In this document: positions 1-64,000 of the stretch, in pieces
Position numbering within the stretch: position 1 is the first letter of the stretch
How the letters are laid out: each line of letters begins with the position of its first letter
Origin: Candidatus Nanoarchaeia archaeon
Lineage (GTDB): Archaea; Nanobdellota; Nanobdellia; Pacearchaeales; GW2011-AR1
Length of the DNA stretch: 64,000 nucleotides
Direction: 5' to 3'
NCBI GenBank assembly: GCA_028711165.1
Contig: JAQTST010000001.1
Location: forward strand, 78,708-142,707
Notes under the pieces: model-generated
Databases searched by the model: none
What the model was told of the DNA's origin: nothing
What the model saw: only the letters and a program-made list of their open reading frames with translations
Program-made: the position numbers and the translations under genes

Positions 1-1401
1 CAATAGAGAAACTAATACAGTTAAGTATGCACCCAAGATTATTGCAAAAGCTCTTTTTATTTTTTGCTTGATATTCATAGATTCTTTTTGCTGAGTCTCG
101 TCGAGGATTACAATCTGGTCGTCAATTCCTGTTCCTATTGCAGCCAAAATTCCTGCGATTCCGGGCAAGTCCAAATCCTGCCCCATAATTGAAGCTACTC
201 CAAGAGTAATTACTATTTCAGATGTACAGATTAAGAAAGAGGGCAGTACTAATTTTATTCTTCTATATTTTATAAAAATTACAACACCGACGAGAAGAAG
301 AGAGGCAATTCCGGCATAGAAAATATATTTAGAGAAATTTTCTCCGAGAGTCGGGGAGATAGTATCTAATTTCACTATTTCTAATTTGAATGGAAGACTT
401 CCTGTGATTAAAATTGTCTGAAGTTTATTCATCTGTTCCAAGGCATCATCATAAGCATCAGAATTTGTCTCTCCTGTTCCAGGGCCAGAAATTGCAATCT
501 GAGTTGTGACTCTTCCTTTCAAACCTTCACTGATTAACAAACTATCAACGAGTTTGTCGTCGAGATATAAATCTAATTTTTCAGAAAGATAATTTCCCTG
601 AGATGTTGAATTTACTGGAATATCTTTTGTGATATCTGCATGTCTTTGTGCTGCTTCTTCACTAAGGTAAACTACAAATCTGAATTCACAGAAAAATCCG
701 CCCTGAGCATTTTCTGAGCAAGAATAAATTCCAGATTCCTGTCCTGATCTTGCCACGGAAGTTATGTCTCTTTCTCCCCCAATGAATACAATCTCGTCGC
801 CAATTTTTGCTTCAAATTTTCCCTGCTGTGAGATTAAATCTTCCAAATCTTTTGGCGTTGCTCCTGCAATTTCAATAAGCATAAAATTATTTCCTGCGAG
901 GTCAGAAACAGGACGGATAGTCATATCAGAAATTCCATAAACGTTCAGACGATTACTGACGACGCTGACTAAATCATTAACTTCTGCAGAAGTCAAATCG
1001 TGATTTTCTGCTTTTACCAAGGCTCGTGCTCCCCCGCTTAAATCCAAACCAGTTTTCAAGTTTGTTGATGAAATATCTGAAACAGTAATTTCTGGAATAA
1101 TATTTGAATAAAGAGTATATTCTGTATTTGAAGCAGTTATGATTGTTTTTATTTTTTCGTTAGAGGGAAATTTTTCCTGAATTATTCTTGAGTAATCTTC
1201 AACACTTTTAATCTCCTGATTATCTACTGCGGTGATTACCTGCCCCTGCCTTAATCCCTGCTCAAATGCAGAAGAATTCTGTTCAACATTTGTTATTAAA
1301 ATTCCTTTCTGTAAAAAATTGGGGGTTATAAAAATTGAAACAAGCGCCAGCACGAGGACAATCAGCCACAGCCAGATTTTCCATGTAAATTTAATTTTCA
1401 T
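1..1401 (-). CDS. secD: Protein-export membrane protein SecD (C-terminus runs off the left edge)
   Basis: Absent from the ORF track because no stop lies in the window. Hand translation from the ATG (complement of 1401..1399) gives MKIKFTWKIWLWLIVLVLALVSIFITPNFLQKGILITNVEQNSSAFEQGLRQGQVITAVDNQEIK... The frame is still open at position 1 (..IKQKIKRAFAIILGAYLTVLVSLL). The start overlaps the secF stop. Confidence 0.7.
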   Translation of the reverse strand, partial: MKIKFTWKIWLWLIVLVLALVSIFITPNFLQKGILITNVEQNSSAFEQGLRQGQVITAVDNQEIKSVEDYSRIIQEKFPSNEKIKTIITASNTEYTLYSNIIPEITVSDISSTNLKTGLDLSGGARALVKAENHDLTSAEVNDLVSVVSNRLNVYGISDMTIRPVSDLAGNNFMLIEIAGATPKDLEDLISQQGKFEAKIGDEIVFIGGERDITSVARSGQESGIYSCSENAQGGFFCEFRFVVYLSEEAAQRHADITKDIPVNSTSQGNYLSEKLDLYLDDKLVDSLLISEGLKGRVTTQIAISGPGTGETNSDAYDDALEQMNKLQTILITGSLPFKLEIVKLDTISPTLGENFSKYIFYAGIASLLLVGVVIFIKYRRIKLVLPSFLICTSEIVITLGVASIMGQDLDLPGIAGILAAIGTGIDDQIVILDETQQKESMNIKQKIKRAFAIILGAYLTVLVSLL

Positions 1402-2293
1402 TTTTTTTCTGTTTGCGTAAAACATACCATTTAATTATCGAGACATTAGTGAGCCATGTGTTAAAAACATCGAACCCTAATCCGATTGTCATTATTAAAA
1501 AAATCTGATTTAATACAGAAGAGAATGATCCAACTACGAAGAGAGATATTAAAGCAGAACAGAAAGCAATTATTGTCATTGTTATTCCTGTTTTAAAAGA
1601 GCTCCAGATTTTCTTGTTGACTGTTCCTTCTCTTCTCAATACTTTGTTAGTAAGTAAAATATCAGTATCGACGGAATAACCAATTAGCATAAGGAATGCG
1701 ACGATTCCTGCAGTAGAGATTGGAATTCCAAAAATATTTACTACAATCAATGTGAAGAAAATATCTGCAAATGCCGAGACAATTACAGCGAGAGAAGGAA
1801 TCAAAACTTTGAATTGGACAAAGACGACAAGCGCCATGAGAACAAATGCGATTAATATAGCAATTAAAAGCTGATTGTAAAAATTCTCGCTGAGGCTTGA
1901 ACCTGTAAATTCAAAACTGCTGTTTTCTTCATTAAGTTCGTAGCCCAAAAAATCTTCGAGGACATTTCTTGTCTGTTCTCCGCCACTTTTGGTTTCGACA
2001 ATAACCGCAATTTGCTCCCGAGTTATTAAGTCAGAAATTTCACGAACATTTACACTTTCTAATTTGTCAGAGATTGCATTTTTTAATTCGTCGGAATTTA
2101 TCTTATCATTGATAGTTACAGAAGTTCCTCCTGTAAGAGAAATATCCTTGTGGATAAAGTCATTATTTTGGGAGTAGAAGATTCCCATGTAAACAAAACC
2201 GAATATGAATAATGCTAATGGAATTAACAATAATTTTTTGTAATTCTTATCGTGAAATTCTACTAATTTTTTTTTGAATTTTTCTGTGTTCAT
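1391..2293 (-). CDS. secF: Protein-export membrane protein SecF
   Basis: Track ORF 1391..2407 trimmed to the internal ATG (MNTEKFKKKLVEFHDKNYKK..) because the first 38 codons overlap tRNA-Gly. It has an N-terminal TM, an extracytoplasmic loop and a C-terminal multi-TM bundle (..LIGYSVDTDILLTNKVLRR..) typical of SecF. Confidence 0.8.
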   Translation of the reverse strand: MNTEKFKKKLVEFHDKNYKKLLLIPLALFIFGFVYMGIFYSQNNDFIHKDISLTGGTSVTINDKINSDELKNAISDKLESVNVREISDLITREQIAVIVETKSGGEQTRNVLEDFLGYELNEENSSFEFTGSSLSENFYNQLLIAILIAFVLMALVVFVQFKVLIPSLAVIVSAFADIFFTLIVVNIFGIPISTAGIVAFLMLIGYSVDTDILLTNKVLRREGTVNKKIWSSFKTGITMTIIAFCSALISLFVVGSFSSVLNQIFLIMTIGLGFDVFNTWLTNVSIIKWYVLRKQKKNEN

Positions 2294-2302
2294 CTTGTTA
2301 TA

Positions 2303-2443
2303 TGCGCCGGTCGGGATTCGAACCCGAGTCATCTGCTTTCTTCTCGTCATCTGCTTGGAGAAAAAACTTTGCAGTTTTTTCCGCAACGGTTTTCTCCAAA
2401 AACACATTGGAAGGCAGAGATTCTGCCACTGAACTACCAGCGC
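2303..2443 (-). tRNA. tRNA-Gly(UCC) with a ~70-nt intron at the canonical 37/38 position (intron ~2337..2406)
   Basis: Hand fold of the reverse complement: acceptor GCGCUGG/CCGGCGC, D arm GUUC..GAAU, anticodon stem UCUGC/GCAGA, loop CUUCCAA, T arm UCGGG-UUCGAAU-CCCGA. The intron contains a 10-bp hairpin UUGGAGAAAA/UUUUCUCCAA. Confidence 0.8.
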
Positions 2444-2492
2444 CTAATTTTACTACCTAAAAGATAGTTTTAAAGTTTATGTTAGTGACTTA

Positions 2493-2568
2493 CGCGCCCG
2501 ATAGGATTTGAACCTACGACCCTCTCCTTAGGACGGAGATGCTCTAATCCAGGCTGAGCTACGGGCGC
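2493..2568 (-). tRNA. tRNA-Arg(CCU)
   Basis: Reverse complement GCGCCCGUAGCUCAGCCUGGAUUAGAGCAUCUCCGUCCUAAGGAGAGGGUCGUAGGUUCAAAUCCUAUCGGGCGCG folds as a cloverleaf. Anticodon stem UCUCC/GGAGA, loop GUCCUAA. Confidence 0.85.
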
Positions 2569-2613
2569 ACTCTCAAGCGTACATTTTTAAATTAGAATCT
2601 GGATTTAAAAAAT

Positions 2614-2886
2614 ATGCTGGTTAAGATATTAGGAGCAGTGGATTTTATCGGAGGAGTTATTTTAATGTTTATCTCGGGGTTTACTCTCCCCAGCCAGATT
2701 TTAATTTTTTTAGGAATAATATTTTTGATAAAATCAAGTTTGGGATTTTGGAAAAATTTTGCAAGCTGGATGGATTTATTCTCGGGAGTGATTTTTATTT
2801 TATTGATATTTTTCCCAATACCCTGGTTTATCTGCATAATTCCTGCAATATTATTAATTCAAAAAGGAATTTTTAGTTTTCTATAA
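2614..2886 (+). CDS. Small hydrophobic membrane protein (hypothetical)
   Basis: 90-aa ORF with three predicted hydrophobic helices. The antisense ORF 2592..2837 is less plausible. Confidence 0.45.
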   Translation: MLVKILGAVDFIGGVILMFISGFTLPSQILIFLGIIFLIKSSLGFWKNFASWMDLFSGVIFILLIFFPIPWFICIIPAILLIQKGIFSFL

Positions 2887-2933
2887 ATGCGGAATAAATC
2901 AAATTAGGAAAATTTTCATTATTCCTTATTTCA

Positions 2934-3017
2934 TGCGGAATAAAGGATTTGAACCTTTGCAGGCACTAAGCCACGAGAGCCTTAATCTCGCCCATTTGAC
3001 CACTCTGGCAATTCCGC
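2934..3017 (-). tRNA. tRNA-Leu, class II (long variable arm); anticodon loop UUAAGGC reads as AAG by canonical numbering
   Basis: Reverse complement GCGGAAUUGCCAGAGUGGUCAAAUGGGCGAGAUUAAGGCUCUCGUGGCUUAGUGCCUGCAAAGGUUCAAAUCCUUUAUUCCGCA. It aligns position-for-position with tRNA-Leu(CAA) at 11589..11672. Confidence 0.75.
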
Positions 3018-3080
3018 ATATAAATTCTATTTTTTCAGCATATAAAAAGTTTTATAAACGAGTAATATTAGGTATTTTTG

Positions 3081-3193
3081 AAGACGGCCATAATAGGTTG
3101 GAAACACCTGTTCCCTTTCCGAACACAGAAGTTAAGCTTCCTATGTTTATGACTTTAGTGCCCCACAAGGTGCGAAATCATAAAGCTGTCTTT
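3081..3193 (+). rRNA. rrf: 5S rRNA (stand-alone, no 16S/23S nearby)
   Basis: Contains the hallmark CCGAACACAGAAGUUAAGC (loop B/helix III region). The terminal helix pairs GACGGC with GCUGUC. Length is ~113 nt. Confidence 0.85.
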
Positions 3194-3271
3194 CATATTT
3201 TTTTAGAAAGAGAAGAAAAATCTTTGATTCGATTTCATATTGTTTTTATAGTTATAATTCTAAGAAAGTAT

Positions 3272-3538
3272 ATGAAAAATGTTTCTAAAACCGAGGCTGA
3301 AAAAGAAATCAAAAATTTTTTTGAAAAAATAAAACATAAATCTCCGAGGGAAATTAAGAAAATAAAGAAGCTGGCAATGAGCCGTAATATTCCACTTAAA
3401 GAAGGACGGAAATTATTCTGCAAATATTGTTTTGTCCCCCATTCGGGGAAAGAAAAAATCAGGATAAAAAATAAGATTAAAAGTATAACATGTGATAATT
3501 GTAAAAAAATATCGAGATGGAAAATTAAGCTTTCTTGA
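3272..3538 (+). CDS. rnp4: RNase P protein component 4 (Rpp21/RNP4 family)
   Basis: C-terminal 88 aa of track ORF 2933..3538. The N-terminal part of that ORF overlaps tRNA-Leu and 5S rRNA and is discarded. A basic helical N-terminus is followed by a zinc ribbon, CKYC..(24)..CDNC, the Rpp21 pattern. Confidence 0.6.
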   Translation: MKNVSKTEAEKEIKNFFEKIKHKSPREIKKIKKLAMSRNIPLKEGRKLFCKYCFVPHSGKEKIRIKNKIKSITCDNCKKISRWKIKLS

Positions 3539-3722
3539 ATTTTCCTACTAATTCTACTAAATCAGTTTGCCCGAGGAACATTGCTCTGCAACATGCCCTT
3601 TCCAAGCCAAGCTCGTCCATAACTTTTTTCGGATTTTCTCCGCTGGAGATTCTTTTTTTGAAATCTTCCCAAAGGTGGCCGATTGGCTTTCCGCATGAAA
3701 AACATCTCACTGGAATTATCAT
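3525..3722 (-). CDS. rpoN: DNA-directed RNA polymerase subunit N (Rpb10 homolog)
   Basis: MIIPVRCFSCGKPIGHLWEDFKKR..LERACCRAMFLGQTDL is the conserved RpoN/Rpb10 sequence. Confidence 0.95.
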   Translation of the reverse strand: MIIPVRCFSCGKPIGHLWEDFKKRISSGENPKKVMDELGLERACCRAMFLGQTDLVELVGKFKKA

Positions 3723-3797
3723 AATATTATCCCTTATTCTCGGTTTATAAAACTTTTGAAAGAGAAGATTTAAAAATTGAGATTGGAAGAGAAATAT

Positions 3798-4517
3798 ATG
3801 GAAACAGATAATGTAATTGAATTAAAGAACGTTGCGAAATATTATGAAATGGGTGAAGAGACAGTCAAAGCTCTCGATGAAATTAACATTGAAATAAAGA
3901 GGGGAGATTTTGTTGCAATAATGGGCCCTTCAGGAAGCGGGAAATCTACAGGTATGAATTTGATTGGAAGTCTTGATTTGGCGACCAAAGGAAATATTTA
4001 TCTCGACGGACACGACATTGAATATTTGGAAGAATCAGAACTTGCTCAGATAAGAGGGAAGAAAATTGGTTTTATATTTCAGCAATTTAATCTTATTCCT
4101 AACTTAACTGCGAAGGAAAATGTCATGCTTCCGATGCTGTTTCAGGAGAAGGATGAGACAGACAGAGAGATAAGAGCCGAGGAACTTTTGAAACTTGTTG
4201 AACTCGAAAGCAGGATGAATCATTATCCGAATCAACTTTCAGGTGGACAGCAACAGAGAGTAGCAATTGCAAGAGCCTTGGCAAATGATCCCGAAGTAAT
4301 CCTAGCAGACGAACCGACAGGAAATTTAGACACGCACACAGGGGAGATGGTAATGGCTTTTCTAAACAAGCTTAACGACGAGGGGAAAACTATAATTATT
4401 GTTACACATAATCCTGAACTTGCAAAAGAACATGCAAAAACAATCTATTCTGTCAGAGACGGGAAAATTGAAAGTGTCGAGAAAAAAGTTAAAGGGAAAT
4501 GGACTAAGCACAGATAG
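3798..4517 (+). CDS. ABC transporter ATP-binding protein (MacB/LolD-FtsE type)
   Basis: Walker A GPSGSGKST, signature LSGGQQQRVAIARAL, Walker B ILADEPT. The first ATG was taken instead of the track's alternative start at 3777. Confidence 0.9.
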   Translation: METDNVIELKNVAKYYEMGEETVKALDEINIEIKRGDFVAIMGPSGSGKSTGMNLIGSLDLATKGNIYLDGHDIEYLEESELAQIRGKKIGFIFQQFNLIPNLTAKENVMLPMLFQEKDETDREIRAEELLKLVELESRMNHYPNQLSGGQQQRVAIARALANDPEVILADEPTGNLDTHTGEMVMAFLNKLNDEGKTIIIVTHNPELAKEHAKTIYSVRDGKIESVEKKVKGKWTKHR

Positions 4518-4579
4518 TGTAATAACTTCAAAAAGGTTACAATATAAAGATTTATAAATAAAAAATTTTATGGAAGAAT

Positions 4580-5446
4580 ATGAATAAAAGAATAAAAATT
4601 GCATTCAGCATAATAGTTTTGATATTGCTAACTCTAAGCACATTAAGTATAGCATCTGCTATGACTGTTAAATCTGTTGAAGCAACTAACTTTCAGCCAG
4701 GAAGCCAGCAGGAAATAACAATTGAAGTAAAGAATACTCTCGATGATGACACAGAAGATGTTTCTTTGACATTGGACTTGTCTAAACTTCCTTTCACAAT
4801 TATTGATTCAGACAGCGACGATATTGAAATTTCAAGTGATGATACTGAGGGTTTTGATTTCACAATAAAAGCTTCGAGCGAAGCAAAAGCAGGAGATTAT
4901 CAGATTCCTTACACATTAAGCTACAAGAATAATGAAACTACTGCAGTTGAAACTAAGACAGGAACTTTCAGTTTGACTATTGAAGCAAATCCTGAACTTG
5001 TTTATACAGTCAGCACAGAGAAGGCTATTGTTGGAAGCCAGGGAAAAATAACATTAAAGATTGTAAACAAGGGACTTGGAGATGCGAAATTCGTCGACGT
5101 TAAAATAGTTCCTGAAGGTTACACTCTTTTATCAGAGGCAGAAAATTATGTTGGAACAGTAAGTTCTGATGATTCTCAGACTGCAAGTTTTGATGTTATA
5201 TTCAAGGATAAAAATCCTACGTTAACTGCACAGGTTGAGTACAAAGATTTCAATAATGAAAAAACAACCAAGACAGTTACTCTTCCGCTTACAGTTTATT
5301 CTACAGAAGAAGCATTAGCTTTGGGAATTATAAAACCAGATAACACACCTGTCTATATGGGTATTGGAATAGTTATATTTGCTGGGTGGATGATTGTTAG
5401 GAAAATAAGAAAAAAGAAAAGAATTAACAAAGCCCAAGGGAAGTGA
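4580..5446 (+). CDS. Secreted, C-terminally anchored beta-rich protein (COG1361/CARDB-like partner of the ABC system)
   Basis: N-terminal signal peptide, repeated beta-strand-like segments and a C-terminal TM followed by a basic tail (RKIRKKKR). It is encoded between the ATPase and the FtsX permeases and overlaps the next gene. Confidence 0.45.
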   Translation: MNKRIKIAFSIIVLILLTLSTLSIASAMTVKSVEATNFQPGSQQEITIEVKNTLDDDTEDVSLTLDLSKLPFTIIDSDSDDIEISSDDTEGFDFTIKASSEAKAGDYQIPYTLSYKNNETTAVETKTGTFSLTIEANPELVYTVSTEKAIVGSQGKITLKIVNKGLGDAKFVDVKIVPEGYTLLSEAENYVGTVSSDDSQTASFDVIFKDKNPTLTAQVEYKDFNNEKTTKTVTLPLTVYSTEEALALGIIKPDNTPVYMGIGIVIFAGWMIVRKIRKKKRINKAQGK

Positions 5447-6663
5447 TTCCTGTGAAAAAAGATTATTTTGTTCTCGCACTGGGAAATCTTAAACACAGAG
5501 GAGTAAGATCCTGGCTGACTATTCTCGGAGTTTTTATTGGAATTGCTGCTGTTGTTGCACTTATAACTTTAGGAAATGGATTAAGAGAAGTAATTACAGA
5601 TCAATTCTCGACGTTATCTACTGACAAACTTACAATATTAAATGCAGAAACAGGTATGGGGCCTCCTGGAAGCACAGCGATAACAAAACTGAACGAACAC
5701 GACGTTGAAATAATAGGCGGAGTAAATGGCGTCGATGAAACCATTCCGCGATGGATAAGAATAGCTGAAATGGAATTTAACAAGAATGTAAATTTTGGTT
5801 ATTTAGCAAACATTCCTAATGATGCAAAACAATCAGAAATTATTCAGGAAAATCTTGAAGTTGAATTTGGAAGATGGTTAAAACTAGAAGACAGAGGGAA
5901 AATTATTCTTGGAGCGCATATGGCAAAGGAAGAGGTTTTTGGCAAGGAAGTAAAAGCAGGAGATAAAATTTTGATTAAAGGAAAAAGTTTTGAAGTTATT
6001 GGAATTCTAAAAGCAGCGAGTTCTTTTCAGGTTAATGCAGTTGTGTTGATGAATGAAAAAGATATGAAAGAATTGCTGGATATTAATGACGAATATGATA
6101 TGATTGTTGTTCAGGTTTCTGATTCAGAAGATACAGAAATTATTGCAGAGAGAATAAAAAATGCGTTAAGAAAAGATAGAAATGAAGATGTTGGAGAAGA
6201 AGATTTTTCTGTTCAGACACCATTACAGGCAATTTCTGGAGTCAATACTATCTTAGATATAATTAATTTAATCGTCGCTGGAATCGCTGCAATCTCTTTA
6301 ATTATTGGAGGAATGGGAATTGCTAACACGATGTATACTTCTGTCTTAGAGAGAACCAAGGAAATTGGAATTATGAAATCAATTGGAGCAAAAAATAAAG
6401 AAGTACTTTACATTTTTATTATTGAATCAGGACTGTTAGGATTAATTGGAGGAATTATCGGGGCAGTTCTGGGAATTGGGCTTGCATTTGGAATTTCAGC
6501 TGTTGCAAATTTGGCTTTTGGTTCTGAGATTTTAAAAGTTACATTGGAATATCCTTTAATTTTTGGCTCTATTGCTTTTGCGTTTATTATTGGATTACTT
6601 TCAGGATTAATGCCGTCATTTCAGGCAAGTAAATTAAAACCCGTCGATGCACTAAGGAAATAA
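5443..6663 (+). CDS. ABC transporter permease, FtsX/MacB family
   Basis: N-terminal TM, a large extracytoplasmic domain and a C-terminal FtsX 3-TM module (..GGMGIANTMYTSVLERTKEIGIMKSIGA..). Confidence 0.85.
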   Translation: MIPVKKDYFVLALGNLKHRGVRSWLTILGVFIGIAAVVALITLGNGLREVITDQFSTLSTDKLTILNAETGMGPPGSTAITKLNEHDVEIIGGVNGVDETIPRWIRIAEMEFNKNVNFGYLANIPNDAKQSEIIQENLEVEFGRWLKLEDRGKIILGAHMAKEEVFGKEVKAGDKILIKGKSFEVIGILKAASSFQVNAVVLMNEKDMKELLDINDEYDMIVVQVSDSEDTEIIAERIKNALRKDRNEDVGEEDFSVQTPLQAISGVNTILDIINLIVAGIAAISLIIGGMGIANTMYTSVLERTKEIGIMKSIGAKNKEVLYIFIIESGLLGLIGGIIGAVLGIGLAFGISAVANLAFGSEILKVTLEYPLIFGSIAFAFIIGLLSGLMPSFQASKLKPVDALRK

Positions 6664-6664
6664 A

Positions 6665-7870
6665 ATGTTAAAAGATTATTCAAAACTGGCGCTGAAAAAT
6701 TTGAGAAAAAGAAAACTTAGAAGCTGGCTGACAATAACAGGAATTGTAATTTCAATTTCGGTAATATTTGTTTTGATAAGTTTGTCTCTTGGGCTGAAAG
6801 GAGCGATTGACGAGCAGTTCAAAATTCTTGGAACAGATAAATTATTCATAATGCCCAAAGGAAATTTTGGTGCGGGAGTGAGTGCAGCTCAACTTACTAC
6901 TTTTGACGTCGATGAAATAGAAAAAGTTGAAGGAGTTAAAGAAATATCTTATGCAACAATTGGAAGCGGAGAAATTGAATTCAATAAACAAAAAAAATAT
7001 TTTATAGTAATAGGAATTCCATTGGACAGGATGGAATTATTCACAACCAGCGCGAATTTAGAAATGGATGATGGAAGTGAATTACGAGAAGGAGAAAAAG
7101 GAAAAGTAATGCTGGGATATGATTACAAATATAATTTTGTTTTTGACAAGCCGATAATTTCAGGAAATAAAATAATAATCAATGGAAAGGAATTCAGAGT
7201 CAGCGGTATAGTTGGGGCGATTGGAAACCCTTCTGATGATAAAAATATTTATATGTCAATGGAAGATTTCAAAGAATTGTTCAATTCTGGCAACAGAGTT
7301 GATCAGATAATTGTTCAGGTTGACGACGAAAAAGAAGTGAAAGAAACAAGTGAGAGAATTGAAAAAAGATTAATGAAGTTTAGAGATGTCGACGAGAAAA
7401 CAAAAGATTTTGATATTGCAACTCCAGAAGAACTGTTAGCAAGTTTTGATATTATTTTGAATATAATTACTGCATTTCTCGTCGGTATTGCTTCAATATC
7501 TCTTTTTGTCGGTGGAGTGGGAATTGCAAACACGATGTACACTTCTGTTTTAGAGAGGACAAAAGAAATTGGAACAATGAAAGCTGTCGGTGCAAAGAAC
7601 AGAGATATACTTTTTATTTTCTTATTTGAATCGGGTTTGTTAGGATTAATTGGAGGAGTAATCGGAGTTGCACTCGGGTTTATGATATCAAAGACAGTGG
7701 AATTTATCGCAGTGAATCAGCTGCATACAACTTTATTAAAAGCAGCGTCTCCTGCATATTTAGTTGTAGGAAGTTTAGTCTTTGCATTTTTGATTGGAGC
7801 ATTATCTGGGGGAATTCCTGCACTGAAAGCGTCGAAATTGAAACCTGTTGATGCTCTTCGATACGAATAA
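6665..7870 (+). CDS. ABC transporter permease, FtsX/MacB family (paralog)
   Basis: Same architecture and motif as the previous gene (..GGVGIANTMYTSVLERTKEIGTMKAVGA..). Confidence 0.85.
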   Translation: MLKDYSKLALKNLRKRKLRSWLTITGIVISISVIFVLISLSLGLKGAIDEQFKILGTDKLFIMPKGNFGAGVSAAQLTTFDVDEIEKVEGVKEISYATIGSGEIEFNKQKKYFIVIGIPLDRMELFTTSANLEMDDGSELREGEKGKVMLGYDYKYNFVFDKPIISGNKIIINGKEFRVSGIVGAIGNPSDDKNIYMSMEDFKELFNSGNRVDQIIVQVDDEKEVKETSERIEKRLMKFRDVDEKTKDFDIATPEELLASFDIILNIITAFLVGIASISLFVGGVGIANTMYTSVLERTKEIGTMKAVGAKNRDILFIFLFESGLLGLIGGVIGVALGFMISKTVEFIAVNQLHTTLLKAASPAYLVVGSLVFAFLIGALSGGIPALKASKLKPVDALRYE

Positions 7871-7938
7871 CTAGATGAAAATTTATACAAATCTTTAAAA
7901 ACTAAATTAATTTTTTTTAGTGATTAAGGAAAAAGAAG

Positions 7939-7997
7939 ATGACAGAAAATAGAAAATTTTCAGCACAAATACAAAACCTTGGGGGTTTTGCATAATG
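7939..7997 (+). promoter_or_regulatory. Mini-ORF/hairpin coupling cassette, copy 1 (MTENRKFSAQIQNLGGFA*, stop TAA overlaps the next ATG)
   Basis: ATGACAGAA...TTTTCAGCACAAATACAAAAC-CTTGGGG-GTTTTGCATAATG. Stem CAAAAC/GTTTTG. One of four near-identical modules in the window. Confidence 0.6.
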
Positions 7998-8171
7998 GGG
8001 CAAAAATGTGTTTATTGCAATGCGGAAATTTTTGATGACAGAGCGATGCAAATCTGTGATAAATGCGGAGTCGGTGTGTGGGGGCCGAAACAATGGGCTC
8101 ATATAAAGAAAACAACAGATGATGCTCAAGAAAGAGGAGATTTGGCTTTATACAAAGACCAAGTCGTATAA
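7995..8171 (+). CDS. Small zinc-ribbon protein (58 aa, below the ORF-track cutoff)
   Basis: Hand translation MGQKCVYCNAEIFDDRAMQICDKCGVGVWGPKQWAHIKKTTDDAQERGDLALYKDQVV* has two CxxC pairs. The ATG is the TAATG of cassette copy 1. The antisense track ORF 7917..8129 is rejected. Confidence 0.5.
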   Translation: MGQKCVYCNAEIFDDRAMQICDKCGVGVWGPKQWAHIKKTTDDAQERGDLALYKDQVV

Positions 8172-8236
8172 TTCCGACGCTAAATTCTTTTGTGTAAAAA
8201 GATAGTTTTTTAAATGAAAAATTTCTGAGTAGTTTA

Positions 8237-8512
8237 ATGACAAATAAAAAATCAGTAAGAACTCGCGGGAAATTGCAGCTTAGCAGATACTTCCAGGAAC
8301 TGAAGGAAGGGGATTTTGTTGCAATCTCAAGAGAACAAGCTGTTCAATCAAGCTTCCCAGAGAGATTTCAGGGACTAACAGGAATTGTCGAGGGCAAGCG
8401 GGGGAAATCTTACATCGTAAAAATCAGAGACCATAATGAATATAAGAGCATATTAATCGAGCCAATACATTTAAAAAAAATAAAACGATTAAAAAAACAT
8501 GATAATAAGTAG
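8237..8512 (+). CDS. rpl21e: 50S ribosomal protein L21e (eL21)
   Basis: ..RTRGKLQLSRYFQELKEGDFVAI..FQGLTGIVEGKRGKSYIVKI.. matches the L21e pattern. It is followed by rpoF, as in many archaea. Confidence 0.9.
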   Translation: MTNKKSVRTRGKLQLSRYFQELKEGDFVAISREQAVQSSFPERFQGLTGIVEGKRGKSYIVKIRDHNEYKSILIEPIHLKKIKRLKKHDNK

Positions 8513-8801
8513 CGAGCCATTGAGCATGGCAGAAGCAATTGAATACGTTAAGAAAGACGAAAGTGAAACAGAGATAGTTGGATTCATAAAAAAATTTAAC
8601 AAATTAAAGGCGAAAGATGCCAAAGATTTGAGACAGGAAATTGAATCTCTTGGTATGATGAAAATAAAGCCCGAAATAACAGTTAAGATAGCAGATTTGC
8701 TTCCTGAAAGTCCAGAAGAATTAAATAAAATTTTTATCGATGTGAGTCTTGATGAAGATGAAACAAAAAAAATACTCGATGCAATTAAAAAATACAAATA
8801 A
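8499..8801 (+). CDS. rpoF: DNA-directed RNA polymerase subunit F (Rpb4 homolog)
   Basis: ~100-aa acidic helical protein in the conserved L21e-RpoF-DUF655 position. It has the Rpb4-like C-terminal HRDC-type helices. Confidence 0.7.
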   Translation: MIISSEPLSMAEAIEYVKKDESETEIVGFIKKFNKLKAKDAKDLRQEIESLGMMKIKPEITVKIADLLPESPEELNKIFIDVSLDEDETKKILDAIKKYK

Positions 8802-8806
8802 AGAAA

Positions 8807-9343
8807 ATGGAAAAAGAAGAAAATGCAATCATCTTAGATTATTTGCCGAACGGATATCCTCTAGAAAGGAAAATGATGCCCATAGCTCAGGCTATCGGGA
8901 AGACAAATTTAGTTTTGTTGGAATTAGTTCCTAGACGAGGAATTTCGCTGGATGCCGGAGAAGAAGTTTATATCGGCGAAGGAAAGCGAGACAAGATATA
9001 TTATATTCTTGGAAGACTTCACAGAGAAAAACTGACAGAATCTGCAAAAAATCAGCTTCAGGAATTTGTGGAAAAATTTGTCAGAGAAAGAGAGAAAGAA
9101 TTTGTTGAGTTTTTCAACAAGTCAGAAGCGATTAACAAAAGGCTGCACCAAATAGAATTGCTTCCAGGTTTTGGGAAAAGACATATGCAAGAAATATTAA
9201 CACAAAGGAAAGAGAAAGAATTCGAGTCATTCGAAGATATGAAAAAGAGAATTCAGAATCTTCCTGATCCAGAAAAGGCAATACAGAAAAGAATATTAAC
9301 TGAACTAATAAATATTGAGAGACACAACTTGTTTGTAAAATAA
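8807..9343 (+). CDS. DUF655/COG1491 nucleic-acid-binding (OB + HhH) protein
   Basis: N-terminus ..AIILDYLPNGYP.. and C-terminus ..LLPGFGKRHMQEIL.. are typical of the archaeal DUF655 family that follows rpoF. Confidence 0.75.
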   Translation: MEKEENAIILDYLPNGYPLERKMMPIAQAIGKTNLVLLELVPRRGISLDAGEEVYIGEGKRDKIYYILGRLHREKLTESAKNQLQEFVEKFVREREKEFVEFFNKSEAINKRLHQIELLPGFGKRHMQEILTQRKEKEFESFEDMKKRIQNLPDPEKAIQKRILTELINIERHNLFVK

Positions 9344-9344
9344 A

Positions 9345-9845
9345 ATGACAGAAGCAATACACAAAGGAAAACCAATGGGAGAAAAGTTTGAAGGAAAACT
9401 AATCAGAATTCTGTCAAAAGATATCGAGGGAGAATTGAAAGTTTATGTCGGACTTACAAAAATAAAAGGAATTTCATGGGGATTGGCAAATGCGATATGT
9501 AAAGTACTCCACCTCGATAAAAATAGAAAAATTGGTTCTTTAAGCAAAGAAGAAATAGAGAGCATCGGTAATTTTGTAAAAAATCCAACAATACCAGTAT
9601 ATTTGTTAAACAGAAGAATTGACATTGAAACAGGAAAAAACAAACACCTTATAGGAAATGATTTGGACTTGCAGAAAGAATTTGATATTGGAAGACTTAA
9701 GAAAATAAAAAGTTACAGAGGACTTAGACATGCAGTCGGACTTCCAGTGAGAGGACAAAGAACAAAGAGTCATTTCAGAAAGAACAAGAAGAAAGGAGTC
9801 GGAATTAAGAAGAAAACTAAACCAACAGAAGGAGTTAAAAAATGA
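9345..9845 (+). CDS. rps13: 30S ribosomal protein S13 (uS13)
   Basis: ..LIRILSKDIEGELKVYVGLTKIKGISWGLANAI.. and ..YRGLRHAVGLPVRGQRTKS... First gene of the S13-S4-S11-RpoD order. Confidence 0.95.
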   Translation: MTEAIHKGKPMGEKFEGKLIRILSKDIEGELKVYVGLTKIKGISWGLANAICKVLHLDKNRKIGSLSKEEIESIGNFVKNPTIPVYLLNRRIDIETGKNKHLIGNDLDLQKEFDIGRLKKIKSYRGLRHAVGLPVRGQRTKSHFRKNKKKGVGIKKKTKPTEGVKK

Positions 9846-10333
9846 AGCGAAAACATAAAACATATTCAAGGCCAAAAAGACCGTTTGAAAAAGCAAGAAT
9901 AGAAGAAGAAGCAAAAATAAAAGAAGAATTTGGATTGAAAAATAAAAAAGAAATCTGGAAAGCAGACGCCAGAATAAAGTCAATAAGAGAAAAAGCGAAA
10001 AAATTAATTTCCAGCGACGAGGATGAAAAGAATGCTTTTTTTGACAGAATAAGAAAAATCGGACTCAAGGTAAGCTCAATCAGTGATGTTCTTTCATTGG
10101 ACAAAAAAGATTATCTTAGAAGAAGACTCCAGACAATTCTCGTCGAGAAAAAAATTGCACGAACTCCAAAAGGAGCAAGACAATTAATTACTCACAAAAA
10201 AGTTTTTATCGGAGGAAAATTAGTCAGTTCTCCGTCGTATATTGTTCCTGTGGAATTTGAAAAAGAAATATCTTTAAAACCGAGCAAAGTAAAACAGAAA
10301 AAAGAAGAAGTTATAGGAGGAGCAAATGAGTGA
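9842..10333 (+). CDS. rps4: 30S ribosomal protein S4 (uS4)
   Basis: MKRKHKTYSRPKRPFEKARIEEE..GLKNKKEIWKA.. plus an S4 RNA-binding domain. Confidence 0.95.
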   Translation: MKRKHKTYSRPKRPFEKARIEEEAKIKEEFGLKNKKEIWKADARIKSIREKAKKLISSDEDEKNAFFDRIRKIGLKVSSISDVLSLDKKDYLRRRLQTILVEKKIARTPKGARQLITHKKVFIGGKLVSSPSYIVPVEFEKEISLKPSKVKQKKEEVIGGANE

Positions 10334-10760
10334 GGAAATGGAAATGACAGAAGAAACTGAAAGCAAAAAAACAGAAAAAAAGAAAAGGGAAATCGAAGCT
10401 GTTCTGAATATTTATACGTCGTTTAACAATACAATCGCGCATGTTACAGACATGTCAGGAAGAACAATTGCAAAGATTACGGGCGGAATGGTTACCAAGC
10501 ACGGAAGACTTAAAGCTAATCCGACTATTGCTATTTTCATTGCAAAAAGAATTGCAGAAAGCTTGGAAGAGCTTGGAACTAAATCATTATACGTTAGAAT
10601 AAGAGCAAAAACAGGAAGCCCGACTTTGGGGCCTGGTGCACATGCGATAATAAAAAGTTTGACAAGAGAAGGATTCAAAATACTTAACATTCTTGATACA
10701 ACAAGATTTCCACGCGGAGGACCTAAGAAGAAAGGTGGAAGAAGAGGTAGGAGAGTATGA
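10326..10760 (+). CDS. rps11: 30S ribosomal protein S11 (uS11)
   Basis: ..LNIYTSFNNTIAHVTDMSGRTI..GPGAHAIIKSLTREGFKILNILDTTRFPRGGPKKKGGRRGRR. Confidence 0.95.
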   Translation: MSEEMEMTEETESKKTEKKKREIEAVLNIYTSFNNTIAHVTDMSGRTIAKITGGMVTKHGRLKANPTIAIFIAKRIAESLEELGTKSLYVRIRAKTGSPTLGPGAHAIIKSLTREGFKILNILDTTRFPRGGPKKKGGRRGRRV

Positions 10761-10827
10761 TAACCAAATTCAGACAAGTTGAATTAGAGGTAGAAGGGTT
10801 TAAAAATAAAATTTATAGAGTAATAAG

Positions 10828-11547
10828 ATGAAAACAATTGACAGAAAACAAAATCAGATAACATTCAGCGCAGAAATAGACGAGAGTCTTGCAAATGCAA
10901 TAAGAAGATACGTCGATGAAATTCCAATAATTGCAATTGACGACGTGGAAATTTCTATGAACGATTCTCCATTATACGACGAGACAATCGCGCACAGAAT
11001 GGGATTAATCCCTCTGAAAATGGATAAAAAAGCAGGCGGAAAAGATGAACCAATAAAGTTAGTTGCAAAGAAAGAAGGAGCAGTTTACTCTGAAGATTTA
11101 GACGGGAAAATAAAACCTGTTTATGGAAATATTCCAATTACTGTTTTAAAAAAAGGACAGGAAATTGAAATACTTGGAACTATAAGAACAGGAAAAGGAA
11201 ATGAGCATGTTAAATTTTCTCCGGGATTAATGTTTTACAGAAATTTAATGAAAGTTAAAGTGGACAAAGATTGTCCGAAAGAAATTGCCAATGCATGTCC
11301 AAGAGGATTGTTAAACTCTGACGGAGGAAAAATCACTGTTGTCGACGAGAATAAATGCGACATGTGTGAAGAATGCATTGAAGCATGCAGAAAGGCAGGG
11401 AAAAAATCAATAGAACTTACGCCTACAGGGGAACTTGTTATAACAGTAGAATCATTCGGGCAAATCAGCGAAGAGGAAATATTCAAGAGAGCGATTGAAA
11501 ACCTGACAGAAGATTTGAAAGAAGTTTCAAAGAAGATTTCTAAATAA
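10828..11547 (+). CDS. rpoD: DNA-directed RNA polymerase subunit D (Rpb3 homolog) with a Cys-rich ferredoxin-like domain
   Basis: ..LANAIRRYV..IPIIAIDDVEI..NDSPLYDETIAHRMGLIPL.. Cys clusters CPKEIANACPRG and CDMCEECIEAC. Confidence 0.9.
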   Translation: MKTIDRKQNQITFSAEIDESLANAIRRYVDEIPIIAIDDVEISMNDSPLYDETIAHRMGLIPLKMDKKAGGKDEPIKLVAKKEGAVYSEDLDGKIKPVYGNIPITVLKKGQEIEILGTIRTGKGNEHVKFSPGLMFYRNLMKVKVDKDCPKEIANACPRGLLNSDGGKITVVDENKCDMCEECIEACRKAGKKSIELTPTGELVITVESFGQISEEEIFKRAIENLTEDLKEVSKKISK

Positions 11548-11588
11548 TTCTAAACCTTTTTATAGAGATAATTTGTATTAAAACCATA

Positions 11589-11672
11589 AGCGGATATGCC
11601 GGAGTGGTCAAACGGGACAGACTCAAAATCTGTTGGCTTAGTGCCTACAAAGGTTCGAATCCTTTTATCCGC
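11589..11672 (+). tRNA. tRNA-Leu(CAA), class II
   Basis: GCGGAUAUGCCGGAGUGGUCAAACGGGACAGACUCAAAAUCUGUUGGCUUAGUGCCUACAAAGGUUCGAAUCCUUUUAUCCGCA. Anticodon stem ACAGA/UCUGU, loop CUCAAAA. Confidence 0.9.
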
Positions 11673-11673
11673 A

Positions 11674-11696
11674 TAAAGAAAACCCCTGTTTTTCTT
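11674..11696 (+). terminator. Hairpin plus T-run after tRNA-Leu
   Basis: AAAGAAAAC-CCCT-GTTTTTCTTT, an imperfect 9-bp stem followed by T residues. Confidence 0.3.
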
Positions 11697-11710
11697 TATC
11701 AATCTATCCT

Positions 11711-11784
11711 CGCGAGGACACCAAGGTTTCCTTCGCTTAATCTTCCTTTAAGTTTGGGTCACGCCTGATAAAAACTTTTATAAA
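11711..11784 (+). repeat. G+C-rich promoter-proximal element, copy A (family of 3), running into a TATA-like CTTTTATAAA
   Basis: CGCGAGGACACCAAGGTTTCCTTCGCTTAATCTTCCTTTAAGTTTGGGTCACGCCTGATAAAAACTTTTATAAA. About 80% identical by eye to 57174..57256 and related to 44159..44273. Confidence 0.6.
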
Positions 11785-11858
11785 CCCTTTTTCTCTCACA
11801 CTTTTATCTGCGAGCGCAAGCGATAGTAGAATTAATAATTCTATTAGCAGAACATTCA

Positions 11859-12227
11859 ATGAAAACTAAAACACAGATAGAAACACAGCTGAGAAGGAAG
11901 ACAAATCCTGAATTAGTGAAAACAATAATTGAAGCTAAGAAAAAAGAAAAGTGGGTTGAAGTTGCCGGGATTTTGTCAAGTCCGAGAGTTAAGAAAATTG
12001 ATGTTAATATTGACAAGATAGATAAAGAAGCAAAGGAAGGAGATGTAATTGTTGTTCCTGGAAAAGTTTTGTCAGAAGGAGAAATCAGCAAGAAAGTTAA
12101 AGTAGCTGCATTTTCTTTTTCAGAGAAAGCCAAAGAGAAAATATTAAAAGCAAAGGGAGAGGTTTTGACAATCATGGAAGAAATTAAAAAAAATCCTACA
12201 GGGAAAGGAATTAAGATAATAAAATGA
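11859..12227 (+). CDS. rpl18e: 50S ribosomal protein L18e (eL18)
   Basis: ..RRKTNPELVKTIIEAKK..VVVPGKVLSEGEISKKVKVAAFSFSEKAKEKI.. Conserved position between rpoD and rpl13. Confidence 0.85.
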   Translation: MKTKTQIETQLRRKTNPELVKTIIEAKKKEKWVEVAGILSSPRVKKIDVNIDKIDKEAKEGDVIVVPGKVLSEGEISKKVKVAAFSFSEKAKEKILKAKGEVLTIMEEIKKNPTGKGIKIIK

Positions 12228-12276
12228 CAGAAAATAAATTTTCAGCACAAATACAAAACAGGAGTTTTGCATAATG
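12224..12276 (+). promoter_or_regulatory. Mini-ORF/hairpin coupling cassette, copy 2 (MTENKFSAQIQNRSFA*)
   Basis: Its ATG overlaps the L18e TGA stop (ATGA) and its TAA overlaps the L13 ATG (TAATG). Hairpin CAAAAC-AGGA-GTTTTG. Confidence 0.6.
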
Positions 12277-12666
12277 AAAATCATCGACGGAAAAAATGCA
12301 ATCTTGGGAAGGCTCGCAGCATATGTAGCAAAAGAATCTATGAAAGGAGAAGAGCTTGCAATAGTAAACTGTGAACAGATATTCATAACAGGAAACAAAA
12401 AAAATATTTTTGAAAATTATGAAGGAAAGAGAAAAAGAGTCGGAAGCACGCAGAAAGGGCCGAAAGTTTCGAGAACAAATGAAAAAATTGTGAAGATGAC
12501 AATAAGAGGAATGCTTCCAAATGCGAGAAGGATGGGAAGAGGAAGAGACGCGATAAAAAGAATAAAATGCTACACTGGAATTCCAAAAGAATTTGAAGGG
12601 AAGGAAATGACTTCAATGGAAAGAAAGATTGTCAAAGGAATAAGAGTGAAGGATATTTCAAAATGA
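12274..12666 (+). CDS. rpl13: 50S ribosomal protein L13 (uL13)
   Basis: MKIIDGKNAILGRLAAYVAK..VVNCEQIFITG..RGMLP... Overlaps the rps9 start. Confidence 0.95.
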   Translation: MKIIDGKNAILGRLAAYVAKESMKGEELAIVNCEQIFITGNKKNIFENYEGKRKRVGSTQKGPKVSRTNEKIVKMTIRGMLPNARRMGRGRDAIKRIKCYTGIPKEFEGKEMTSMERKIVKGIRVKDISK

Positions 12667-13064
12667 GCAAAATAATAACTTCAGGAAAAAGAAAAAGCGC
12701 AATTGCAAGAGCAGTTCTTGAAGAAGGAACAGGAAATATATCAATAAATGGAAGAGATTACAAGACACTTCATATTTTTGACAAATTGAAAATTGAAGAG
12801 CCGTTGAGAATTGCAGAAAATGTTTTGGGAAAGTTGAATTTTGACGTCGCTATAACTGCAAAAGGCGGCGGAGAAAAAGGACAAATTGAAGCTGCAAGAA
12901 TTGCATTGTCGAGGGCAATTTTGAATTTCTCTAAATCAAACGAAGTGGAAAAAGCATTCTTAGATTATGATAGAAGTCTTCTTGTTGCCGATGTAAGAAG
13001 AAAAGAAACTTACAAGCCAGGAGATTCTAAAGCTAGAAGTAAGCGACAAAAGAGTTATAGATAA
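12663..13064 (+). CDS. rps9: 30S ribosomal protein S9 (uS9)
   Basis: ..TSGKRKSAIARAVL..GTGNISINGR.. and C-terminus ..DVRRKETYKPGDSKARSKRQKSYR. Confidence 0.95.
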   Translation: MSKIITSGKRKSAIARAVLEEGTGNISINGRDYKTLHIFDKLKIEEPLRIAENVLGKLNFDVAITAKGGGEKGQIEAARIALSRAILNFSKSNEVEKAFLDYDRSLLVADVRRKETYKPGDSKARSKRQKSYR

Positions 13065-13106
13065 GACGAAAGAGGAATAGATAATTAGGCAAATTTTAAG
13101 GAAATT

Positions 13107-13511
13107 TTATTTAGCTTCTTTTTCTGCCATTTCTTTTAAGATAAACAAAGCAAACAGAATTAAAATTGCAATTAGAGAAAACCAAGTTTTTGTGATAGTA
13201 AATAATATTAAAAGATAAATTAAAAGTGTTGAAATAGAGGTGTGAATTATCCAACTAAAAAATTTAGGCATACTTTTGTATAATATTTCTTTATCTTTTA
13301 TAAGAGCAGATAATAAAAAAATAAGACAAAAAAAGAGAAGGGTTAATATTTGAGAGATATCAAAAGAAAGATTAACTGAAAGTATATTTTTTCCTTCCTT
13401 AATTGTATTTATAACTTTTTCGATTATAAGACTAGAAGAGTAACATAATAAGATTACCCCAGAAAAAAAAGATATTGGATTTATTTGATATCTTTTTTCA
13501 TCTTTACGCAT
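13107..13511 (-). CDS. Membrane protein (hypothetical, ~4 TM)
   Basis: 134-aa hydrophobic ORF with no recognisable motif. Confidence 0.45.
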   Translation of the reverse strand: MRKDEKRYQINPISFFSGVILLCYSSSLIIEKVINTIKEGKNILSVNLSFDISQILTLLFFCLIFLLSALIKDKEILYKSMPKFFSWIIHTSISTLLIYLLILFTITKTWFSLIAILILFALFILKEMAEKEAK

Positions 13512-13604
13512 AAGATTTTAATAAGAATTATACCTTTTAATAATTCACATAATTAAAAATATATGTTCGATGTGAAACTATATCTCTCTCAAAAGGGATA
13601 GATA

Positions 13605-14024
13605 TTATCTAATTCCCAACCTCTCCAATTTATTCTGAACATGATTGAACAGCGTCGATGAAACAATCGGCTGATGTGTTCCTTCGTGAATTTGGTTATT
13701 GAATTTTATTTTTCCGATATAAGTAAAATTTTTTAGGATTTTTTTTAGTCCATTCACAGAAAGATTATGCTTTTCTGCCAGAGTTCTCAGACTTAAGTTA
13801 TTATTCAAAAACGCTTCGAATATTTCTTCAATTTCGCGAAAGTTTTGCGCAGGAATTAATTTGCCGTCGGAGATTTGATAGCCGAAAGGAGCACGCGACA
13901 TAAGATTTCCGTGCATTGCTTTTTCAGACATAGATTTTTTTCTTGTGATATGAATTGATTTTAATTTTTCAATTTCTTTTTTCAGTTCCTCATTTTCTTT
14001 TCTTAAATCTTCAAGCTCGCCCAT
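13605..14024 (-). CDS. Recombinase-domain protein lacking the serine-recombinase catalytic domain (coiled-coil N-terminus)
   Basis: ..APFGYQISDGKLIPAQNFREIEEIFEAFLNNNLSLRTLAEKHNLSVNGLKKILKNFTYIGKIKFNN..HQPIVSSTLFNHVQNKL aligns with the C-terminal halves of 15239..15859 and 15849..16613. There is no YSRVS-type catalytic motif. Confidence 0.65.
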   Translation of the reverse strand: MGELEDLRKENEELKKEIEKLKSIHITRKKSMSEKAMHGNLMSRAPFGYQISDGKLIPAQNFREIEEIFEAFLNNNLSLRTLAEKHNLSVNGLKKILKNFTYIGKIKFNNQIHEGTHQPIVSSTLFNHVQNKLERLGIR

Positions 14025-14128
14025 TCTTTTCTGAATGAAAAAGAAGTTTAATTATTTTCGGTTTGTAATTAGAGAAGTGTACAAAATGTTTAAATAGTAT
14101 TTCTATTTTTATTAACCATTCAATTAAT

Positions 14129-15235
14129 ATGAACGACAATTCTGCAAGTGTAGCCAAATCAGAGGATGAACCTCCCAATCCGGCGATAGAGCCTGGAGGT
14201 ATTGTCTCGGCTGATCAGGTTTCTGGCATTTCTAAATTAAACAAAGATAATTTGAAGAAAATTTTTGACAAATATCCTGTCAGAATTACAAATTATTATT
14301 TCTCGCTGATTAAAGAAAAAGACGACGGTGTTTACAAACAGTGCATTCCGTCGATGGAAGAAATTTCTGATTTGGGGGGGGAGGAAGATCCGCTAAATGA
14401 GGAACCCGAACACCAGGTAAGACAGGGGGTTCCGTCGCTGTTGACGCACAGATATCCCGACAGGGTTCTATTTAGAATTTCAAATTCATGTGCGATGTAT
14501 TGCCGATTCTGCACGAGGAAAAGAAAAGTTGGAGATGTAAATAAACAGCCAACCTGGAAAGAAATTGGAAAGGCTTTGTTGTACATTCAGGAGCATGGAG
14601 AAATCAGAGATGTTATTCTTTCGGGCGGAGATCCGCTGATGCTTCCTGACAAAACACTTGACAAAATTTTGGCAGCAGTTTATTTAATAATCTCTAAAAG
14701 AGAAAACGGTATTATAAGAATAGGGACGAGGATTCCCTGCGTTTTGCCTCAGAGGATTACCCAAGAATTGTGTGATGTTCTAAAAAAGTATCATCCTATT
14801 TATCTGAACACGCATTTTAATCATCCTAATGAAATAACTACTGAAAGCAAGAGAGCTTGCGGGATGCTGGCTGACGCGGGAATTCCTGTCGGAAATCAGA
14901 CTGTTCTTCTGAAGGGAGTCAATGATAATCCTGAAATTATGAAAGAACTTATGCAGAGACTGATTAGTATTCGAGTCAGGCCGTATTATATTTATCAGTG
15001 CGATCCTGTGAGGGGAGCGAACCATTTTAGGACAAGGGTTGAGAAGGGGTTAGAAATTTACAAAGCATTAAGGGGACACACTTCTGGGTTGTGTGTTCCT
15101 CATTTTGTAATCGACGCACCGGGCGGAGGAGGGAAAATTCCACTACTTCCAGAATATCTGCAGACAATTACCGACGAGAAAGTTGTAATGAAAAATTACG
15201 AAGAAAAAGAATTTGAATATATTCAAGCGGATTAG
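14129..15235 (+). CDS. Lysine 2,3-aminomutase family radical-SAM enzyme (KamA/EpmB-like)
   Basis: CAMYCRFCTRKRKVG (CxxxCxxC in the KamA context), GGDPLML and ..YYIYQCDPVRGANHFRT... It is visibly more G+C-rich than its neighbours. Confidence 0.8.
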   Translation: MNDNSASVAKSEDEPPNPAIEPGGIVSADQVSGISKLNKDNLKKIFDKYPVRITNYYFSLIKEKDDGVYKQCIPSMEEISDLGGEEDPLNEEPEHQVRQGVPSLLTHRYPDRVLFRISNSCAMYCRFCTRKRKVGDVNKQPTWKEIGKALLYIQEHGEIRDVILSGGDPLMLPDKTLDKILAAVYLIISKRENGIIRIGTRIPCVLPQRITQELCDVLKKYHPIYLNTHFNHPNEITTESKRACGMLADAGIPVGNQTVLLKGVNDNPEIMKELMQRLISIRVRPYYIYQCDPVRGANHFRTRVEKGLEIYKALRGHTSGLCVPHFVIDAPGGGGKIPLLPEYLQTITDEKVVMKNYEEKEFEYIQAD

Positions 15236-15238
15236 TGA

Positions 15239-15859
15239 TTAAACACTCAACTTATTCTGAACCTGTTCAAACAGCTGTTTGTCAATGATTGGCTCGTGCT
15301 GTCCGTCGCTTTCGTGGTTCGCAAATTTAACTTTTCCGAGATAAGTTGTGTTTTTTAGCAGTTTAATCAAACCTGACGTCGTTAGATTGTATTTTTTTGC
15401 TAACTGAGTCAGAGAGATATTTGAGTTGAGAAATTCTTCGAAAATGTTTTTTACTTTTGCAGATTCTTCATCATGTTTAATCAGCTGTTTGTTTAAAAGT
15501 TTGTAACCTTTTGGTGCTTTGGTTATATGCCTTCCTTTTTTGAAAGCAGTATCCATCCCAAGTTTTGTCTTTTTAGAAATTGAGTAATCTGATTTTCTGA
15601 AGGTGTCTAATAATTTGCTGTCTATTTTTTCAGACAAATATTTTTTGAATTCTTTTTCTGAATCAGGAGCATATTTGTGGCATATTGAACATAATGTTGA
15701 AAGATTTGATGATTCATTTAATCCATTGAATATCTTTGGGTTTATATGATGTACTTCAAGATTTTCTCCGCTCGGGTCTTCAAAACCACATTTCTGGCAT
15801 TTGAAACTGTCTCTTTCTAAAATTTTTCTGATTAATGGAAGAGGAAGATTATTCTTCAT
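15239..15859 (-). CDS. HNH endonuclease domain fused to a recombinase DNA-binding domain
   Basis: N-terminus CQKCGFEDPSGENLEVHHINPK..LSTLCSICHKY (HNH with CxxC pairs). C-terminus APKGYKLLNKQLIKHDEESAKVKNIFEEFLNSNISLTQLAKKYNLTTSGLIKLLKNTTYLGKVKF..HEPIIDKQLFEQVQNKL. Confidence 0.7.
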   Translation of the reverse strand: MKNNLPLPLIRKILERDSFKCQKCGFEDPSGENLEVHHINPKIFNGLNESSNLSTLCSICHKYAPDSEKEFKKYLSEKIDSKLLDTFRKSDYSISKKTKLGMDTAFKKGRHITKAPKGYKLLNKQLIKHDEESAKVKNIFEEFLNSNISLTQLAKKYNLTTSGLIKLLKNTTYLGKVKFANHESDGQHEPIIDKQLFEQVQNKLSV

Positions 15860-16613
15860 TTATTTTATTATTAGCCTGATTAAACAGCTGTTCGTCAATT
15901 ATTGGCGGCTGTTTACCATTGTACAACCCTCCTTTATATCTTATTTTCCCAATATAGATAGGGTTTTTGACTATTTGATAAAGCGCAGATGAAGAGAGAT
16001 TAAATTTATTGCATATATCTTTGTAATTAATTCCTGCAATCCACATTTCAAAAATTTCCCTGACTTTTTCTGAATTTTCTGGATGTTTGATTAGTTTTTT
16101 ATTTTGGTAAGTATAACCAAAAGGGGCGCGATATAATGCTTCCCCAAGATTTATTTTTCTGTCAAAGGATAATTGAACTCTTTCTTTCACCATTCCTCTT
16201 TCAAGCTGGGCAAAAACTCCAATAATTTGAAAAAATGCTTCTCCCATTGCAGATGTCGTGTCAATTTGTTCTGTTACAGAAGTAAAATTAATTCCCTTAG
16301 ATTTCAAGTCTTCCAGTATTGTAATCAAGTCTTTTAATTTTCTTGAGAACCTATCTATTTTGTAAACTAAGATTATATCAAATTTTTTTTCTTGCGCATC
16401 TCTGAGTAATAATTCTAAGGCGGGCCTGTCCAAGCTTCCTGCAGAGAATCCTGCATCTTTGTAAACTTTGAAAACTTCCCAACCTCTTGCTTTGCAAAAA
16501 GATTCACATTTATCTATCTGGGCATCGACACTTAAACCTTCTTTTGCCTGCTCTTCTGTTGAAACTCGAGAATATATTGCAACTCTCGGAGTTTTATTGT
16601 TCTCTTTTATCAT
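15849..16613 (-). CDS. Serine recombinase (resolvase catalytic domain + recombinase domain; no zinc-ribbon/coiled-coil tail)
   Basis: VAIYSRVSTEEQ (catalytic Ser context), ..LVYKIDRFSRK.., ..TSAMGEAFFQIIGVFAQLERGMVKERV.., then an APFGY..YIGKIRY.. recombinase module. Confidence 0.85.
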   Translation of the reverse strand: MIKENNKTPRVAIYSRVSTEEQAKEGLSVDAQIDKCESFCKARGWEVFKVYKDAGFSAGSLDRPALELLLRDAQEKKFDIILVYKIDRFSRKLKDLITILEDLKSKGINFTSVTEQIDTTSAMGEAFFQIIGVFAQLERGMVKERVQLSFDRKINLGEALYRAPFGYTYQNKKLIKHPENSEKVREIFEMWIAGINYKDICNKFNLSSSALYQIVKNPIYIGKIRYKGGLYNGKQPPIIDEQLFNQANNKINEE

Positions 16614-16746
16614 TTTCTTGTAAACTTAGGGGTTTTTCTTCCTGTAAGGGTTCCCTTCCTGCTATGATTTTATAACCTTATTGGAAAATAAGTATATAAA
16701 TATTGTGTTAAATAGAGGAAAAGATGAACTTTTCCCACAAATTTTT

Positions 16747-16827
16747 CGGAATAATTCTTTAGTGGCTGGCGAGGGTTGTTCACTGACGTACACTCGCTTT
16801 GCTCGTGCACTAAGGTTAACTTAGTTA
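16747..16827. promoter_or_regulatory. Operator-like inverted-repeat element, copy 1 (shared arms with 17594..17647)
   Basis: CGGAATAATTCTTTAGTG-[41 nt G+C-rich]-GTGCACTAAGGTTAACTTAGTTA. Arms TTAGTG/CACTAA, with a quasi-palindrome CTAAGGTTAACTTAG. Confidence 0.45.
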
Positions 16828-17133
16828 TTAAGAATGAGAAATATATTTTACAGGGTAAGTTTTTTCTTTTTCCGGATAAACAAAAAATATTTCATCTTTT
16901 ACTAAATCAGTCAATTTATTTTTGTTTGTTGGGAGTTGAACTATTCCCAAATCTTGATTAGTTTCGCTTGCTTCAGAGAACATGTAAGAAATTTCTGTTG
17001 GTCTATATCCCAATAGATGATATTGATTATCTGATTCAAATCTTCCTATAAACATTTCTGTTATCTCTTCTGACTCTGGAGGGTATTTTGTTTTAATAGC
17101 ATGATAACCATATGCAATATCTGGATGAACCAT
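16828..17133 (-). CDS. Hypothetical protein (101 aa)
   Basis: ATG-started ORF with no motif recognised. Confidence 0.4.
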   Translation of the reverse strand: MVHPDIAYGYHAIKTKYPPESEEITEMFIGRFESDNQYHLLGYRPTEISYMFSEASETNQDLGIVQLPTNKNKLTDLVKDEIFFVYPEKEKTYPVKYISHS

Positions 17134-17191
17134 AAAGAAAAATATAAGAATAATTATTTAAAGATTATTGTGATTTTTTGATAGTTGTATA

Positions 17192-17536
17192 CTAAGGTTT
17201 GCTTTGTGAATGGGCAAAATTTAATATTTTTATTAAACGTGATTTTTCTTTTTCTAGCTGATTTACTCTTTTTTCAGCATCTTCGAGATCATAACTTAAT
17301 TGGTCCTGTAAATTTCCTGGAGATAAATCATGATTATCATAGTCTAAACCACATTTTGGGCATTTAATTAGTACTTCATTGTATGGGCCAACATTAACTA
17401 GTCTTCTTGTTAAAAAGGTTTGATCTAATGGACATTTTATGTCTATTAATTTCTCATCTTCTTTCAAACAATATTCTTCAGATTTCCCGTCTAAATTTAT
17501 GAATTTTACGGTTTTTTCACTTCGATATTTTACCAT
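17192..17536 (-). CDS. Zinc-ribbon plus C-terminal coiled-coil protein (hypothetical)
   Basis: CPLDQ..(23)..CPKCG followed by ..LEDAEKRVNQLEKEKSRLIKIL.. Confidence 0.45.
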   Translation of the reverse strand: MVKYRSEKTVKFINLDGKSEEYCLKEDEKLIDIKCPLDQTFLTRRLVNVGPYNEVLIKCPKCGLDYDNHDLSPGNLQDQLSYDLEDAEKRVNQLEKEKSRLIKILNFAHSQSKP

Positions 17537-17593
17537 GAATGAAAAAAGAATTATTATTTTTAAAGATTATTATAATTATCGACGAGAAATTTC

Positions 17594-17647
17594 CGGAATA
17601 ACTCTTTAGTGCTTGGCACCAGTTGTGCACTAAGGTTAACTTAGTTA
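17594..17647. promoter_or_regulatory. Operator-like inverted-repeat element, copy 2
   Basis: CGGAATAACTCTTTAGTGC-TTGGCACCAGTTG-TGCACTAAGGTTAACTTAGTTA. It lies upstream (minus sense) of the 17192..17536 gene and its TATA-like CTTTAAAAATAA. Confidence 0.45.
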
Positions 17648-17655
17648 AAATAGAT

Positions 17656-17764
17656 AAACACCTGTTTAAACAGGCAAGCTTAATAGTAAACAGTTGTTTG
17701 CCTCTGTTTAATGCTGTTTTAAACAGGTGTTTTACAATTTTTTTGTGTTTAAACAGGTGTTTTT
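17656..17764. repeat. Iteron-like repeats with core AAACAGGTGTT / AAACACC half-sites, including the perfect 14-bp palindrome CCTGTTTAAACAGG
   Basis: AAACACCTGTTTAAACAGG (17656-17674), GTTTTAAACAGGTGTTTT (17716-17733) and GTGTTTAAACAGGTGTTTTT (17745-17764). Confidence 0.7.
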
Positions 17765-17859
17765 GAATAGAATAGGAAGAAGATTTTATTGAGCATAATT
17801 ATAGATGTTTGTCGTCGGAGAAACAAAACATTTTTAAACTATATTTTGTAAAATATATT

Positions 17860-18471
17860 ATGTTTGGCTGGTTTTCCGGAAGAAGAGAGATTGATAATAT
17901 AAAAGATGAAACAAAAAAAGGTTTTGATTCTGTAAAAAAAGATATTAGTTCGGTCAGTGGTTGGATTAAACACCTTGATTCTGAAAAAAATTTGCAGAAG
18001 AAAGAAATTGCTGAACTTAGAGAAGTTTTATCGTCGATAAAAAATGATGTTGAAGGATTGAAAAATGTAATTGCTGTGATGAATGAATTAAAAACAAACA
18101 GGGTGTTTAAAACACCAACACGTGTTTCTAAGAAACAAACAGGTGTTTATGCTGTTCAAACAGGTGTTCAAACAGGTGTTCAAACACCAAATTTAAGCCA
18201 ATTTTCAGTAACTGAAAGAGCAATTTTATGGATATTATTAAACAGTGATATGAAATTAAGTTATGATGATTTGGCAGCTATGTTGGGGAAAGAGAGATCT
18301 ACTATTAGAGGGCAAATTAATACAATAAAACAGAAAAGTGAGATAATTGAAGAAGAAGTAGAAAAGAATGGTAAAAAGAGAGTATTTATACCTGAAGAAA
18401 TCAAAGAAAAGATGTTAAAAAAGACAAAAGTGAGAGTTGGAAACAGTAAAAATAACAGAAAAGATGAATAA
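17860..18471 (+). CDS. Coiled-coil + (QTGV)n linker + winged-helix DNA-binding protein (hypothetical regulator or initiator)
   Basis: First ATG of track ORF 17809..18471. C-terminus ..FSVTERAILWILLNSDMKLSYDDLAAMLGKERSTIRGQINTIKQK.. is wHTH-like. Paralog of 18666..19373. Confidence 0.55.
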   Translation: MFGWFSGRREIDNIKDETKKGFDSVKKDISSVSGWIKHLDSEKNLQKKEIAELREVLSSIKNDVEGLKNVIAVMNELKTNRVFKTPTRVSKKQTGVYAVQTGVQTGVQTPNLSQFSVTERAILWILLNSDMKLSYDDLAAMLGKERSTIRGQINTIKQKSEIIEEEVEKNGKKRVFIPEEIKEKMLKKTKVRVGNSKNNRKDE

Positions 18472-18665
18472 AAGTCAATAAAATATTCCAAAGTGAGAGT
18501 TTTTGGAACTAAAAATAAATTAAAAAATTGAATCAAAGTGAGGATTAAATAGGAAATAAAAAAGGAGGAGTTAGATAAAAAAGAAAAAGGTAAAAATGTG
18601 TTTATACAGAGAAAAGAAAGAGTTAAGTTAATCGGTTAACCGAAAATGTAAGTATTTGAAATATT

Positions 18666-19373
18666 TTATAGAGATCTAAGCTGGAAAAGTGTAGGTAATG
18701 GTGCAATTTTCTTTAACTTTTCAGAAACAGAGAGTTGAATCATCTTATTATTTATTTTTGTTTTATCGACGGGAATTCCTTTTTTTATGAGCTTTCCAAC
18801 ATAATCCCTTATAGAACTCTCTGTCAAATTAAGCTTCAGGGAAATGCTCTTATAATCCGCATAACCAAACTCTTCTTCAATTTGATATATCGTCGAGAAT
18901 ACTAAAAATTCCTGATCTGTAATTCTCTTGAACTTATTCCTTATTTCTTTTTTCAAATTATCTAAAGAACTTAAAACCTCAATAGCATTATTAAAAGAGG
19001 CTTTTTCTGTTTGTTGGTTTGTCTGTTGGTTTGTCTGTTGGTTTGTCTGTCTGTCTGTTGGAACCCCTTCATTTCCAGTGGAAAAGGCTTGATTTTGCTC
19101 TTTTAGAGGCTTAAAAGGATAGTTATGTGTTGGAATATCTGTTGGATATGTTGGATTTTGGATATTATGTGCTGGGTTTTGTGTTGGGATTATTTCCTCT
19201 TTTTTAGAGGTTAAATCAGATAATTTAGAGAATAAATCTTTTAGATTTTTATCTATGTCAGCAAGCTTTTCTTTATTTTCATGCAAGAACTGATTTAATA
19301 AATTAACCTCGCTGTTTATAGAATCTATATCTTGTTTTACTTTTTGAAAAGCATTTTTAATTTGCTCATCCAT
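18666..19373 (-). CDS. Coiled-coil + (QTNQ)n linker + winged-helix DNA-binding protein (paralog)
   Basis: The N-terminal coiled coil is similar to the previous gene. It has a 12-nt tandem repeat at 19008..19062. C-terminus ..ITDQEFLVFSTIYQIEEEFGYADYKSISLKLNLTESSIRDYVGKLIKKGIP.. Confidence 0.55.
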   Translation of the reverse strand: MDEQIKNAFQKVKQDIDSINSEVNLLNQFLHENKEKLADIDKNLKDLFSKLSDLTSKKEEIIPTQNPAHNIQNPTYPTDIPTHNYPFKPLKEQNQAFSTGNEGVPTDRQTNQQTNQQTNQQTEKASFNNAIEVLSSLDNLKKEIRNKFKRITDQEFLVFSTIYQIEEEFGYADYKSISLKLNLTESSIRDYVGKLIKKGIPVDKTKINNKMIQLSVSEKLKKIAPLPTLFQLRSL

Positions 19374-19404
19374 CTTAACATAAATAAAAAGCCAGTATAA
19401 AAAA

Positions 19405-19716
19405 TTAAGTATAATTTAGAGAATTATTTTGATTCTGGAAAGAAGATTGATGTTTTTTATAAGCCTGATAAGCGCTGTCTGTGAGCTTCCATCTTGATCT
19501 TTTTAGGTAAGGAAAACCAGCAGGATTTTTTTTAATCTCAACTACCAGCTCTTTCTTTTTTAATTCAAGAAGGAGAGTTTTTACAAATTCTTCATCCCTG
19601 GCAATTTCAACAGCAATATTCAATGTAAATAATGCCTTGGGAGAAATAGAATAAAGATAAGCAAGAATCTGTTCGTATATTTTTTCCCTTTTTTGCCTGG
19701 AAATTTTCATATACAA
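19405..19716 (-). CDS. Small winged-helix protein (hypothetical)
   Basis: ..REKIYEQILAYLYSISPKALFTLNIAVEIARDEEFVKTLLLELKKKELVV.. has a wHTH-like pattern. Confidence 0.4.
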   Translation of the reverse strand: MYMKISRQKREKIYEQILAYLYSISPKALFTLNIAVEIARDEEFVKTLLLELKKKELVVEIKKNPAGFPYLKRSRWKLTDSAYQAYKKHQSSFQNQNNSLNYT

Positions 19717-19792
19717 AAGAATAGACTTGATTTTTTAAAAGTAATGATAATATAATCCCGTGTTTCTATATAAGAATAAATATTAAGAAAAA

Positions 19793-20224
19793 TTACTGGC
19801 TTTCTTTTTCTTCGGTTTTCTTTTGAGGACTTAAAGAAGGTAAAGGAATATGATAAGGCAATCCTAATTCTTCTTCTAATTCAAGAGCTTTTACGTTGGA
19901 TTTTTTAAGAATTAAGTTGAAAATAGATGTCCTGAAATCATCTGAAGTCTGCTTTTCTTTCCAGCCTTTTATAATATCTTTAGCCATTTTAGAATCAACA
20001 GAAAGAATAAAATTACCGGCAAAGTCAATTTTAGCAAGTTCAGGTTCAAATGATAAAGTATAAACAAAATCAACTTTTATTAACTCATCCTTGGTTTTTA
20101 GAAGTTCATTCTTTAAAATATCTATAGAAGAAATATCCATTTTTGTGTTAAATTTTATATTGTCTGCCCTGTCTTTGAATCTTTCAACACTTATTTTAGT
20201 AAAATTAAAATTTACAAGCTTCAT
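19793..20224 (-). CDS. Hypothetical protein (143 aa)
   Basis: ORF with ATG start and no motif recognised. Confidence 0.4.
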   Translation of the reverse strand: MKLVNFNFTKISVERFKDRADNIKFNTKMDISSIDILKNELLKTKDELIKVDFVYTLSFEPELAKIDFAGNFILSVDSKMAKDIIKGWKEKQTSDDFRTSIFNLILKKSNVKALELEEELGLPYHIPLPSLSPQKKTEEKESQ

Positions 20225-20386
20225 TTTATTTTAGAATAAAAGATGTTTTTAAATATTTATATTAAGAAGTTTATAGATTATAAAATTAAGAAGAAAAGTA
20301 AAAAATTGTTAGTAAAAAAATTTATTTGAAATATAAAATAAGTATAAAATATAGAATTATTTGAGGATTAAGATATCTTAATATTT

Positions 20387-20650
20387 CTAAACTAAATCTT
20401 CTTCGGAAACTATTACAAAATCACCGATGGCAATTATTGAATTGTAAGGAATTAAAAGCTCGTGGCTGCTTGTTCTTTCTAAATTAAGATTATTTGTATA
20501 AGGAGTAGGATCTTTAACTAAAAGATTAATTAATTCTCCGGATTTAGTCTCGAAAGTTATGTCTTTGACAAAACCTAATCTTTTTCCTTCTTTTGTTACA
20601 ATCATTTTTCCCATAAGAGAAGTATAAGTATTTTTAGTTCCTTGTTGCAT
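20387..20650 (-). CDS. PRC-barrel domain protein
   Basis: ..GKMIVTKEGKRLGFVKDITFETKSGELINLLV..LIPYNSIIAIGDFVIV.. has the PRC-barrel pattern. A second paralog lies at 41547..41825. Confidence 0.65.
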   Translation of the reverse strand: MQQGTKNTYTSLMGKMIVTKEGKRLGFVKDITFETKSGELINLLVKDPTPYTNNLNLERTSSHELLIPYNSIIAIGDFVIVSEEDLV

Positions 20651-20797
20651 AATGAGGTAAAGATAAAAATTATTTATAAACTTTTCTGTGAAAATAAATA
20701 GATTTAGCAGTATATAATAGAAATTATTAAAATTTAGAAAATTAGTAATAAATTAATTAAAAATAGAAAAGATTAAAGAAAATAAATAATAAGATAG

Positions 20798-21195
<398 letters not shown>

Positions 21196-21198
21196 GTT

Positions 21199-22398
21199 AT
21201 GAGTGAATTAGACAAAATATTTGAAGCTTTTGACAACAATGGGATTTTTAAGAATAAATCGATGCTGCAGCATAGCTATCAGCCTGAAGAAATTCTTCAC
21301 AGAAGCAAACAGATACAGCAAGTAGCTTTGATTTTAGCTCCGGTTTTAAGAGGAGAAAGGGCCAGTAATTTATTTCTTTATGGCAAAACAGGGACAGGGA
21401 AAACTCTTTCTATACAATATGTGAGAAATGAATTAATGAAAAGAGTGAAAAAAGATGCAGATTTTAATTTGAAGATAGAATATCTGAACTGCAAACTTAA
21501 GAAAGTTTCTGACACTGAATACAGAATTCTTGCAGAGTTGATTAAAAAATTTGGGGGAGAAATTCCTGCAACAGGTTTGCCGACTCAATCTGTTTATGAC
21601 AGGTTTATTGATATTATTGACGCTGAAAAACAAACAATTGTTCTTATCCTCGATGAAATCGACCAGACAACTAAAAAAATTTCTGATGATTTTCTTTATA
21701 ATCTTACAAGGTTAAATTCTGAACTTTCAAAATCTCAAATTTGTCTTGTTGGAATTAGCAATAATTTGACTTTTTTGGATGAACTTGATCCGAGAGTAAA
21801 AAGTTCTCTTTCCGAGGAAGAAATTGTCTTTGATCCTTATAATGCACTTCAACTGCAGGATATTTTAACTACAAGGGCGAAGGATGTTTTCAAGGATGAT
21901 GTAATGCAGGAAGGTGTTATTGCAAAATGCGCTGCTTTGGCTGCCAGAGAGCACGGCGACGCGAGGAGAGCTTTGGACTTGCTCAGAATTGCAGGAGAAC
22001 TTGCTGAGAGAGATAGTTCTAAAAAAATTTACCTGAAATATCTTGATGAAGCAAATGATAAAATAGAAAGAGACAAGATTCTTGATGTCATCAAATCTGA
22101 ACCTAAACAATTTCAGCTGGTTTTGAGTTCAATAATTCAATTGCTTGAGAAACAGCCTAATTATCATCTTTTTACAGGAGAAGTTTATAACTTTTACAGA
22201 GAACTTTGCCTGAAAAATAAACTTGAGATTTTGACTCAGAGAAGAGTCAGTGATATCATTCAGGAATTTGACATGCTTGGGATTATTACTGTTAATGTTA
22301 TTTCAAAAGGAAGGGGCGGAAGAATGAGAGAAATTAAACTTGCAATAAGCAAAGATATTATTCAGAAAGCGAAGGAAATTATTGCAGAATCTCTTTAA
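21199..22398 (+). CDS. cdc6: Orc1/Cdc6 replication initiator
   Basis: Walker A GKTGTGKT, Walker B ILDEID, sensor ..HGDARRALDLLR.. and a C-terminal winged helix. Confidence 0.95.
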   Translation: MSELDKIFEAFDNNGIFKNKSMLQHSYQPEEILHRSKQIQQVALILAPVLRGERASNLFLYGKTGTGKTLSIQYVRNELMKRVKKDADFNLKIEYLNCKLKKVSDTEYRILAELIKKFGGEIPATGLPTQSVYDRFIDIIDAEKQTIVLILDEIDQTTKKISDDFLYNLTRLNSELSKSQICLVGISNNLTFLDELDPRVKSSLSEEEIVFDPYNALQLQDILTTRAKDVFKDDVMQEGVIAKCAALAAREHGDARRALDLLRIAGELAERDSSKKIYLKYLDEANDKIERDKILDVIKSEPKQFQLVLSSIIQLLEKQPNYHLFTGEVYNFYRELCLKNKLEILTQRRVSDIIQEFDMLGIITVNVISKGRGGRMREIKLAISKDIIQKAKEIIAESL

Positions 22399-22420
22399 TT
22401 ATAGTCACGGAGATAATAAA

Positions 22421-24022
22421 ATGAACAATTCAGAAATATTAAAGTTTTGTTTGCAGAAAGGATTCTTGTTAGATAACGAAGTTCTTAATATGTTTAACGA
22501 AACTACCGACGTGGAATCTGTTAAGTTAATCATTGAAAGAATTAAGGATTCGACTCAGCAGAGGATAATAACCAAAAGTTTGTTTAATCAGAATAAAGAC
22601 AAGGTTTTTCAGATTTTTTCAACTTTACCGAAGGAAAATCAGCAACAGCTTGAAGGCTTGAAAATTAAACTTGGCTTGAGCATTGAGATTTCAAAAGAAT
22701 TTTCCAAACCAATTCCTGAGAAAGAAGAGGATTCTAATTTTAACGGCGTGAAAGTAATGTCTGTTCCATTAAACTCTCTCAAGAAACTTGAAGTTTCTGA
22801 TTTTACAAAATATTTCAGGAACCGACTTTTGGAGATGAAGAAAATTTTGCAAAGCAATTCTTCTCTGAAAAATTTGGTTTCAATAAATAAAATTCCTGAA
22901 ACACGACAAGGGATTTCTATAATTGGAATTGTTTCCAGCAAGACTATCACTAAAAATAAAAATATGCTTCTTGACGTCGAGGATTTGACAGGAAAGATAA
23001 GAGTTTTGATAAATCAAAATAACAAAAAAGTTTATGAGAAAGCCGATGAAATTTGTCTTGATTCTGTTTTAGGTTTTAGCGGAACAGGAAACAGAGAAAT
23101 TCTTTTTGCCAGTGATATTGTTTTTCCGGATTCTTTTTTACAAGAAAGAAAAACTTCACCTGTGGAAGAATATGCTTTATTTTTGGGAGATATTCATTTT
23201 GGAAGCAAATTATTTTTAGAAAACAGTTTTCTCAAGTTTATTGATTATCTCAACGGGAAATTTCCAAACACTCCTGAAGTAAACAAGATAAAATATCTTT
23301 TTCTCGTCGGAGATTTGATAGCCGGAGTCGGAACTTATCCTACACAGGAAAGAGATTTGAAAGTAAAAGATATTGAAGACCAGTTTCTTGGATTGTCAGA
23401 GATTTTATCCAAAATAAGAAAAGATATTCAGATAATTATTTCTCCTGGAAATCACGACGGTGTCAGGCTTATGGAACCGCAGCCGCTCCTGAATGAAAGA
23501 TATGCGTGGAGCATTTATGATTTGAAAAATGCAATTGTGACTGGAAATCCTGCTTATGTTAATATCGGAGCAACAAAAGAATTTTCTGGTTTTGATATTC
23601 TGACTTATCACGGAATGTCTTTTCACTATTACTCTAACACTGTTCCAAAATTAATCCGCGACGGAGCATTAAAAAAATTTCCGGATAAAATTATGGCTTA
23701 TCTCCTCAAAAATCGCCATCTTGCTCCTGCTCATGCATCTATTCAGTATTTTCCGTCGGAGGAAGACAATTTAATCATTAAAAAAATTCCTGACATTTTT
23801 GTTTCGGGGCACACACACAAGAGTGCAGTTTCTTATTACAATAATATTTTGACTATTTCTGCGTCGGCGTGGGAGAGCAAGACTCCTTATCAGGAAAAAA
23901 TGGGAAATGAACCTGATTTCTGCAAGGTTCCGCTTTTTAATCTTAAGACAAGAGCAATTAAAATTCTGGATTTTGAGGAAAAGAAGACAGAGGAAAAAGT
24001 TGTGGAGGGAAAAATAAAATGA
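22421..24022 (+). CDS. DNA polymerase II (PolD) small subunit DP1
   Basis: First ATG (MNNSEILKF..) of track ORF 22382..24022. It has an OB fold and calcineurin-like phosphoesterase motifs (..GDIHFGS.., ..VGDLIAG.., ..PGNHD.., ..GHTH..). Confidence 0.9.
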   Translation: MNNSEILKFCLQKGFLLDNEVLNMFNETTDVESVKLIIERIKDSTQQRIITKSLFNQNKDKVFQIFSTLPKENQQQLEGLKIKLGLSIEISKEFSKPIPEKEEDSNFNGVKVMSVPLNSLKKLEVSDFTKYFRNRLLEMKKILQSNSSLKNLVSINKIPETRQGISIIGIVSSKTITKNKNMLLDVEDLTGKIRVLINQNNKKVYEKADEICLDSVLGFSGTGNREILFASDIVFPDSFLQERKTSPVEEYALFLGDIHFGSKLFLENSFLKFIDYLNGKFPNTPEVNKIKYLFLVGDLIAGVGTYPTQERDLKVKDIEDQFLGLSEILSKIRKDIQIIISPGNHDGVRLMEPQPLLNERYAWSIYDLKNAIVTGNPAYVNIGATKEFSGFDILTYHGMSFHYYSNTVPKLIRDGALKKFPDKIMAYLLKNRHLAPAHASIQYFPSEEDNLIIKKIPDIFVSGHTHKSAVSYYNNILTISASAWESKTPYQEKMGNEPDFCKVPLFNLKTRAIKILDFEEKKTEEKVVEGKIK

Positions 24023-27000
24023 ACACTCAAGAATATTTTATTTGGCTGGACAAAGAAGTTAAGAAAGTTTATGATGTTGCAAATGAAGCAAGAGCCAAGA
24101 ATTTAGATCCTGTGAACAAAGTTGAGATTCCTCTCGCGAGAAGTCTTGCTGAAAAAGTTGTCGGACTGATTTCTACAATTTATCCTCAGATGGAAGGTTC
24201 GGGAATTGCGCCGAGAATTCTTGAATTGGAAAAAGAATTTGGGAAACTTACAATGTCGGTTTCTTTCAGAATTGCTGAGGAAGTTGCCAAGCAAAAATAC
24301 TGCAAGTTTGCAAATTTGCTCGAAGCTATCGACGCTGGAATACGAATTGGTTTTTCATACACAACGCTTGGTGTTGTTTCAAGTCCTATCGAGGGATTTA
24401 CAGGATTGAAATTGGGGAAGACAAGAGATAACAAAGAATATTTCATTGCATCTTTTTCAGGGCCGATAAGAAGTGCGGGGACGACGGCGAGCTGTGTTGT
24501 CTTAATGTTAATTGATTATTTGAGAGAACTTTTTGGTTACGCGAAATATGACCCTTCTGAAGATGAAGTTAAAAGATATGTTACTGAAAATTATGATTAT
24601 CACGAATATGTTACAAATCTGCAGTATCTTCCAACTGTTGAGGAAGCTACTTTTTTAGCGAAGAATTTGCCGATTCAGATTGCAGGAGATCCTACGGAGA
24701 AACTTGAAGTTTCAAATTTTAAAAATCTTGACAGGGTTGATACAAATTTTATCAGGGGAGGCATGTGCCTAATTTTTTCTGAGGGGCTTTCTCAAAAAGC
24801 AAAGAAAGGTTTGAGGCTTTTGAAAGAAGTTAAGTCGAAGGGATTTCAATCAACTGGTTTTGATTTTCTCGACGAGTATGTTAAAATTCATGAGAAGAGA
24901 GATGTTGGGAAGACTGATGATTCTCCGACGTATATTCAGGATTTAGTTGCAGGCAGACCTGTTTTCGGGCATCCAGCGAGGTCAGGTGCTTTCAGATTCA
25001 GATACGGGCGAGGAAGAGTTTCAGGGTTCAGCGCGACTTCAATGCATCCAGCGACGATGGGAATTTCAGATTCATTTATTGCAATCGGAACTCAGCTGAA
25101 AATAGAAAAACCAACCAAAGGCTGCGTTGTTACAACCTGCGATGTTATCGACGGGCCGATTGTAAAATTATTCAGCGGGAGCGTGAGAAAAGTGAAAAGC
25201 AAAGACGAGGCAAAAAAATTGTATCCTGACGTCGAAGAAATAATTTACATGGGAGATGTTTTATTTCCATTCAGCGACGTTGCCAACAGAAATTCTGTTC
25301 TTATTCGTCCAGGCTATGTTGAAGAATGGTGGAAACTTGAACTCCGACAGAAAAATTCTGAAATGGAAAAAGGAATTGATTGTTTTAATGTTCCTTTTGA
25401 GGAAGCAGCTAAGATAAGTAAAAATTTTGGAATTCCTCTTCATCCGTCTTATATTTTTTACTGGAGCCAGATTTCTAAAGAAGAATTTATCGGACTTGTA
25501 AAGTGGATTAAAAATTCGAGAGTTGCAGAAAAAATAATTCTTCCTTACAATAAAACCGAGCAGGAAAAATTTAAACTAGGAAAAAGAGCCTTAGAACTTT
25601 TGGGAGTTGAACATGAAGTTACTATTGAAAATGTCGTGATTAATGAAACAAACAGCAAAGCATTACTTTCTAATCTTGGAATTGATTTTGAAATATTAAA
25701 ACAGGAAACGAATCTTTCTAATTTTGTCGACGAGGAAAAGTTTAATCCTGACAAAACTGTTTTAGAAATTGTAAACTCTGTTTCAAAATTTGTCATCAAA
25801 GACAAGGCAGGAGAATTCATCGGAACGAGAATGGGAAGGCCTGAAAAGGCAAAGTTAAGAAAACTTATTGGGAGTCCGAATATTCTTTTTCCTGTCGGAA
25901 AAGAAGGCGGGAGACTGAGAAGTCTGCAGGCAGCATGTGAAGGAGGAAATGTGAAAAATAGTTTTCCGATTTTTTATTGCGAAGAGTGCAAGAAAAATAC
26001 TATTTATTCTGTCTGCGAGAATTGCGGGAAGGAATGCAAAAAACTTTTTTATTGCAAAGATTGCGACCAATTATCTCTCAATGTCTGCAGAGAACACAAT
26101 ATTGTCCAAAATTATCATTTTTTTGATTTGGACGTAAAACATTATTTTGACAAAGCCGTCGAGAAACTTGGACTTTTGAAGCAAGATGTGCCTGTTTTAA
26201 TTAAAGGAGTCAGAGGAACCTCGTCGCAGAATCATGATTTGGAAAATATCTGCAAAGGAATTTTGAGAGCAAAATATAATCTGCAAGTCAATAAAGACGG
26301 GACGATAAGATTTGATGCAACAGAACTTCCGATTGTTTCTTTCAAACCGAAAGAAGTTTTTGTCAGCATCGATAAACTGAAGGAAATTGGTTACGACAGA
26401 GATATTTATGGAAAAGAGCTGACTGATGAAAATCAGATTCTTGAGCTTATGCCCCACGATGTTATTTTGCCCTGTTCTCCTGAAACTGCAGATGAAAAAG
26501 CAGATGACGTTTTTATCAGCGTCTGCAATTTTGTCGACGCGCTTTTGGAAAAATTTTACGGATTAAAATCAATTTACAATATTAAAAAAAGAGAAGACTT
26601 GGTCGGGCAGATTGGAGTTTGCATGGCACCGCACAATTGTGCAGGAGTTATCTGCAGGTTTATCGGATTCTCAAATACTCTCGGACTTTTGGCAAGCCCC
26701 TACATGCATGCAGCAATCCGACGAGACTGCGACGGTGATGAAGCAGCACTTATGCTTTTGGGTGATGTGCTTTTAAACTTTTCAAGAAAATTTTTGCCCG
26801 GACACCGAGGAGGAACTCAGGATGCCCCGCTTGTTTTGAATGCGAAAATTGATGCAGGAGAAGTTGATGATCAGATTCTTGATTTTGAATTAACAAACGA
26901 ATATCCTTTGGAACTTTATCAGTTTGCCGAACAGAAAAAACATTCCTCTGAAATGAAATTAATTCCTACTGTGAAAACTTTTTTGAAAGAAGGGAAAAAT

Positions 27001-27480
27001 CCTTTTGTCGGAATTGGTTTTACCCACGACACTTCTAATTTTAACGACGGAGTTATCTGCTCTTCTTACAAATCCCTCGAGACAATGCAGGACAAAGTTG
27101 ACCACCAGATGGCGCTTGTTGAAAAAATTCGGGCAGTTGACACTTCTGACACTGCTAAACTTATCATCGACAGACATTTTATCAAAGACTTAAAAGGTAA
27201 TTTAAGAAAATTTTCAATGCAGGGATTCAGGTGTGTCGCATGCAATGAAATCATGAGACGTCCTCCACTCACAGGTGTCTGCCAGAAATGCGGAGGGAAA
27301 ATAATTTTCACAATCAACGAGGGAGGAATCAAAAAATATTTAGAACCTGCTTTGAACCTCGCTAATAAATACAATCTGTCTAATTATATAAAACAAAATT
27401 TAGAAATCATCAAGGAAAATATTGACAGCGTCTTCGGCAAGGAACTTGAGAAACAAGAAGACTTGGCGAAGTGGTTTTAA
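24019..27480 (+). CDS. DNA polymerase II (PolD) large catalytic subunit DP2
   Basis: 1153 aa. Conserved ..RRDCDGDEAALML.. catalytic region and C-terminal zinc motifs (CVACN..CQKCGG). Overlaps the DP1 stop. Confidence 0.95.
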   Translation: MNTQEYFIWLDKEVKKVYDVANEARAKNLDPVNKVEIPLARSLAEKVVGLISTIYPQMEGSGIAPRILELEKEFGKLTMSVSFRIAEEVAKQKYCKFANLLEAIDAGIRIGFSYTTLGVVSSPIEGFTGLKLGKTRDNKEYFIASFSGPIRSAGTTASCVVLMLIDYLRELFGYAKYDPSEDEVKRYVTENYDYHEYVTNLQYLPTVEEATFLAKNLPIQIAGDPTEKLEVSNFKNLDRVDTNFIRGGMCLIFSEGLSQKAKKGLRLLKEVKSKGFQSTGFDFLDEYVKIHEKRDVGKTDDSPTYIQDLVAGRPVFGHPARSGAFRFRYGRGRVSGFSATSMHPATMGISDSFIAIGTQLKIEKPTKGCVVTTCDVIDGPIVKLFSGSVRKVKSKDEAKKLYPDVEEIIYMGDVLFPFSDVANRNSVLIRPGYVEEWWKLELRQKNSEMEKGIDCFNVPFEEAAKISKNFGIPLHPSYIFYWSQISKEEFIGLVKWIKNSRVAEKIILPYNKTEQEKFKLGKRALELLGVEHEVTIENVVINETNSKALLSNLGIDFEILKQETNLSNFVDEEKFNPDKTVLEIVNSVSKFVIKDKAGEFIGTRMGRPEKAKLRKLIGSPNILFPVGKEGGRLRSLQAACEGGNVKNSFPIFYCEECKKNTIYSVCENCGKECKKLFYCKDCDQLSLNVCREHNIVQNYHFFDLDVKHYFDKAVEKLGLLKQDVPVLIKGVRGTSSQNHDLENICKGILRAKYNLQVNKDGTIRFDATELPIVSFKPKEVFVSIDKLKEIGYDRDIYGKELTDENQILELMPHDVILPCSPETADEKADDVFISVCNFVDALLEKFYGLKSIYNIKKREDLVGQIGVCMAPHNCAGVICRFIGFSNTLGLLASPYMHAAIRRDCDGDEAALMLLGDVLLNFSRKFLPGHRGGTQDAPLVLNAKIDAGEVDDQILDFELTNEYPLELYQFAEQKKHSSEMKLIPTVKTFLKEGKNPFVGIGFTHDTSNFNDGVICSSYKSLETMQDKVDHQMALVEKIRAVDTSDTAKLIIDRHFIKDLKGNLRKFSMQGFRCVACNEIMRRPPLTGVCQKCGGKIIFTINEGGIKKYLEPALNLANKYNLSNYIKQNLEIIKENIDSVFGKELEKQEDLAKWF

Positions 27481-27514
27481 ATTGTAAAAATAAAATAAAA
27501 AAATAAAAAATTAT

Positions 27515-27928
27515 TTATCTCTTTTTCTTTGCTCTGCTTCTTGTTCGAGTTCTGTGGCGTGTTCTATGAACTGTCCTCTTTTTCTTCTTTCCACCAGCGA
27601 GACTTATTCCTGTCAGAGAAACCTTGAAATTCTTCGGTATCTGATGTGTAGCAAATCTTTTTGCTCTATCGGCAGTCTTATTGAGATTTCGAATATTCCT
27701 TCTTATCTCATCATTAAGTCTCTGAAGTTCTTTTCTGACTCTTGGAACAGAAGATGCAAGAGAAGCTTTAGAAATCTTTCCTGCTCTATATCTGCCTCTC
27801 TCTTTGTCAAAATCATTTAGGATAACCTGTTTTTGATTCTGCCGAGATTTGATTATCTCAGAGTAAGCATTGATTTCTTTAGCAATCTTTATGAAGCTTG
27901 CCTGATTCATCTCTTTTTCAGTTGCCAT
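27515..27928 (-). CDS. Highly basic hypothetical protein (C-terminal HRTRHRTRTRSRAKKKR tail)
   Basis: 137-aa ORF with ATG start. Function unknown. Confidence 0.4.
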   Translation of the reverse strand: MATEKEMNQASFIKIAKEINAYSEIIKSRQNQKQVILNDFDKERGRYRAGKISKASLASSVPRVRKELQRLNDEIRRNIRNLNKTADRAKRFATHQIPKNFKVSLTGISLAGGKKKKRTVHRTRHRTRTRSRAKKKR

Positions 27929-27977
27929 TTTTCACCTCCTTTATTTAATATGATAAAACAAGTAAATAAATCTTTTG

Positions 27978-29171
27978 CTAGAAAAATTTTGGAAAATAAT
28001 AAATCATCGTTGGTATCAACAAACATCCCATCATATGAGTTTTCTTTACAGCGAGGGAATTGCAGTAAATTCCGACTAATGTCGACGCTGTCAAGACTAA
28101 TAATCCTAAAAATCCTGAAAAAATAAAAACAATTATTGTCAGGAAAATTAGCGTTGCAATGGAGAGAACTGAATAATTTATTTTGCTGATTTTTTGGGCG
28201 AAAAATTTTGTGAGAATTTTTGTCAGAAAAAAAGAAATTATTCCGCTGAATAAAACTGCGATTAGAATCACTAATAAACATTTCCAGGATAATATTCCAA
28301 TTATTTCCTGAATCGCGGCGGCTGCTCCTGTTCGCGTTTTTGAAATTGCATACAAAGAAACAAAAGATAATCCCATTACTAAAATATTTGTCGCACCGAC
28401 GAGGACGAGAAATCCTTTTTTATCTGTCCGAGAAATTGTATTCCCTAAAACTACTGCCTGCCCGCCGCCCAGCCCCGGAAGAAAACCACACAAGGGCGAG
28501 GCAATCAGCGAGCCTAATAAAGGTTTAAACAATCTGCATTCTGGTTTTGTTATTTCCTGTTTAGGAATTTCAATTTTATTTTTTATGCTTGTGACGAGCA
28601 TCGAGCTTCCGAATAATCCTGTAAGAAGCGGAAGAAGCGGTTCTTTAACGTCGATGTTTAATGCACACAATCCGAAAATTCCTGAAATCACGAAGACAAA
28701 AAGAGCTGTGAATTTTTTGCTTTCAGTAAATAAAAGAAGCAACGAAGTTGCAAGCAATATCCAAAACATCACAGAATGAACGGAGTTATAAATTTCTGAA
28801 ACAATCAGCGATAATGGGAAAGAAATAATTATCAAAATAAAAACTGCGAAGATTCCTCCGACTGCAGTTAACATAACTGCTTCGTATCCTTTTCCTTCTT
28901 TCAGCAATTCATGTCCTGGGAGAACAGAAAGCTGTGTGTCTGTGTCAGGACAGCCAAGAAATATCGACGGAATGAAATCGACAAAAGTGTGCGCGATTGC
29001 CATCGATGATATGAAAATAATCAGATAAAGAGAATCTATTCCAGAAAAAATTGTAACAGATAAACTAACTAAAATTGCTCCGACGAGATTTATGTGAACT
29101 CCTGGAATTAAGCCTGTAACGGTTCCTGCTAAAACTCCGATGAAAATCGAAATTAAAATTTCAAACAACAT
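27978..29171 (-). CDS. TctA-family (DUF112) integral membrane protein
   Basis: MLFEILISIFIGVLAGTVTGLIPGVHINLV.. is the characteristic N-terminus. About 10-12 TM. Confidence 0.65.
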   Translation of the reverse strand: MLFEILISIFIGVLAGTVTGLIPGVHINLVGAILVSLSVTIFSGIDSLYLIIFISSMAIAHTFVDFIPSIFLGCPDTDTQLSVLPGHELLKEGKGYEAVMLTAVGGIFAVFILIIISFPLSLIVSEIYNSVHSVMFWILLATSLLLLFTESKKFTALFVFVISGIFGLCALNIDVKEPLLPLLTGLFGSSMLVTSIKNKIEIPKQEITKPECRLFKPLLGSLIASPLCGFLPGLGGGQAVVLGNTISRTDKKGFLVLVGATNILVMGLSFVSLYAISKTRTGAAAAIQEIIGILSWKCLLVILIAVLFSGIISFFLTKILTKFFAQKISKINYSVLSIATLIFLTIIVFIFSGFLGLLVLTASTLVGIYCNSLAVKKTHMMGCLLIPTMIYYFPKFF

Positions 29172-29239
29172 AAAATAAAACTTAAGAAATGGTTTTTTAA
29201 TTTAATTGCGATGGAAAGAAATTTAAATAAGAATTATTT

Positions 29240-29491
29240 ATGTGCTATATGAAAAGAGGGGTTCGGAAAAAAGATAAACTTAAATTAATTATTATCGTCG
29301 CTGGTATCGCTCTTTTGATTCTCATTTGTGCTGCTGCATATTTTTTAATTTTTAAACCAGGAGTTTCATATTTTGGATTTACTGTTCCTGATTTTTCTCA
29401 AGGAGCAAATCTCGGAGATGTCGTCGGAGGTTCTGTGAATTCGAATCCATGGGAGAATACTCAATTAAATCCTTTTGCAAATGAATCATGA
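29240..29491 (+). CDS. Small single-TM protein (hypothetical)
   Basis: Basic N-terminus plus one TM. Its stop overlaps the start of the next gene (ATGA). Confidence 0.4.
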   Translation: MCYMKRGVRKKDKLKLIIIVAGIALLILICAAAYFLIFKPGVSYFGFTVPDFSQGANLGDVVGGSVNSNPWENTQLNPFANES

Positions 29492-30789
29492 AAAAATTAA
29501 TTTTATTTTTTGCTGTGTTATTTTTGATAAGTTTTGTCTGCGCTGAAGTGCAGTATCCTATTGCTGAACTGGGAAATTGTGCTGATGAATCTGCATGTAA
29601 AATTTATTGTGATGATGTAAATAATATGGAAACTTGTCTGGATGTTGCTGAAGAAACTGGTTTAATGACTGACGCAGAAGTTGAAGAGGCTAGAATGTTT
29701 TTGCCATTTTTACTTTCTGGGGAAACTCCTGGCGGATGCGGAACTCCTGATGACTGTGATCTCTACTGTGATAATGAAGCAAATATTAATGAGTGTGTTG
29801 ATTTTGCTTTGAAGGCAGGAATTATCGACGCTGAAGAAGCAGAGATGGTTAAGAGGACAGGAGGAAAAGGACCTGGAGGATGTCAGGGAGCAGTAGAATG
29901 TGATAATTATTGCGAGGATGAATCTCATATTACCGAATGTGTTGACTTTGCACTTCAATATGGAATGATTTCTGCAGAGGAAGCAGAGATGGTTAAGAGG
30001 ACAGGAGGAAAAGGACCTGGTGGATGTCAAGGAAAAGAAGAGTGCGATTCTTTTTGTCAAGATAAAGCAAATTTTGAAACTTGTATAGATTTTTCAGTTC
30101 AAAATGGATTTATGTCGGCAGAGGAAGCAGAAATGGTTAAGAAAAGTGGCGGGGAAAGTCCTGGGGGATGTGGAAACAAAGAAGAGTGTGATGCCTTCTG
30201 CAGCAGCGAAGAAGGAAGAGAAGTTTGTCTTGAATTTTCTTATGAGCACGGAATGATTAGTGAAGAAGAATATAATAAAATTAAAGAAGGCGGCGGGCAG
30301 GGAATGTGGGCTGGACCTGGAGGATGCACAAGCGAGGAAGAATGTCAAGCATATTGTGAATCAGGAGAACATATGCAGGAATGTATGGATTTTTCATTAG
30401 CAAATGGATTTATGAGTCAAGAGGAATATGATCAACAAATGGCAGATTGGCAAAGGTATCAGGAAGAAGGCGCTCCTACTGGAGATGAAAATGCGCCTGG
30501 AGGAGAACCTGGAAGTTATGAACCTGGCGAAGAAAGTGGAGTCCCTGGAGGCGAAGGAATTCCTGGAGAAGCACCAGGAGGGGAAGCAGGAGATTATGAA
30601 GTCCCACCAACTGAAGCACCTACTGGTGAAGGCGGAGAAACACCCGAAGAAGTATATGTGCCTCCTGTTGAAGTTCCTGCTGGTGAAGTTGGTTCTGGCG
30701 GAGAAGCACCAGTTACAGGAGAAGTAATAGCCAGACAAAAACAAACTGGAAATGGGTTAATTAATTTTATAAAAAATCTTTTTAATTAA
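29488..30789 (+). CDS. Secreted protein with six tandem 4-Cys repeats and a Pro/Gly/Glu-rich tail
   Basis: Signal peptide, then a repeat unit GGCxxxxxCDxYCxxxxxxxECxDFAxxxGxISAEEAEMVKRTGGKGP x6 (24 Cys). Two units share ~50 nt of identical DNA (29836.. and 29977..). Confidence 0.6.
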   Translation: MKKLILFFAVLFLISFVCAEVQYPIAELGNCADESACKIYCDDVNNMETCLDVAEETGLMTDAEVEEARMFLPFLLSGETPGGCGTPDDCDLYCDNEANINECVDFALKAGIIDAEEAEMVKRTGGKGPGGCQGAVECDNYCEDESHITECVDFALQYGMISAEEAEMVKRTGGKGPGGCQGKEECDSFCQDKANFETCIDFSVQNGFMSAEEAEMVKKSGGESPGGCGNKEECDAFCSSEEGREVCLEFSYEHGMISEEEYNKIKEGGGQGMWAGPGGCTSEEECQAYCESGEHMQECMDFSLANGFMSQEEYDQQMADWQRYQEEGAPTGDENAPGGEPGSYEPGEESGVPGGEGIPGEAPGGEAGDYEVPPTEAPTGEGGETPEEVYVPPVEVPAGEVGSGGEAPVTGEVIARQKQTGNGLINFIKNLFN

Positions 30790-30825
30790 GAAAAGTTTTA
30801 ATAATCATTAACTTCTTTTATTTCT

Positions 30826-31959
30826 ATGAATGCTGAAGAAAAGTTTGAGCTTGTTAAGAGGAATACCGAGGAGATTTTAGGAGAAGAAGATTTGAAGAAA
30901 CTTCTAGAAAGTAAAGAAAAATTAAAACATTATATTGGTTTTGAAATTTCCGGAAAAATTCATCTTGGTAGTGGTTTAATGAGTATGTTAAAAGTAAAAG
31001 ATTTTATGGATGCAGGTATTGATTGCAGTGTATTCTTAGCTGATTGGCATACTTGGATAAATGATAAACTGGGTGGAAATCCTGAAATCATAAAAAAAAT
31101 TGCTGTTGGTTATTTTAAAGAAGGAATTATGGCTAGTTTGAAATGTGTTGGAGGGGATCCTAAAAAATTGAAATTTGTTCTTGGAAGTGATTTATACCAT
31201 AATAATGATACTTACTGGGAAACTGTTATTGATGTTAGCAAACATACTAGTTTATCTAGAATTCAAAGGAGCATAACCATTATGGGAAGAAAAGAAGAAG
31301 GGAATGTTGATTTTGCTAAGATGATATATCCTCCTATGCAAGTTGCAGATATTTTTATCCAGCAAATTAATATTGCTCACGCAGGATTGGACCAAAGAAA
31401 AGCTCAAGTTATTGCAATTGATGTTGCTCCAAAATTATCTTTCTGTCCTTTAATTAATAAAAAAGGAGAACAAATAAAACCAATTGCAATTCATCATAAA
31501 TTAATTCTTGGTTTAGGAAAACCTTCTGAATGGCCAATAAAAAAAGAAAATATTCAAGAAATTTGGAGTTCTTTAAAAATGTCTAAATCAAAACCAGATA
31601 CTTGTATTTTTATTCATGACTCTACAGAAGAGATTAAAAGAAAAATATCCAAAGCATTTTGTCCTGAAAAAGAAACTGAATTTAATCCTATTTTAGACTG
31701 GGCGAAAAGTTTTATTTTTCCTATAAAAGATAAGCTTCAATTAAAAAGAGATGAGAAATTTGGTGGAAATAAATTATATAATTCTTATCATGAATTAGAA
31801 AAAGATTTTGCAAATGGAAAATTGCATCCTATGGACTTAAAAAATGCTGTTGCTGATTCTTTGATTGAAATATTAGAACCTGCAAGGGAACATTTTTCTA
31901 AAGGTGCTCCAAAAAAGATGTTGGACGAATTAGATAAATTGTTAAAAGAATTTGCTTAA
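30826..31959 (+). CDS. tyrS: Tyrosyl-tRNA synthetase (archaeal type)
   Basis: ..ELVKRNTEEILGEEDLKKLL..HYIGFEISGKIHLGS.., KMSKS motif, ..FGGNKLYNSYHELEKDFANGKLHPMDLKNAVADSLIEILEP.. It closely parallels Methanocaldococcus jannaschii TyrRS, from memory. Confidence 0.9.
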   Translation: MNAEEKFELVKRNTEEILGEEDLKKLLESKEKLKHYIGFEISGKIHLGSGLMSMLKVKDFMDAGIDCSVFLADWHTWINDKLGGNPEIIKKIAVGYFKEGIMASLKCVGGDPKKLKFVLGSDLYHNNDTYWETVIDVSKHTSLSRIQRSITIMGRKEEGNVDFAKMIYPPMQVADIFIQQINIAHAGLDQRKAQVIAIDVAPKLSFCPLINKKGEQIKPIAIHHKLILGLGKPSEWPIKKENIQEIWSSLKMSKSKPDTCIFIHDSTEEIKRKISKAFCPEKETEFNPILDWAKSFIFPIKDKLQLKRDEKFGGNKLYNSYHELEKDFANGKLHPMDLKNAVADSLIEILEPAREHFSKGAPKKMLDELDKLLKEFA

Positions 31960-32008
31960 AAGTAGTAACATACAAAAGATTTATAAATTCTAAAATTTCA
32001 AAAATAAT

Positions 32009-32092
32009 ATGGAAAAACAACCACTAAAGAAGAAAATGGAAGATCCCTTAAGAAAGAACAAGAAAGAATCTCTTAGAGATCATTATGACTAA
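32009..32092 (+). CDS. 27-codon upstream ORF overlapping the radical-SAM start (candidate precursor or leader peptide; may be spurious)
   Basis: MEKQPLKKKMEDPLRKNKKESLRDHYD*. Its last codons TAT GAC TAA contain the ATG of the SPASM gene. Confidence 0.25.
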   Translation: MEKQPLKKKMEDPLRKNKKESLRDHYD

Positions 32093-33263
32093 AAATAAAA
32101 TAGAAAGAGTTTCTTTTGAAGTTACGGGGAAATGTAATCTTCATTGTTTTTATTGTTGTCGAGGATATTTGAATACTCCTGAAAAGATTTCTAATGAATT
32201 ATCTACAGGACAAATAATTGAAACTATTATCCAAGCGAGGAAAGAGGGTTGTGAAAGTTTTTTATTTACTGGCGGAGAAGCATTTGTAAAAGAAAATTTT
32301 GATAAAATTTTGAAAGAATGTGAAGGATGTTTTATTGAGATTTATTCTAATGGAACATTAATTACAGAACCTAAAAATCTTATTTTAATTAAAAAATATG
32401 TTTCTCGATTAACAGTTACTCTTGATGGTACTTCTTCCCATAATTTTTATAGAAAAAATAGCAATTATCTCAAAATATTAGATAATCTCAAAAAAGTAAA
32501 AGAAAAAACTTCTGATGTCAAAATTAAGATTAATACCTTGGTCCATGACAAATCTGTTAAAGAACTTCTCAAACTTTATAATTTATTAAAAGATTTAAAA
32601 ATTGATGAATGGCATATAGATTTTCCCCAACTCAGGGGAAGATTAGCAGAATTTAATGGAAAATTTTCTGCAGATTATATCGAAATTGGAAGACAATTAA
32701 AAAAAGTATTAAAAAAATACTATCGGGATGGTGAACCATTTTACTTAAAAATCTACAAAATTTTTAGCTCTAAAATTGACCAAAATAACTTTTTTGAAGT
32801 AGACTTAAAAGAAAATCCTTGTGCATATAAAACAGATTATTCTATGTTCGTTAACGCTGAGGGAAAATACATTTTATGTCCTTCAATCCCCTGTCAAGAT
32901 ATTACAATTGCAAATATTTCTAAAAATACTTTCAATGAAGCAATAAAAAAGAAAAAAAATTTAACATTTCAAAAAATGAAATTTAGTGATTTAAAAAAAT
33001 GTCTAAATTGTAGATATTTTGATCTATGCCTGGGTGGATGCAGAGGGGAAGCCAAAATATTAAGCAATTCCTTTTTAGAGCCGGATTTAAACGCCTGTTC
33101 TTTAATGAAAATTGCCGAAAAAATAATCTATCCTTCCCTACCTAAAAAAATTTCAAAAATTTATATAGAAAAAATAAAGAAAATGGGAAAATATCCAGAT
33201 AAACCTTTAAAAAATCTAGATGAAATGAAAAGTTCCATACAGAAAAGATACACTTTCTCTTGA
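32085..33263 (+). CDS. Radical SAM protein with C-terminal SPASM domain (peptide-maturase-like)
   Basis: CNLHCFYCC (CxxxCxxC) near the N-terminus. Canonical SPASM motif CLNCRYFDLCLGGC (Cx2Cx5Cx3C) plus upstream Cys residues. Confidence 0.8.
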   Translation: MTKNKIERVSFEVTGKCNLHCFYCCRGYLNTPEKISNELSTGQIIETIIQARKEGCESFLFTGGEAFVKENFDKILKECEGCFIEIYSNGTLITEPKNLILIKKYVSRLTVTLDGTSSHNFYRKNSNYLKILDNLKKVKEKTSDVKIKINTLVHDKSVKELLKLYNLLKDLKIDEWHIDFPQLRGRLAEFNGKFSADYIEIGRQLKKVLKKYYRDGEPFYLKIYKIFSSKIDQNNFFEVDLKENPCAYKTDYSMFVNAEGKYILCPSIPCQDITIANISKNTFNEAIKKKKNLTFQKMKFSDLKKCLNCRYFDLCLGGCRGEAKILSNSFLEPDLNACSLMKIAEKIIYPSLPKKISKIYIEKIKKMGKYPDKPLKNLDEMKSSIQKRYTFS

Positions 33264-33287
33264 AGATAACTTTTCTCCTTGGTAAAT

Positions 33288-34202
33288 TTATCTTGTCTTA
33301 AACTCGACGACGTCCATATCTTTCATTTCGTGTTTTAATCCGACGACTTGTCCCGGATATTTTGATGATGGGCCCCAGATTCTTGTCTCTTTAATTTTGG
33401 AGGAAAATCCTTTCAGGATTTTTTCTGCGACATTTTTTACTGTACTCTCTGGCAAAAGAATTATCGGGCGGTTGCTTTTCGGCTTTCCTGGTTCTTTTGT
33501 ATAAACTCTAATCTTGCCAAAACTCTGAAAAAGTTTTTCCTTGAATTGCTCAATATTTTCTCCTGCCTTTGCTGAGACTAAAACAAAATTATATTTTTTA
33601 CTTTGGAGAGTTGCAGAGATTTTTCTTTTTTCATTTTCTGACAGCAAATCTGTTTTTCCGACGAGGATTATTCTTTTTCCTGGAGCTCTTTCAATTTTCT
33701 TTTCTATCTCGGGAAGCTGAGACAAATCTGTTATCAGAATTAAAACTGTGTCGGCAGAGTTTACAATTCCCCTGTCATAATATTCTGATTCAATTGCAGG
33801 AACTTCTATCATTTGTATGGGAACGCCATTATAATCCATCATCCCAATTATCGGAAATTTTGTCTCAAAATCATAAGAAGATATTTTTGGTTTTGCATTT
33901 GTGAGCAGAGAAATCAGAGAAGATTTCCCTGACTTGGTTTTACCGACGATAACTGCCTGCAAGTCTTCTTTTTTTATTCCAACTCTCGCTGAAGATTTTT
34001 TAGTTTTCCTTTCAGTCTCAATTTTCTTTTTTAATTTTGTATATCTTGTTTTGATATTTGCAAGCATCTTTTCAGAAGATTTATGTTTCGGACATTCTCT
34101 CATCATTTCTTCGAGATACATGAGTCTTTCCTCGTCGGTCTGGGCATTCAGGAATTTTGATTCTGCTTTCTGGTAGAACGGGGACTGGTTTGTAGATGCC
34201 AT
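33288..34202 (-). CDS. DRG/Obg-family GTP-binding protein with C-terminal TGS domain
   Basis: G1 GKTKSGKSS, ..IQMIEVPAI.., ..LVGKTDL.., and a TGS-like C-terminus (..RVYTKEPGK..VVGLKHEMKDMDVVEF). Confidence 0.8.
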   Translation of the reverse strand: MASTNQSPFYQKAESKFLNAQTDEERLMYLEEMMRECPKHKSSEKMLANIKTRYTKLKKKIETERKTKKSSARVGIKKEDLQAVIVGKTKSGKSSLISLLTNAKPKISSYDFETKFPIIGMMDYNGVPIQMIEVPAIESEYYDRGIVNSADTVLILITDLSQLPEIEKKIERAPGKRIILVGKTDLLSENEKRKISATLQSKKYNFVLVSAKAGENIEQFKEKLFQSFGKIRVYTKEPGKPKSNRPIILLPESTVKNVAEKILKGFSSKIKETRIWGPSSKYPGQVVGLKHEMKDMDVVEFKTR

Positions 34203-34252
34203 ATATTTTAGAGGATAATAATCTATTTAAATTATTTTTTGATTATTTGGAG

Positions 34253-34462
34253 ATGGGAAATCTTGAATATCAATTAAGAGAATTATGTGAATATCTCGTA
34301 AGAGAAACGCCCACTCATAAGAAAAATATTTTAATCTCTGCCAAGATGATGGAAACGGTTTATCAATTAATGAAAGATGATTCCAAAAAAGAAGAGAACT
34401 CCGAATATATAACAAAAAAGATTGATTATCTGAGACGACATGCCACTTGTGTTTCGGATTAA
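34253..34462 (+). CDS. Hypothetical small protein
   Basis: Track ORF 34196..34462 trimmed to the internal ATG (MGNLEYQLREL..) to avoid overlap with the divergent GTPase start. Confidence 0.3.
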   Translation: MGNLEYQLRELCEYLVRETPTHKKNILISAKMMETVYQLMKDDSKKEENSEYITKKIDYLRRHATCVSD

Positions 34463-34494
34463 AATCTTATAAAATCTTTATTCTTTAATTATTT

Positions 34495-35250
34495 ATGAAT
34501 AAACAAATTCTTGAAAAAATCCGAGAGAAAAGAGAATTTTCTCAGCTTCCTGAAAAAGATATCGAAATTGCTTTTTCACATTATGAAAATAGACAGACAA
34601 GTGAAGATGAAAAAGTAAAACTGACGAAGGAATTATTGAGAAAAGTTTTCAGCGCTTTCATCAGCCAGAAACTTTTATCCTTGAAAAATAAAGAACCCGA
34701 ATGGATTTTAAGGAAACATATTTCCACTCGTGAAAGACTTCCTTATTATGAAAAGATTTATCAAAGAATTTTCACCGATGATAAAAAGGCAAGCGTGATT
34801 GATTTGGGGGCTGGAATTAATGGATTTAGTTACAAATTTTTTAATGAAAAGATTAATTATACAGCGATAGAATCTGTCGGACAGCTTGTTGAATTAATGA
34901 ATTTTTATTTTAAGCAGAATAAATTAGGCGGGAAAGCAATTCATCTTAGTTTGTTTGAAAAAGAAAAAGTCAAGGAAATTATCAGAGAACAAAAGAAACC
35001 GAGAATTGTCTTTTTGTTTAAGGTTATTGATGCACTTGAAAGTTTGAAACCAAATTATTCCAAGGAATTGATTTCTGAAATTGTTCCTATTTCTGACAAA
35101 GTTGTTGTTAGTTTTGCGACGAGAAGCTTGGGGAGCAGAGAAAAGTTCAAGGCAAAGAGGAATTGGATTGTTGATTTTATCAAAGAGAATTTTAATGTCC
35201 TGGATGATTTTGAAATTGGAGGAGAAAGGTATATTATTTTCGGTAAATAG
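34495..35250 (+). CDS. SAM-dependent methyltransferase resembling the FmrO/RmtB/ArmA 16S rRNA m7G1405 methyltransferase family
   Basis: Motif I VIDLGAGINGF. The C-terminal ..VVVSFATRSLGSREKFK.. closely parallels ..VSFPTRSLGGRGKGM.. of RmtB-type enzymes (from memory). Size is ~250 aa. Confidence 0.55.
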   Translation: MNKQILEKIREKREFSQLPEKDIEIAFSHYENRQTSEDEKVKLTKELLRKVFSAFISQKLLSLKNKEPEWILRKHISTRERLPYYEKIYQRIFTDDKKASVIDLGAGINGFSYKFFNEKINYTAIESVGQLVELMNFYFKQNKLGGKAIHLSLFEKEKVKEIIREQKKPRIVFLFKVIDALESLKPNYSKELISEIVPISDKVVVSFATRSLGSREKFKAKRNWIVDFIKENFNVLDDFEIGGERYIIFGK

Positions 35251-35280
35251 TTTTATATATTTCAAGCATTTTTTCCCTCT

Positions 35281-36480
35281 ATGAAGCCTCAATTTTACAG
35301 AAAAGTTCTAAAAAATGGAATGACAATCCTCTTTGAAAAAAGAGATTTGCCTATTGTTGCTGTTGCCTTTGCAGTTAGATGCGGGGGAATAAATGAACAT
35401 CTTTCTGAAAAAGGGATTTCTCATTTTATTGAACATATGCTTTACAAAGGAACTCCGAGCAGAGACGCGAAAAAAATTGCCGAGGAGATTGAGAAAAACG
35501 GCGGAGATTTGAATGGTTTTACCGACGAGGCAATTACTGCTTACTGGTGCAAAATGCCGAGCAAACATCTCAAGGTTGCACTAGAAGTTTTGGGGGACAT
35601 GGTAAAAAATCCCCTGTTCGACGAGAAAGAACTGGAAAAAGAAAGAAAAGTTATTTTTGAAGAAATTAAAATGAGAAAAGACAGCCCGCATATTTATGTT
35701 CTTGATAGTGTTCAAAAAGAATTATACAGCGGAACCCTTGGTAAAAACTTAATCGGCACTTATGAGACAATGAAGTCTATTGACAGAAAAAAAATTGTTG
35801 AAAAATTCAAACAGGTTTATCAGCCGAATAATTTAATTCTTGGAGTTATCGGCGATGCTAATCTTGATGACATTATCGAATTTGCAGAAAAAAATTTTGG
35901 AAATATTAAAGGAAAAATTTCAAGACAAAAATTTTCCCTGCAAAATGGTTCAAAGATTGAAAAAAGAAAAGGCATTGACCAGACCAATCTTGTTTTCGCT
36001 TATCATGTACCTCTTGCAGGAAATAAAAAAAGCTACGCTGCCGAGGTTTTAGGAACTTTGATGGCTGGCGGGATGTCCTCGAGATTATTCAGCGAGATAA
36101 GAGAAAAAAGAAACCTTGCTTATTCTGTGAAAGGAGAATCAAACATAAACAAATTTTTTGCATATAATATAATTTATGTCGGAACAACGAGAGAAAATAT
36201 GGAACTTGTAAAGAAGATAATTCTCGAAGAATTCAGAAAAGTTTCTGAAGGGCTTGACGAGAAAGAATTAAATCAGGTTAAAGAACAACTTATTGGGAAT
36301 TATCATATTTCTATGGAAGATTCGCAGGCACAATTAATCAATCTCCTCCTTGAAGAAATCGACGGAGATGCCAAAGAATTTTATGAATTTGAAAAGAATG
36401 TTTCTGAAGTCAAACTAAAAGATGTCAAGGAACTCGCGAAAATAAAAAATTACAGCTTTTTTGCTTTGGTTCCCGAATAA
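35281..36480 (+). CDS. M16-family zinc peptidase (pitrilysin-like)
   Basis: Inverted zinc motif HFIEH followed by ..MLYKGT.. Confidence 0.85.
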   Translation: MKPQFYRKVLKNGMTILFEKRDLPIVAVAFAVRCGGINEHLSEKGISHFIEHMLYKGTPSRDAKKIAEEIEKNGGDLNGFTDEAITAYWCKMPSKHLKVALEVLGDMVKNPLFDEKELEKERKVIFEEIKMRKDSPHIYVLDSVQKELYSGTLGKNLIGTYETMKSIDRKKIVEKFKQVYQPNNLILGVIGDANLDDIIEFAEKNFGNIKGKISRQKFSLQNGSKIEKRKGIDQTNLVFAYHVPLAGNKKSYAAEVLGTLMAGGMSSRLFSEIREKRNLAYSVKGESNINKFFAYNIIYVGTTRENMELVKKIILEEFRKVSEGLDEKELNQVKEQLIGNYHISMEDSQAQLINLLLEEIDGDAKEFYEFEKNVSEVKLKDVKELAKIKNYSFFALVPE

Positions 36481-36526
36481 AGAAAACTACTAATATATTT
36501 TTAAACTTATTTTCTTTTTTTATTCA

Positions 36527-36712
36527 ATGAAAAAGGTGATGAAATTTTTTAGTAAAATTTTTGGTAAGAAAAATAAGCACAGAATGAGAAATATCATTTT
36601 TTTACTCTTGGCAATTTTAATCATTGCTTTTTCCATTGGAGCTTATCTATATTATTCTGAATTGCATTGTGCTCTCAAGGGTTGCTGGCAAAGTTTCAAA
36701 AAATGCATTTAA
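36527..36712 (+). CDS. Small single-TM protein (hypothetical)
   Basis: 61-aa ORF with a basic N-terminus and one TM. Confidence 0.35.
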   Translation: MKKVMKFFSKIFGKKNKHRMRNIIFLLLAILIIAFSIGAYLYYSELHCALKGCWQSFKKCI

Positions 36713-36749
36713 TAATAATCTATAAAAACTTCTTCTATTAATTATTTTC

Positions 36750-37556
36750 ATGTTTATCGTAAAAATTCCGGGAATTAATGGAGAAGGAAAAACAAAAGGA
36801 TGCGAGAGAGCAGGGAATGCAATTCTTGAAGAATTAAAAAATATTCACAGCAATGAAAGCGGAAATATTATTGATACAAAACTTCTTGATTTGGAAGAAA
36901 TTCATTTAGATAATTCTAATCTTGAACTTACTAATAAATTAATTTATGAAAACTCGCTTGAAATTTTTGATGAAAAACCGAAAGTTATTTTTCTTGGAGG
37001 AGATCATTCAATAAGCTATTCTATCGGGAAAGCTTTTCTGGAACACTGCAAAAACCAGAGAAAAAAACCCTGCTTAATTATTTTTGATGCACATGCAGAT
37101 TGTATGGAACCTATAGAGGAACCAACCAACGAGGAATGGCTGAGAAAATTAATTGACGACGGATTTCCGTCGGAAAATGTGCTAATTGTCGGGGCGAGAA
37201 ATATTCACCAAGATGAAATTAAATTTATCAAAGAGAACAAAATCAAAACCCTTTCAATGAGTGCACTTACAGAAGATTTGAATGATATGTGTGATACAAT
37301 TATGGAATTTGCCAACGGAAAAGAACTTTACATTTCGATTGACATCGATGTTATTGACCCTGCTTTTGCTCCTGCGACAGCTTATCCTGAAAATGGCGGG
37401 CTTACCAGCAGGCAATTTGTTTATCTAATTCAACGAATGAAAAGAATCAAAACTCTCAGAGCAATTGATCTCGTTGAGATTAACGAAAAGGAAGATAAAA
37501 AATATAATAACATGACTGTTAAACTTGGTGCGAAAATCCTGAGTGAATTGTTATAA
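36750..37556 (+). CDS. speB: Agmatinase/arginase-family ureohydrolase
   Basis: GGDHSISY, IIFDAHADC and SIDIDVIDPAFAPAT manganese-binding motifs. Confidence 0.85.
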   Translation: MFIVKIPGINGEGKTKGCERAGNAILEELKNIHSNESGNIIDTKLLDLEEIHLDNSNLELTNKLIYENSLEIFDEKPKVIFLGGDHSISYSIGKAFLEHCKNQRKKPCLIIFDAHADCMEPIEEPTNEEWLRKLIDDGFPSENVLIVGARNIHQDEIKFIKENKIKTLSMSALTEDLNDMCDTIMEFANGKELYISIDIDVIDPAFAPATAYPENGGLTSRQFVYLIQRMKRIKTLRAIDLVEINEKEDKKYNNMTVKLGAKILSELL

Positions 37557-38098
37557 TGAGAACTTTTATTGCAATAGATATTCCTGAAAAAATAAAAAAA
37601 GAAGTTTTGAAAATTCAGGAGCAACTTCCACCATTCGAAGGCAAAAAAACTGAATTTGAAAATCTGCATCTTACTTTAAAATTTTTGGGGGAAGTCAGCG
37701 ACGATAAAATTGAAAAGGTAAAAGAGAAATTAAGAGAGATTCAATTTAATCCTTTTGAAACTGAAATTGACTCTCTTGGTTTTTTTGATAACAGGAAATC
37801 AAACAAATATGAACAATCGCTTATTGTCTGGTTACATATGAAAAACTGCGATGAACTTCAGAAACAAGTTGATTCAAAATTAGAAAGATTGTTTGAGAAA
37901 GAAAAAAGATTTATGTCTCATCTTACAATAGCCCGAGTAAAATCTGTAGAAAACAAAAAAAAGTTTACTGAAAAATTATATAAAATAAATATTCCCAAAA
38001 TGAATTTTTATGTCAATAACTTTATCCTGAAGGAATCTGTATTAACTTCCCCAGGTTCAATTTATAAAAATATTGAAATTTACCGGGGGAAAATATAA
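37556..38098 (+). CDS. RNA 2',3'-cyclic phosphodiesterase (LigT/ThpR, 2H family)
   Basis: Two HxT/S motifs: HLTLKFLG and HLTIARV. Confidence 0.85.
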   Translation: MRTFIAIDIPEKIKKEVLKIQEQLPPFEGKKTEFENLHLTLKFLGEVSDDKIEKVKEKLREIQFNPFETEIDSLGFFDNRKSNKYEQSLIVWLHMKNCDELQKQVDSKLERLFEKEKRFMSHLTIARVKSVENKKKFTEKLYKINIPKMNFYVNNFILKESVLTSPGSIYKNIEIYRGKI

Positions 38099-38193
38099 CT
38101 AACAAAGACAATTAAGTTTTATATAATTTTTGTATAGTAAAGAATATTTTGTTATGCACATTTTTTTAAAAACAGAAGAAAGCATATTATATT

Positions 38194-38487
38194 TTGATGG
38201 ATAAAGACTTTTTAGAGAGGATAGCGAAACAACTTGCTTCTGATTATTTATCCTGTTTGAATAATCCTAAAAAATTAGATACTACTCTTACTCCAAGCAG
38301 GACTATTATCCTGTATAATTCAAGCGACGAGGAATTTAATCAATTTAAAAAATCAATGGATGAATATTTTGCTACAAGAGATTTGTCTATAAAAATTATC
38401 TCTGAGAAAGAAATTGATTCTTCAAAAAATCATAACTATAAGATTAATGTCAGATCTTGTTTGGATAATCCCCCTAAACTTTACTGA
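38194..38487 (+). CDS. Hypothetical protein (97 aa)
   Basis: ORF only. Confidence 0.35.
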   Translation: MMDKDFLERIAKQLASDYLSCLNNPKKLDTTLTPSRTIILYNSSDEEFNQFKKSMDEYFATRDLSIKIISEKEIDSSKNHNYKINVRSCLDNPPKLY

Positions 38488-39182
38488 TAATCTTCGTCGA
38501 CAATTTTGAAAACATCTGCTTTTTTCCCTATAGTTTTTTCCAGTTCTTCTCTCGGAGAATTCATTATATTTTTTATTGTCTTGAATTCCTCTAGAAGTTT
38601 TTTTGCTGTTTTTGGGCCGATGCCCGGAAAAGCCTCGAGAATAAACTGCATTCTTTCTTTTTTGTTCAGCGTCTTTTTTGAAACATTCAGCGACGATTCT
38701 TTTTCTTTTTTTCTCGCCAAGACATTTATGAACTTAGCTGTGTCTTCATAATTTTTTGAAAAAATTATTGGAACTTTAAACTTCAAAATTATCGAAAGCA
38801 AAAAACCACGAATTGCATTCGGGTGAAGCCCTGTTGGATTATCATCGCTGTAAAGTTCCTGTTCATCAATTCCCTCTATTATCAAAAACTTTTTTTCATA
38901 CTGCTGAATTTCCTGCAACTGCCGAATAATTCTTTTATTTAGCATTGAAGAAATAAAATCTGAAATTGTTTTCCTTTCAACCGCGATGTCATTCACAAGA
39001 TAATCTGCTACTTTTAGCTCACGAAATTCAACTTCCAACCCGAGAGCGATTAATTCTGAAGCAACCAAAGAACTTTTCTCACGATAATCTGCAATGACTT
39101 TTTGTTTTTCTATTTCAACTTTTTTCCTTTCTGGTTTTTTCGAAAAAATATCAAAAATTGGCTTTGTGTAAATTGTTTTCAT
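38481..39182 (-). CDS. XPF/ERCC4-type nuclease with (HhH)2 domain (Hef nuclease half)
   Basis: ..VADYLVNDIAVERKTISDF.. (ERK motif) and C-terminus ..LEAFPGIGPKTAKKLLEEF.. Confidence 0.85.
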   Translation of the reverse strand: MKTIYTKPIFDIFSKKPERKKVEIEKQKVIADYREKSSLVASELIALGLEVEFRELKVADYLVNDIAVERKTISDFISSMLNKRIIRQLQEIQQYEKKFLIIEGIDEQELYSDDNPTGLHPNAIRGFLLSIILKFKVPIIFSKNYEDTAKFINVLARKKEKESSLNVSKKTLNKKERMQFILEAFPGIGPKTAKKLLEEFKTIKNIMNSPREELEKTIGKKADVFKIVDEDYQ

Positions 39183-40741
39183 AGTAATCTCTTTTGAACT
39201 TCAGATTTATCCTTATTTAACATATCCTCTTTTATATCCTGAATTGTCTTGTGCATTTTCTTCTCGCGCGCATTTGCAACATAATAGAAACTTTCATCTC
39301 TTGTGCTTTTTGTTATCAGCATGATTAATTTTCCTGCCATCAGCCTCGCTGTTCTTCCTCCTCTCTGAATTTTTCTTATTGCCGACGGAACAGATTCATA
39401 AAAAATGACTATATTCACTTCAGGAATATCAAGCCCTTCCTCTGCAATTGACGTCGCACATAAAATGTTTATCTCCCCCGATGAAAACTCCTGTATAATT
39501 TTTTTCTGCTCTTTCTGATTCAATCCTGTGCTTTCCCCTTTTGATGAAATTTTTTTTGCCTGCCCGACAAAAACTTTTGAGCAAATTCCGGGAATCATAT
39601 TCAACTTTTTTGAAATTACCGACGCTGTATCCCTGAACTGCATAAACACTATTACTTTCAATTTTTCATTACGAGATTTTTCAATTTCAATTATTTTAAT
39701 CAACTCTTCAATTTTTGGATGTTCAAATCCTTTTGCAAGAAGTTCGTTTGATTTTATGTATATTGAGCTGAACTCAGGATTGCTTACAAGTTTTACAATT
39801 CCTTTGCTTTTTTTGTCGACTGCCTGCTTGAATAATTCTTTTAGATATTCGGTAAAGCTTGCAAGAGTCTGCGTTTCAAGAAGCTCCAATGCATGCTGAA
39901 GTTTTATTGCAATTGAGCAGGAAGAAACAGCGAGGAGATAATTGTAATTTCTGTTCCCGTGGGAAACTGCTGACATCAGTTTTTTCTGAAGTTCTATCAA
40001 TCCGATTTTTGAAGAATTTCCCCAGAAAACCCCGCGCATTTTTATATCGGTGATATAAGAATTGAAAAGTTTTTTCAGACTTTCCCTGAGAGAATCAAGT
40101 TCGTCGGGGAAGTCTATGACCCGCTTATCAAATTCCAATTCCTGCAGGTAGGGTTTTACATCGTCGGAATCCCGTGTTTTTAATTCGACTTCTTCAATTG
40201 AAAGATTTTTGCATATTTCATTTATCTTAGTTTTATCATAACCGGGGGAGGCAGTCATTCCGATAATTCTCTGATGCACTGAATGCTCTTTATATTTCTG
40301 CGCGACGAAATTGTAGTCATAATTTTTTATACACCGATGTGCTTCATCTTCAATTAACAAGCAGACATTTTTCAAATCATATAATCTATTTTTCAAATCA
40401 TTGGCAATGCACTGCGGGGTTGAGAAAATTATGTCGGTGTTCTGCCAAAGTTTTTTTCTTGCTTCGGCATTTATCTGTCCTGTAAACAAATTCATCTCGG
40501 CGAATAATTCGGGGAGATGTTTTTTGAAATAATCAAGATGCTGTTCAACAAGAGGTTTTGTAGGAGCGAGAAATAATACTTTTTCTCCTGGAAATTTTTT
40601 CATTCTTTCTATCGTGAGCATCAGAGCAATCAAAGTTTTTCCAAGCCCTGTCGGCAGAACAACTAAACAATTCTTCTCGACGCATTTTTCAAATATTTTC
40701 TGCTGATATTCTCTTGGGGTAATTTTTTCTAAAAATTCCAT
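39179..40741 (-). CDS. Hef/FANCM-type SF2 helicase (Hef helicase half)
   Basis: Motif I LPTGLGKT, DEAH box (IEDEAHR), ..MTASPG.., and motif VI ..QRGGRTAR... Its stop overlaps the nuclease ORF start. Confidence 0.85.
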   Translation of the reverse strand: MEFLEKITPREYQQKIFEKCVEKNCLVVLPTGLGKTLIALMLTIERMKKFPGEKVLFLAPTKPLVEQHLDYFKKHLPELFAEMNLFTGQINAEARKKLWQNTDIIFSTPQCIANDLKNRLYDLKNVCLLIEDEAHRCIKNYDYNFVAQKYKEHSVHQRIIGMTASPGYDKTKINEICKNLSIEEVELKTRDSDDVKPYLQELEFDKRVIDFPDELDSLRESLKKLFNSYITDIKMRGVFWGNSSKIGLIELQKKLMSAVSHGNRNYNYLLAVSSCSIAIKLQHALELLETQTLASFTEYLKELFKQAVDKKSKGIVKLVSNPEFSSIYIKSNELLAKGFEHPKIEELIKIIEIEKSRNEKLKVIVFMQFRDTASVISKKLNMIPGICSKVFVGQAKKISSKGESTGLNQKEQKKIIQEFSSGEINILCATSIAEEGLDIPEVNIVIFYESVPSAIRKIQRGGRTARLMAGKLIMLITKSTRDESFYYVANAREKKMHKTIQDIKEDMLNKDKSEVQKRLL

Positions 40742-40780
40742 ATAACCTCTCTGGGAAGTTTATTTATTATAATTTTGTGA

Positions 40781-41425
40781 TTATATTACAAAGATTGCAA
40801 AAAGCATGCCGATTAGGACTAATGCTGCGAGGAAACTCCACATAATCAAGTTTCCGAAAAATATTTTGTTCCCGTCCAAATCAAAAAGTGGGAGAATGTT
40901 GAAGAAAGCGAGATAAACATTCAGCCTCGAGAAAAGCGGGAAACCGAGGAAATATCCGACTACTGCGAGAATTAAATTTATCACAATTCCCGACGCTGCA
41001 ATTAATCCTAAGTGATATTCTGTTATTTCTGAAAATGTGTATAATCCGTGGCGTTTTGCTCCGCGGTAAATTCTTGGCTTGACATCGAAAACTAAAGAAC
41101 CCATCCATACTAAATTCCTGAGGGGAAATAAAATTAGTTTAGATAATATTGGGAGAAAAGCTCCGATTGGGAAGGGTTTTTTGAAATGCGATGAAGCGCG
41201 AAGCCCGTATCTTTCAAGACTCCAGACTTTCATTTCAATTTCTGAATCAAGAAGATATGCTGTTATTTTTTTTGTAAAGATATTTGCGAGCATTACGAGA
41301 GAAACTGCAAGGAAAGTTCCCCCAAGCACCATCCAGTTTTCAGTCATATCGAGAGAAAGACTGACAGAGAAACTTATAATTATTATAATCAGCAAAATTG
41401 GAAATATCTCTTTTTTGTTCAGCAT
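40781..41425 (-). CDS. Site-2-protease (M50)-like membrane protein lacking an intact HExxH
   Basis: Exact NxxPxxxLDG motif (NILPLFDLDG). The expected HExxH position reads YHLGL. Confidence 0.5.
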   Translation of the reverse strand: MLNKKEIFPILLIIIIISFSVSLSLDMTENWMVLGGTFLAVSLVMLANIFTKKITAYLLDSEIEMKVWSLERYGLRASSHFKKPFPIGAFLPILSKLILFPLRNLVWMGSLVFDVKPRIYRGAKRHGLYTFSEITEYHLGLIAASGIVINLILAVVGYFLGFPLFSRLNVYLAFFNILPLFDLDGNKIFFGNLIMWSFLAALVLIGMLFAIFVI

Positions 41426-41546
41426 GACTTTATTTGGAGGTAGTTTTTTATAAATTTATCTGGAACCGAGGTTTCTAATACCTCCTATTAATATTTATAT
41501 TTTTTACTACGGAAAACTATTTAAATACACTGCAATAAATTTATCT

Positions 41547-41825
41547 ATGAGAATAAAAAAGATTAGTGAAGTCGTCGGGAACAAAGTTTATACTGATTCG
41601 GGAGATTTTTTCGGAGACATCGAGGAAGCAAATCTTTCTGACAACAGAATTGACGGCTGGAGAATTAAAGTTGGCGGAAGCGTCATCTCAATGATTGGCG
41701 GAGCACGGGGAGTTATAATTCCTCACCAGTTTGTAAAAGCTGTCGGAGATGTTTTTTTAATCAACAGAGCTGCATTGCCAAATCCAGATTCCAGCGTTGA
41801 AGAAATTCCTGAAGACTTGGTATAA
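41547..41825 (+). CDS. PRC-barrel domain protein
   Basis: ..VVGNKVYTDSGDFFGDIEEANL..GVIIPHQFVKAVGDVFLI.. Confidence 0.6.
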   Translation: MRIKKISEVVGNKVYTDSGDFFGDIEEANLSDNRIDGWRIKVGGSVISMIGGARGVIIPHQFVKAVGDVFLINRAALPNPDSSVEEIPEDLV

Positions 41826-41873
41826 TTCTAAATTAAAAGTAAGATTTATAAGTAATAATATTTTTATTATATA

Positions 41874-42377
41874 ATGGCAGAAACAATGAATCTCTTACAA
41901 TATGATGTTGTCTCTAAATTTATTTTGCCATTCTTCCTGGTTTTCTTCCTCGTGTTTGCTATTCTTGAAAAGACAAAACTTCTCGGTGAGAAAAAACAAC
42001 TGCACGCACTAATTTCTTTTGTAATCGGCTTGATTTTTGTCGGAGCAATTTATCCTGTTCTTGTCGTTAATAATTTAATTTTGTTCTTGACTGTAACTAT
42101 CGTCGTTGTTTTTGTTGCTTTGCTTATCTGGGGATTTATATTCGGAGATTTGAAAGATACTAAACTTCCTAAATTTTTAACTATCGGACTTGGCATTCTT
42201 GCTACAATTGCAATAGCTATCGGAATTATCTGGGCAACCGGATTTCTCGATGACATTCAAACTTATTTATCAACAGGAATCGGCGGAACAATTGTCACAA
42301 ATATTGTTTTCTTGATTGTGATTGCGATTGCACTCGCCTTGGTAATGAAAGGATTTAGCGGCGGAGAAAAGAAATAA
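41874..42377 (+). CDS. Multi-TM membrane protein (hypothetical; paralog of 42489..43040)
   Basis: ..FILPFFLVFFLVFAILEKTKLLGEKKQLHALISFVIGL.. compares with ..FFSYLLPFLLVFALVFGILTRTQIFKENKAVNAIIALAV.. Confidence 0.5.
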   Translation: MAETMNLLQYDVVSKFILPFFLVFFLVFAILEKTKLLGEKKQLHALISFVIGLIFVGAIYPVLVVNNLILFLTVTIVVVFVALLIWGFIFGDLKDTKLPKFLTIGLGILATIAIAIGIIWATGFLDDIQTYLSTGIGGTIVTNIVFLIVIAIALALVMKGFSGGEKK

Positions 42378-42438
42378 TTTATTTTTTTAACGAAACATAT
42401 TTAAACATATTTTCATATTTTTACATATGCTAAAAGAG

Positions 42439-42491
42439 ATGACTGAAACAGAAGTTTCAGCACAAATACAAAACAGGTGTTTTGCATAATG
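42439..42491 (+). promoter_or_regulatory. Mini-ORF/hairpin coupling cassette, copy 3 (MTETEVSAQIQNRCFA*; possible earlier in-frame ATG at 42427)
   Basis: ATGACTGAAACAGAAGTTTCAGCACAAATACAAAAC-AGGT-GTTTTGCATAATG. Confidence 0.6.
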
Positions 42492-43040
42492 ATAATGCTT
42501 CAGACTTCTGTATTTGGAGAGGGTGTTGTTGCAGACTTGCTTACTAAATGGGAAGCGCTTGGATTTTTTAGTTATCTTCTTCCGTTTTTGTTAGTTTTTG
42601 CACTGGTGTTTGGAATTCTGACGAGGACACAAATATTCAAAGAGAATAAAGCAGTGAATGCGATTATTGCCCTCGCTGTTGCATTTATGTCCCTGCAGTT
42701 TGATTTTGTTCCCACATTCTTCTCGCAAATATTTCCAAGACTTGGAGTCGGACTTGCAATTATTCTCGGAGTATTAATTATCATCGGACTCTTTGCTCCG
42801 CCTAACAGCAAGATAATAGATTACATTCTCCTCGGAGTTGGAGTTTTAGTAATTGGAGTAATAATTGTTCAGTCTGCTGCAGGAGCTGGCTGGGAATCGG
42901 CAGAATTCTGGGATAAATATTTCGGAGTAATCTCTGTGATAATTGTTCTTGCAATATTAGTATTCATAGTAGTTGGTGCATCTACCCAACCTAAACAACC
43001 AGACACTACTTATTACGCTCCTCATTGGAGAGGAAAATAA
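42489..43040 (+). CDS. Multi-TM membrane protein (hypothetical)
   Basis: Track ORF 42477..43040 trimmed to the ATG of the TAATG junction (MIMLQTSVF..). Confidence 0.5.
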   Translation: MIMLQTSVFGEGVVADLLTKWEALGFFSYLLPFLLVFALVFGILTRTQIFKENKAVNAIIALAVAFMSLQFDFVPTFFSQIFPRLGVGLAIILGVLIIIGLFAPPNSKIIDYILLGVGVLVIGVIIVQSAAGAGWESAEFWDKYFGVISVIIVLAILVFIVVGASTQPKQPDTTYYAPHWRGK

Positions 43041-43054
43041 AAATTATTTTTTAA

Positions 43055-43768
43055 TTATTTTTTCTTAGAAACTCTTTTCGGCGATTCTGATTTCTCTTCG
43101 GAATATTCTGTAATTTTTTCAACCTGCCTGTGTGATTCTCTTGGAGAAACCATCTTTGAAAAAGAATCGCTCATCATTGACATTTCTTTTTTTATGCTTT
43201 CAAGATTAGTTCCGTAAGAGCCGACTTTTTCTAGAATTGCAATCTGCAATTTATCCATGGTCATTTCTATTTTTTTCAGACGCTCAGAAATATTTTCAAA
43301 TTTTGACTGGAGAACTATTGCTGCTTCTGAAGTTGCGTCGAGAACTTTTTGGAATTTTTTTATCTTGTCTGAAAAAACCTGGTCTGAAATTTCCATGACT
43401 GTGTCGGTATCAATTGCTGACGACGGGGAAGGAGCTGCGTATTGTTCATATCCTCCTGGCTGATAATATTGCGGTTCCTGCGGTGCATATTCTGGCTGGG
43501 CATATTGCTGCTGCTGTTCCTGCGGAGCGTATTCCTGCTGATACATCTGTCCATTTTGCGGAAGCGGAACTGCCATGTCCTCTCCCTGCATTACTGATTG
43601 TTCCATTCCTTCGTATCCATAATCAGAAACTGCATTCTTGATTTCTGCCTGTTTTAATGCATCATTAATCTCTTTAGGAGAAACTCCCTGCCTTGAGAGT
43701 GCATTAACAATATCAGAATCAGCATATCCCTGCTTTTTCATTCCAACCACATCATCAAGCACACCCAT
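43055..43768 (-). CDS. Protein with small helical N-domain, Q/Y/P-rich low-complexity centre and C-terminal coiled coil (hypothetical)
   Basis: ..YQQEYAPQEQQQQYAQPEYAPQEPQYYQPGGYEQYAAP.. is flanked by structured termini. Confidence 0.45.
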   Translation of the reverse strand: MGVLDDVVGMKKQGYADSDIVNALSRQGVSPKEINDALKQAEIKNAVSDYGYEGMEQSVMQGEDMAVPLPQNGQMYQQEYAPQEQQQQYAQPEYAPQEPQYYQPGGYEQYAAPSPSSAIDTDTVMEISDQVFSDKIKKFQKVLDATSEAAIVLQSKFENISERLKKIEMTMDKLQIAILEKVGSYGTNLESIKKEMSMMSDSFSKMVSPRESHRQVEKITEYSEEKSESPKRVSKKK

Positions 43769-43810
43769 TTTATTATTATTTTTATTATTATTTTAAATTT
43801 TATTTATTTA

Positions 43811-44158
43811 TTAACTTTTTAATTTTTTTAAATCTTCTTTTCTTACAAAATCCATCGGCTGAAACATTTTTGCCTGTTTTGTAAGAATTTCCAAATCTTC
43901 TTTTTTCGCGAATTTTGAAAATTCGCCCGAGACTGTTTCCATAAAAGATGACAGCCTTTCAAGTGCCTGCTTCATTGTCTCAACATCTCTTTTTAATTCC
44001 AGCATTTTTTTCACTGAATCTTCTTTCATCTCAATAAGATTTTGTCCAATAAGCAAAAGCCTGTCTCTGAGAATTTTTTGTTTTTCTTCCAAATCACGAA
44101 CTTTTGCGTTGATATCACCAAGAAATTGTCCTGTATAATCTGTCTGCTGTTCAGCCAT
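43811..44158 (-). CDS. Coiled-coil protein (hypothetical)
   Basis: 115 aa with heptad-like sequence. A strong SD GGAGGTG lies 7 nt upstream of the ATG. Confidence 0.5.
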   Translation of the reverse strand: MAEQQTDYTGQFLGDINAKVRDLEEKQKILRDRLLLIGQNLIEMKEDSVKKMLELKRDVETMKQALERLSSFMETVSGEFSKFAKKEDLEILTKQAKMFQPMDFVRKEDLKKLKS

Positions 44159-44273
44159 GCGACAACACCTCCGGTTTCGTTAACTCACTATCTCGCTCAT
44201 TTATCACTGACCTTACCTTCGCGAAATCGCTCGGCTTGACCTTCCCACTAAATTTGTGCTCAAGGCTGATTGG
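44159..44273 (+). repeat. G+C-rich promoter-proximal element, copy C (with ~55-nt internal insertion)
   Basis: GCGACAACACCTCCGGTTTCGTTAA..[insert]..CCTTCCCACTAAATTTGTGCTCAAGGCTGATTGG aligns with copies A and B at both ends. Confidence 0.5.
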
Positions 44274-44390
44274 CATACTAAAATAAAACCTCTCTGGTTT
44301 AAAATTGTTTGTTTTTAATTTCTCTTTTGAAATACAATTGCAAAATATATTTTGCATAATATATAAAAACTCTTTCTTATTATTTTATCG

Positions 44391-45776
44391 ATGGAGAAAA
44401 GAGGCAAAAAAAAGGTTTTTTCTTTCTATAATTTTTTTAAAAAAAATTTTAATCTTGGCAAAAAATCTCATCATTTTTCTTCGGAGAAAGGATTGTCGAC
44501 GATAATAATGACAATGATTTTGATTCTTGTTTCATTAGCAGCTATCGGAATTCTCTGGGTTGTTATAAATAATCTGCTCAAAGGAAGTTCGGAAAACGTC
44601 GGGCTGGAAAGATTAACTCTCAGTGCAGAAATTAAAGAAGTTAGCATTGATAATTCTTCGAATAATGTAAGCTTGCTGATAAGAAGAAATGTCGGGGGAG
44701 GAAATTTGGTTGGAATGAAATTTTTCTTTTACAATGATACAAGCACAGAAGTTATTACCCAATATATCGCACTTGAACAGCTTAAAGAAGAAAATTTTCT
44801 TTTTCATCTGATGATGAATGTTTCTAACCTGAACAAAATTTCAATCGTGCCGGTTTTTAGTTCTGTCAGCGGAAAAGAAAATGTTGGAACTGTTGCTGAC
44901 ACTTTTGACATAAATACAGGGACGAGGATTTTAGTTCCACCGACGGGATGTACGCCTATGAATTGTTCTTTATCAGGATACAATTGCGGAACTCATGCCA
45001 ACGGAACCTGCGCCGGAACTTTAAACTGCGGAAATTGTTCGGACGGATATAATTGTATCGACGGAGTTTGCCACCCAACAAGCAGTTTATGTTCTGATTT
45101 AAAATTATTATATCATCTTGACAGAAATACAACTGCTGGAGAAAATGATTCTTATGTTCGTGACTGGAGCGGCGAAGGAAATAATGCAATCACCAACGCG
45201 ATTTTTAATTCAACCGGAAAAATAGACGGCGCTTATGAACTCCGAAGCAGTCAAGACATTCGTTCAAGTCCAAATAAAATTTATCCGTTAAATCAATTCG
45301 CAGTTTCGCTCTGGATAAAATGCACTTACCCCCAACCAGCGTATCCAAAATTATTTATGGCTTATAGAGACTTAACTTCTTACAGCGGGGTTTATATTTA
45401 TCTTTATCCCTCGAACGGAACTATCAGCTATATTTATACTTCATTTCTGAACTCAACAGGAACTATTCCGACTGGATTAATGAATCAGGTTAGAACTTTA
45501 ACTCCTTTCTGCAATGATTCATCTCCATGGCGCAATGTAATTTATCAGTATGACGGAGCTCAGGCACAACTTTATGTAGATTCTGTTTTAATTGATTATT
45601 ACAATATTATTTCTGATGTGACGAATGTAACTTCCTTCAGAATGGGTAATAATTTTTTTGCTTCAAGTTTTAACGGAACAATTGATGAAGTTGCATTCTG
45701 GAACAGGTCTCTTAATTCCAGCGATATAACTGCATTAAATAATTTAGGAAGTTCTGGGCAGGAATTATTATGTTAA
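44391..45776 (+). CDS. Pilin-like protein with C-terminal LamG/ConA-like lectin domain (candidate adhesin)
   Basis: Class III signal-like ..SSEKG|LSTIIMTMILILVSLAAIG... C-terminus ..FNGTIDEVAFWNRSLNSSDITALNN.. is typical of Laminin-G_3 domains. A Cys-rich linker separates them. Confidence 0.6.
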   Translation: MEKRGKKKVFSFYNFFKKNFNLGKKSHHFSSEKGLSTIIMTMILILVSLAAIGILWVVINNLLKGSSENVGLERLTLSAEIKEVSIDNSSNNVSLLIRRNVGGGNLVGMKFFFYNDTSTEVITQYIALEQLKEENFLFHLMMNVSNLNKISIVPVFSSVSGKENVGTVADTFDINTGTRILVPPTGCTPMNCSLSGYNCGTHANGTCAGTLNCGNCSDGYNCIDGVCHPTSSLCSDLKLLYHLDRNTTAGENDSYVRDWSGEGNNAITNAIFNSTGKIDGAYELRSSQDIRSSPNKIYPLNQFAVSLWIKCTYPQPAYPKLFMAYRDLTSYSGVYIYLYPSNGTISYIYTSFLNSTGTIPTGLMNQVRTLTPFCNDSSPWRNVIYQYDGAQAQLYVDSVLIDYYNIISDVTNVTSFRMGNNFFASSFNGTIDEVAFWNRSLNSSDITALNNLGSSGQELLC

Positions 45777-45810
45777 ATAAATTTATAAATTTCATTTTAC
45801 TTAGTTAATC

Positions 45811-46287
45811 ATGGCAAAAGAGTATGGGAGAGAAGCAATAAGAGATGAAGCGTGGAATTTGGAAAGCCGAGCTTCTAATTTGGCAAAGAAACTTGGTAAG
45901 GATTATTTTAAAGGTTCAACAAATATCGCGAGAGAAGTGTCTGATTTATACAAAGAAGCAGCAAAACTTTATGATAAAATAGGAGATTCGAAAAAGATGA
46001 GAGAATTATCTAAATTATCTAAATCTTATGAAGAGAATATTATTAAAGGTTATAATCAAATGTTTTCAGGTTTTCACGGAAAAAAATCCCGCTTCAAAAA
46101 TGTCGAATGGAACACTTTTGCATTTCTGTCGATAACTTCTCTCGCGTTTGCATTAATTTTTATTTCACTTAATCTGACAGGAAATGCAATTGGCGGGATA
46201 ACTTTGAATGACTCAAGATGGATAAGCATTTGTTTTTTCCTCTGCGGTTTGCTTTTTGCATTTTTTTATTTGAGAAATAAGAAGTAA
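45811..46287 (+). CDS. Helical (TPR-like) N-domain + 2-TM C-terminal anchor protein, paralog 1
   Basis: Its C-terminal 50 aa are nearly identical to those of 48648..49136. Confidence 0.5.
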   Translation: MAKEYGREAIRDEAWNLESRASNLAKKLGKDYFKGSTNIAREVSDLYKEAAKLYDKIGDSKKMRELSKLSKSYEENIIKGYNQMFSGFHGKKSRFKNVEWNTFAFLSITSLAFALIFISLNLTGNAIGGITLNDSRWISICFFLCGLLFAFFYLRNKK

Positions 46288-46329
46288 AATTATACAAAAT
46301 AATTTAAACTTTGCAAATTTCTTTTCTTA

Positions 46330-48612
46330 ATGCCACCAAAAGAGGAAAAATTATATTCTTACTCGATACGACGGGAAGGGGGAGAAGATGTTCTTTACAT
46401 TAATTATCTCGGAGCGCCGTTTGTTCCGAGCCTTGCTGATTATTCTGAAGTTATGTCGAGGACAATTGACGCCCTTATTGAGAATCCGAGTGCTGCGCGA
46501 ATTGTTTTTACACAGCAGAAAAATTATAATTATGACTTGCAGGAAACAATGATTCTTCTTGAAATTGCACATCTTTACATTTACTTTCTCAGGCAGGAAA
46601 AAATTTTATCGCAGGAAAAATTAGCCACTAATAACACGCAATTTTTCAGCCAGAGATACAACGAGCTTTTTTCTTTTTTGTTCCTGCTAAAACAGGACCC
46701 TGTCTCTGCATATTTTGAAATCAAGAAGATAATAATCCAGGCAAAAATTCTGCTTGAAAAACTTGAGCCTAATCAAAAGAATGAGCAGGAATCTTATATT
46801 TATTTTCTTGAGAAAATTTTAGTTCTCGTCGAGAATACTGCAATGATACAGAAACTTATTCCTTATTTCGACGGGTACAAAAAAGGAGACAGAGAAATTT
46901 ATAATAAAATTTTAAAGCCAGATGTAATTCCAAATTTCACTTTCACGAGGCTGATTTATGATTTGCCACAGGACGCTGAAATTATTGACCAGTACACCAT
47001 CGGCGAGGATTATGATACTTCTGTTGTGACGATACTGAAAAAGAAAGATGAATCAAAACTTATTTACCATCTTAATCCTCCTGAAAATTCCCTCGATGAA
47101 GATTACAACATGCTTCTTAATCTTGCGAGAGGAGTTTTAATTGAGCACCAGCCAAAAGCCGAAGAATTTACCGACGTCGAGAGAATAAGAAATGTTTTTT
47201 TTAATATTGCAAAAGATTTGCTTCAGGATTTGTCGCAGACTCAGAATATAAAAATTAATTATTCTGAACTGAACAAACTTGCGACGATACTTGTTAGGCA
47301 GACAATCGGCTTCGGGCTTGTTGAGGTTTTACTGCAGGACCAGAAACTTCAGGACATCATGCTTAATGCTCCGATTCCGATGACGAATATTTATGTAAGA
47401 CATCAGGATTACGACGAATGCAAATCAAATATTCTTCCGAGCCAGGCAGACATTGACTCGTGGGCAGCAAAATTCAGAATGATTTCAGGACGTCCGCTGG
47501 ATGAAGCAAATCCAATTCTTGACACGCAACTTGAAGTCGGGAAACTCAGAGCGAGAATTGCAATCATCCAAAACCCGCTTTCTCCTGACGGACTTTCTTA
47601 TGCAATACGAAAACACAGAGAAGAACCCTGGACACTTCCTCTTTATGTAAACAACGGGATGCTTAATTCTTTCACTGCAGGACTTCTGAGTTTTTTAATC
47701 GACGGTGCGAGGACACTTTTAGTTGCCGGGACGAGGAGTTCAGGAAAAACTTCTCTGCTTGGAAGCCTGATGCTCGAGATTATTCCGAAGAACAGAATTA
47801 TTGTAATTGAAGACTCGCTTGAACTTCCTGTTGAATCACTGAGAAAATTAGAGTACGATATTCTGAGAATGAAAGTTCGTTCTGCGCTGCTGAAAACGAC
47901 GACAGAAGTTTCTGCCGACGACGGAATAAGGACGAGTTTGAGACTGGGAGATTCATGTCTGATAATCGGTGAAGTAAGAAGCGTCGAGGCAAAAGCACTT
48001 TACGAGGCGATGCGAGTCGGTGCGCTGGCAAATGTTGTTGCAGGAACAATTCACGGAGCTTCACCTTACGGAGTTTTTGACAGAGTTGTAAATGACTTGG
48101 AAGTTCCAGCGACGAGCTTCAAGGCAACTGACTTGATTGTTGTCTGCAATCCGATAAAAACTGCTGATGGTTTGCATTCGAAAAAAAGAGTTGTGCAGAT
48201 TTCTGAAGTCAGGAAACACTGGAAAGAAGACCCTGAACTTGAAAAAGGATTTGTTGATTTGCTGAATTATAATATTGAAAAAGATGAACTTGAACCGAGC
48301 TCGGATTTAATCAACGGCGACAGCGAGATTATCAAAGGTGTTGCATCTAATGTCAAGGGCTGGGCAGGAAACTGGGATGCGATTTATGATAACATTTTAC
48401 TGAGAGCAAAAATAAAACAGGAGATTGTAAATGTTGCAAAAAAAACAGGATACAGCAAAATCCTCGAGGCTGGATTCAGTGTATTGTCTAATCATATATT
48501 CCACGAGATTTCTGATAATGTAAGACAGGAAGTCGGTTTGCCAATTGGAGAAAGAGTTTTCCCAGAGTGGCAAAAGTGGTTAAACAATGAGATTAAAATA
48601 AAAAAGTTTTAG
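46330..48612 (+). CDS. Type IV pilus/archaellum-type secretion ATPase (FlaI/PilB/GspE-VirB11 superfamily) with long N-terminal extension
   Basis: Walker A GTRSSGKTS, ..IVIEDSLEL.., ..IIGEVRSVEA.. boxes. Confidence 0.85.
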   Translation: MPPKEEKLYSYSIRREGGEDVLYINYLGAPFVPSLADYSEVMSRTIDALIENPSAARIVFTQQKNYNYDLQETMILLEIAHLYIYFLRQEKILSQEKLATNNTQFFSQRYNELFSFLFLLKQDPVSAYFEIKKIIIQAKILLEKLEPNQKNEQESYIYFLEKILVLVENTAMIQKLIPYFDGYKKGDREIYNKILKPDVIPNFTFTRLIYDLPQDAEIIDQYTIGEDYDTSVVTILKKKDESKLIYHLNPPENSLDEDYNMLLNLARGVLIEHQPKAEEFTDVERIRNVFFNIAKDLLQDLSQTQNIKINYSELNKLATILVRQTIGFGLVEVLLQDQKLQDIMLNAPIPMTNIYVRHQDYDECKSNILPSQADIDSWAAKFRMISGRPLDEANPILDTQLEVGKLRARIAIIQNPLSPDGLSYAIRKHREEPWTLPLYVNNGMLNSFTAGLLSFLIDGARTLLVAGTRSSGKTSLLGSLMLEIIPKNRIIVIEDSLELPVESLRKLEYDILRMKVRSALLKTTTEVSADDGIRTSLRLGDSCLIIGEVRSVEAKALYEAMRVGALANVVAGTIHGASPYGVFDRVVNDLEVPATSFKATDLIVVCNPIKTADGLHSKKRVVQISEVRKHWKEDPELEKGFVDLLNYNIEKDELEPSSDLINGDSEIIKGVASNVKGWAGNWDAIYDNILLRAKIKQEIVNVAKKTGYSKILEAGFSVLSNHIFHEISDNVRQEVGLPIGERVFPEWQKWLNNEIKIKKF

Positions 48613-48647
48613 ATAAATTATTTAAACTTCTTTTTGTTTAATTAGAA

Positions 48648-49136
48648 ATGACTGAAGACTCTAAAAAAACTGCAGATATTTATGAAAAATATGCCCAACT
48701 ATTCCTCAAAGAAAAAAATTATCCTAAAGCAACAAACGCTTATGAAAATGCGGGGGATTATTGGGAGAAAAAAGGAGAAATTCGAAATGCAATAAAAGAT
48801 TATGAAGATGCTTTGAGATATGTTTCCAATAAAGAAGACCAAACTAGAATTAAAAACAAAATGGAAAAATTGCATTTTGAGCGGGTAAAAATTTTGGGGC
48901 GTCTTGAACAAATGAAACAGGATATTGTAACCAAGAAGCCGAGAAAAGGACTTCGAGATAAACTTTATTCATCTCTATCAATAGCTTCTCTTGCGTTTGC
49001 ATTAATTTTTATCTCACTTAATCTGACAGGGAATGCAGTTGGTGGGATAACTTTGAATGATTCAAGATGGATAAGCATTTGTTTTTTCCTCTGCGGATTA
49101 TCTTTTGCATTTCTTTACCTCAAGAATAAGAACTAA
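48648..49136 (+). CDS. Helical (TPR-like) N-domain + 2-TM C-terminal anchor protein, paralog 2
   Basis: ..SLAFALIFISLNLTGNAVGGITLNDSRWISICFFLCGLSFAFLYLKNKN. The DNA at 48988..49096 is ~90% identical by eye to 46141..46247. Confidence 0.5.
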   Translation: MTEDSKKTADIYEKYAQLFLKEKNYPKATNAYENAGDYWEKKGEIRNAIKDYEDALRYVSNKEDQTRIKNKMEKLHFERVKILGRLEQMKQDIVTKKPRKGLRDKLYSSLSIASLAFALIFISLNLTGNAVGGITLNDSRWISICFFLCGLSFAFLYLKNKN

Positions 49137-49190
49137 ATTGCTTTGAGAAGATTTTTATAATTGTATTTTGTAATTATAACAGAGGTGATT

Positions 49191-51359
49191 ATGCCAAACG
49201 AAAAACCAAACATCGACGAGATTCTTAAGAAACATGCTGCGAGAATTGAGCAGAGCATAAAGACTGCTTCTGGTATTGAGAAAATAAATTACAGCCAGAG
49301 TTACTCGACGTTCAAAGAGGAAATGGCTCCTGAACTTACGAGATATGAGAAATGGTGCAAAAGTCTTGGGAATATTGTCAAGTTAAAAATTGCGCAAAAG
49401 GACCAGGCGAAAATACAGCGCTCTCTTGAAATCGCGCATCTTGATTTGGAACCATGGCAGCCAATAACTCTCTCGATAGTTTCTTTTTTCAGCGTTTTTA
49501 TCGTCGGACTTTTAGTTTCTGTTGCAATCTCGCTTTTCAGCGGGGGGCTTGAAAATTTCCCTATCTTCTTTTTTATTCTTGTAATGTTTGCGGGATTATT
49601 TCTTTTTTATTTCATCAACGGATATCCTGCGAGGCTGGCGAACAAATGGAGACTGAAAGCATCGTCGCAAATGGTTCCTGCAATTTTGTACATTGTTGTT
49701 TACATGAGGCATACTCCAAATCTTGAAAGGGCAATTTCTTTTGCGTCACAGCATCTTCAATATCCCCTCGCACTTGACTTGAAAAAAGTTTTTTACAATG
49801 TTGAACTTGGGAAATTCTCGACGATAAAGGAGAGTCTTGATAATTATCTTGACACCTGGAGAGATTATTCGACTGAATTTATTGAGTCTTTTCACCTTAT
49901 TGAAAGCAGTCTGTTTGAGCCTGATGACGGGAAAAGAATTGTAACTCTTGAGAAAGCTTTGCAGGTTGTTCTCGACGGTGTTTATGACAAAATGCTGAGA
50001 TTCACGCACGAAGTCAGAAGTCCATTGACAAATGTTTACATGCTTGGTGTTGTACTTCCTACTCTTGGACTTGCACTTCTTCCTCTTGCTTCTGCAATGG
50101 TTGGAGATTTTCTGAAATGGTATCACGTACTGATTTTATTTGATTTGATAATTCCATTTTTTGTTTTCTATTTAACAGACAAAGTTTTGTTCCTTCGCCC
50201 TGGCGGATATGGGGAAACAGAACTCATCGAGAGAAATCCTCTTTATCCTGTTTACAAGGACAAGAAACATTATGCCAAAGCCTTTTTGATTTGCATTCCT
50301 TTTCTTATCATCGGACTTCTGCCTTTATTTTTTCAGTCGCCTCTGGCTCCTGCATTAGGATTGAAAAATGATTATACTTTTTCAGAATTAGGATTAACCT
50401 TTTTTGGAGATGAGCCGTTTTTTGGATTCAGAGATGTTAACGGAAAACTTACAGGGCCATTCGGCGTCGGTGCTCTGATATTAAGTGTATTTTTTATTCT
50501 CGGTGTTGCACTGTTTTTTTCAATTGCTTTCAAAGACAGGACAAAAGAATTAATCAAGGAAAGACAAAAAACCAAACAGCTTGAAGCAGAATTTAATAAT
50601 TCATTATTCCAGCTTGGAAACAGAATTGGGAACGGGGTTCCTCCTGAACTCGCATTCAGTAAAGTTGCAGAATCTACCAAAGGACTGAAGACAGAGGATT
50701 TTTTCAAAAGAGTCAATTATAATGTTCTGCAGATGGGAATGTCTGTTGAGGGTGCTATCTTCGACGAGAAAAGAGGAGCAATTGCTTATTATCCGTCGGA
50801 GTTGATTGCTACCAGCATGAGGATACTTGTTGAATCTGCGAAGAAAGGATTGAATATTGCAGCACTTAGTTTAATCAGCATTTCAGAATATGTCAAGAAC
50901 ATAAACAAAATTACAGACAGGCTGAGAGATATGCTTGCTGAAATTATTTCTGACATGAAAAGCAACATGACTTTCCTTGCTCCGCTGCTGTCAGGAGTTG
51001 TAATCGGACTTGCAGCGATGATAACAGGAATATTAAGCAAATTAAATCTTGCACAGGCTGGCGGTGCAGAAACAATTGCCGGCGTCGGAAACCTGAATGC
51101 AATCCTGAATATTTTTGACATGACAAAAATGATTCCTCCTTATCTGCTTCAGATAATAATTGGATTTTACATCATTGAAATAATTTTTATCCTGACAAAT
51201 GCTCTCGTGATAATTGATTCGGGAGAGGACAAACTTGAGACGACAAACAAGACAGGAATTAATTTGAGAGCAGGAATCGGGCTTTATGCAGTAACTGCTT
51301 TGCTTGCTGTGATTGCATTGTTCCTGCTGACATCGATTGTGCTCGGCGGACTTGCTTGA
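49191..51359 (+). CDS. Polytopic pilus-assembly membrane protein (PilC/FlaJ/TadC, T2SS-F-like)
   Basis: First ATG after SD AGAGGTGA. Two cytoplasmic helical segments are each followed by a TM cluster. It lies immediately downstream of the ATPase. Confidence 0.6.
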   Translation: MPNEKPNIDEILKKHAARIEQSIKTASGIEKINYSQSYSTFKEEMAPELTRYEKWCKSLGNIVKLKIAQKDQAKIQRSLEIAHLDLEPWQPITLSIVSFFSVFIVGLLVSVAISLFSGGLENFPIFFFILVMFAGLFLFYFINGYPARLANKWRLKASSQMVPAILYIVVYMRHTPNLERAISFASQHLQYPLALDLKKVFYNVELGKFSTIKESLDNYLDTWRDYSTEFIESFHLIESSLFEPDDGKRIVTLEKALQVVLDGVYDKMLRFTHEVRSPLTNVYMLGVVLPTLGLALLPLASAMVGDFLKWYHVLILFDLIIPFFVFYLTDKVLFLRPGGYGETELIERNPLYPVYKDKKHYAKAFLICIPFLIIGLLPLFFQSPLAPALGLKNDYTFSELGLTFFGDEPFFGFRDVNGKLTGPFGVGALILSVFFILGVALFFSIAFKDRTKELIKERQKTKQLEAEFNNSLFQLGNRIGNGVPPELAFSKVAESTKGLKTEDFFKRVNYNVLQMGMSVEGAIFDEKRGAIAYYPSELIATSMRILVESAKKGLNIAALSLISISEYVKNINKITDRLRDMLAEIISDMKSNMTFLAPLLSGVVIGLAAMITGILSKLNLAQAGGAETIAGVGNLNAILNIFDMTKMIPPYLLQIIIGFYIIEIIFILTNALVIIDSGEDKLETTNKTGINLRAGIGLYAVTALLAVIALFLLTSIVLGGLA

Positions 51360-51402
51360 ACTGATTAATAACATTTATTAATTCTTTAACCATTTTTTTA
51401 TT

Positions 51403-51552
51403 ATGAAAAAAAAGGGGATTATCTCGGAATATCTTCCGTGGCTTTTGATTGGAATAATAATTCTCGCGATAGTCATGATAAGCATTTTCCTGTTGAAGGG
51501 GAAAGGTTTTGAATTCATTGACAGAATAAAAGAAATTTTTGGAGGAAGATAA
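51403..51552 (+). CDS. Small pilin-like protein (49 aa, below the track cutoff)
   Basis: MKKKG|IISEYLPWLLIGIIILAIVMISIFLL.. has a class III signal-like N-terminus. Confidence 0.45.
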   Translation: MKKKGIISEYLPWLLIGIIILAIVMISIFLLKGKGFEFIDRIKEIFGGR

Positions 51553-51721
51553 AATCGCAGAATTAACCGTCGAACAACTGATAAAAATAATTCTCGGAAT
51601 TCTCGTAGTTGTGGCTGTCTCAGTCGGACTTTATTTTTTCTTCAAGGATAAAATTATAGAATTTTTTCAGGGATTGTCTCCTCCTGAAATTTTTCGGGTT
51701 TTAATAAATGATAAAAGATAA
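51539..51721 (+). CDS. Small TM protein (needs a TTG start; uncertain)
   Basis: Track ORF with a hydrophobic helix ..LIKIILGILVVVAVSVGLYFFF... Confidence 0.3.
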   Translation: MEEDKIAELTVEQLIKIILGILVVVAVSVGLYFFFKDKIIEFFQGLSPPEIFRVLINDKR

Positions 51722-52199
51722 ACGCGGATTTTTACTTGGGGAAGAAACTCTGAAGATGGTAATTGCGGTAATCTGCATTGTTTTTTTGGTTTATCTTCTG
51801 GTTGCGGTTTATCTTAATGTTACAGGACAGCAGAAGCTGAAAGAAGCGCAGGCAATTGTAAACGGCGAGCACGGAATTATTGCTGAAATAAACAGGCTTA
51901 ATCTCGGGGGAAATTATAGTGCAGACGGATTAGTCGTGCCAAATCCTGCTGACTGGTATGTTTTTAGTTTTGTCGGCGACGATAAAAAACCAAATTCATG
52001 CATCCAGCAAAACTGCATCTGCATCTGCGAAAATGCTTTTCCTGATTTGTTTGACTGGCAGATAAAAAGATGCGATGAAAAAGGAGTCTGCTCCAACGTC
52101 GGAAATCTGCAAAAATTTGAAAAGATGAAAATAGAAAAGGCAGGAATTATAATTTCAATCAACAAAGTAAATGAACAGATAATAATCGAAAAAAAATGA
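51708..52199 (+). CDS. Pilin-like protein
   Basis: MIKDKRG|FLLGEETLKMVIAVICIVFLVYLLV.. plus a Cys-containing globular part. Confidence 0.55.
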   Translation: MIKDKRGFLLGEETLKMVIAVICIVFLVYLLVAVYLNVTGQQKLKEAQAIVNGEHGIIAEINRLNLGGNYSADGLVVPNPADWYVFSFVGDDKKPNSCIQQNCICICENAFPDLFDWQIKRCDEKGVCSNVGNLQKFEKMKIEKAGIIISINKVNEQIIIEKK

Positions 52200-52290
52200 C
52201 TGAACAGGAAATTCACTTCAGACAGGAAGTCAGCCGTTCCGCACAGAAATGCGGACAGCACAAATACAAAATAGGAGATTTTGCATAATG
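52196..52290 (+). promoter_or_regulatory. Mini-ORF/hairpin coupling cassette, copy 4 (30 codons, variant)
   Basis: Its ATG overlaps the upstream TGA. It reads ..CAGCACAAATACAAAAT-AGGAG-ATTTTGCATAATG and has an extra hairpin TCCGCA-cagaaa-TGCGGA. Confidence 0.6.
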
Positions 52291-52389
52291 AGTCTCGACG
52301 ATATGATAAAATATATAATTTGGATTGCATTTTTTATCTTAGCTCTTGCCGGATTATATTTTGTGCTTAAGCAGATAGGAGTACTATGA
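52288..52389 (+). CDS. 33-aa single-TM peptide (below the track cutoff)
   Basis: MSLDDMIKYIIWIAFFILALAGLYFVLKQIGVL*. It starts at the cassette TAATG, and its stop overlaps the next ATG. Confidence 0.4.
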   Translation: MSLDDMIKYIIWIAFFILALAGLYFVLKQIGVL

Positions 52390-53279
52390 TGAAAATAGAT
52401 AAGAGGATAAATAAACGAGGTGATATCACGACGCAGCAGATTGTACTGCTGATAATTTTAATCGCGAGTTTTGCAGTTATTTTATTTTTTATTTTCCGAC
52501 TTAATCTCGGGCAGACAACTGAGAAAGAAGTGTGCCACAATTCTGTTTTGACGAGGGGAAGCAAAGTTCTTCCTGGAGAATCTGTTCCTCTAAACTGCAA
52601 GACAACTTATATCTGCATCAGCGAAGACGGAACGTGCGAACAGGTGACTTCTCCTGACATAAAAAGAACTGAAAATAAAGATGAAGTTTTTAATGCATTA
52701 GCGAATGAAATGGCAGACTGCTGGTGGGTTTTTGGCGAGGGGAAAATAAATTACGTCGGTGAAGAGCTTTTCTCAAAACTTTACTGCTCTTTGTGCTCGC
52801 AGGTTTCTTTCGACGACAGCGTCGGCAAAATTTTTCCCAGCGGAGAAATAGACAAGACAGAATTTTACAGATATCTTGCAACTACAAATATTTCAAACAA
52901 GGATTTGACTTACCTGGATTATCTCGTTGGGTTAAAAAATTCACAGGCAATAGAAGACACTTTGACAACTAACCAATCTGCATTTGGCAAGATAAATATC
53001 AACAAACAATCCTATGTTGTGATGGGAACAATCAGCAAAGTCAGCGTCGTGCAATGGGCAGTTGCGGGAGCAGGAATTGCTGTTCTCGCTGTTGTGACTG
53101 CAGGAGCTGCGATTCCGGTAGTTCTTGTTGTGGGAGCTGCCGGAGGAGTTGGAGGACATTTCATCGGAACAATAATTGATGGAGTTGGCGGACAGAGTTA
53201 CCTTTCTCCGACGATAATCGAAGCAAATTCTGCAGACTTTAATTCATTAAAATGCGAGTCGATACAGACGCTGGCGTAA
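52386..53279 (+). CDS. Pilin-like protein with Gly/Ala/Val-rich C-terminal hydrophobic region
   Basis: ..INKRG|DITTQQIVLLIILIASFAVILFFI.. and C-terminus ..AGAGIAVLAVVTAGAAIPVVLVVGAAGGVGG.. Confidence 0.55.
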   Translation: MMKIDKRINKRGDITTQQIVLLIILIASFAVILFFIFRLNLGQTTEKEVCHNSVLTRGSKVLPGESVPLNCKTTYICISEDGTCEQVTSPDIKRTENKDEVFNALANEMADCWWVFGEGKINYVGEELFSKLYCSLCSQVSFDDSVGKIFPSGEIDKTEFYRYLATTNISNKDLTYLDYLVGLKNSQAIEDTLTTNQSAFGKININKQSYVVMGTISKVSVVQWAVAGAGIAVLAVVTAGAAIPVVLVVGAAGGVGGHFIGTIIDGVGGQSYLSPTIIEANSADFNSLKCESIQTLA

Positions 53280-53280
53280 A

Positions 53281-53673
53281 ATGAAATCCAAAAAAGGAAC
53301 AATCCTCATAGAAAATATTATTTTTATCATTCTTAATATTCTTTTTATTTCAATTCTTATGCTGTTCCTGTTTAGACAAGGAAGCGGGGCAATTGTGCTC
53401 GAGCAGAGTTACGCAAAAAATATTGCACTGCTGATTGATTCTTCACGCCCTGTAACTGAAATGAAACTTAATATGAAAGAAGGATTTAATCTTGCTGAAG
53501 CAAACGGAATTAATGCCGAAGATATTGTGAAAATAAATGGAAATATTGTGACTGTAAAACTTAGCGGACAGGGAGGATATGACTATTCTTTTTTCAACAA
53601 CGTCGACGTTACTGTTTATCCTGATATTTATCCTGAAAAAAATTATGTAATTAAAATAAATGGGTTCAAATGA
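53281..53673 (+). CDS. Pilin-like protein
   Basis: MKSKKG|TILIENIIFIILNILFISIL.. has Glu at +5 after the putative cleavage site. Confidence 0.6.
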   Translation: MKSKKGTILIENIIFIILNILFISILMLFLFRQGSGAIVLEQSYAKNIALLIDSSRPVTEMKLNMKEGFNLAEANGINAEDIVKINGNIVTVKLSGQGGYDYSFFNNVDVTVYPDIYPEKNYVIKINGFK

Positions 53674-54194
53674 AACTTTACAAAAATAAAAGAGCAGATA
53701 AGATTCTTTCTGTTTACTGGTTTGCAATTTTGATAATTGTAGCCGGAGGAATTTTCGCGATGGTTTACACTTTTTACGGGAGTCCTTATGACATTCGGGA
53801 AATAGAAGCAGAACTTCTGACAAACAGAATTGCTGACTGCATTTCTTATGCCGGAAAAATGAATTCAGAACTTGTTGTCAACGGACAATTCACGAGTGAA
53901 AATAATTACCTTGAGAAATGCCATTTGATTCTCAACTCGACAGAATGGGAAGAGGAGCAATTTTATTCGGAAGTTAATTTTTACAAAATTCAAAATATGA
54001 ACACGCCGGTTTTTAATGTTAAAAAAGGAAATGCCAAATGGCTCTCAAGCTGTGTGCTCCAGGAAAACAAGGAAGAGAAAAAACTTGCACAATGCGTCGA
54101 GAGAAGTTTTTATTCTGTTGATAATTCAAATAATCAATACATAATTAAAATTTTGTCTGTCGTCAGGAAATCAGAAAAAAATGTCAAAATATAA
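53670..54194 (+). CDS. Pilin-like protein
   Basis: ..NKRA|DKILSVYWFAILIIVAGGIFAMV.. Confidence 0.5.
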   Translation: MKLYKNKRADKILSVYWFAILIIVAGGIFAMVYTFYGSPYDIREIEAELLTNRIADCISYAGKMNSELVVNGQFTSENNYLEKCHLILNSTEWEEEQFYSEVNFYKIQNMNTPVFNVKKGNAKWLSSCVLQENKEEKKLAQCVERSFYSVDNSNNQYIIKILSVVRKSEKNVKI

Positions 54195-54471
54195 ATTTTT
54201 AAAAAATCATAAAATTCGCGACAAAAAAGCACAGGTTGGAGAAACGGTTTCATGGATAGTTGCGACGGTGATTGTACTCGGAATCATGATTTTTTTTATT
54301 TACGTTTCAATTTTAATTTCAAAAACAAAAATGATTCAGACTTTAAACCTGCAGTCAGATGTCGCAGATAAACCTGAGTTGCTGATGTATAAAACTTCGC
54401 TAAGCCACCAGCTCGCAGGAAATTTAAACAAAGAAATTATTGATAATATTTTGAAGGAGGAAAATGGTTAA
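54181..54471 (+). CDS. Pilin-like protein
   Basis: ..RDKKA|QVGETVSWIVATVIVLGIMIFFI.. Confidence 0.5.
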   Translation: MSKYKFLKNHKIRDKKAQVGETVSWIVATVIVLGIMIFFIYVSILISKTKMIQTLNLQSDVADKPELLMYKTSLSHQLAGNLNKEIIDNILKEENG

Positions 54472-54763
54472 ATTAAAAATTTTGAAAAATAAAAAGGGAG
54501 ACATCTCTATAACTATTCTCGTAATCGGAGTTTTCCTTGTCTGCGGAATTGCGACATTTAGTTTTATCAATTCAATGATTCAGACGAGAAATTCTTTTGT
54601 GGGAATTGGGATGGTTGAAAAAATAAATATGCAGACAGAAGGAAAAATTTTCAATGGTGAAAGTCCGAACGGATTATATCTTGAAAAAAACATGACAGAA
54701 GGATTTGCGTTCTGGGGCAAGGAAGTTTTATTATTCTCAGTAGAGTATAAACTCAGACCTTAA
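54464..54763 (+). CDS. Pilin-like protein
   Basis: ..KNKKG|DISITILVIGVFLVCGI.. Confidence 0.5.
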   Translation: MVKLKILKNKKGDISITILVIGVFLVCGIATFSFINSMIQTRNSFVGIGMVEKINMQTEGKIFNGESPNGLYLEKNMTEGFAFWGKEVLLFSVEYKLRP

Positions 54764-54771
54764 ATTAATTT

Positions 54772-54889
54772 TGATTTCGCTCGTCAATCCCACCCAACTC
54801 GAGCCTCCACTCATTGCGATTAATTTTCGTTGGCATTCGTGAAAACTCTCGCCCGCCCCAAAGGGAATTAATTTGTACTCGCGAAATCA
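54772..54889. ncRNA. G+C-rich structured intergenic element (candidate ncRNA or 5' leader; strand undetermined)
   Basis: 9-bp closing helix TGATTTCGC (54772-54780) / GCGAAATCA (54881-54889). Internal hairpin TTTTC-GTTGGCATTCGT-GAAAA. C-runs (CCCACCC, CGCCCGCCCC) stand out in an otherwise AT-rich genome. Confidence 0.4.
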
Positions 54890-54948
54890 TTCTATTCATA
54901 TTGGGTTGATACGAAAACATTTTTAAACAAAATAATCGTAACTTAAAT

Positions 54949-55419
54949 ATGTTAAAGAGGCTAGATAAAAAAGGACAGGAACTTAGCACGAATACAATTA
55001 TACTTCTTATCCTGGGATTAATAATCCTGGTAGTTTTGATTTTGGGGTTTTCAACTGGCTGGAGTTTTTTCAAAGGCATCATAAGTCCTACAAATGTTGA
55101 TTCAATCGTCGAAGAATGTGCAAGCACCTGCGGACTGAGTCAGAAATTTGCTTTCTGTTCTGCTGAAAGAACTTTGAGAGTAAATGAGGAAGATTTCACT
55201 GTCAAGACGAGCTGTGCTGTTATGGCAAATTCTCCTGAACTTACCACTTATGGTGTTCAAAAATGTTCAGCGATAAATTGTGATTTAGCCTGTGAATCAA
55301 TTTTGGTTGATGACACTAACGCAGTAGTTGCTTCAACAGGAGCCGCTGTAAAGTATGACGTCAGCACATTAGCAAATAATCTTGAGAGCGGACAGATTTG
55401 CATTATTCCTCAGGCATAA
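54949..55419 (+). CDS. Type IV pilin (best class III signal; candidate major pilin)
   Basis: MLKRLDKKG|QELSTNTIILLILGLIILVVLILGF.. with six Cys in the globular part. Confidence 0.65.
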   Translation: MLKRLDKKGQELSTNTIILLILGLIILVVLILGFSTGWSFFKGIISPTNVDSIVEECASTCGLSQKFAFCSAERTLRVNEEDFTVKTSCAVMANSPELTTYGVQKCSAINCDLACESILVDDTNAVVASTGAAVKYDVSTLANNLESGQICIIPQA

Positions 55420-55579
55420 GTAATATGGATTACGGATTCTCTGAAAAAAGAAATAAGAAAAAAATTAAAAGAAAAGAAAAGAAAAAACATCCTTATAAGA
55501 CTGGGGGGAAGTATCGAGGAACAGAAATTAAATGATAATCTTAAGGAACTTTTTTAAAGTTTATTTTGTTTGATGGGGG

Positions 55580-56386
55580 ATGAAAAAAGAGGTTGCAGTA
55601 ATTTTATTGAGTTTGGTTTTTGTTTCTGTTTTAATTTTTTTCATTTTTCCGAAGACGGGATTTGTTATTAACTCTGTTGATGCATCTCAATTAGAAAATT
55701 TAAGATTAAGAGCCGAAGTCGAATGCTTGCAAAATTCTCAATGTTCTGAGAATAGTGAATGTGTTGAGAATGTTTGTGTGAACAAAACTGAAATTGATTT
55801 ATGCAGAAAAATTAATCTTTATACCCCCACAAATAGATTAAAAATAGGAGATTCAATTAACTCTGTTAAAACAGTTTTGACAAAAGCTCAAATTCCTTCT
55901 TTATTATCGGGAGGAGAATTGGTTGAAATTATCGACGATAAATTAGTGAATTACTTCTATACTCAACTAATCTTAATTGGTGATAATAAATTAGAAAAAA
56001 ATATTGAAGAGTATGCCATTGAGAAAGATAAACCTCTTTTTACATATAGATTAGTCTTTTCAAATGGAATTGATTTCTCAGATAAAAATATTCAAGGGCA
56101 AGTTCTAAGAATTTTAGGGGAAGAATATATTATAGGAAGCAATTCAGACGATTCTAACATCTATTTAATTTCTGAGAAGAAAAATATCAAACTGAACAGC
56201 GACGAGAATATTAAAATAATTAAAAATAAAGAAGAAAATGTTCTTGAGATAAATTTTAATTTTTTTCCGTCTGATAACTTGCGGGTTAATGAATCCTTTT
56301 CAGAATCAACTTTTAATGCAATTAAACTCTCTTTCTACGATGCCGACGATAATTTTGCTGATGTGGGGATTGGGGGAAATTGTTGA
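55580..56386 (+). CDS. Signal-anchored secreted protein (hypothetical, pilus locus)
   Basis: N-terminal hydrophobic helix and a Cys-rich segment (CLQNSQCSENSECVENVC). Confidence 0.45.
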   Translation: MKKEVAVILLSLVFVSVLIFFIFPKTGFVINSVDASQLENLRLRAEVECLQNSQCSENSECVENVCVNKTEIDLCRKINLYTPTNRLKIGDSINSVKTVLTKAQIPSLLSGGELVEIIDDKLVNYFYTQLILIGDNKLEKNIEEYAIEKDKPLFTYRLVFSNGIDFSDKNIQGQVLRILGEEYIIGSNSDDSNIYLISEKKNIKLNSDENIKIIKNKEENVLEINFNFFPSDNLRVNESFSESTFNAIKLSFYDADDNFADVGIGGNC

Positions 56387-56425
56387 TGAGGAATATTTTA
56401 TAAATAATGTTTTATAATATATAGA

Positions 56426-56890
56426 ATGAAAAAACAAAAAATAATAATTTCAGGAATTGTAACCATTCTTATTGTTGGAATTATTCTGATGGGGATTTAT
56501 TTTAATAATAATGTTATCCCTAATGAAAATGAGACAAATAATTCTGCCCCCCCTGCCCCTTCAATTGATTATGCTACTATTGAAGCAACAGTTTTGAATT
56601 TGTCTATAAATAAAGATGTTGTAACTAATGAAGGGATTAAGGGTAAACTGTATGGGCTCTTTGTAAAAGTTAGCGTTGATAAAGTAATTAATTATACTCG
56701 TGATGATTCTACGAATGTACTTAAATTTGATCCATTAATTTCTGGAGATATAATTACTATACGCAGGGGTTGTTCCTTTGAATATAATCTTTCTATTGGA
56801 GATAAAAGTTTAATTAATATATATTCAGAATCCAGCTCTGGAGAACCCCTCTATGGGGGGTTTGAGTTCTGGTATGAAAAGTGTGTTTAA
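56426..56890 (+). CDS. Signal-anchored protein (hypothetical, pilus locus)
   Basis: MKKQKIIISGIVTILIVGIILMGIYF.. Confidence 0.45.
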   Translation: MKKQKIIISGIVTILIVGIILMGIYFNNNVIPNENETNNSAPPAPSIDYATIEATVLNLSINKDVVTNEGIKGKLYGLFVKVSVDKVINYTRDDSTNVLKFDPLISGDIITIRRGCSFEYNLSIGDKSLINIYSESSSGEPLYGGFEFWYEKCV

Positions 56891-56896
56891 CAAAAA

Positions 56897-57058
56897 ATGG
56901 GGGTGGAAATTAAAAATGTAATTTTATTTATTTTTATAATCTCATCTATGTCTTTAGTTTATGCTTGCCCTGCCATTCCAGATACTTCCAATTTCACACA
57001 ACCTAATGGAAATACATTTACAGCTCAAATATTATGTTCAAACAGCAAATGCTGGTGA
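56897..57058 (+). CDS. 53-aa secreted Cys-containing peptide candidate (competes with track ORF 56961..57143 in another frame)
   Basis: MGVEIKNVILFIFIISSMSLVYA|CPAIPDTSNFTQPNGNTFTAQILCSNSKCW*. Signal-peptide-like N-terminus. Confidence 0.3.
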   Translation: MGVEIKNVILFIFIISSMSLVYACPAIPDTSNFTQPNGNTFTAQILCSNSKCW

Positions 57059-57173
57059 TGGATTGGGTCTTGAAACAAACGCTGGTGCAGTGGGAAATAT
57101 GAACATCACACACGGACAATTAACAATAGAGAAATTAGGATGAACTCAAAAATAATTCTAAAACTTTATTAAT

Positions 57174-57256
57174 CGCGCAGACACCTAATCGGTTTCTTTC
57201 GCTTAATCTTCCCTTTAAATTTGTGGTCAAGCCTGATTAGATAACTTTTATTAATT
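57174..57256 (+). repeat. G+C-rich promoter-proximal element, copy B, running into a TATA-like CTTTTATTAA
   Basis: CGCGCAGACACCTAATCGGTTTCTTTCGCTTAATCTTCCCTTTAAATTTGTGGTCAAGCCTGATTAGATAACTTTTATTAA. Confidence 0.6.
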
Positions 57257-57275
57257 CAAATTTGTTTTATCCTTT

Positions 57276-58121
57276 ATGTATGAGGTGATTTTTTTATGGC
57301 TGTTATCATTGAGTTTTATCCTCGTTGCAGTTGTGCAGGATTTGAAAACCCGAGAGATTGACAACTGGATAAGTTTTTCTCTTGTGATTTTTGCTCTTGG
57401 ATTTAGATTTTTATATTCGCTGTTTCAGGGAGATTTTGAATTTTTTTACAGCGGTGCTATAGGATTCGGAGTTTTTTTTGCCCTCGGAAATATCCTTTAT
57501 TACTCAAGAGTTTTCGCGGGGGGAGATGCAAAATTAATGATTGGGCTGGGAGCTATTTTAGCACCTGCTGAAATTTCTTCAATCTTTTCCACATTCTTTA
57601 ATTTCGTACTTATCTTCCTTACAGTCGGATTTGTTTATACAATAGCAACAAGCATTGTACTCTGCGCAAAAAGATTCAAACCTTTCAAAAAAGAATTTGC
57701 AAGGCTGCTGAGAAAACATAAAAAAATAATGTGCATTCTTATTTTGTTGAGTTTCATATTCCTCATCATAGGATTTTTTGAACAATTATTTTTAATCCTC
57801 GGAGTTATGACTTTCGTGACTTCTTATCTTTACATTTATTCAAAAGCAGTTGACGAAGCCTGCATAATCAAAAGAATAGAAGCAAAAAATCTCAGAGAAG
57901 GAGACTGGATTTATTCTGATTTGAAAGTCGGAAAAAAAGTTATAAAAGCGACGTGGGACGGAGTTACAAGAAACGATATCAGGGAAATAATTAAAAAATT
58001 TAAGCAGGTGCGAATCAGAGAAGGAATTCCTTTTTCTCCTGTTTTCTTTTTCAGTTTTATTATTTTTATCCTTTTTGAAATTTTGAAAATCAGCTTATGG
58101 AATTCTTTTTGGCAGCCATAA
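57276..58121 (+). CDS. A24-family prepilin/preflagellin signal peptidase (PibD/FlaK/EppA type)
   Basis: Polytopic membrane protein with the two catalytic Asp contexts ..VVQDLKTREIDN.. and ..FAGGDAKLMIGLG.. Confidence 0.8.
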   Translation: MYEVIFLWLLSLSFILVAVVQDLKTREIDNWISFSLVIFALGFRFLYSLFQGDFEFFYSGAIGFGVFFALGNILYYSRVFAGGDAKLMIGLGAILAPAEISSIFSTFFNFVLIFLTVGFVYTIATSIVLCAKRFKPFKKEFARLLRKHKKIMCILILLSFIFLIIGFFEQLFLILGVMTFVTSYLYIYSKAVDEACIIKRIEAKNLREGDWIYSDLKVGKKVIKATWDGVTRNDIREIIKKFKQVRIREGIPFSPVFFFSFIIFILFEILKISLWNSFWQP

Positions 58122-58703
58122 AAATTTTTCAACTTCCTCGACGGGAATTACCTCTTCTTCCTTTTCCTCTTCCTTTTGAAATTCTTCTTTTGTCTTTTCC
58201 AGTTCTTCGATAGTCGCATGCTGTTTTTCTGAATTTAAATTTTCATCTTTGTAGACGGGAAGAATATTTATTATCGCATGCCCGAATAATTTTGATTCTG
58301 AAATCTCAACTTCTTTCGGGGAAAATTTTTCTTTAATTTTTTTTGAAATTTCCTTCGCGAGATGCATGGCTTCTTTCGGTGCTTCATCTAAATGCTCTTT
58401 TGGCACGACGATGGAGTGCCCTTTTGATATTGGGTTTATTTCCAAGACAGCAATTGCTTTTTCATTCTCGCCAATCTTTACTGATTTTATTTTTTCGGAT
58501 GCAATCGCACAAAAAACGCATTTGGAATCTTCTTCCTTGTCATTTACAAGAATATTATTTTTCTCAAGAAATTTCTCAAGCTGTTCAGAATCCATTGATT
58601 CAATCTGGCTTTTTGCCGAGAGTATTTGTTCGGGAGGGAAAGTAGTTTCTATGTGGGAGACAAGTTTTTGTTTTATGTCAATTATTTCTTCGCCGGATAG
58701 CAT
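58095..58703 (-). CDS. HIT-fold protein with degenerate histidine triad and an N-terminal extension
   Basis: CVFCAI..ENEKAIAVLEINPISKGHSIVVPKEH.. is HIT-like. The triad position reads FGHAIINILP (one His only). Confidence 0.55.
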   Translation of the reverse strand: MLSGEEIIDIKQKLVSHIETTFPPEQILSAKSQIESMDSEQLEKFLEKNNILVNDKEEDSKCVFCAIASEKIKSVKIGENEKAIAVLEINPISKGHSIVVPKEHLDEAPKEAMHLAKEISKKIKEKFSPKEVEISESKLFGHAIINILPVYKDENLNSEKQHATIEELEKTKEEFQKEEEKEEEVIPVEEVEKFLWLPKRIP

Positions 58704-58733
58704 TGTAGTGGGAAAAATGAATGATTTTTATAA

Positions 58734-59039
58734 TTATGTTTTGTTGCTCGTGCAGTCTATCAGAGCAATCTCGTCCATATAATCTCTTACAATCTTAAAG
58801 TCCTCTATCTTTTCCTTTGGAATATAAACTTTAAATTTTTCTGTTACTTCTTCAGTAAATGCATACATAGACTTCTTATCCAGCTCCAAATCTTCCTGAA
58901 ATCTTGTGTCTTCTGTAATTTCTCCTCTGAATTTTATTCTGTCTTTAATCCATGGATTTTGAGAAACCAGTATATTCATTAATTTATCAAAAACTTCTCT
59001 TCTATATTCTTCACTCATCTTTTTTGAAAGATTTTTCAT
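58734..59039 (-). CDS. Acyl-carrier-protein-like small protein lacking the phosphopantetheine Ser
   Basis: ..RFQEDLELDKKSMYAFTEEVTEKFKVYIPKEKIEDFKIVRDYMDEIA parallels ACP ..[23 protein letters not shown]..IP.., with DKK in place of DSL. Confidence 0.35.
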   Translation of the reverse strand: MKNLSKKMSEEYRREVFDKLMNILVSQNPWIKDRIKFRGEITEDTRFQEDLELDKKSMYAFTEEVTEKFKVYIPKEKIEDFKIVRDYMDEIALIDCTSNKT

Positions 59040-59076
59040 CCTATTATCAAGACTAACTTATATAAGAATTATTCTA

Positions 59077-59352
59077 TTAAGAGCCAAATGCTCTTCTGAT
59101 ATCAATAACCTGAACAGAATTAACATCCTCGATATTTTTCAATTTTCCTTCCAACTCTTCAAGTTCTTTTTCTTCGGGCCATGCGAAAAGTGCGATTATT
59201 GCTTTTAGTCCAAATGCTATTGGCTCTTCCTCGAAGGTTGGGTTTTTTCCGTCTGCTGATTCAATCATAGACTTTGCAGTATCTTTAATCACTTCAAGAT
59301 CTGCTTCAGGAGAAACAGGCATTATTTTTATTTTCACTGCTGCGATTGCCAT
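59077..59352 (-). CDS. Translation elongation factor aEF-1 beta
   Basis: MAIAAVKIKIMPVSPEADLEVIK..EEEPIAFGLKAIIALF..VQVIDIRRAFG. Confidence 0.9.
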   Translation of the reverse strand: MAIAAVKIKIMPVSPEADLEVIKDTAKSMIESADGKNPTFEEEPIAFGLKAIIALFAWPEEKELEELEGKLKNIEDVNSVQVIDIRRAFGS

Positions 59353-59443
59353 AGTTTAGGAAAAAGAAGAGCGTTTATAAATTTTTACTAATCATATTTC
59401 TCTTCACGAAAATACTTAAAAACATTCTTTATTTTTTCTTTGA

Positions 59444-60391
59444 ATGGTGATGGAAAATTATGACAGGATTGTGGAAAAAATTTCCAAAAAATCCGGGCTT
59501 GAAAAAGAGGAAATCGAGAGGAGAATCGAGGCGAAGAGAGCAAAGCTTTCCGGACTGATAAGCAGAGAAGGAGCGGCGCAGGTTGTTGCTGCTGAACTCG
59601 GAATTTCTTTTGATAATGAAAAATTAAAATTAGAGGAACTGCTTCCGGGAATGAGAAAGGTTAACACTGTCGGTAAAGTAATGAATGTCTCGCCTGTAAG
59701 AACTTTCAAAACAAAAAAAGGCGATGACGGAAAAGTTGTAAATTTGTTTATTGCCGACGACACTTCAAACATAAAAGTTGTTTTATGGGATACTAATCAT
59801 ATTTCTCTGGTGGAAAATAAAAAAATCGGCGAGGGAATTGTCGTCGAGATTGCCAACGGAGCGATGAGAGAAAATGAACTTCACCTCGGGAGTTTTTCAG
59901 AAATTAAAATAACGAATGAAACTATCAATGAAGTAAACACTGGAAAGGTTTTCAGAACGAAAAATATTTCTGAACTTAAAAATTCTGACAATGCGAGAGT
60001 CAGAGCTTTTATTGTCCAGTCTTTTGAGCCGAGATTTTTTTATGTCTGTCCAAGCTGCAGAAAAAAAGCAGTCCAGGAAAACGGAAACTTTACCTGTGCT
60101 GAACACGGAAAAGTTGCAGGAGAAAAAAGAGCTTTGATGAATGTAATTCTCGACGACGGAACAGAAACAATCAGGGCAGTTGCTTTTCACGACAATCTTA
60201 AAGATTTGGGAATAACTGAGTTTGAAAATCCGGGAGAAATGATTGTCCAGAAGGAAAATATGCTTGGAAGAGAGATGGCTTTTTACGGAATTATGAGAAA
60301 TAATAAAATGTTCAACACGCCTGAATTTATAATTGAAAGAGCAGAAGAGATAGATGCTGATTTGCTGATTAGTGAATTGGAAAACAACTAA
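59444..60391 (+). CDS. Replication protein A (RPA, OB folds + zinc finger)
   Basis: OB-fold segments (..VGKVMNVSPVRTFKTKKGDDGKVVNLFIADDTSNIKVVLWD..) and CPSCRKK..(10)..CAEHG. Confidence 0.8.
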   Translation: MVMENYDRIVEKISKKSGLEKEEIERRIEAKRAKLSGLISREGAAQVVAAELGISFDNEKLKLEELLPGMRKVNTVGKVMNVSPVRTFKTKKGDDGKVVNLFIADDTSNIKVVLWDTNHISLVENKKIGEGIVVEIANGAMRENELHLGSFSEIKITNETINEVNTGKVFRTKNISELKNSDNARVRAFIVQSFEPRFFYVCPSCRKKAVQENGNFTCAEHGKVAGEKRALMNVILDDGTETIRAVAFHDNLKDLGITEFENPGEMIVQKENMLGREMAFYGIMRNNKMFNTPEFIIERAEEIDADLLISELENN

Positions 60392-60451
60392 ATTATTTTT
60401 TTAAGTTCTGCGTCGATTTTCTTACGAAAATACGTCGGAAGAATTGGAAAA

Positions 60452-60910
60452 TTAGTAAACTTTTGGATATTCTTTTTCTAAAAAAGAAGCAACATCTGTC
60501 ATAATATTTGAAAATACTTCATTTTTATTCTGGGGAATTATAATTTTTCCTGAAGGCGCTTTTTCCTGAATCGACATTTTGAAAATCAGATAATCTGGAT
60601 TTAAGGTTTTCAAATTAGAAACAATTGCTTCATATCCTGCAATTGTCGGGAAATATCCCATTCCTTTTATTTGAGAAGTAGTTATCTTTAAATTTCCAAA
60701 TTCTTTTGAAAAATTTTCTCCAAACTTCGTAACACAATTTTTATCATCATATTGGGTTATGCCTGTGTATCTTAATTTTTCAGAACCTTCCACTTTAATA
60801 TTTAATTTTCCTCCTCGGTAATTCTCCGAATCCCATTCCCAAATTCCTGTTCCTGTCTGGTTTTCTTTTTTTATTATTTTGCCTAAAATTTCATCTAAGG
60901 GATATTTCAT
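60452..60910 (-). CDS. Hypothetical protein (152 aa)
   Basis: ORF only. Confidence 0.4.
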   Translation of the reverse strand: MKYPLDEILGKIIKKENQTGTGIWEWDSENYRGGKLNIKVEGSEKLRYTGITQYDDKNCVTKFGENFSKEFGNLKITTSQIKGMGYFPTIAGYEAIVSNLKTLNPDYLIFKMSIQEKAPSGKIIIPQNKNEVFSNIMTDVASFLEKEYPKVY

Positions 60911-61039
60911 AATCTGTTAGAAAAATATTTATTTATAAACATTTATATTTAATTTTAATATATTCAATTTAATTCTAATTCTCTAATATATGTCTGAAAT
61001 CCAAATAATCTTTATAAACTGATTCGGGATATTTTCAGT

Positions 61040-62035
61040 ATGGCAAAAAAGTCTGAGGAAGAAGAGGACAAAGAGGTGAAGAAAAGAGACGGGCCGCAAC
61101 TTACGGATTTGCCTGGAATTGGGCCTGCTGTTGCCGCGAAACTTGAAGCTGCCGGGATTTTTGATTTAATGAGCCTGGCTGTTATGAGCACTTCGACTAT
61201 GGCTGACAAGGCTGGAGTCGGGGAAGCAGTTGCAAGAAAAGCAATTCAGGCTGCGAGAAAAATGCTTGACTTGGGTTTTATCGACGGAACAGAGTTCGAG
61301 AAAAGGAGGGAGGATATTATGAATATAACAACTGGAAGCGTAAGCCTGAACAATCTTCTGGGGGGAAGGGGAATAGAAACAAAATCAATCACTGAAGCTT
61401 ACGGTGCTTTTGGAAGCGGGAAAACTCAGCTGGGTTTGACTCTGGCTGTAAGAGTTCAGCTTCCTGTTGAGAACGGAGGAGCAAACGGAAAATGTGTTTT
61501 CATTGATACAGAAGGAACATTCAGGCCTTCAAGAATAAAACAAATTGCCGAGGGAATCGGAGCAAATCCTGAAAAAGTTTTGAAAAATATTTTTGTTGCA
61601 AGAGCATTTAATTCTGACCATCAGATTTTATTATTGGAAAAAATTTCTGAGATGATTACCAACGGAGAGCCAATAAAACTTCTAATCGTTGATTCTTTAA
61701 CTGCACACTTCAGAGCAGAGTTTACAGGAAGAGGAGAACTTGCTGACAGACAGCACAAACTGAATAAATATTTACACAGCTTGATGAGTCTCTGCGAGAA
61801 ACATAATATTGCTATTTATGTAACTAATCAGGTAATGGCAAATCCGGCACAAATGTTCGGAGACCCGACGACAGCTGTTGGTGGAAACATTGTCGGACAT
61901 GCTTCAACTTACAGAATGTATTTGAGAAGAGGAAAGCAGGGAAGCAGAGTTGCAAAATTGATTGACAGTCCAAATCTTCCAGACAACGAATGTGTTTTCT
62001 TTGTAACAGAAAAAGGCGTTGTGGATGAGATATAA
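61040..62035 (+). CDS. radA: DNA repair and recombination protein RadA
   Basis: N-terminal HhH (..[19 protein letters not shown]..), Walker [10 protein letters not shown], Walker B ..LLIVDS.. Confidence 0.95.
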
Positions 62036-62036
62036 A

Positions 62037-62375
62037 ATGAGATCATATAAATTTTTTCCAAAAGTTTATACTGATGAAGAAACAAAAAGATTGAGCGAAG
62101 AATATGACATCAAAACTTTTTCAGGATATGTTCCAAATAGTCTTGGGCAAATTGAAGACGAAATTGGGGCGGAAAAATTATTGAATCTTTCAAAATTAAT
62201 TGGAGAAATTGTCGGAGTTAATTCAAAAGATGTTGAACAATTAGATTGTGATTCAGAATTTTATGAAATCTTAGGACTTCGCGAAAAATATGCACGAACA
62301 AAAAATAGAAAAAATTTAGAAATACTTTTTCCGACGGAAGAATTATTAATAAGCCAAAGAGTTCAGAAAAAATAA
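62037..62375 (+). CDS. Hypothetical protein (112 aa)
   Basis: Track ORF 62019..62375 trimmed to the ATG after the radA stop. Confidence 0.35.
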   Translation: MRSYKFFPKVYTDEETKRLSEEYDIKTFSGYVPNSLGQIEDEIGAEKLLNLSKLIGEIVGVNSKDVEQLDCDSEFYEILGLREKYARTKNRKNLEILFPTEELLISQRVQKK

Positions 62376-62873
62376 TTATTCGACAACTTCGTCTTTCTTG
62401 AACCACAAAGCAATTTCTCTCTCGGCATTTTCTGCAGAATCGGAACAATGAATTACATTTTCAAAAACTTTTGTTTCTGAATGGATTCTTCCGTATTTCC
62501 CTCGAATTGAAACTGGAGATGCTTTCTCCGGATTTGTTTCACCTGCAAGTTCTCTGATTTTTTTAACTGCATCTTTTCCCTTGTACACCATTGCAAGAAC
62601 TCTGTCGGTGTGAAATTTTCCCTGAATATAATCCAATGTATTTTCAAAAACCATTTTTCCTTTTTCCTCGCCGAATTTTTTTATTAAACTATTTTTCAAA
62701 TCTCCATAATGCTTTTCTGCAAGTTCTCTTGTGACTTTTACAACTTTTGAACCGACGATTTTTAATTTTGTTTCCGAGAGCATTGTAATTATATTTCCTG
62801 TCAAACTTTTAACAAGCCCGTCGGGTTTTATCAAAACCAAAGTTCTTTCTTCCATCTTAATTTTCTTCCTCAT
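62376..62873 (-). CDS. ndk: Nucleoside diphosphate kinase
   Basis: ERTLVLIKPDG.., ..NVIHCSDS.. (active-site His context), ..AEREIALWF.. Confidence 0.9.
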   Translation of the reverse strand: MRKKIKMEERTLVLIKPDGLVKSLTGNIITMLSETKLKIVGSKVVKVTRELAEKHYGDLKNSLIKKFGEEKGKMVFENTLDYIQGKFHTDRVLAMVYKGKDAVKKIRELAGETNPEKASPVSIRGKYGRIHSETKVFENVIHCSDSAENAEREIALWFKKDEVVE

Positions 62874-63085
62874 GAATTAAGAATGTATGAAAAATTTATT
62901 TTTTCTTCTTTCATGAAAATGAAGAATGTTTTTGATTTAAAAATTTTTGTATTACAAAAAAGTTTTTTTCCGACGGAGATAATAATTTTAAAAATAAAAC
63001 CTATTTTGCAATATATATCTTGAAAAAAAACATTTATAAAGAATATTTTTCTATATTAGTAATATAGAGGTTAACTACTTAAGGG

Positions 63086-64000
63086 ATGATAGAAAAAAAA
63101 GAGGTAAGTAAAAGTAAGTTTCTACCAATATTTTTATTTTTAATAATCGCAGGATTTTTGGTTTTTATCCTTGCTGATACTGCTTTCAAACTCCATCCTT
63201 ATAATGTAACGCCTTTCTTTAATACAATAAATGAGGATGCCACTCAACAATATAATTTAAGTCTAAATGTCAGTTTAGCACCAGCAGTACAGATACGACA
63301 ATTTAATGTTACTTTACCTGATGGATTTTCATTCTTATATAAATCAAATGCTACAAATAACTCAGCGAATTTTTTATTCTCAAATACATCTACCATGTTA
63401 AGTTGGGTTAATTTATCAGCCGACTTTTTAGTAAATTATTCAACAAACAAAACTAACTTTAAATTTAATGCAACTGCAGCAAACCCCGGATTTTATAATT
63501 TCACTGTTGCTCTTTTAAATTGTTCAGGGACATTATGTAATGCTGTTTATGTGAATGTTTCAGTAAATATTACTGACACAACTCCTCCTGATGTTTATGC
63601 TGGAAATATCTCTCTAATTGCTAACGGCGGGAATTATTCCGGAACAATTATATTGAATGTTTCTCTTTTTGATAACTTTCAAGGAGGAGTCCCTGCCAGG
63701 AAAGTATACTTTAATATTACAAACAGCACTGCTGGTGTTCAGCAAAATATTACTGACGCATTTAATTATACTGCAAATGTTTGGAATGCCACCTTTGATA
63801 CTGCTACTTTAGGAGACGGATTTTATAATATAACTATTTGGGCTAATGATTCTACCCAAAATTTGAATAATTCGGCTTATCTTATTATTCGGATTGATAA
63901 TACTCCGCCTGTAGCAAGTATGACTTGTACACCAACCACTGTTGATGTGGGGGATACTATTACTTGTAACTGTGTTCCAAGCGACTCTGGTTCTGGAGTA
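63086..64000 (+). CDS. Large surface protein, N-glycosylation-sequon-rich (3' end beyond the window)
   Basis: Not in the track because there is no stop. Hand translation MIEKKEVSKSKFLPIFLFLIIAGFLVFILADTAF..NVSLAP..NVTLPDG..NATNNS.. has an N-terminal anchor and dozens of N-x-S/T sequons. Confidence 0.6.
   Translation, partial: MIEKKEVSKSKFLPIFLFLIIAGFLVFILADTAFKLHPYNVTPFFNTINEDATQQYNLSLNVSLAPAVQIRQFNVTLPDGFSFLYKSNATNNSANFLFSNTSTMLSWVNLSADFLVNYSTNKTNFKFNATAANPGFYNFTVALLNCSGTLCNAVYVNVSVNITDTTPPDVYAGNISLIANGGNYSGTIILNVSLFDNFQGGVPARKVYFNITNSTAGVQQNITDAFNYTANVWNATFDTATLGDGFYNITIWANDSTQNLNNSAYLIIRIDNTPPVASMTCTPTTVDVGDTITCNCVPSDSGSGV

Follow-up and report, generated by a model that had tools for sequence, protein, structure and literature searches.

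A dispersed repeat at start codons in DPANN archaea, probably tolerated through a coupled mini-ORF

Introduction

Between the genes for the ribosomal proteins L18e (11859-12227, + strand; Pfam PF17135, PF00828) and uL13 (12274-12666, + strand; Pfam PF00572, with a start that agrees with that of its homologues, MKIIDG) lies a stretch of about 50 nucleotides which begins on the stop codon of the first gene, ends on the start codon of the second, and recurs before three other genes in the window, that is, in the whole 64-kb stretch of DNA analysed here. The question raised by this locus is whether such a module belongs to the gene that it precedes or is a repeat that can stand before any gene. 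A first-pass annotation, made from the sequence alone, had suggested a generic, possibly dispersing cassette for translational coupling or regulation. We conclude that the element is probably a short (50-190 nt) non-autonomous dispersed repeat family of a Pacearchaeota/Woesearchaeota-like clade of DPANN archaea, whose insertions at start codons are tolerated by way of a coupled mini-ORF.

Results

Copies in the window and their anatomy

Four copies are present, at 7939-7997, 12224-12276, 42439-42491 and 52196-52290, all on the + strand; re-locating them bore out the coordinates and strand of the first-pass annotation. Its wording that the module is always on the + strand describes these four correctly but is not a rule of strand, since what holds is co-orientation with the downstream gene only. 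As it had also described, each copy is an ORF of 16-30 codons which starts with ATGAC[AT]GAA and ends in TAATG. The repeat core CAGCACAAATACAAAAY has four exact matches in the window (0 mismatches), and a search of both strands with up to three mismatches returned none beyond the four copies (mean in shuffles, 0.88); the 3' end, TTTTGCATAATG, has four mismatch-free occurrences. A covariance model built from 19 copies gives the window copies 79.7, 76, 72.2 and 44.9-50.7 bits; because the next-best match in the window reaches only 19 bits (E=0.07), we count four copies and no more. The corresponding peptides are MTENRKFSAQIQNLGGFA, MTENKFSAQIQNRSFA, MTETEVSAQIQNRCFA and MTEQEIHFRQEVSRSAQKCGQHKYKIGDFA, each terminated by TAATG, and the only other “bridge” mini-ORF in the window, at 10757-10831, is probably fortuitous.

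The copy at 12224-12276 (copy 2) is a complete 53-nt element of type A, and it is the one that scores 79.7 bits; its neighbours L18e and uL13, and uS9 beyond them, have identities supported by Pfam. The mini-ORF (12224-12274) comprises 16 codons plus TAA, and its ATG overlaps the L18e TGA as ATGA, an overlap with the upstream stop that the first-pass annotation had rightly assigned to copy 2 (L18e ORF, 11859-12227) and copy 4 (ORF 51708-52199). Next comes hairpin 1 (12228-12245; C-A-GAAAA / TTTTC-A-G), a predicted fold whose sequence varies, and covaries, between copies, and then the conserved linker CAGCACAAATA (12243-12253), whose first three bases belong to hairpin 1 as its 3' foot, the others being unpaired. 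Hairpin 2 (12254-12269; CAAAAC / GTTTTG) carries in its loop the Shine-Dalgarno (SD)-like AGGAG (12260-12264), 9 nt before the uL13 ATG, and the element closes with TAATG (12272-12276), in which the stop of the mini-ORF overlaps the uL13 start by one base. All of these features are on the + strand.

The remaining copies vary this plan. Copy 1 (59 nt, 7939-7997) occupies the start codon of a zinc-ribbon ORF of 58 aa (7995-8171) and is preceded by a conserved, promoter-like TATA and a short leader; copy 3 (53 nt, 42439-42491) precedes a 183-aa membrane protein (42489-43040) and has a perfect 7-bp stem as its hairpin 1 (CTGAAAC/GTTTCAG). Copy 4 (95 nt, 52196-52290), whose ATG overlaps the stop of the ORF at 51708-52199 and whose TAATG provides the start of a 33-aa hydrophobic ORF (52288-52389), is a type-A element with a nested insert; this sub-element, “X” (52216-52257, + strand), consists of CAGACAGGAAGTCAGCC (52219-52235) plus a hairpin, TCCGCA..TGCGGA (52238-52255), and as it measures 42 nt the reading frame of copy 4 is kept. 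The “X” motif also occurs at other positions and in other frames, in L027 (7389-7486), L032 and L037.

Filled and empty sites in related genomes

Further copies in related genomes, which the first-pass annotation had proposed to look for, were found: 14 element loci in about 10 DPANN MAGs by a pattern search that itself demanded the exact core, and 40 covariance-model matches in 622 kb of related loci, including 6 in 20 kb of L024 and 5 in 20 kb of L027, simple copy counts being inflated by copies related by descent. For comparison site by site we used ribosomal-protein clusters in synteny, six in all, from related metagenomic genomes (loci labelled L0xx); no two of these genomes carry the element at the same set of junctions between genes. 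The L18e>uL13 junction is filled in the window, in L018 and in L024/L032/L037, and is empty, with an ATGA overlap, in L019, L020, L021, L027 and most of 80 relatives. Conversely, the window has an empty ATGA overlap at uL13>uS9 (12663-12666, + strand), a junction occupied in L019/L020 and L022-L024, and another at uS13>uS4 (9842-9845, + strand), where L019, L021, L024, L027 and L069 have the element or a diverged mini-ORF. Different subfamilies occupy the single L18e>uL13 junction (type A in the window, A' in L018, a long type B in L024), which argues for repeated insertion there; at single sites, precise loss instead of gain is possible. Junctions thus filled or empty among close relatives bear out the suggestion that the cassette disperses.

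The insertion point is exact. Empty sites show either a clean ATGA stop/start overlap or the spacing from TATA box to ATG typical of a leaderless gene, and in filled sites the ATG of the element stands precisely where that of the gene was; at leaderless-type promoters the distance from TATA hexamer to ATG is 21-24 nt for the gene ATG (empty) and the element ATG (filled) alike. All copies are co-oriented with the downstream ORF, and many lie in the S13-S4-S11-RpoD-L18e-L13-S9 cluster. Element length is 50-59 nt, with long mosaics of 86-188 nt, and G+C content is 25-42%. An ATGA overlap with the upstream ORF is found at the 5' end of about 10 of 29 copies, the rest following TAA(A), a TATA box or another copy. 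The flanks read ATGA on both sides in 20 of 29 copies, with ATGG on the right in nine; only ATG is always repeated, and the flanking repeat amounts to no more than ATG or ATGA, which any start codon supplies; an orphan copy (L024:5809) has AGATAG on both sides. Tandem copies occur in L003, L007, L011, L014 and L015, and there are decayed, orphan and fused copies as well as nested insertions; in L023 a copy is apparently fused in frame into uS9 (one assembly). The N-terminus of uS13 is possibly another such in-protein insertion.

The claim that the module is generic, its downstream genes sharing no function, also stands, on the evidence of Pfam assignments of neighbours and a scan of downstream proteins: these genes include uL13, uS9, uS4, uS11, RpoD, L21e, uL1, uL22, SerRS and aIF5A, and further a Rad50-like ATPase, a T2SSE ATPase, a methyltransferase and others.

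One could nevertheless read the element as a plug-in enhancer of translation or a global regulatory leader that the host has selected, kept for raising or co-regulating expression, with a lineage-specific factor (protein, sRNA or ribosome) binding the loop SD motif and the linker. The nucleotide sequence of linker and hairpin 2 is conserved across MAGs with different NCBI labels; the uS13>uS4 junction is occupied in five of six genomes, and its copy is identical over 53 nt in L024 and L027, the flanking genes being 77-80% identical (P about 1e-4), a pattern for which a purely neutral passenger is a poorer fit than purifying selection or gene conversion. Translation-related products account for 4 of 10 scanned downstream proteins (uL1, uL22, SerRS, aIF5A; from pattern-ascertained GTDB loci), and engineered equivalents raise expression (PMC10367133). 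Even so we regard this reading as unlikely. Occupancy is sporadic, L024 and L027, whose uL13 proteins are 90% identical, having only one of eight occupied sites in common; most relatives are without the element at every junction; the genes served have no common function, and orphan, decayed and fused copies exist. The exact core in database matches is partly ascertainment, having been demanded by the search pattern, and a search of both strands of the window gave no complementary sequence. The regulatory option of the first-pass annotation is not the one we favour.

Reading frame and secondary structure

The frame in which the conserved core is read differs from copy to copy, all three being used, and the ORF is open from ATG to TAATG in 31 of 35 evaluable distinct copies. 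The lengths of the 5' and 3' segments compensate one another, 11 of 13 length combinations being in frame (P=2e-4), and the nested inserts measure 42 and 45 nt. All copies except two decayed or orphan ones have TAATG as their 3' end, and 14 of 14 archaeal database matches run on into TAATG, the search pattern having ended upstream of it. Compensating indels that keep the ORF open, together with a near-universal TAATG, are sequence-level support for the translational coupling that had been suggested.

What is maintained is not a peptide. The similarity among the peptides of copies 1-3, to which the first-pass annotation had drawn attention, is real, but it follows from conservation of the nucleotides: in copy 4, and in many copies elsewhere, this core is read in a different frame, recurrent parts are limited to an initial M-T/S-E/K and a final F-A/S, and the middle shifts wholly with frame (SAQIQN, STNTK, QHKYK) over unchanged nucleotides. 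Since the peptide and the nested inserts are read in different frames from the same nucleotides, what is conserved is the RNA or DNA and the openness of the ORF rather than any amino-acid sequence.

Hairpin 2 (CAAAAY/RTTTTG) is predicted in all four window copies, as had been reported, and its loop purines are indeed SD-like; their distance from the downstream ATG, given earlier as about 9-10 nt, is computed as 9-11 nt from the end of the run, a spacing that holds for the SD motif in all copies. The first-pass annotation had missed the second hairpin, GAAAAY..RTTTTC, just after the mini-ORF start. Both hairpins covary: 7 of 8 pairs of hairpin 1 have changes on both sides, the closing pair of hairpin 2 alternates between CG, UA and AU, and both-side changes affect 11 of 16 pairs overall, with 90.9% of cells paired against 30-48% in slid controls. 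The folds themselves are weak (z-scores of -1.1 to -2.5).

Two covarying hairpins, one of them enclosing an SD motif, might recall a riboswitch, an RNA thermometer (an A-U rich stem could melt with temperature) or a leader-peptide attenuator controlling the downstream gene. Sensing of ligand or temperature is nevertheless very unlikely for an element of about 50 nt with such weak folds, which matches no Rfam family even at E<=1, has no association with gene function and is missing from the orthologous genes of close relatives; its SD motif moreover lies in a loop, where it is not sequestered. An attenuator or arrest peptide would need a conserved peptide, and the reading of the core in three frames rules out a sensing peptide and an arrest peptide alike, the terminal (G/S/D)FA excepted. 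Still harder to credit is a DNA signal, whether an internal archaeal promoter (BRE/TATA in ACAAATACAAAA, the ATG then being the 5' end of a leaderless transcript), a terminator or a site of recombination. The A-rich core does lie about 16-25 nt upstream of the downstream ATG, and a T-run follows hairpin 2; but recognisable promoters here and in relatives are of the TTTAAA/TTTATA type, 21-24 nt before the ATG, and the core is unlike them. Its distance to the ATG shifts by several nucleotides with loop length, which is not tolerated at leaderless starts, and copies lie within tight operons whose transcription in relatives does without the element; frame maintenance, SD motif and TAATG would all be left without a role. 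Least probable of all is a multi-copy gene for a functional micropeptide of 16-18 residues, for which the ORF open in nearly all copies and the recurrent MTE... and ...FA ends might speak, but whose middle changes completely with frame over constant nucleotides, the nested inserts likewise being read in different frames.

Searches for known families and vehicles

No described family accounts for the element, in agreement with the first-pass annotation, which had not recognised it and had proposed an Rfam scan. That scan gave no match at the gathering score over the whole window, nor at E<=1 over L011, L014 and L015 (seven copies). Literature containing any of three 12-14-nt strings of the element included none on archaea or on the element, and literature on repeats or short ORFs in DPANN archaea or Pacearchaeota yielded no description of it. 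Exact-pattern scans of viral contigs with three patterns and blastn against phage and plasmid records were without match, and there is thus no sign of a viral or plasmid vehicle. We found no transposase, no convincingly long terminal inverted repeats and no unambiguous target duplication; by eye, ATGACAGAAAA resembles the reverse complement of TTTTGCAT only weakly and with gaps. In 0.7 Mb of loci we saw no larger element that shared the ends of the repeat, and direct-repeat finding in the more distant relatives L063, L069 and L095 gave, in place of analogous repeat families, low-complexity noise only.

Several specific candidates, most of them judged by eye, were rejected. The element has no CUGA D box as in a C/D-box sRNA, no core of a hammerhead or other small ribozyme and no tandem G-A pairs as in a K-turn/L7Ae site, and it does not form a BHB splicing motif. 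A preQ1-I-like hairpin with an A-rich tail has neither Rfam support nor a gene association, and an Rfam cis-regulatory RNA is at odds with the lack of a model match, the unrelated downstream genes and the many orthologous junctions without the element. An archaeal promoter was set aside on the variable spacing and on a core unlike the TTTAAA boxes used here. Ends of the IS200/IS605 type would require a constant tetranucleotide in the 5' flank, which could only be ATG(A), and the orphan copy contradicts that; nor did 0.7 Mb of loci contain terminal inverted repeats matching an insertion sequence, as in a MITE.

Discussion

The reading that we prefer, a non-autonomous repeat tolerated through translational coupling, can be set out as a sequence of events. 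In replacing the ATG of the gene, that of the element would take over the local mode of translation start, be it an ATGA overlap, a leaderless AUG some 22 nt downstream of a TATA box, a short leader, or the TAATG that ends another copy. Ribosomes would then read the mini-ORF of 15-61 codons, melting the two weak hairpins, stop at UAA, and start afresh at the AUG that shares a base with it (UAAUG), aided by the SD motif in the hairpin 2 loop 9-11 nt upstream. The insertion would thereby be translationally “transparent,” which, as we propose, is why copies survive in essential operons. From the frame maintenance and the geometry of the element we infer both translation of the mini-ORF and restart by termination-reinitiation. 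In archaea, termination-reinitiation at -4/-1 overlaps is established and an SD motif contributes, as far as the account in PMC12548453 (citing Huber et al.) goes, and engineered cassettes of like architecture work, requiring both translation of the fore-cistron and the SD motif (PMC10367133). The net effect on the host would be near-neutral, and we likewise infer a mode of copying and a mobilising enzyme. Hairpin covariation may reflect what a source copy needs in order to be copied rather than translation, and the strict nucleotide conservation of the linker has no explanation within the coupling model.

A bolder version, to which we lend only tentative credence, is that of an active mobile element with dedicated homing to start codons (ATG/ATGA), as opposed to random insertion followed by selection, the hairpins and invariant linker serving as recognition signals for enzyme- or RNA-mediated copying. 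Some lineages may then use a domesticated, portable “leaderless-to-Shine-Dalgarno” adaptor, which would grow by in-frame mosaics and occasionally donate N-terminal extensions to proteins.

The closest known elements are the mycobacterial MIRUs and the synthetic BCD, and by its features the coupled repeat fits the MIRU-type functional class: it is a short multi-copy repeat, operon-internal and co-oriented, with an overlapping internal ORF and with empty sites at start codons. Insertion of MIRUs reportedly takes place at start codons and couples their internal ORF to the gene (Supply et al. 1997, as related in PMC12548453 and PMC3184786). In these secondary accounts they are, like our element, short (40-100 bp), gene-oriented repeats interspersed in polycistronic operons, with a small ORF whose ends overlap the stop and start of its neighbours, with filled and empty orthologous sites and tandem copies, and with no known transposase. 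The same accounts give MIRUs tetranucleotide repeats at the flanks; here ATGA stands on both sides in 20 of 29 copies and ATG alone is constant. MIRUs couple to the gene by a -4 overlap and the element by -1 (TAATG). As described there, MIRUs differ also in that the element brings its own SD motif, placed in the loop of a hairpin, together with a second hairpin that covaries, is found on leaderless starts as well, and forms mosaics with nested sub-elements. Hosts contrast too (a GC-rich actinobacterium versus an AT-rich archaeon), and comparison by way of these MIRU descriptions gave no sign of common ancestry; sequence homology is very unlikely given the archaeal host (L18e, tRNA/5S context) and the 25-42% G+C of the element.

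With BCD (Mutalik et al. 2013, as presented in PMC10367133) the element shares its architecture, namely a short fore-cistron (~16-20 codons), a second SD motif embedded in its 3' part and a TAATG overlap; BCD functions ahead of any gene. The leaderless BCD of that account has its fore-cistron at the 5' AUG of the transcript, and copies behind TATA boxes appear alike. BCD, in that account, is engineered, bacterial and non-mobile, whereas the element is natural, archaeal and dispersed; the rationale, that the ribosome's helicase removes context-dependent structure, was tested in bacteria and would apply to the element by analogy. Natural uORFs (Huber et al. 2019/2023 via PMC12548453; the iraD uORF, PMC5574718) offer a further parallel in these accounts, in that the short upstream ORF apparently only delivers the ribosome, and -4 and -1 overlaps couple in Haloferax and E. 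coli (Huber et al. via PMC12548453); the cases described there are single and gene-specific, unlike a cassette copied to many unrelated genes.

Among other repeats, Neisseria REP2 and the Borrelia IR resemble the element in being dispersed, lacking clear terminal inverted repeats and containing two internal stem-loops, but REP2 gives promoter, RBS and the gene's own ATG, as a fusion, and is tied to a co-regulated gene set, whereas the element is a separate mini-ORF stopping on the gene start (PMC3184786). MITEs and REP/BIME are likewise small non-autonomous hairpin repeats with filled and empty sites, BIME being mosaic; yet for the element neither convincing terminal inverted repeats nor a related insertion sequence was found, as would mark a MITE, and in contrast to REP/BIME it is not extragenic-palindromic and has a defined translational architecture (ATG ... 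SD ... TAATG). Rickettsia palindromic elements (RPE) are small repeats tolerated in or near coding sequence by keeping the frame; the element differs in not lying inside proteins, except for the L023 uS9 fusion and possibly the uS13 N-terminus.

The element thus looks like an undescribed archaeal counterpart of MIRU and BCD. If this is true, it would be the first archaeal start-codon repeat living by translational coupling, an idea that has so far been based essentially on the poorly studied mycobacterial MIRUs, and uncultivated archaea with reduced genomes would hold a natural counterpart of the independently designed BCD, its leaderless form included. It raises the mechanistic question of how a 50-nt element without an enzyme is copied precisely to an ATG. 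It would account for many of the tiny spurious ORFs in DPANN operons and for their odd gaps of 50 nt, a point relevant to annotation, and fast turnover would make its copies strain-level markers. The same essential junctions, filled in some genomes and empty in others, would provide natural experiments on termination-reinitiation in archaea.

The element within the window

In the window the 17-nt core CAGCACAAATACAAAAY occurs four times without mismatch and nowhere else at three mismatches or fewer, against a mean of 0.88 matches after shuffling, and TTTTGCATAATG also matches perfectly four times. A covariance model of the kind proposed in the first-pass annotation, built from 19 copies, recovered copies from related genomes as well as copy 1 (7939-7997), copy 2 (12224-12276, between L18e and uL13), copy 3 (42439-42491) and copy 4 (52196-52290); these score 45-80 bits and the next match only 19 bits (E=0.07), giving the window a total of four. 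Sequence inspection, core matches and model place all four modules where that annotation had them, on the forward strand, and re-checking the window sequence showed it to be correct on the mini-ORFs with their TAATG ends (TAA the mini-ORF stop, ATG the downstream gene start) and on the upstream stops that copies 2 and 4 overlap through ATGA. The finding is real and far above chance, and it is no artefact of a single assembly, since the element recurs across assemblies from many projects.

The source of the window is an AT-rich archaeon whose S13-S4-S11-RpoD-tRNA-L18e-L13-S9 gene cluster is typical. Pfam families confirm L18e, uL13 and uS9 as neighbours; a Pfam scan of the remaining neighbours of the window copies found no family. 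Copy 4 sits in a run of co-oriented forward-strand genes (49161-54800) with mostly ATGA-type overlaps, comprising a 732-aa polytopic membrane protein and then many small proteins that each have a single hydrophobic helix at the N-terminus and look like pilins or archaellins; Pfam returned no family for any protein of this run.

The window has further features. A 24-codon forward-strand ORF (10757-10831) runs from the uS11 stop to the RpoD start, with ATGA at both; it covers an intergenic region with a TATA-like box, is unrelated to the element in sequence, is absent by eye from the related locus L019, and is probably fortuitous. Between tRNA-Leu and L18e (11674-11858, forward strand), a conserved promoter-like box, AACTTTTATAAACC, precedes a leader of ~75 nt, which in 6/6 syntenic genomes shows the conserved blocks TTTATCTGCGAGC ... 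GATAGTAG and could form hairpins; it may be a ribosomal-protein operon leader, and the Rfam search of the window gave no match there. Directly downstream of the cluster, a 139-aa reverse-strand ORF (13605-14024) with only a ‘Recombinase’ domain (PF07508) looks like a serine recombinase fragment. The 141-nt reverse-strand tRNA at 2303-2443, clustered with two more tRNAs and a 5S rRNA (3080-3194), was called by Rfam (52 bits) but not by ARAGORN, and is therefore probably intron-containing.

Distribution and site occupancy

Scanning one representative genome per prokaryotic species for the pattern AGCACAAATACAAAA N4-11 TTTTGCA yielded 17 loci, 14 archaeal and three bacterial. In the bacterial loci no other feature of the module is present; these presumably match by chance. 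The archaeal loci are all from MAGs labelled Pacearchaeota, Woesearchaeota or Nanoarchaeota, and in 14/14 TAATG comes next and ATGAC[AT]GA[AG] stands at the right distance upstream, neither of which the pattern demanded. Five loci (L003, L007, L011, L014 and L015) hold tandem pairs, where the ATG of the first element's TAATG is the start ATG of the second. The downstream genes are unrelated (uL1, uL22, seryl-tRNA synthetase, aIF5A, a Rad50-like ATPase, a secretion/pilus ATPase, a methyltransferase, a metallopeptidase and zinc-ribbon proteins), which upholds the earlier view of a generic cassette rather than a gene-specific leader.

With uL13 as bait, 80 related metagenome loci were fetched (uL13 identity 59-84%). 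L18e and uL13 in most of them share the stop/start overlap ATGA without insert, as in L019 (82% identity; ...AATAATAAAATGATAATAATCGAC); the window carries 49 additional bases exactly between two ATGA. The subfamilies cross genomes: type A starts ATGACAGAA..TTTCAGCAC and type B ATGAGCAAACAGGAAATTTGCCAC; at this junction L018 has another type-A variant, and in L024, L032 and L037 the place is taken by long mosaics of type B.

Junction-by-junction alignment of six syntenic ribosomal-protein clusters showed an occupancy pattern differing from genome to genome. The site before the zinc-ribbon gene is filled in the window only; those before L21e, uS11 and RpoD are filled in L027, and that before the next ORF in L024. 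The uL13 site is filled in the window, L018 and L024; the uS9 site in L019 and L024, being empty in the window; and the uS4 site, also empty in the window, in L021 (a short deletion derivative), L024 and L027, with diverged mini-ORFs in L019 and L069. L024 and L027 have uL13 proteins 90% identical, yet only one of eight occupied sites is common to both. The same junctions being filled in some relatives and empty in others agrees with the suggestion that the cassette disperses. At leaderless-type promoters the TATA hexamer lies 21-24 nt from the gene ATG in empty sites and from the element ATG in filled ones; the element ATG therefore always takes the position of the gene ATG, which is displaced to behind the element's TAA. 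One copy is identical over 53 nt between L024 and L027, where the flanking genes are 77-80% identical, and this hints at selection or conversion.

Mosaics and exceptional copies

Two recurring sub-elements are nested in the long variants. X consists of CAGACAGGAAGTCAGCC and a hairpin that varies; Y is a 10-bp hairpin with ATATGGATTA as its loop, and its stem covaries, L024 and L027 differing by compensating changes. The uL13-junction mosaics read B+Y (L024), B+X+Y+X (L032) and B+X (L037). Mini-ORFs reach 61 codons in the long mosaic variants (L027:8618-8712, L024:9909-10003, L032:2697-2883 and L037), and X and Y are read in frames that differ from copy to copy.

One orphan copy (L024:5809-5861) lies within the L21e promoter region, where relatives have the empty site AAAAGATAG|TTTTTTAAATG. 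It ends GCATAGAG rather than GCATAATG, is flanked on both sides by AGATAG, and has GCATA ahead of ATGAC, as if copied off a tandem pair. L022 and L023 are two strains with 99.87% identity across 3.8 kb; three of their four mismatches and the only gap fall within the 53-nt uS9 copy (L023:1736-1789 versus L022:2576-2628). The L023 copy, at 54 nt, runs in frame into uS9, lengthening its N-terminus by 17 aa. The pattern suggests either gene conversion among the copies or an artefact of assembly.

The 5' end of the uS13 gene (window 9345-9400, ATGACAGAAGCAATACACAAAGG; L019:6709, ATGACAGAACAAATACAAACA; L069:6733 and 7218) resembles the 5' end and core of the element without hairpin 1. The uS13 of this clade has an N-terminal extension of ~17 aa (MTEQIQ...), and the L069 mini-ORF between S13 and S4 is 85% identical to the uS13 start region over 26 nt. 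Either the element was born from the uS13 start, or an old copy was absorbed in frame by uS13. L095, a more distant relative without the element, has a perfect 95-nt tandem duplication (1225-1414 and 14799-14988) and, separately, a (GTCT)n microsatellite.

Structure and reading frame

Folding predicted two local hairpins in each of copies 1-3. Hairpin 1 lies immediately 3' of the start codon, with the stem C-A-GAAAA/TTTTC-A-G in copy 2 and a perfect 7-bp CTGAAAC/GTTTCAG in copy 3. Hairpin 2 (CAAAAY, loop AGGAG/AGGTG/GGGGG, RTTTTG) bears out the hairpin first noted, and its loop Shine-Dalgarno motif ends 9-11 nt upstream of the downstream AUG. The invariant CAGCACAAATA between them is mostly single-stranded; it and hairpin 1 might serve as signals when the element is copied. 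Among 31 copies from many genomes, in an alignment fitted to the covariance model and hence biased towards structure, pairing holds in 90.9% of cells, compared with 30-48% when partners are slid; both sides change in 11/16 pairs, among them 7/8 of hairpin 1 and the pair that closes hairpin 2, which appears as CG, UA or AU. A MAFFT alignment of 19 copies, independent of the model, gave the same pairing picture. Taken singly, the copies fold weakly (-5 to -12 kcal/mol, z-scores -1.1 to -2.5).

Identical core nucleotides read as SAQIQN, STNTK or QHKYK depending on the copy, and the segment lengths before and after the core compensate: classes (5' mod 3, 3' mod 3) are (1,1) 16 times, (0,2) six times and (2,0) four times, with few off-frame. 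The frame is open from ATG to TAATG in 31/35 evaluable distinct covariance-model matches; because copies are related by descent, the fairer test is by length, in which 11/13 distinct combinations keep frame (P=2e-4 against a one-in-three chance). Exceptional copies include two with a premature stop and one with a -8 overlap (ATGAGTAA). The nested inserts of copy 4 in the window (42 nt) and of L027 (45 nt) are in frame. Frame compensation, three core readings and in-frame inserts thus point to selection on nucleotide sequence, structure and open frame together, a pattern that, judged from sequence, marks an ORF as translated yet non-coding.

Comparison with known elements and proposed mode of action

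An Rfam search of the window and of three copy-rich loci from relatives (L011, L014 and L015) matched no family to the element; copies turned up neither in viral contigs nor among phage or plasmid records; literature searches with its sequence strings returned nothing on archaea or on the element, and those on DPANN repeats and short ORFs no description of it. The first-pass annotation had recognised no described RNA family or leader and had called for the Rfam scan; on these searches its judgement holds, and the family is apparently undescribed.

A riboswitch is rejected, with no Rfam family, unrelated downstream genes and most orthologous junctions empty, and a leader-peptide attenuator likewise, the core being read in three frames; a MITE is rejected as well, there being no convincing terminal inverted repeats and no partner insertion sequence in the loci examined. 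Among natural elements the mycobacterial MIRU comes closest. MIRUs are said to insert at start codons and to carry an internal ORF coupled to the gene (PMC12548453), and their size, copy number, operon location, overlapping ORF ends, empty sites in M. leprae and tetranucleotide flanking repeats have been reviewed (PMC3184786). The element shows the functional features of that class, as MIRUs are described, in its size, copy number, operon location, overlapping ORF ends and empty sites; at its flanks only ATG is repeated in every copy, and this belongs to any start codon. On such a comparison by description homology is very unlikely. Unlike MIRUs, it resides in archaea, uses TAATG, brings its own hairpin-displayed Shine-Dalgarno motif, also occupies leaderless starts and grows by mosaics.

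Stop/start overlaps of 4 or 1 nt mediate termination-reinitiation coupling in archaea and bacteria, which weakens past ~30 nt and to which a Shine-Dalgarno motif adds (PMC12548453). Engineered bicistronic designs, in which a short fore-cistron ends in a Shine-Dalgarno motif and TAATG, give reliable expression of any downstream gene and need both fore-cistron translation and that motif, the leaderless version too (PMC10367133). By the same logic, a ribosome due to start the gene would start the mini-ORF instead, open hairpins 1 and 2, terminate at UAA and restart at the AUG that overlaps it, with the Shine-Dalgarno motif in the loop, 9-11 nt upstream, holding the ribosome in place; hairpin 2 may also prevent pairing of this motif with the following gene. 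The open frame and TAATG support the translational-coupling cassette originally envisaged, translation itself being inferred. Because the ribosome would pass the mini-ORF and restart, an insertion would be tolerated even where it separates essential genes for ribosomal proteins. The evidence supports a reading of the element as a MIRU-like, start-codon-resident and putatively translationally transparent repeat family of Pacearchaeota-like DPANN archaea.

Follow-up and report, generated by a model that had tools for sequence, protein, structure and literature searches.

A candidate chromosomal site-specific recombination locus of ultrasmall Nanoarchaeota with three paralogous Recombinase-module proteins

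Introduction

To our knowledge, all known chromosome-dimer resolution systems use tyrosine recombinases (XerCD, XerS, XerH and XerA), serine resolvases resolve dimers only for plasmids and transposons, and no example of chromosome-dimer resolution by a serine recombinase has been described in any cellular chromosome. The plasmid and transposon multimer-resolution systems with serine resolvases include Tn3/gamma-delta res and RK2 parCBA, where the recombinase has its site in its own promoter or leader and is thereby autoregulated; in RK2, a nuclease gene (ParB) shares the operon with the ParA resolvase. Large serine recombinases (LSRs) carry a Recombinase (Rec) domain as specificity module, and its family is already being engineered as LSR integrases. 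A nuclease joined to a sequence-specific DNA-binding module is the typical architecture of free-standing HNH homing endonucleases. In archaea, the XerA/dif system consists of a dedicated recombinase and a conserved inverted-repeat site that is unique on the chromosome (Cortez et al. 2010, PMC2958812). Integrons, including archaeal ones, combine a recombinase with an adjacent tandem array of short, variable, same-orientation ORFs with a repeated element between them (Ghaly et al. 2022, PMC9668308).

Here we analyze a locus within a 64,000-nt stretch of a Candidatus Nanoarchaeia archaeon genome (the window) that has features in common with each of these systems. Three minus-strand genes encode paralogous Rec modules (PF07508) fused at their N-termini to a Resolvase domain (Res-Rec), an HNH nuclease domain (HNH-Rec) or a coiled coil (CC-Rec). 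The best explanation of the three genes is that they form part of a conserved chromosomal locus for site-specific recombination in ultrasmall Nanoarchaeota (MAGs labelled Pacearchaeota/Woesearchaeota).

Results

Architecture and genomic context of the locus

The initial annotation described three minus-strand ORFs that share a C-terminal module and differ by a swap of the N-terminal one, and both points hold. Each protein exceeds the curated PF07508 cutoff of 21.1 bits (Res-Rec: 45.2 bits, E about 1e-11, residues 178–253; HNH-Rec: 37.1 bits, E 3.9e-9; CC-Rec: 34.6 bits, E 2.3e-8), and the C-terminal modules are 36–44% identical over 104–112 aa (BLASTP E 1e-18 to 3e-26). Res-Rec is the only one of the three with a Resolvase domain (PF00239, E 3e-41); HNH-Rec has an HNH domain (PF01844, E 2.8e-9), and CC-Rec starts with ~20 heptad-like residues that give weak bZIP/HALZ matches. 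A profile search found no other PF07508 genes in the 637-kb genome of the window, the chromosome of which is near-closed and probably closed.

Table 1 Features of the locus (window coordinates)
Feature	Position	Strand	Evidence or remark
CC-Rec, 139 aa: short coiled coil and B/C-lineage Recombinase domain	13605..14024	-	PF07508
KamA-family radical SAM gene	14129..15235	+	TIGR00238, 286 bits, over cutoff
HNH-Rec, 206 aa: HNH, helical linkers (including alphaE remnant) and type-A Recombinase domain	15239..15859	-	PF01844, PF07508
Res-Rec, 254-aa serine recombinase: catalytic domain, alphaE and Recombinase domain	15849..16613	-	PF00239, PF07508
Res-Rec operon leader, ~100 nt, conserved	16614..16711	-	72–86% DNA identity in nearly all loci
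Leader palindrome AAGGG-TT-CCCTT (gene strand AAGGG-AA-CCCTT)	16646..16657	.	Candidate cognate binding/crossover site, dif-analogous
M repeat copy 3, ~190 nt upstream of Res-Rec ATG, just ahead of leader	16805..16830	-	
Variable slot 1: two small ORFs, 101 aa and 114 aa (zinc ribbon)	16828..17536	-	Lacking in most relatives
M repeat copy 2, degenerate, upstream of 101-aa ORF	17187..17209	-	
M repeat copy 1, gene-strand consensus TTAACTAAGCTAACCTAAGTGCACAA, upstream of 114-aa ORF	17625..17650	-	Repeat comparison
Companion block h220, h235, p103, p143	17809..20224	h220 +, others -	Synteny

The gene order Cdc6 / PRC / p143 / p103 / h235 / h220 / array / leader / Res-Rec / HNH-Rec / CC-Rec / S9 / L13 is fixed across ~130 loci. 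Both h220 (plus strand) and h235 (minus strand) consist of a coiled coil and a wHTH, and the companion block is syntenic in loci of the Res-Rec type and in those with XerA alike. In the window genome, the locus lies ~4.5 kb from cdc6 and a putative origin and not at a demonstrable terminus; GC skew is uninformative.

Several observations would fit an origin of the whole block as an old integrated plasmid or virus, with Res-Rec as its integrase. The block p103 / h235 / h220 / array / Res-Rec / HNH-Rec adjoins Lhr, not Cdc6, in two loci (L003 and L004), the recombinase type in the slot turns over, and the nearest species-representative relatives of the window-type Res-Rec belong to other GTDB families, which implies lateral transfer. 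However, many species keep the same order relative to ribosomal and replication genes, at a level of conservation like that of core genes. The companion genes match neither PHROG nor viral sequences, a duplicated att flanking the block was not found, the palindrome is as a rule single in a genome, and the tyrosine recombinase that can occupy the slot is a XerA equivalog with a dif-like site rather than a mobile-element integrase. We regard an integrated element as very unlikely, and as the least probable of the readings considered here.

Res-Rec and its candidate site

Orthologues of Res-Rec are 57–87% identical in ~120 loci and 243–297 aa long, with a level of conservation that matches S9 and Cdc6 across the ~130 loci; Y14, R16, S18, D87, R88 and R91 are invariant among 104–107 of them. 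Res-Rec shares with the LSRs (A118/LI, Bxb1, phiC31; PDB 4kis, 9dxh, 9iu8) the Resolvase catalytic domain with its Ser nucleophile, alphaE and the Recombinase-domain fold that follows it. In contrast to LSRs, which go on into a zinc-ribbon/coiled-coil domain, Res-Rec ends right after the Rec domain (residue 254), and a profile search gave no zinc-ribbon match; if there is a coiled coil at work, it would come from CC-Rec, a separate paralogue. It also differs from LSRs in having neither an attP/attB pair nor a mobile-element context. Classification as a small serine recombinase (resolvase/invertase) was rejected, as HTH_7 scores below cutoff (E 0.043) and the C-terminal part is PF07508. Judged from its sequence, Res-Rec is best explained as a catalytically intact, truncated LSR-type enzyme.

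The leader of the operon contains a TATA-like box, a palindrome and a CCCCTAAGTTTAC element (16620–16632) resembling a dif half-site or the M motif described below, and it keeps its place when extra genes insert between it and Res-Rec. The palindrome, of the general form TAAGGG-AA/TT-CCCTTA in Res-Rec leaders, lies 33–44 nt before the ATG of Res-Rec. The window genome has no second copy, and 29 of 32 genomes have one each. In ~100 of 120 loci, a single copy precedes Res-Rec, and 980 kb contain only 109 occurrences altogether. The site co-varies with recombinase type: recombinases at 40–45% identity have TTAGGG-NN-CCCTAA in the equivalent place of the leader. Across ~115 sites, no centre is self-complementary, a non-palindromic central dinucleotide being a further feature in common with LSR sites. 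We infer that the palindrome is the candidate cognate site of Res-Rec; it could also be an autoregulatory operator only.

The position of the site in the leader of its own recombinase is shared with Tn3/gamma-delta res and RK2 parCBA. Unlike these systems, Res-Rec has an LSR-type Recombinase domain instead of a small HTH_7, a three-subsite res organisation is not evident at the locus, the associated nuclease is an HNH domain fused to a Rec domain rather than the SNase-like ParB of RK2, and the context is chromosomal and archaeal.

Alternation with XerA and dif-like sites

In three genomes from sister genera of the same family (G031, G281 and G085), the slot of Res-Rec is occupied by XerA (NF040815, 225–246 bits versus a cutoff of 220), with a unique 28-bp dif-like site 0.05–3 kb away. 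The 11+6+11 structure of this site agrees with the published dif definition (PMC2958812). In the window genome, a profile search detected no PF00589 gene, and no dif-like site was found. Because Res-Rec and the palindrome stand in the slot that XerA and a dif-like site fill in sister genera, they most likely displaced Xer/dif in this lineage.

The locus occupies the syntenic slot that XerA/dif has in sister genera and, in common with XerA/dif, combines a dedicated recombinase with a unique conserved inverted repeat, and has this site close to the recombinase gene, as in Sulfolobales (PMC2958812). It differs from XerA/dif in its serine recombinase, in its accessory HNH and Rec-module proteins, in that its dimer-resolution function is putative, and in its site, a 12–14-bp palindrome with 5–6-bp arms and an asymmetric 2-bp centre rather than 11+6+11, which resembles the single inverted-repeat site per chromosome of Xer/dif by analogy only.

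Res-Rec is no clean genome-wide substitute for Xer, given that a PF00589 gene is present elsewhere in 37 of 44 genomes with Res-Rec orthologues and that absence of Xer is weakly enriched among Res-Rec carriers (11/41 versus 29/260, p = 0.011; 301 genomes of the phylum). Where both enzymes coexist, Res-Rec may have a different role.

HNH-Rec represents a conserved family

HNH-Rec possesses the beta-beta-alpha metal finger, catalytic His, Asn, metal His and two CxxC motifs of HNH/His-Me finger endonucleases, and the CxxC..HH..N..CxxCH residues are kept at 87–100% in 40 orthologues. In an AF2 model (pLDDT 86), the Rec half matches PDB 4kis (E 6.5e-7), and the fold of the HNH half matches McrA/Gme HNH. 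The 11-nt overlap with the Res-Rec gene, pointed out in the initial annotation, is real and is the modal arrangement in relatives (18 loci); HNH-Rec follows Res-Rec, mostly overlapping it, in 53 of the 65 loci with Res-Rec identity of at least 70%.

The HNH+Rec architecture was initially held not to be placeable in a described family, and a database survey agrees: it comprises 431 clusters at 90% identity (at 50% identity, ~13 representatives with E<1e-30), its members are named only 'HNH endonuclease' or 'recombinase family protein', and we found no description in the His-Me finger classification or the other literature searched. HNH+Rec is a real, conserved, uncharacterised family, and a protein-guided, compact nuclease architecture (~205 aa). 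In sequence, its HNH domain comes closest to IscB (NF040563, E 2.5e-12; PDB 9k2z, E 5.7e-10). An identity as IscB, which has a split RuvC domain, a PLMP domain and an omega RNA, was rejected, as the protein has 206 aa and aligns in its HNH segment only (NF040563 positions 186–263, 46.6 bits versus a cutoff of 175). Like IscB HNH and free-standing HNH homing endonucleases, HNH-Rec couples a His-Me finger nuclease to a DNA-binding module with sequence specificity. In contrast to them, this module is a serine-recombinase Rec domain after an alphaE remnant, there is no RuvC domain, no guide RNA was detected (no Rfam match in the locus region), and the protein is apparently co-translated with a recombinase and conserved vertically over the long term.

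The initial annotation further proposed that HNH-Rec takes over the module of the co-encoded recombinase and hence has the same target specificity. The Rec-module tree does not support the borrowing: Res-type modules form a clade (support 100/99) on a long branch apart from the HNH and CC modules (98/88), with the Rec domains of phage LSRs placed between the two. The recognition helix is likewise family-specific, reading S-T-x-Y-Q in Res modules versus G-x-K-K in HNH and CC modules. Because the Rec module of HNH-Rec is an ancient paralogue of that of Res-Rec (~35% identical) with a different recognition helix, a target specificity in common has no support. Accessory HNH and Rec genes also adjoin XerA, the site of which is unrelated, in genomes without a serine recombinase. 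The overlap and co-inheritance of the two genes, the IscB-like HNH domain and the TAAG core common to palindrome, leader element and M would suit a shared DNA target, with HNH-Rec cutting, for example, sites that are empty or have not recombined, in the way that TnpB/IscB serve their transposases; in view of the tree, the helices, the XerA-associated accessories and the lack of a RuvC domain and of a detected guide RNA, we consider this very unlikely.

Origin of CC-Rec

The CC-Rec clade (99/93) is sister (96/98) to type-B HNH-Rec modules, and relatives of CC-Rec have a degenerate HNH zinc scaffold in the place of its coiled coil. CC-Rec always accompanies type-A HNH-Rec (14/0) and almost never type-B (1/11; p = 1.6e-6), and exactly one B/C-lineage Rec protein is present in 31 of 32 complete loci. 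CC-Rec is best read as an HNH-Rec derivative in which the nuclease would have been inactivated and then replaced by a coiled coil. Active nuclease, inactivated zinc scaffold and coiled coil would thus form a natural series of a nuclease turned into a DNA-binding factor. Since the B/C-lineage module is kept exactly once in nearly every genome, CC-Rec is probably a DNA-binding regulatory or architectural factor.

The same series resembles the life cycle of homing endonucleases. HNH-Rec might be a free-standing selfish gene of this type, placed beside a highly conserved target region and without functional partnership with the recombinase, and CC-Rec and the zinc-scaffold forms might be its decaying or domesticated remnants. 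Its nuclease-plus-binding-module architecture is consistent with this, as are its absence from 12 of the 65 close loci, the different placement of L027/L086 in the Res and HNH parts of the tree, and the entry of a LAGLIDADG endonuclease gene into the locus in L110, evident from comparison to the 99%-identical L112. No near-identical pair differing by HNH-Rec alone was found among the related loci. A selfish gene is, however, harder to square with the overlap and translational coupling to Res-Rec that are kept across dozens of species, with 55–87% identity and an intact catalytic set, which suggest long-term purifying selection, and with the retention of one B/C-lineage Rec protein in nearly every complete locus. 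In addition, an HNH gene without a Rec module adjoins and overlaps xerA in G281, and the HNH-Rec family was not found on viral contigs. We judge the homing explanation unlikely, if the strongest of the alternatives.

A model of the locus

A coherent reading is that a truncated serine recombinase and its site displaced Xer/dif, with HNH-Rec as a co-translated accessory nuclease and CC-Rec as a nuclease-less HNH-Rec derivative; we see the case for it as evenly balanced. Against it stand the position of the locus near cdc6 and not at a demonstrable terminus, the PF00589 genes present elsewhere in most genomes with Res-Rec, and the lateral transfer implied by the relatives of the window-type Res-Rec. 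A Res-Rec dimer on the leader palindrome would autoregulate the operon, and once a chromosome dimer forms, Res-Rec would recombine the two palindrome copies, acting like Xer/dif or a plasmid res/resolvase system. HNH-Rec, as far as its conserved motifs indicate, is probably an active HNH nuclease or nickase; its own Rec module, long since diverged, would direct it to a sequence other than the palindrome, possibly the TAAG-containing M repeats or related elements. It would be an accessory and not a core component: some lineages have lost or inactivated it, and in G281 the HNH stands by itself beside XerA, with no Rec module.

More tentatively, and with somewhat less than even confidence, we propose that this is chromosome-dimer resolution by a serine recombinase, in which a truncated LSR-type enzyme and its palindromic site with a 2-bp centre displaced XerA/dif in situ and HNH-Rec and CC-Rec serve as accessories of whichever recombinase occupies the slot. 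If true, the swap would be a clean non-orthologous displacement of a core chromosome-maintenance function and would explain how some DPANN genomes do without any tyrosine recombinase. The minimal size of Res-Rec (~250 aa, catalytic and Rec domains) and its short, well-defined candidate site make it attractive for mechanistic study.

Variable slots, M repeats and cargo

A 26-nt repeat (M) precedes each small variable ORF. Of the ORFs in variable slot 1, the 101-aa one is common to the related loci L074–L076 only.

A same-orientation array of short ORFs with a repeated element beside a recombinase is also what integrons have, and the locus might be a cassette-capture platform (integron-, IMEX- or dif-module-array-like) on which the recombinase, HNH-Rec and CC-Rec shuffle small cassettes via M. 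Of the M hits, 148 are on the gene strand versus 14 on the opposite one; almost all lie between h220 and the recombinase, with one before each small ORF at a spacing of 320–430 bp. The ORF content differs among species and strains, further variable slots hold diverse cargo (KamA, MGMT-like, HAD, LigT, kinase-like), and extra dif half-sites lie among the small ORFs of XerA-type loci. However, M units lack attC-like hairpin potential, as 7 of 8 do not surpass shuffled controls in folding (z -0.95 to +0.97), and the slot XerAs (275–282 aa) lack the IntI extra domain, with TIGR02249 scores of 184–218 bits in two stretches against a cutoff of 265. M persists unchanged with either a tyrosine or a serine recombinase in the slot, which is hard to reconcile with M as a substrate of either. 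It lies upstream of each ORF's own TATA box, in an operator-like position; the breakpoints of strain-level swaps fit equally well with homologous exchange in which the conserved M and leader serve as arms; and leader insertions begin at the ATG, not at a recombination core. We consider cassette capture improbable. The window locus itself was rejected as an integron, its recombinase being a serine enzyme and not an IntI tyrosine recombinase with the IntI-specific domain.

Another variable slot, between HNH-Rec and CC-Rec, holds KamA in the window. The direct repeats that had been described as bracketing this gene are two paralogous coding modules with low DNA identity (64–83% over 42 nt), and the bracketing is without significance: none of the ~130 related loci has KamA in this slot, and the gene is window-specific cargo. 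The locus is a gene-flux hotspot of a sort that is rare in extremely streamlined genomes; in L001, the slot that holds KamA in the window contains a DNA_binding_1 (MGMT-like) gene.

Three paralogous Rec-module genes and a family of HNH-Rec proteins

Three minus-strand open reading frames (ORFs) of the window carry paralogous copies of the Recombinase module PF07508 (the Rec module), as the initial annotation had proposed. The observation was confirmed: each of the three scores above the Pfam cutoff, and no other PF07508 gene is found in the 637-kb genome. The further description also held, in that the Resolvase catalytic domain is confined to the serine recombinase Res-Rec (E 3e-41), an HNH domain is present in HNH-Rec (E 2.8e-9), and the N-terminus of CC-Rec has only a short heptad-like stretch beside the Rec module. 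In NCBIfam comparisons, the C-terminal parts of all three match the alphaE/Rec region of the large serine recombinases (LSRs) CcrA, CcrB and XisF, and the HNH part of HNH-Rec matches the HNH segment of IscB. Because the three modules share 36-44% identity and little identity at the DNA level, they are old paralogues.

Coordinates of the features in the window and in related loci
Feature	Location	Position (strand)	Remarks
CC-Rec	window	13605-14024 (-)	coiled coil + Rec module
HNH-Rec	window	15239-15859 (-)	HNH + Rec module
Res-Rec	window	15849-16613 (-)	254 aa; Resolvase + Rec module
Leader	window	16614-16711	upstream of Res-Rec
Palindrome	window	16646-16657	single copy in the window's genome
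AAACAGGTGTTT repeats and palindrome CCTGTTTAAACAGG	window	17649-17768, 18137-18183	from M copy 1 to the start of h220, and again inside h220
dif-like sites	four genera, one family	L234:3655-3682, L235:8891-8918, L236:10785-10812, G218:C1:334-361	28 bp
IscB-like HNH-only gene	L236 (genome G281)	9543-9923 (-)	126 aa
MGMT-like gene	L001	6615-6917	KamA slot
33-nt repeat array	L088	3951-4791	four copies of AAAGTTTTTAGCAAAAACCCAAAGTTTTAGCAT
LAGLIDADG_2 endonuclease gene	L110	141-998	285 aa
Compared with L110	L112	~5004	insertion absent
Swapped segment	L106	6941-9428	CC-Rec stop to S9 stop
Swapped segment	L107	6941-8255	CC-Rec stop to S9 stop

A protein collection search returned 431 clusters (90% identity) of ~205-aa proteins that are 53-87% identical to HNH-Rec of the window. 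Almost all contain both PF01844 and PF07508, and those with a name are listed as "HNH endonuclease" or "recombinase family protein" of Pacearchaeota or Nanoarchaeota MAGs. An exhaustive search gave ~13 full-length representatives at 50% clustering (E<1e-30), and the CxxC..HH..N..CxxCH catalytic set is kept at 87-100% among 40 orthologues. In the AlphaFold model of HNH-Rec (pLDDT 86), the C-terminal half has the LSR Rec-domain fold (4kis, E 6.5e-7; also 9dxh and Bxb1), and the N-terminal half is an HNH domain of the McrA/Gme type, with matches at the sequence level as well. The helix preceding the Rec domain aligns with the last part of LSR alphaE; HNH-Rec is therefore, in effect, a serine recombinase with its catalytic domain swapped for HNH. 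The architecture, which the initial annotation could not place in a described family, is that of a conserved, new and real family: no description was found in the His-Me finger classification or the other literature searched, and no full-length member was found in IMG/VR.

HNH-Rec directly follows Res-Rec in 53 of the 65 loci with Res-Rec at least 70% identical, usually with an overlap of 11, 8, 4 or 1 nt, and is present in 2 of 19 loci at 60-70% Res-Rec identity.

A conserved locus in tiny-genome archaea

About 130 related loci were gathered by protein-identity lookups and two collection scans. The gene order is Cdc6(-)/PRC/p143/p103/h235/h220(-)/variable small ORFs, followed by a ~100-nt leader/Res-Rec/HNH-Rec/(variable)/CC-Rec/(variable)/S9(-)/L13(-), where h235 and h220 are coiled coil plus wHTH genes and p143 and p103 are further syntenic companions. 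This order is fixed throughout a whole clade of tiny-genome MAGs. The catalytic residues of Res-Rec do not vary among 104-107 sequences, and its overall conservation (65-87% identity) equals that of S9 and Cdc6. That the block is an old integrated element is the least probable of the explanations considered. A viral or plasmid origin was rejected, as IMG/VR gave only generic LSR Rec-domain matches at 24-40% identity, and PHROGs and PADLOC gave nothing more than generic integrase and HNH models.

Among related loci, KamA, the radical SAM gene between HNH-Rec and CC-Rec, is found at its slot in the window only. In the closest relative, L001, the slot holds a gene for a 100-aa protein with only the MGMT DNA-binding domain (PF01035, DNA_binding_1; E 1e-29), which lies in one operon with HNH-Rec and CC-Rec, overlapping each neighbour by 4 nt.

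Alternation of Res-Rec with XerA and a dif-like site

The window's genome has no PF00589 gene. Six genomes of the same family, all with the same synteny, were fetched for comparison of the slot, that is, the position held by Res-Rec or XerA. Three of them (G249, G291 and G300) have a divergent serine recombinase there, and the other three (G031, G281 and G085) a 275-282-aa protein passing the XerA equivalog model (225-246 bits; cutoff 220). In G031 and G281, both of which lack Res-Rec, the slot XerA is the sole tyrosine recombinase of the genome. Each XerA-type locus has a 28-bp site, ACTTCGTACAA-N6-TTGTGCGAACT, in which inverted arms of 11 bp enclose a 6-bp spacer. Half-sites of this dif-like element lie 14-35 nt before the xerA ATG, and the full site occurs once per genome in G031, G085, G281 and G218, 0.05-3 kb from xerA; neither the window's genome nor any of nine Res-Rec-type genomes contains it. 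The sites fit published criteria for dif, which is located near xerA in Sulfolobales (PMC2958812). For this DPANN group, they are probably the earliest dif candidates to be put forward.

In G281, the IscB-like HNH-only gene and the 3' end of xerA share 14 nt, and CC-Rec (71% identity) is found near S9; downstream of xerA in G031 come a HAD hydrolase and, after it, a Rec-module protein. Thus, the accessory genes with HNH and Rec modules are features of the locus and not of the serine recombinase alone. We know of no described example of an XerA-HNH gene pair. Genomes of other GTDB families (f13, f17, f24, f25, f48, f73 and f90) have genes 62-71% identical to window-type Res-Rec, whereas representatives of the window's own family have a recombinase type only 41-46% identical, or XerA, so that the slot has been laterally refilled at least twice.

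Only this slot-level alternation stands. Across the phylum, Xer absence is weakly enriched in Res-Rec carriers (11/41 vs 29/260, p = 0.011), and 37 of the 44 genomes with a Res-Rec orthologue also carry some PF00589 gene; a simple genome-wide replacement of Xer by Res-Rec was rejected on these grounds. Xer-like genes outside the slot are 39-47% identical to slot XerA and have unrelated surroundings and no such dif-like site.

The locus lies ~4.5 kb from cdc6; GC skew, positive throughout, was uninformative as to origin and terminus. The ends of the 5.6-kb contig C4 overlap both ends of the 623-kb contig C3 with 94-98% identity, and because C4 bridges them, the window's chromosome is probably a closed circle of ~628 kb. 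The other contigs are of foreign composition (C1, GC 0.51; C2, GC 0.44, with a 504-aa ORF; C5, GC 0.59) and were probably mis-binned. Given this bridging and the foreign GC, the small contigs were rejected as episomes.

A single-copy palindrome in the Res-Rec leader

The ~100 nt before the Res-Rec ATG are 72-86% identical in DNA across loci and contain a palindrome, (T)AAGGG-[AA or TT]-CCCTT(A). One copy is located upstream of Res-Rec in ~100 of 120 loci, mostly 45-58 nt before the ATG. The pattern has 109 occurrences in 980 kb, and it is found exactly once per genome in 29 of 32 other Res-Rec-type genomes. Loci with divergent slot recombinases (40-45% identity) have a co-varied TTAGGG-[CA/TG/TT]-CCCTAA at the same leader position.

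At crossover sites of serine recombinases, polarity comes from a non-self-complementary 2-bp centre. The centre of the palindrome is never AT, TA, CG or GC at ~115 sites, which are not independent of each other, and the AA/TT alternation between close relatives amounts to one pseudo-palindrome in either orientation. This flip argues for a dimer-bound site at the DNA level and speaks against RNA; searches of the leader and of the M repeat (below) for an RNA element gave no Rfam match and no significant folding, and the idea was rejected. We regard the palindrome as a cognate-looking, putative site for Res-Rec, although it could be an operator and nothing more. A duplicated ~20-nt att core around insertions at the Res-Rec start proved to be an artefact of A-rich start regions, and the genes inserted there simply head the operon.

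Separate Rec-module lineages and the origin of CC-Rec

In a maximum likelihood tree of Rec modules (support pairs in brackets), the Res modules form one clade (100/99) on a long branch and the HNH and CC modules another (98/88), with phage LSR Rec domains between the two. The recognition helix of the Res modules reads S-T-x-Y-Q, with Y165 at 100%; the HNH and CC modules have G163, K165 and K166 at 84-100%. The initial annotation had proposed that HNH-Rec and Res-Rec share target specificity. The separate clades and the family-specific recognition-helix residues do not support this proposal, and a shared DNA target appears very unlikely.

The sister group (96/98) of the CC modules (99/93) consists of some of the HNH-Rec modules, termed type B. 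In the 32 loci with the entire Res-Rec-to-S9 interval visible, CC-Rec always accompanies type-A HNH-Rec (14/0) and almost never type B (1/11; p = 1.6e-6), and it occurs alone in five. N-termini of three kinds are found among its relatives: a coiled coil; a scaffold of four Cys with a linker, clearly homologous to HNH-Rec and without the HH..N core; and a short CxxC ribbon. From the sister relationship to type B and this N-terminal series, CC-Rec is a derivative of HNH-Rec in which the nuclease is dead or has been replaced. Exactly one Rec protein of the B/C lineage is kept by nearly all genomes, and the nuclease activity appears dispensable.

The best-supported account, to which we would give an even chance of being right, has three parts. 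A truncated serine recombinase with a single-copy palindromic site would have displaced XerA/dif in a conserved locus; HNH-Rec, translated together with it, would be an accessory nuclease that is dispensable and has a specificity of its own; and CC-Rec would be a nuclease-less descendant of an HNH-Rec.

The M repeat array and gene flux

In the interval from h220 to the recombinase, loci have 2-5 copies of M, a 26-nt element with the consensus TTAACTAAGCTAACCTAAGTGCACAA (121 distinct copies), oriented almost always along the gene strand (148 matches vs 14 on the other). Each small ORF is preceded by one M, 75-120 nt ahead and upstream of the ORF's own TATA-like box; in the window's genome, the M core has just two occurrences. 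XerA-type loci likewise contain M-like copies, and distant loci have diverged M variants or a different repeat. In L088, there is no detectable M, and a different 33-nt repeat is located at the same position, its last three copies ~400 bp apart; this substitution suggests co-divergence of the array repeat and the proteins of the locus. In the window, M is followed by CACTAAA, an extended inverted half-site that was discarded, being present in 4 of 30 first copies only. A cassette platform using M is a doubtful alternative, more so than the homing origin considered below; the M units do not fold like attC, and integron membership was rejected. We favour M as a putative operator for a locus-encoded Rec-module or wHTH protein over a recombination site.

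Some small ORFs are common to loci (family F0 in 11) and others unique. Between L104 and L109, a strain-level cassette swap is bounded by an M unit and the leader. In L106 and L107, the swapped segment differs completely, with flanks 100% identical upstream and 99.5% downstream; one version encodes ORFs of 373 and 371 aa, the other just one ORF of 407 aa, and none of the three has a Pfam match. The leader-proximal slot also receives HAD hydrolase, LigT-like ligase, P-loop, HD and kinase-like proteins. These variable ORFs, swaps, insertions and diverse leader-proximal genes make the locus a hotspot of gene flux.

Two strains, L110 and L112, have flanks 99.2-99.8% identical, and only L110 carries a LAGLIDADG_2 homing endonuclease gene (PF03161, E 1e-19), which was inserted precisely where the leader meets the Res-Rec ATG. 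In L110 the first Res-Rec codons are replaced as well, as in co-conversion. This observation lends something to a selfish homing-endonuclease origin of HNH-Rec, which we nevertheless consider unlikely.

The AAACAGGTGTTT repeats and the palindrome CCTGTTTAAACAGG upstream of h220 in the window recur within the h220 coding sequence as a (QTGV)n linker. They may be operators for the wHTH proteins.

Follow-up and report, generated by a model that had tools for sequence, protein, structure and literature searches.

The window, i.e., the 64,000-nt stretch of DNA analyzed here, carries two convergent genes, named gene C and gene D, together with several sets of short repeats (Table 1). An earlier note on this DNA had reported repeats upstream of gene C that recur in its linker codons, and the strings it quoted were found in place when the sequence was re-checked.

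According to AlphaFold2, the gene C product has a long helix over residues 4-77 and a winged helix over residues 117-185, joined by a disordered linker (79-110); the winged helix comprises helices at 117-128, 135-142, and 146-159 and two strands. The pLDDT is below 50 over residues 79-110, although the alignment is nowhere more invariant than here; the (QTGV)n stretch is thus no variable low-complexity linker. Foldseek matches the winged helix to PerR, MepR, MarR, and AbfR2 (E 3e-4 to 2e-3), and the modeled domain resembles a DNA-binding wHTH fold of the MarR/MepR/Lrs14 kind. In Pfam, the top match was HTH_11 with 21.9 bits, under the cut-off of 25; matches in NCBIfam stayed far under their cut-offs, and a PDB profile search with the C family alignment returned nothing significant. 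Beyond a generic HTH, no known initiator or Rep family was found in these three resources, and a literature search retrieved no published description of this protein family or of DPANN origin-proximal regulators.

Homologs of gene C number more than 2850, and the gene belongs to the core genes of Woese-/Pacearchaeota-type archaea. Its synteny is fixed in 80 of 80 loci; it is located approximately 3 kb from orc1/cdc6, with the gene order C-D-E-F-PRC-orc1-dp1 kept in 73-80 of the 80 loci of our synteny survey, and no relatives were found on the viral contigs searched. In view of this fixed chromosomal setting, the plasmid-type origin once considered for the locus is unlikely, and the same applies to a mobile-element origin of the gene itself.

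An alignment of 15 upstream regions revealed a conserved BRE/TATA-like promoter 21-39 nt before the ATG. Due to this short distance, the mRNA is presumably leaderless or nearly so, and the upstream boxes would lie outside the transcript.

Table 1. Genes, boxes, and further elements at the gene C locus and the adjacent origin region.
Feature	Position	Strand	Remarks
Inverted-repeat element ..TTAGTGC..GCACTAAGGTTAACTTAGT	17594..17647	+	conserved; distal edge of conserved upstream region
AAACACCTGTTTAAACAGG	17656-17674		contains perfect 14-nt palindrome CCTGTTTAAACAGG
Box U1, AAACAGGTGTTT, inverted	17656..17667	-	forms palindrome CCTGTTTAAACAGG (17661-17674) with adjoining bases
Box U2, AAACAGTTGTTT, degenerate	17688..17699	+	fourth upstream box; followed by half-site TGTTTAAT (17705-17712)
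Box U3, AAACAGGTGTTT	17721..17732	+	139 nt 5' of gene C ATG
Box U4, AAACAGGTGTTT	17751..17762	+	109 nt 5' of ATG, 30 nt past U3
Core promoter, AAACAAAACATTTTTAAA	17821..17838	+	BRE/TATA-like, conserved; ends 21 nt before ATG
Gene C	17860..18471	+	203 aa; N-terminal long helix, disordered linker, C-terminal winged helix
Intragenic box array	18094..18189	+	5-6 boxes; linker codons, residues 79-110
Intragenic box AAACAGGGTGTTT	18096-18108	+	one extra G
Intragenic box AACACGTGTTT	18117-18127	+	CG centre
Three exact AAACAGGTGTT	18137-18148, 18158-18169, 18170-18181	+	linker codons
Unit CTGTTCAAACAG	18152-18163	+	inside intragenic array
Partial box AAACACC	18182-18189	+	closes intragenic array
AAAGTGAG(A/G), second element	18335..18543	+	four same-strand copies, at 18335, 18427, 18490, 18535
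Gene D	18666..19373	-	235 aa; convergent with gene C and built alike (coiled coil, long linker, wHTH)
Repeat arm of gene D	19008..19059	-	adjoins ORB; (ACAG)n decaying into CAGACAAACCAA 12-mers; encodes TDRQTNQQTNQQTNQQT
ORB TTTTCCACTGGAAATGAAGGGGTTCC in gene D	19060..19085	-	canonical; codons F-S-T-G-N-E-G-V-P
oriC region	20798..21198		canonical; inverted ORB-like boxes flanking AT-rich DNA with (TAA)20
ORB-like box of oriC	20798-20827	-	
ORB-like box of oriC	21168-21198	+	abuts orc1/cdc6 ATG at 21199

Distribution of the boxes in the genome and in homologous loci

The box is confined to the gene C locus. Seven exact copies of AAACAGGTGTT exist in the 637-kb genome, six of which map within 525 bp (17657-18180), three 5' of gene C and three in its linker codons. 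Elsewhere in the genome, the box occurs as lone sites at 42471 and, as TGTTTAAACA, at about 288376, neither of them clustered. With at most one mismatch, the 11-mer is found 16 times in the window, compared to 1.45 +/- 1.3 in shuffles, so that chance does not nearly account for the clustering. One-mismatch copies AAACAGCTGTT at 15269 and 15882 lie inside recombinase genes and translate to (K/E)QLF close to the C-termini of the proteins; we take them as coincidence. Upstream, TTTAAACAGGTGTTTT is present twice, with boxes U3 and U4 as its cores, and their spacing of 30 nt was found again in seven homologous loci. The intragenic array translates to TNRVFKTPTRVSKKQTGVYAVQTGVQTGVQTP. Three units of CAAACAGGTGTT, previously described as tandem, all exist in it, but only two are strictly tandem, the first being situated 21 nt ahead.

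For the box survey, 78 loci related to gene C were scanned with the strict pattern AACA(GG/GC)TGTT. Over 450 nt upstream of the gene, its density is 3.59 per kb, as opposed to 0.084 per kb in flanks of about 7 kb, a 43-fold difference. At least one upstream box was identified in 62 of the 78 loci, every one between -100 and -350, with spacings of 30, 23, 41, and 56 nt seen repeatedly. The homologous arrays are also rich in (G)G(G/C)TGTTTAA half-sites. The upstream boxes have the centres GC (65), GG (48), and CC (2), the in-gene boxes GG (144) and CC (17). Upstream and intragenic arrays share one pool of GG, GC, and CC centres; strict covariation of the centre (GG or GC) between both arrays within one genome was not found. 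Copy number varies, and more distant families lack the upstream array and keep the intragenic array alone. As proposed before, the upstream repeats and the repeats coding for the linker represent the same DNA element, and homologs also embed the upstream repeat in their linker DNA; this relation is conserved and under selection at the nucleotide level.

The boxes lie nearly all in one orientation, as the excess of GG over CC in both arrays reveals, which would also fit a strand-specific reading of RNA or single-stranded DNA. If the constraint acted on RNA, the boxes would be parts of an mRNA structure, or they would be recognized by a small RNA or an RNA-binding factor that controls translation or stability. 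Along this line, the upstream array of this genome folds much better than shuffles (z = -4.7) and the in-gene array slightly better (z = -2.3), while the analogous element of gene D shows no such fold (z = +0.6). However, the strong upstream hairpin needs an inverted box like U1, and this CC orientation is rare, being common to just two of 126 homologous upstream boxes. The conserved promoter, moreover, would leave the upstream array untranscribed, and the interchangeability of GG, GC, and CC centres is expected of a near-palindromic duplex site rather than of a fixed hairpin. A Rfam scan of 16500-21300 gave no match, which likewise counts against a role in RNA. Altogether, we regard it as very improbable.

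Selection on nucleotides in the linker codons

Within the same genes, synonymous sites are frozen in the linker and free in the winged helix. The glutamines Q100, Q104, and Q108 are encoded by CAA in 232 of 232 cases, in contrast to Q152 of the winged helix (CAA 42, CAG 28). Linker threonine is ACA in about 94 %, GTA is never used for linker valine, and the variable linker residue is restricted to the codons GGT, GCT, and CCT, which give rise to the box centres GG, GC, and CC. Relative to background, codon entropy has a median of 0.31 at linker positions, compared to 0.87 at those of the winged helix (p = 5e-7). The box is furthermore read in two phases, as QT[GAP]V (168 times) and KQ[VL]F (44 times), and both occur together in 39 of 78 genes. 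Other families read the unit CTGTCCAAACAG as xVQT or LSKQ, and their linker valine is GTC even at 21 % genome GC.

Frozen codons and the two reading frames point to the linker peptide as a by-product of the DNA element. The box element is kept by selection on the nucleotides themselves, and the intragenic cluster is conserved as DNA, not as protein. This finding contradicts the view that an (xVQT)n peptide is selected, or that slippage maintains low complexity, with the likeness to the upstream DNA a coincidence or a remnant of duplication. It is true that Q and T recur with a four-residue period in both C and D, and that repeats can be homogenized within a genome. Yet the silent positions are frozen between genomes whose proteins are 67-90 % identical, the same DNA yields unrelated peptides in two frames, non-coding copies keep their position in 62 of 78 loci, and the peptide repeat of gene D is fully changed between families under a constant DNA layout. 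Selection on the peptide or its low complexity is thus extremely improbable.

Candidate readers of the boxes and the origin region

We consider the 12-bp box AAACAG(G/C)TGTTT to be probably a binding element for a protein on double-stranded DNA, with the gene C product as its likeliest binder and either autoregulation or an origin-proximal complex as its presumed role. This assignment to C is deduced from the location of the boxes, their uniqueness in the genome, and a switch of box type which accompanies a changed recognition helix. A distant clade carries the recognition helix VTVRRHIN in place of STIRGQIN. In this clade, AACA..TGTT boxes are missing, and the linker DNA contains two to five CGTTCAA instead, with related boxes at most 90 nt upstream in three of six loci. 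The switch of helix and box is essentially one evolutionary event. Since the box type changes together with the recognition helix of C, it points to C as the reader. Nevertheless, the boxes could instead be bound by D, by the small wHTH protein E103, or by some further factor.

In the mechanism we propose, the two arrays, whose copies are mostly in the same orientation, would act jointly: one 100-210 bp upstream of the presumed leaderless promoter, the other 235-330 bp inside the gene, where it codes for the disordered linker between coiled coil and winged helix. Through its coiled coil, C may dimerize or oligomerize and place its winged helices on the boxes, with AAACAGCTGTTT as the candidate site of a winged-helix dimer. 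Such a complex could bridge both arrays across the promoter and confer autoregulation by looping or as a roadblock. The peptide ..KQVF..KQTGVYAVQTGVQTGVQTP.. is whatever the array spells in the frame read, and the "floppy linker" of C is, judged from the sequence, most likely a translated docking array for C itself. The same site does occur both 5' of the promoter and within the transcribed region of gene C, as in autoregulatory arrays that include an auxiliary operator inside the gene. The promoter itself is free of upstream boxes, so that nothing points to simple steric repression, and the lack of an upstream array in distant families implies that looping between two arrays cannot be the ancestral mechanism.

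Further frozen motifs in gene C, AAAGTGAG and TTATCGTCGA, indicate that the locus is more complex than a simple operator. Of the four copies of AAAGTGAG(A/G), two fall among the 3' codons of gene C and the other two between C and D; over the 78 loci, this element was found 236 times on the plus strand and not once on the minus strand. The codons of K190-V191 are invariant (AAA GTG). As a promoter mark, TTATCGTCGA was dismissed: the genome contains 465 ATCGWCG, of which 429 fall in coding DNA, and no peak is seen before start codons. The inverted-repeat element that marks the distal limit of upstream conservation may be where the variable, recombinase-bearing flank attaches; CACTAAGGT is present within 600 nt upstream of the gene in 69 of 78 loci.

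Gene D contains a repeat of its own. The 12-nt repeat reported earlier for this gene is real (19008-19059, minus strand), with CAAACCAACAGA present twice exactly and in degenerate copies. The former description of C and D as paralogs is weak, as the HTH alone is aligned by hhalign (84 %); BLASTP of C against D found no similarity, and only profile-profile comparison recovers the shared domain. The repeat arm adjoins an ORB (TTTCCACTGGAAAT..GGGG) that fits the dyad TTCCA-N2-GGAA plus G-string, in agreement with the P. furiosus ORB1-3 sequences (PMC1904270) and with the ORB beside orc1 in this genome. A canonical ORB with a repeat arm was detected in the coding DNA of gene D in every family examined. 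The tetranucleotide unit of the arm varies by family, the layout is kept, and the peptide repeat reads TDRQ, TNKQ, SLTH, IHSF, or RTHA. A D-type gene of another family has one and the same module, an ORB plus five CAACAAT, both upstream and inside the linker codons. Private repeats thus differ between clades and, as anticipated, between gene C and its neighbor.

Because no second such locus exists in the genome and its distance to oriC is always about 3 kb, the proposed C complex may also contribute, along with D, whose linker DNA carries an ORB, to an origin-proximal nucleoprotein structure. One could go further and assume that the boxes are not an operator of gene C at all. They would then be read by another factor or by a multi-protein complex near the origin (D, E103, Orc1/Cdc6, and partners), and the C-D pair would serve as a cis scaffold, either centromere-like, membrane-tethering, or in replication control. 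Several observations are in line with such a scaffold: the uniqueness of the locus, its fixed distance to orc1/cdc6 and conserved gene order, the ORB and repeat arm of gene D, and the oriented AAAGTGAG motif which fills the C-D junction as a third element. In addition, the aromatic and basic N-terminus of C, MFGWFSGRR, might by its sequence resemble a membrane-targeting helix. There is also a precedent in the Thermococcales: an ORB3/mini-ORB cluster within dp1, the gene of the PolD small subunit, is bound by Cdc6/Orc1 in vivo in Pyrococcus and Thermococcus (Matsunaga et al. 2007, PMC1904270). The arrangement is that of our locus, with conserved boxes, here presumably protein-binding, that lie within genes and not more than a few kb from oriC. 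Gene D even shares an ORB inside coding DNA, although coupled to a lineage-specific microsatellite arm.

On the other hand, the box of gene C is unlike an ORB. The dyad TTCCA-N2-GGAA with G-string was not found in the gene C boxes (AAACAGSTGTTT), which, in contrast to the dp1 cluster, sit in the gene of their likely reader, and the box is absent from the oriC spacer. Neither ParB/Spo0J or ParA-type domains in C, D, E103, F143, and the PRC-barrel gene nor an SMC-loader domain in the gene cluster were found, and the box type switches with C's own recognition helix. We therefore consider a scaffold read by other factors unlikely. An assembly of both linker DNAs into an organizer, with Orc1/Cdc6 on the gene D ORB, D on the repeat arm, and C on its two arrays in one complex about 3 kb from oriC throughout the Woese-/Pacearchaeota, is quite unlikely. 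If it existed, it would couple replication initiation to the expression of C and D, or tether or segregate the origin region, and the N-terminus of C might attach the complex to the membrane.

Relation to known systems and significance

The closest layout is known from lambdoid phages, whose origin consists of iterons in the middle of gene O that are bound by the O protein and encode its inter-domain stretch, such that extra iterons add residues (PMC7466680). Gene C shares the short direct repeats in the middle of a gene for a DNA-binding protein, their position between two domains, and the effect of repeat number on residues, as in the homolog L075 with a fourth QTGV unit. In both, one DNA would encode the site and its reader, which for C is presumed. 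The array could hence be taken as a second origin, with iterons inside the gene of their own binder and C as an accessory or alternative initiator, and its vicinity to the chromosomal origin region would suit this idea. But C is a coiled coil with a winged helix and shows no similarity to known initiator or Rep proteins; binding and initiation by C would be putative. Gene C belongs to the chromosomal core of an archaeal class, has a second array upstream of its promoter, and lacks plasmid or viral relatives. The DNA past the array codes for the conserved winged helix and appears to offer no AT-rich unwinding region, and a canonical ORB-flanked AT-rich origin abuts orc1 at a distance of 2.6 kb. 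GC skew is uninformative, as its cumulative curve over the 623-kb contig rises monotonically with no origin signal. A lambda-type origin is thus very improbable.

Bacterial gene regulation offers a parallel of another kind. Auxiliary operators inside genes that act by DNA looping are exemplified by lac O2 in lacZ and gal OI in galE. Here as there, the same operator occurs upstream and inside the transcribed region, and an oligomer could bridge both and enclose the promoter. In contrast to lac and gal, the intragenic sites of gene C lie in the regulator's own gene and form arrays of five to six boxes that dictate an invariant peptide, and distant families are devoid of the upstream partner array.

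In Bacillus subtilis, parS is located inside spo0J/parB near oriC, and RacA and Noc are origin tethers. Gene C resembles the former in having a (near-)unique cluster of sites close to the origin and partly in the gene of the binder, as presumed for C. There is some reminder of RacA and Noc in its coiled coil and in the membrane helix that its N-terminus may form. ParB, ParA, MerR-type, and CTPase domains were not detected, and the likeness is one of layout only.

The invariant linker "protein motif" VQTGVQTGVQTP is a translated array of DNA sites and, as such, a clear natural case of dual-use DNA and a warning against reading function from conserved linker peptides. To our knowledge, nothing is known about gene regulation, origin organization, and chromosome segregation in these archaea. 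The boxes provide a testable handle on an uncharacterized DPANN core protein family of more than 2850 homologs, and recombinant protein and synthetic DNA suffice to test the predictions, so that the organism need not be cultured. Together with the Orc1 box in gene D, they suggest that the surroundings of oriC in these tiny genomes are packed with intragenic protein-docking sites.

Box arrays at gene C and their genomic setting

All strings quoted in the earlier note were found at its coordinates when the window sequence was re-checked, and the repeat observation at gene C is confirmed. At ≤1 mismatch, the window contains 16 matches to the core 11-mer AAACAGGTGTT versus 1.45 expected. Seven exact copies exist in the whole assembly (637 kb), six of them at this locus, where three lie upstream of gene C, one of these inverted, and three fall within its coding sequence; box copies elsewhere in the genome are isolated. 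The box has the form of a near-palindrome, AAACA-SS-TGTTT, and because TGTTTAAACA is itself palindromic, tandem copies give rise to many inverted repeats.

Positions of genes and sequence features around genes C and D (window coordinates)
Feature	Position	Strand	Location
Variable flank upstream of gene C	13605-17647		also upstream flanks of loci L002-L081
Inverted-repeat element (CACTAAGGTTAACTTAGT)	16747-16827; 17594-17647		bracketing a two-gene cassette
ATCG(A/T)CG	17576; 18028-18040; 18763; 18887
Six exact AAACAGGTGTT copies	within 17657-18180		upstream of gene C and in its codons
Gene C	17860-18471	+
AAAGTGAG(A/G), four copies, single orientation	18335-18543	+	3' codons of gene C and C-D spacer
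Gene D	18666-19373	-
Canonical Orc1/Cdc6 ORB (TTTTCCACTGGAAATGAAGGGGTTCC) with repeat tract	19008-19085	-	frozen D linker codons; also loci L002-L101
(TGTTT/TGTTTT)n tract beside left ORB; perfect (TAA)20 microsatellite	20836-20866; 20911-20969		oriC spacer

The genome is that of a small DPANN archaeon (637 kb, 35 % GC), with related records filed under Woesearchaeota, Pacearchaeota or Nanoarchaeota. Gene C has more than 2850 homologs. The order C (+), D (-), a 103-aa wHTH-like gene (-), a 143-aa gene (-), a PRC-barrel gene (-), orc1/cdc6 (+) and PolD small subunit (+) is kept in 73-80 of 80 loci from different species. Therefore, gene C is a chromosomal core gene, located 3.3 kb from orc1, and its assignment to a mobile element was rejected; a search of viral contigs yielded no relatives. 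In the AlphaFold2 model of the protein, residues 4-77 form a single long helix and residues 79-110 are disordered (pLDDT <50); the winged helix that follows (117-185) is similar to DNA-binding domains of the MarR, MepR, PerR and Lrs14 type. Neither curated families (at threshold) nor a PDB profile search (at significance) gave a match.

The sole variable part of this conserved origin block is the flank upstream of C, which carries serine recombinases in 41 of 80 loci. Its boundary is marked in 69 of 78 loci by the CACTAAGGTTAACTTAGT element, whose two copies in this genome flank their cassette in an arrangement like attL and attR.

The upstream array is conserved as well. Across 78 loci, the density of strict boxes AACANNTGTT is 3.59 per kb over the 450 nt preceding the start codon versus 0.084 per kb in about 7 kb of flanks; 62 loci have at least one, every box lies at -100 to -350, and the centres are GC (65), GG (48) or CC (2). 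In an alignment of 15 upstream regions, full boxes and (G)G(G/C)TGTTTAA half-sites form a conserved array, with a conserved BRE/TATA-like AAACAAAACATTTTTAAA on its 3' side that ends 21 nt before the ATG. Given this promoter position, the mRNA is probably leaderless and would not include the upstream array, which speaks against a role of the boxes at the RNA level. Such a role is unlikely on further grounds: this genome's strong hairpin (z = -4.7) needs the inverted box, which is missing in homologs, the fold of the in-gene array is only a little better than that of shuffled sequences (z = -2.3), and the corresponding element in gene D has no fold.

Other words recur at this locus. In the 78 loci, AAAGTGAG(A/G) occurs 236 times on the plus strand and not once on the minus strand within 500 nt, at 6 per kb versus 0.06 per kb elsewhere, and the codons AAA GTG of K190-V191 in gene C are invariant; these copies may serve as directional sites in DNA or as an RNA signal in the 3' UTR. 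The word ATCG(A/T)CG is about 9-fold over-represented genome-wide (465 observed versus 52 expected), mostly in coding DNA and without a link to promoters. One copy, TTATCGTCGATAA, is frozen within gene C (S58 codon TCG in 70 of 73), and another lies directly upstream of the BRE in many homologs.

Constraint on the linker codons of gene C

Among C proteins of 67-90 % identity elsewhere, the linker peptide VQT[G/A/P]VQT[G/A/P]VQTP is invariant, which is odd for a disordered linker. Within one and the same set of genes, synonymous sites are frozen in the linker but vary freely in the winged helix. Gln is CAA in 232 of 232 linker cases, compared with 42 CAA and 28 CAG at Q152; Thr is ACA in about 94 %, compared with 45 ACT and 30 ACA at T118; Val is never GTA, compared with 37 GTT and 26 GTA at V25. 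The variable residue is encoded almost exclusively by GGT, GCT or CCT, corresponding to the box centres GG, GC and CC, against a Gly background of 247 GGA and 205 GGT. Median codon entropy relative to background amounts to 0.31 in the linker versus 0.87 in the winged helix (p = 5e-7). In 78 genes the box is read in two phases, as Q-T-[G/A/P]-V (168 times) and as K-Q-[V/L]-F (44 times), and 39 genes contain both.

Selection on the peptide, selection on codon usage and homogenisation by slippage were each ruled out as the source of this codon and two-frame pattern, which selection on the nucleotide sequence can produce. The existence of a DNA-level element in the C linker and upstream of the gene is certain. 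The earlier note had suggested that, if the protein binds these repeats, their layout would suit autoregulation, a plasmid-type iteron origin or a partition site; this interpretation is partly supported, in that the DNA-level element stands, while binder and function are what we infer from it.

Gene D and distant relatives

C and D share their architecture and can be aligned in the helix-turn-helix only. The D linker core STGNEGVPTDRQTDRQT is conserved, and its codons, some of them rare, are frozen (TCC, GGA, GGG, GTT, CCA, ACA, GAC, AGA, CAG). As DNA it reads TTTCCA-NN-GGAAAT-NNN-GGGGT, then (ACAG)n; its first part is laid out like the ORB that adjoins the start codon of orc1 in these loci and also fits the P. 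furiosus ORB1-3 sequences (TTCATTTCCACTGGAA plus C/G-string). In the 78 loci, TTCCANNGGAA is found essentially only at these two sites. The idea that C and D carry different private repeats is thus borne out, the D repeat being the arm of an Orc1-type box. Of 20 distant D homologs (23-48 % identity), 19 retain the ORB, with a short repeat tract immediately behind it that is a tetranucleotide microsatellite in most cases. The repeat unit depends on the lineage (ACAG, CAAA, TCAC, ATTC, GCAC or AATC), and therefore the peptide repeat changes completely while the DNA layout is kept. In a D-type gene of a far family (L111; G063:C24), a module of ORB (GTTCCA..GGAAATAAAGGGGT) and five CAACAAT at a 10-nt period is present twice, about 110 nt upstream in non-coding DNA and 210-290 nt inside the gene in linker codons. 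The ORB inside gene D, the uniqueness of the locus in the genome and its fixed position beside oriC leave room for a rival, bolder reading, in which a larger origin-proximal complex would form at the C/D locus.

Of 401 sampled genomes of the phylum, 93 have a match, among them almost every genome of the same family and genomes of several other families at 33-45 % identity. In the latter, the linker again derives from a 12-nt unit, GTC CAA ACA GCT, with Val as GTC even at 21 % genome GC, and its second frame is CTG TCC AAA CAG (L-S-K-Q). An integrase gene (XerC/D-like) lies directly upstream, adjoining the promoter, and no upstream array was seen in these families; this makes the intragenic array the older feature and the more constant one.

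A distant clade (L102-L108; genomes G184, G254, G362, G253, G292, G231) has the same protein architecture, with the recognition helix VTVRRHIN versus STIRGQIN. Here the AACA..TGTT box is absent; the linker DNA carries two to five CGTTCAA units, read in three phases and including the palindromes GAACGTTC and TTCATGAA. In 3 of 6 loci there are also related boxes (TTGAACG, CATTCAA) at ≤90 nt upstream, in some loci immediately before the promoter. This switch of box type together with the reader head, essentially one evolutionary event, is the best hint at hand that a given protein may read its own linker DNA. Another coiled-coil/wHTH relative (L112; G110:C27) has five AAGGACA in its linker DNA at a period of about 11 nt and no upstream copies.

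Precedents and possible role of the boxes

The intragenic auxiliary operators lac O2 and gal OI and the parS site within spo0J are analogous to the gene C arrays. The closest precedent in layout comes from lambdoid phages, whose origin occupies the middle of gene O and whose extra iterons lengthen the O protein by additional residues (PMC7466680), and the closest archaeal one is the ORB cluster within dp1 of Thermococcales, to which Cdc6/Orc1 binds in vivo (PMC1904270). A second origin of the lambda type at the intragenic array is unlikely, as an initiator signature is lacking and no unwinding region is evident. Gene C differs from these precedents in its uncharacterised protein family, its organism group and its paired arrays, and in that the sites demonstrably dictate an invariant peptide; no published description of this arrangement was found in the literature.

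On the best-supported reading, the boxes would be docking sites in duplex DNA, and the linker peptide their by-product. Their most likely reader would be C itself, in the form of a coiled-coil dimer or oligomer. The arrays lie at about -150 and +290, so that a bridge between them would enclose the promoter and may bring about autoregulation by looping; for families with the inner array only, a roadblock would be the simpler option.
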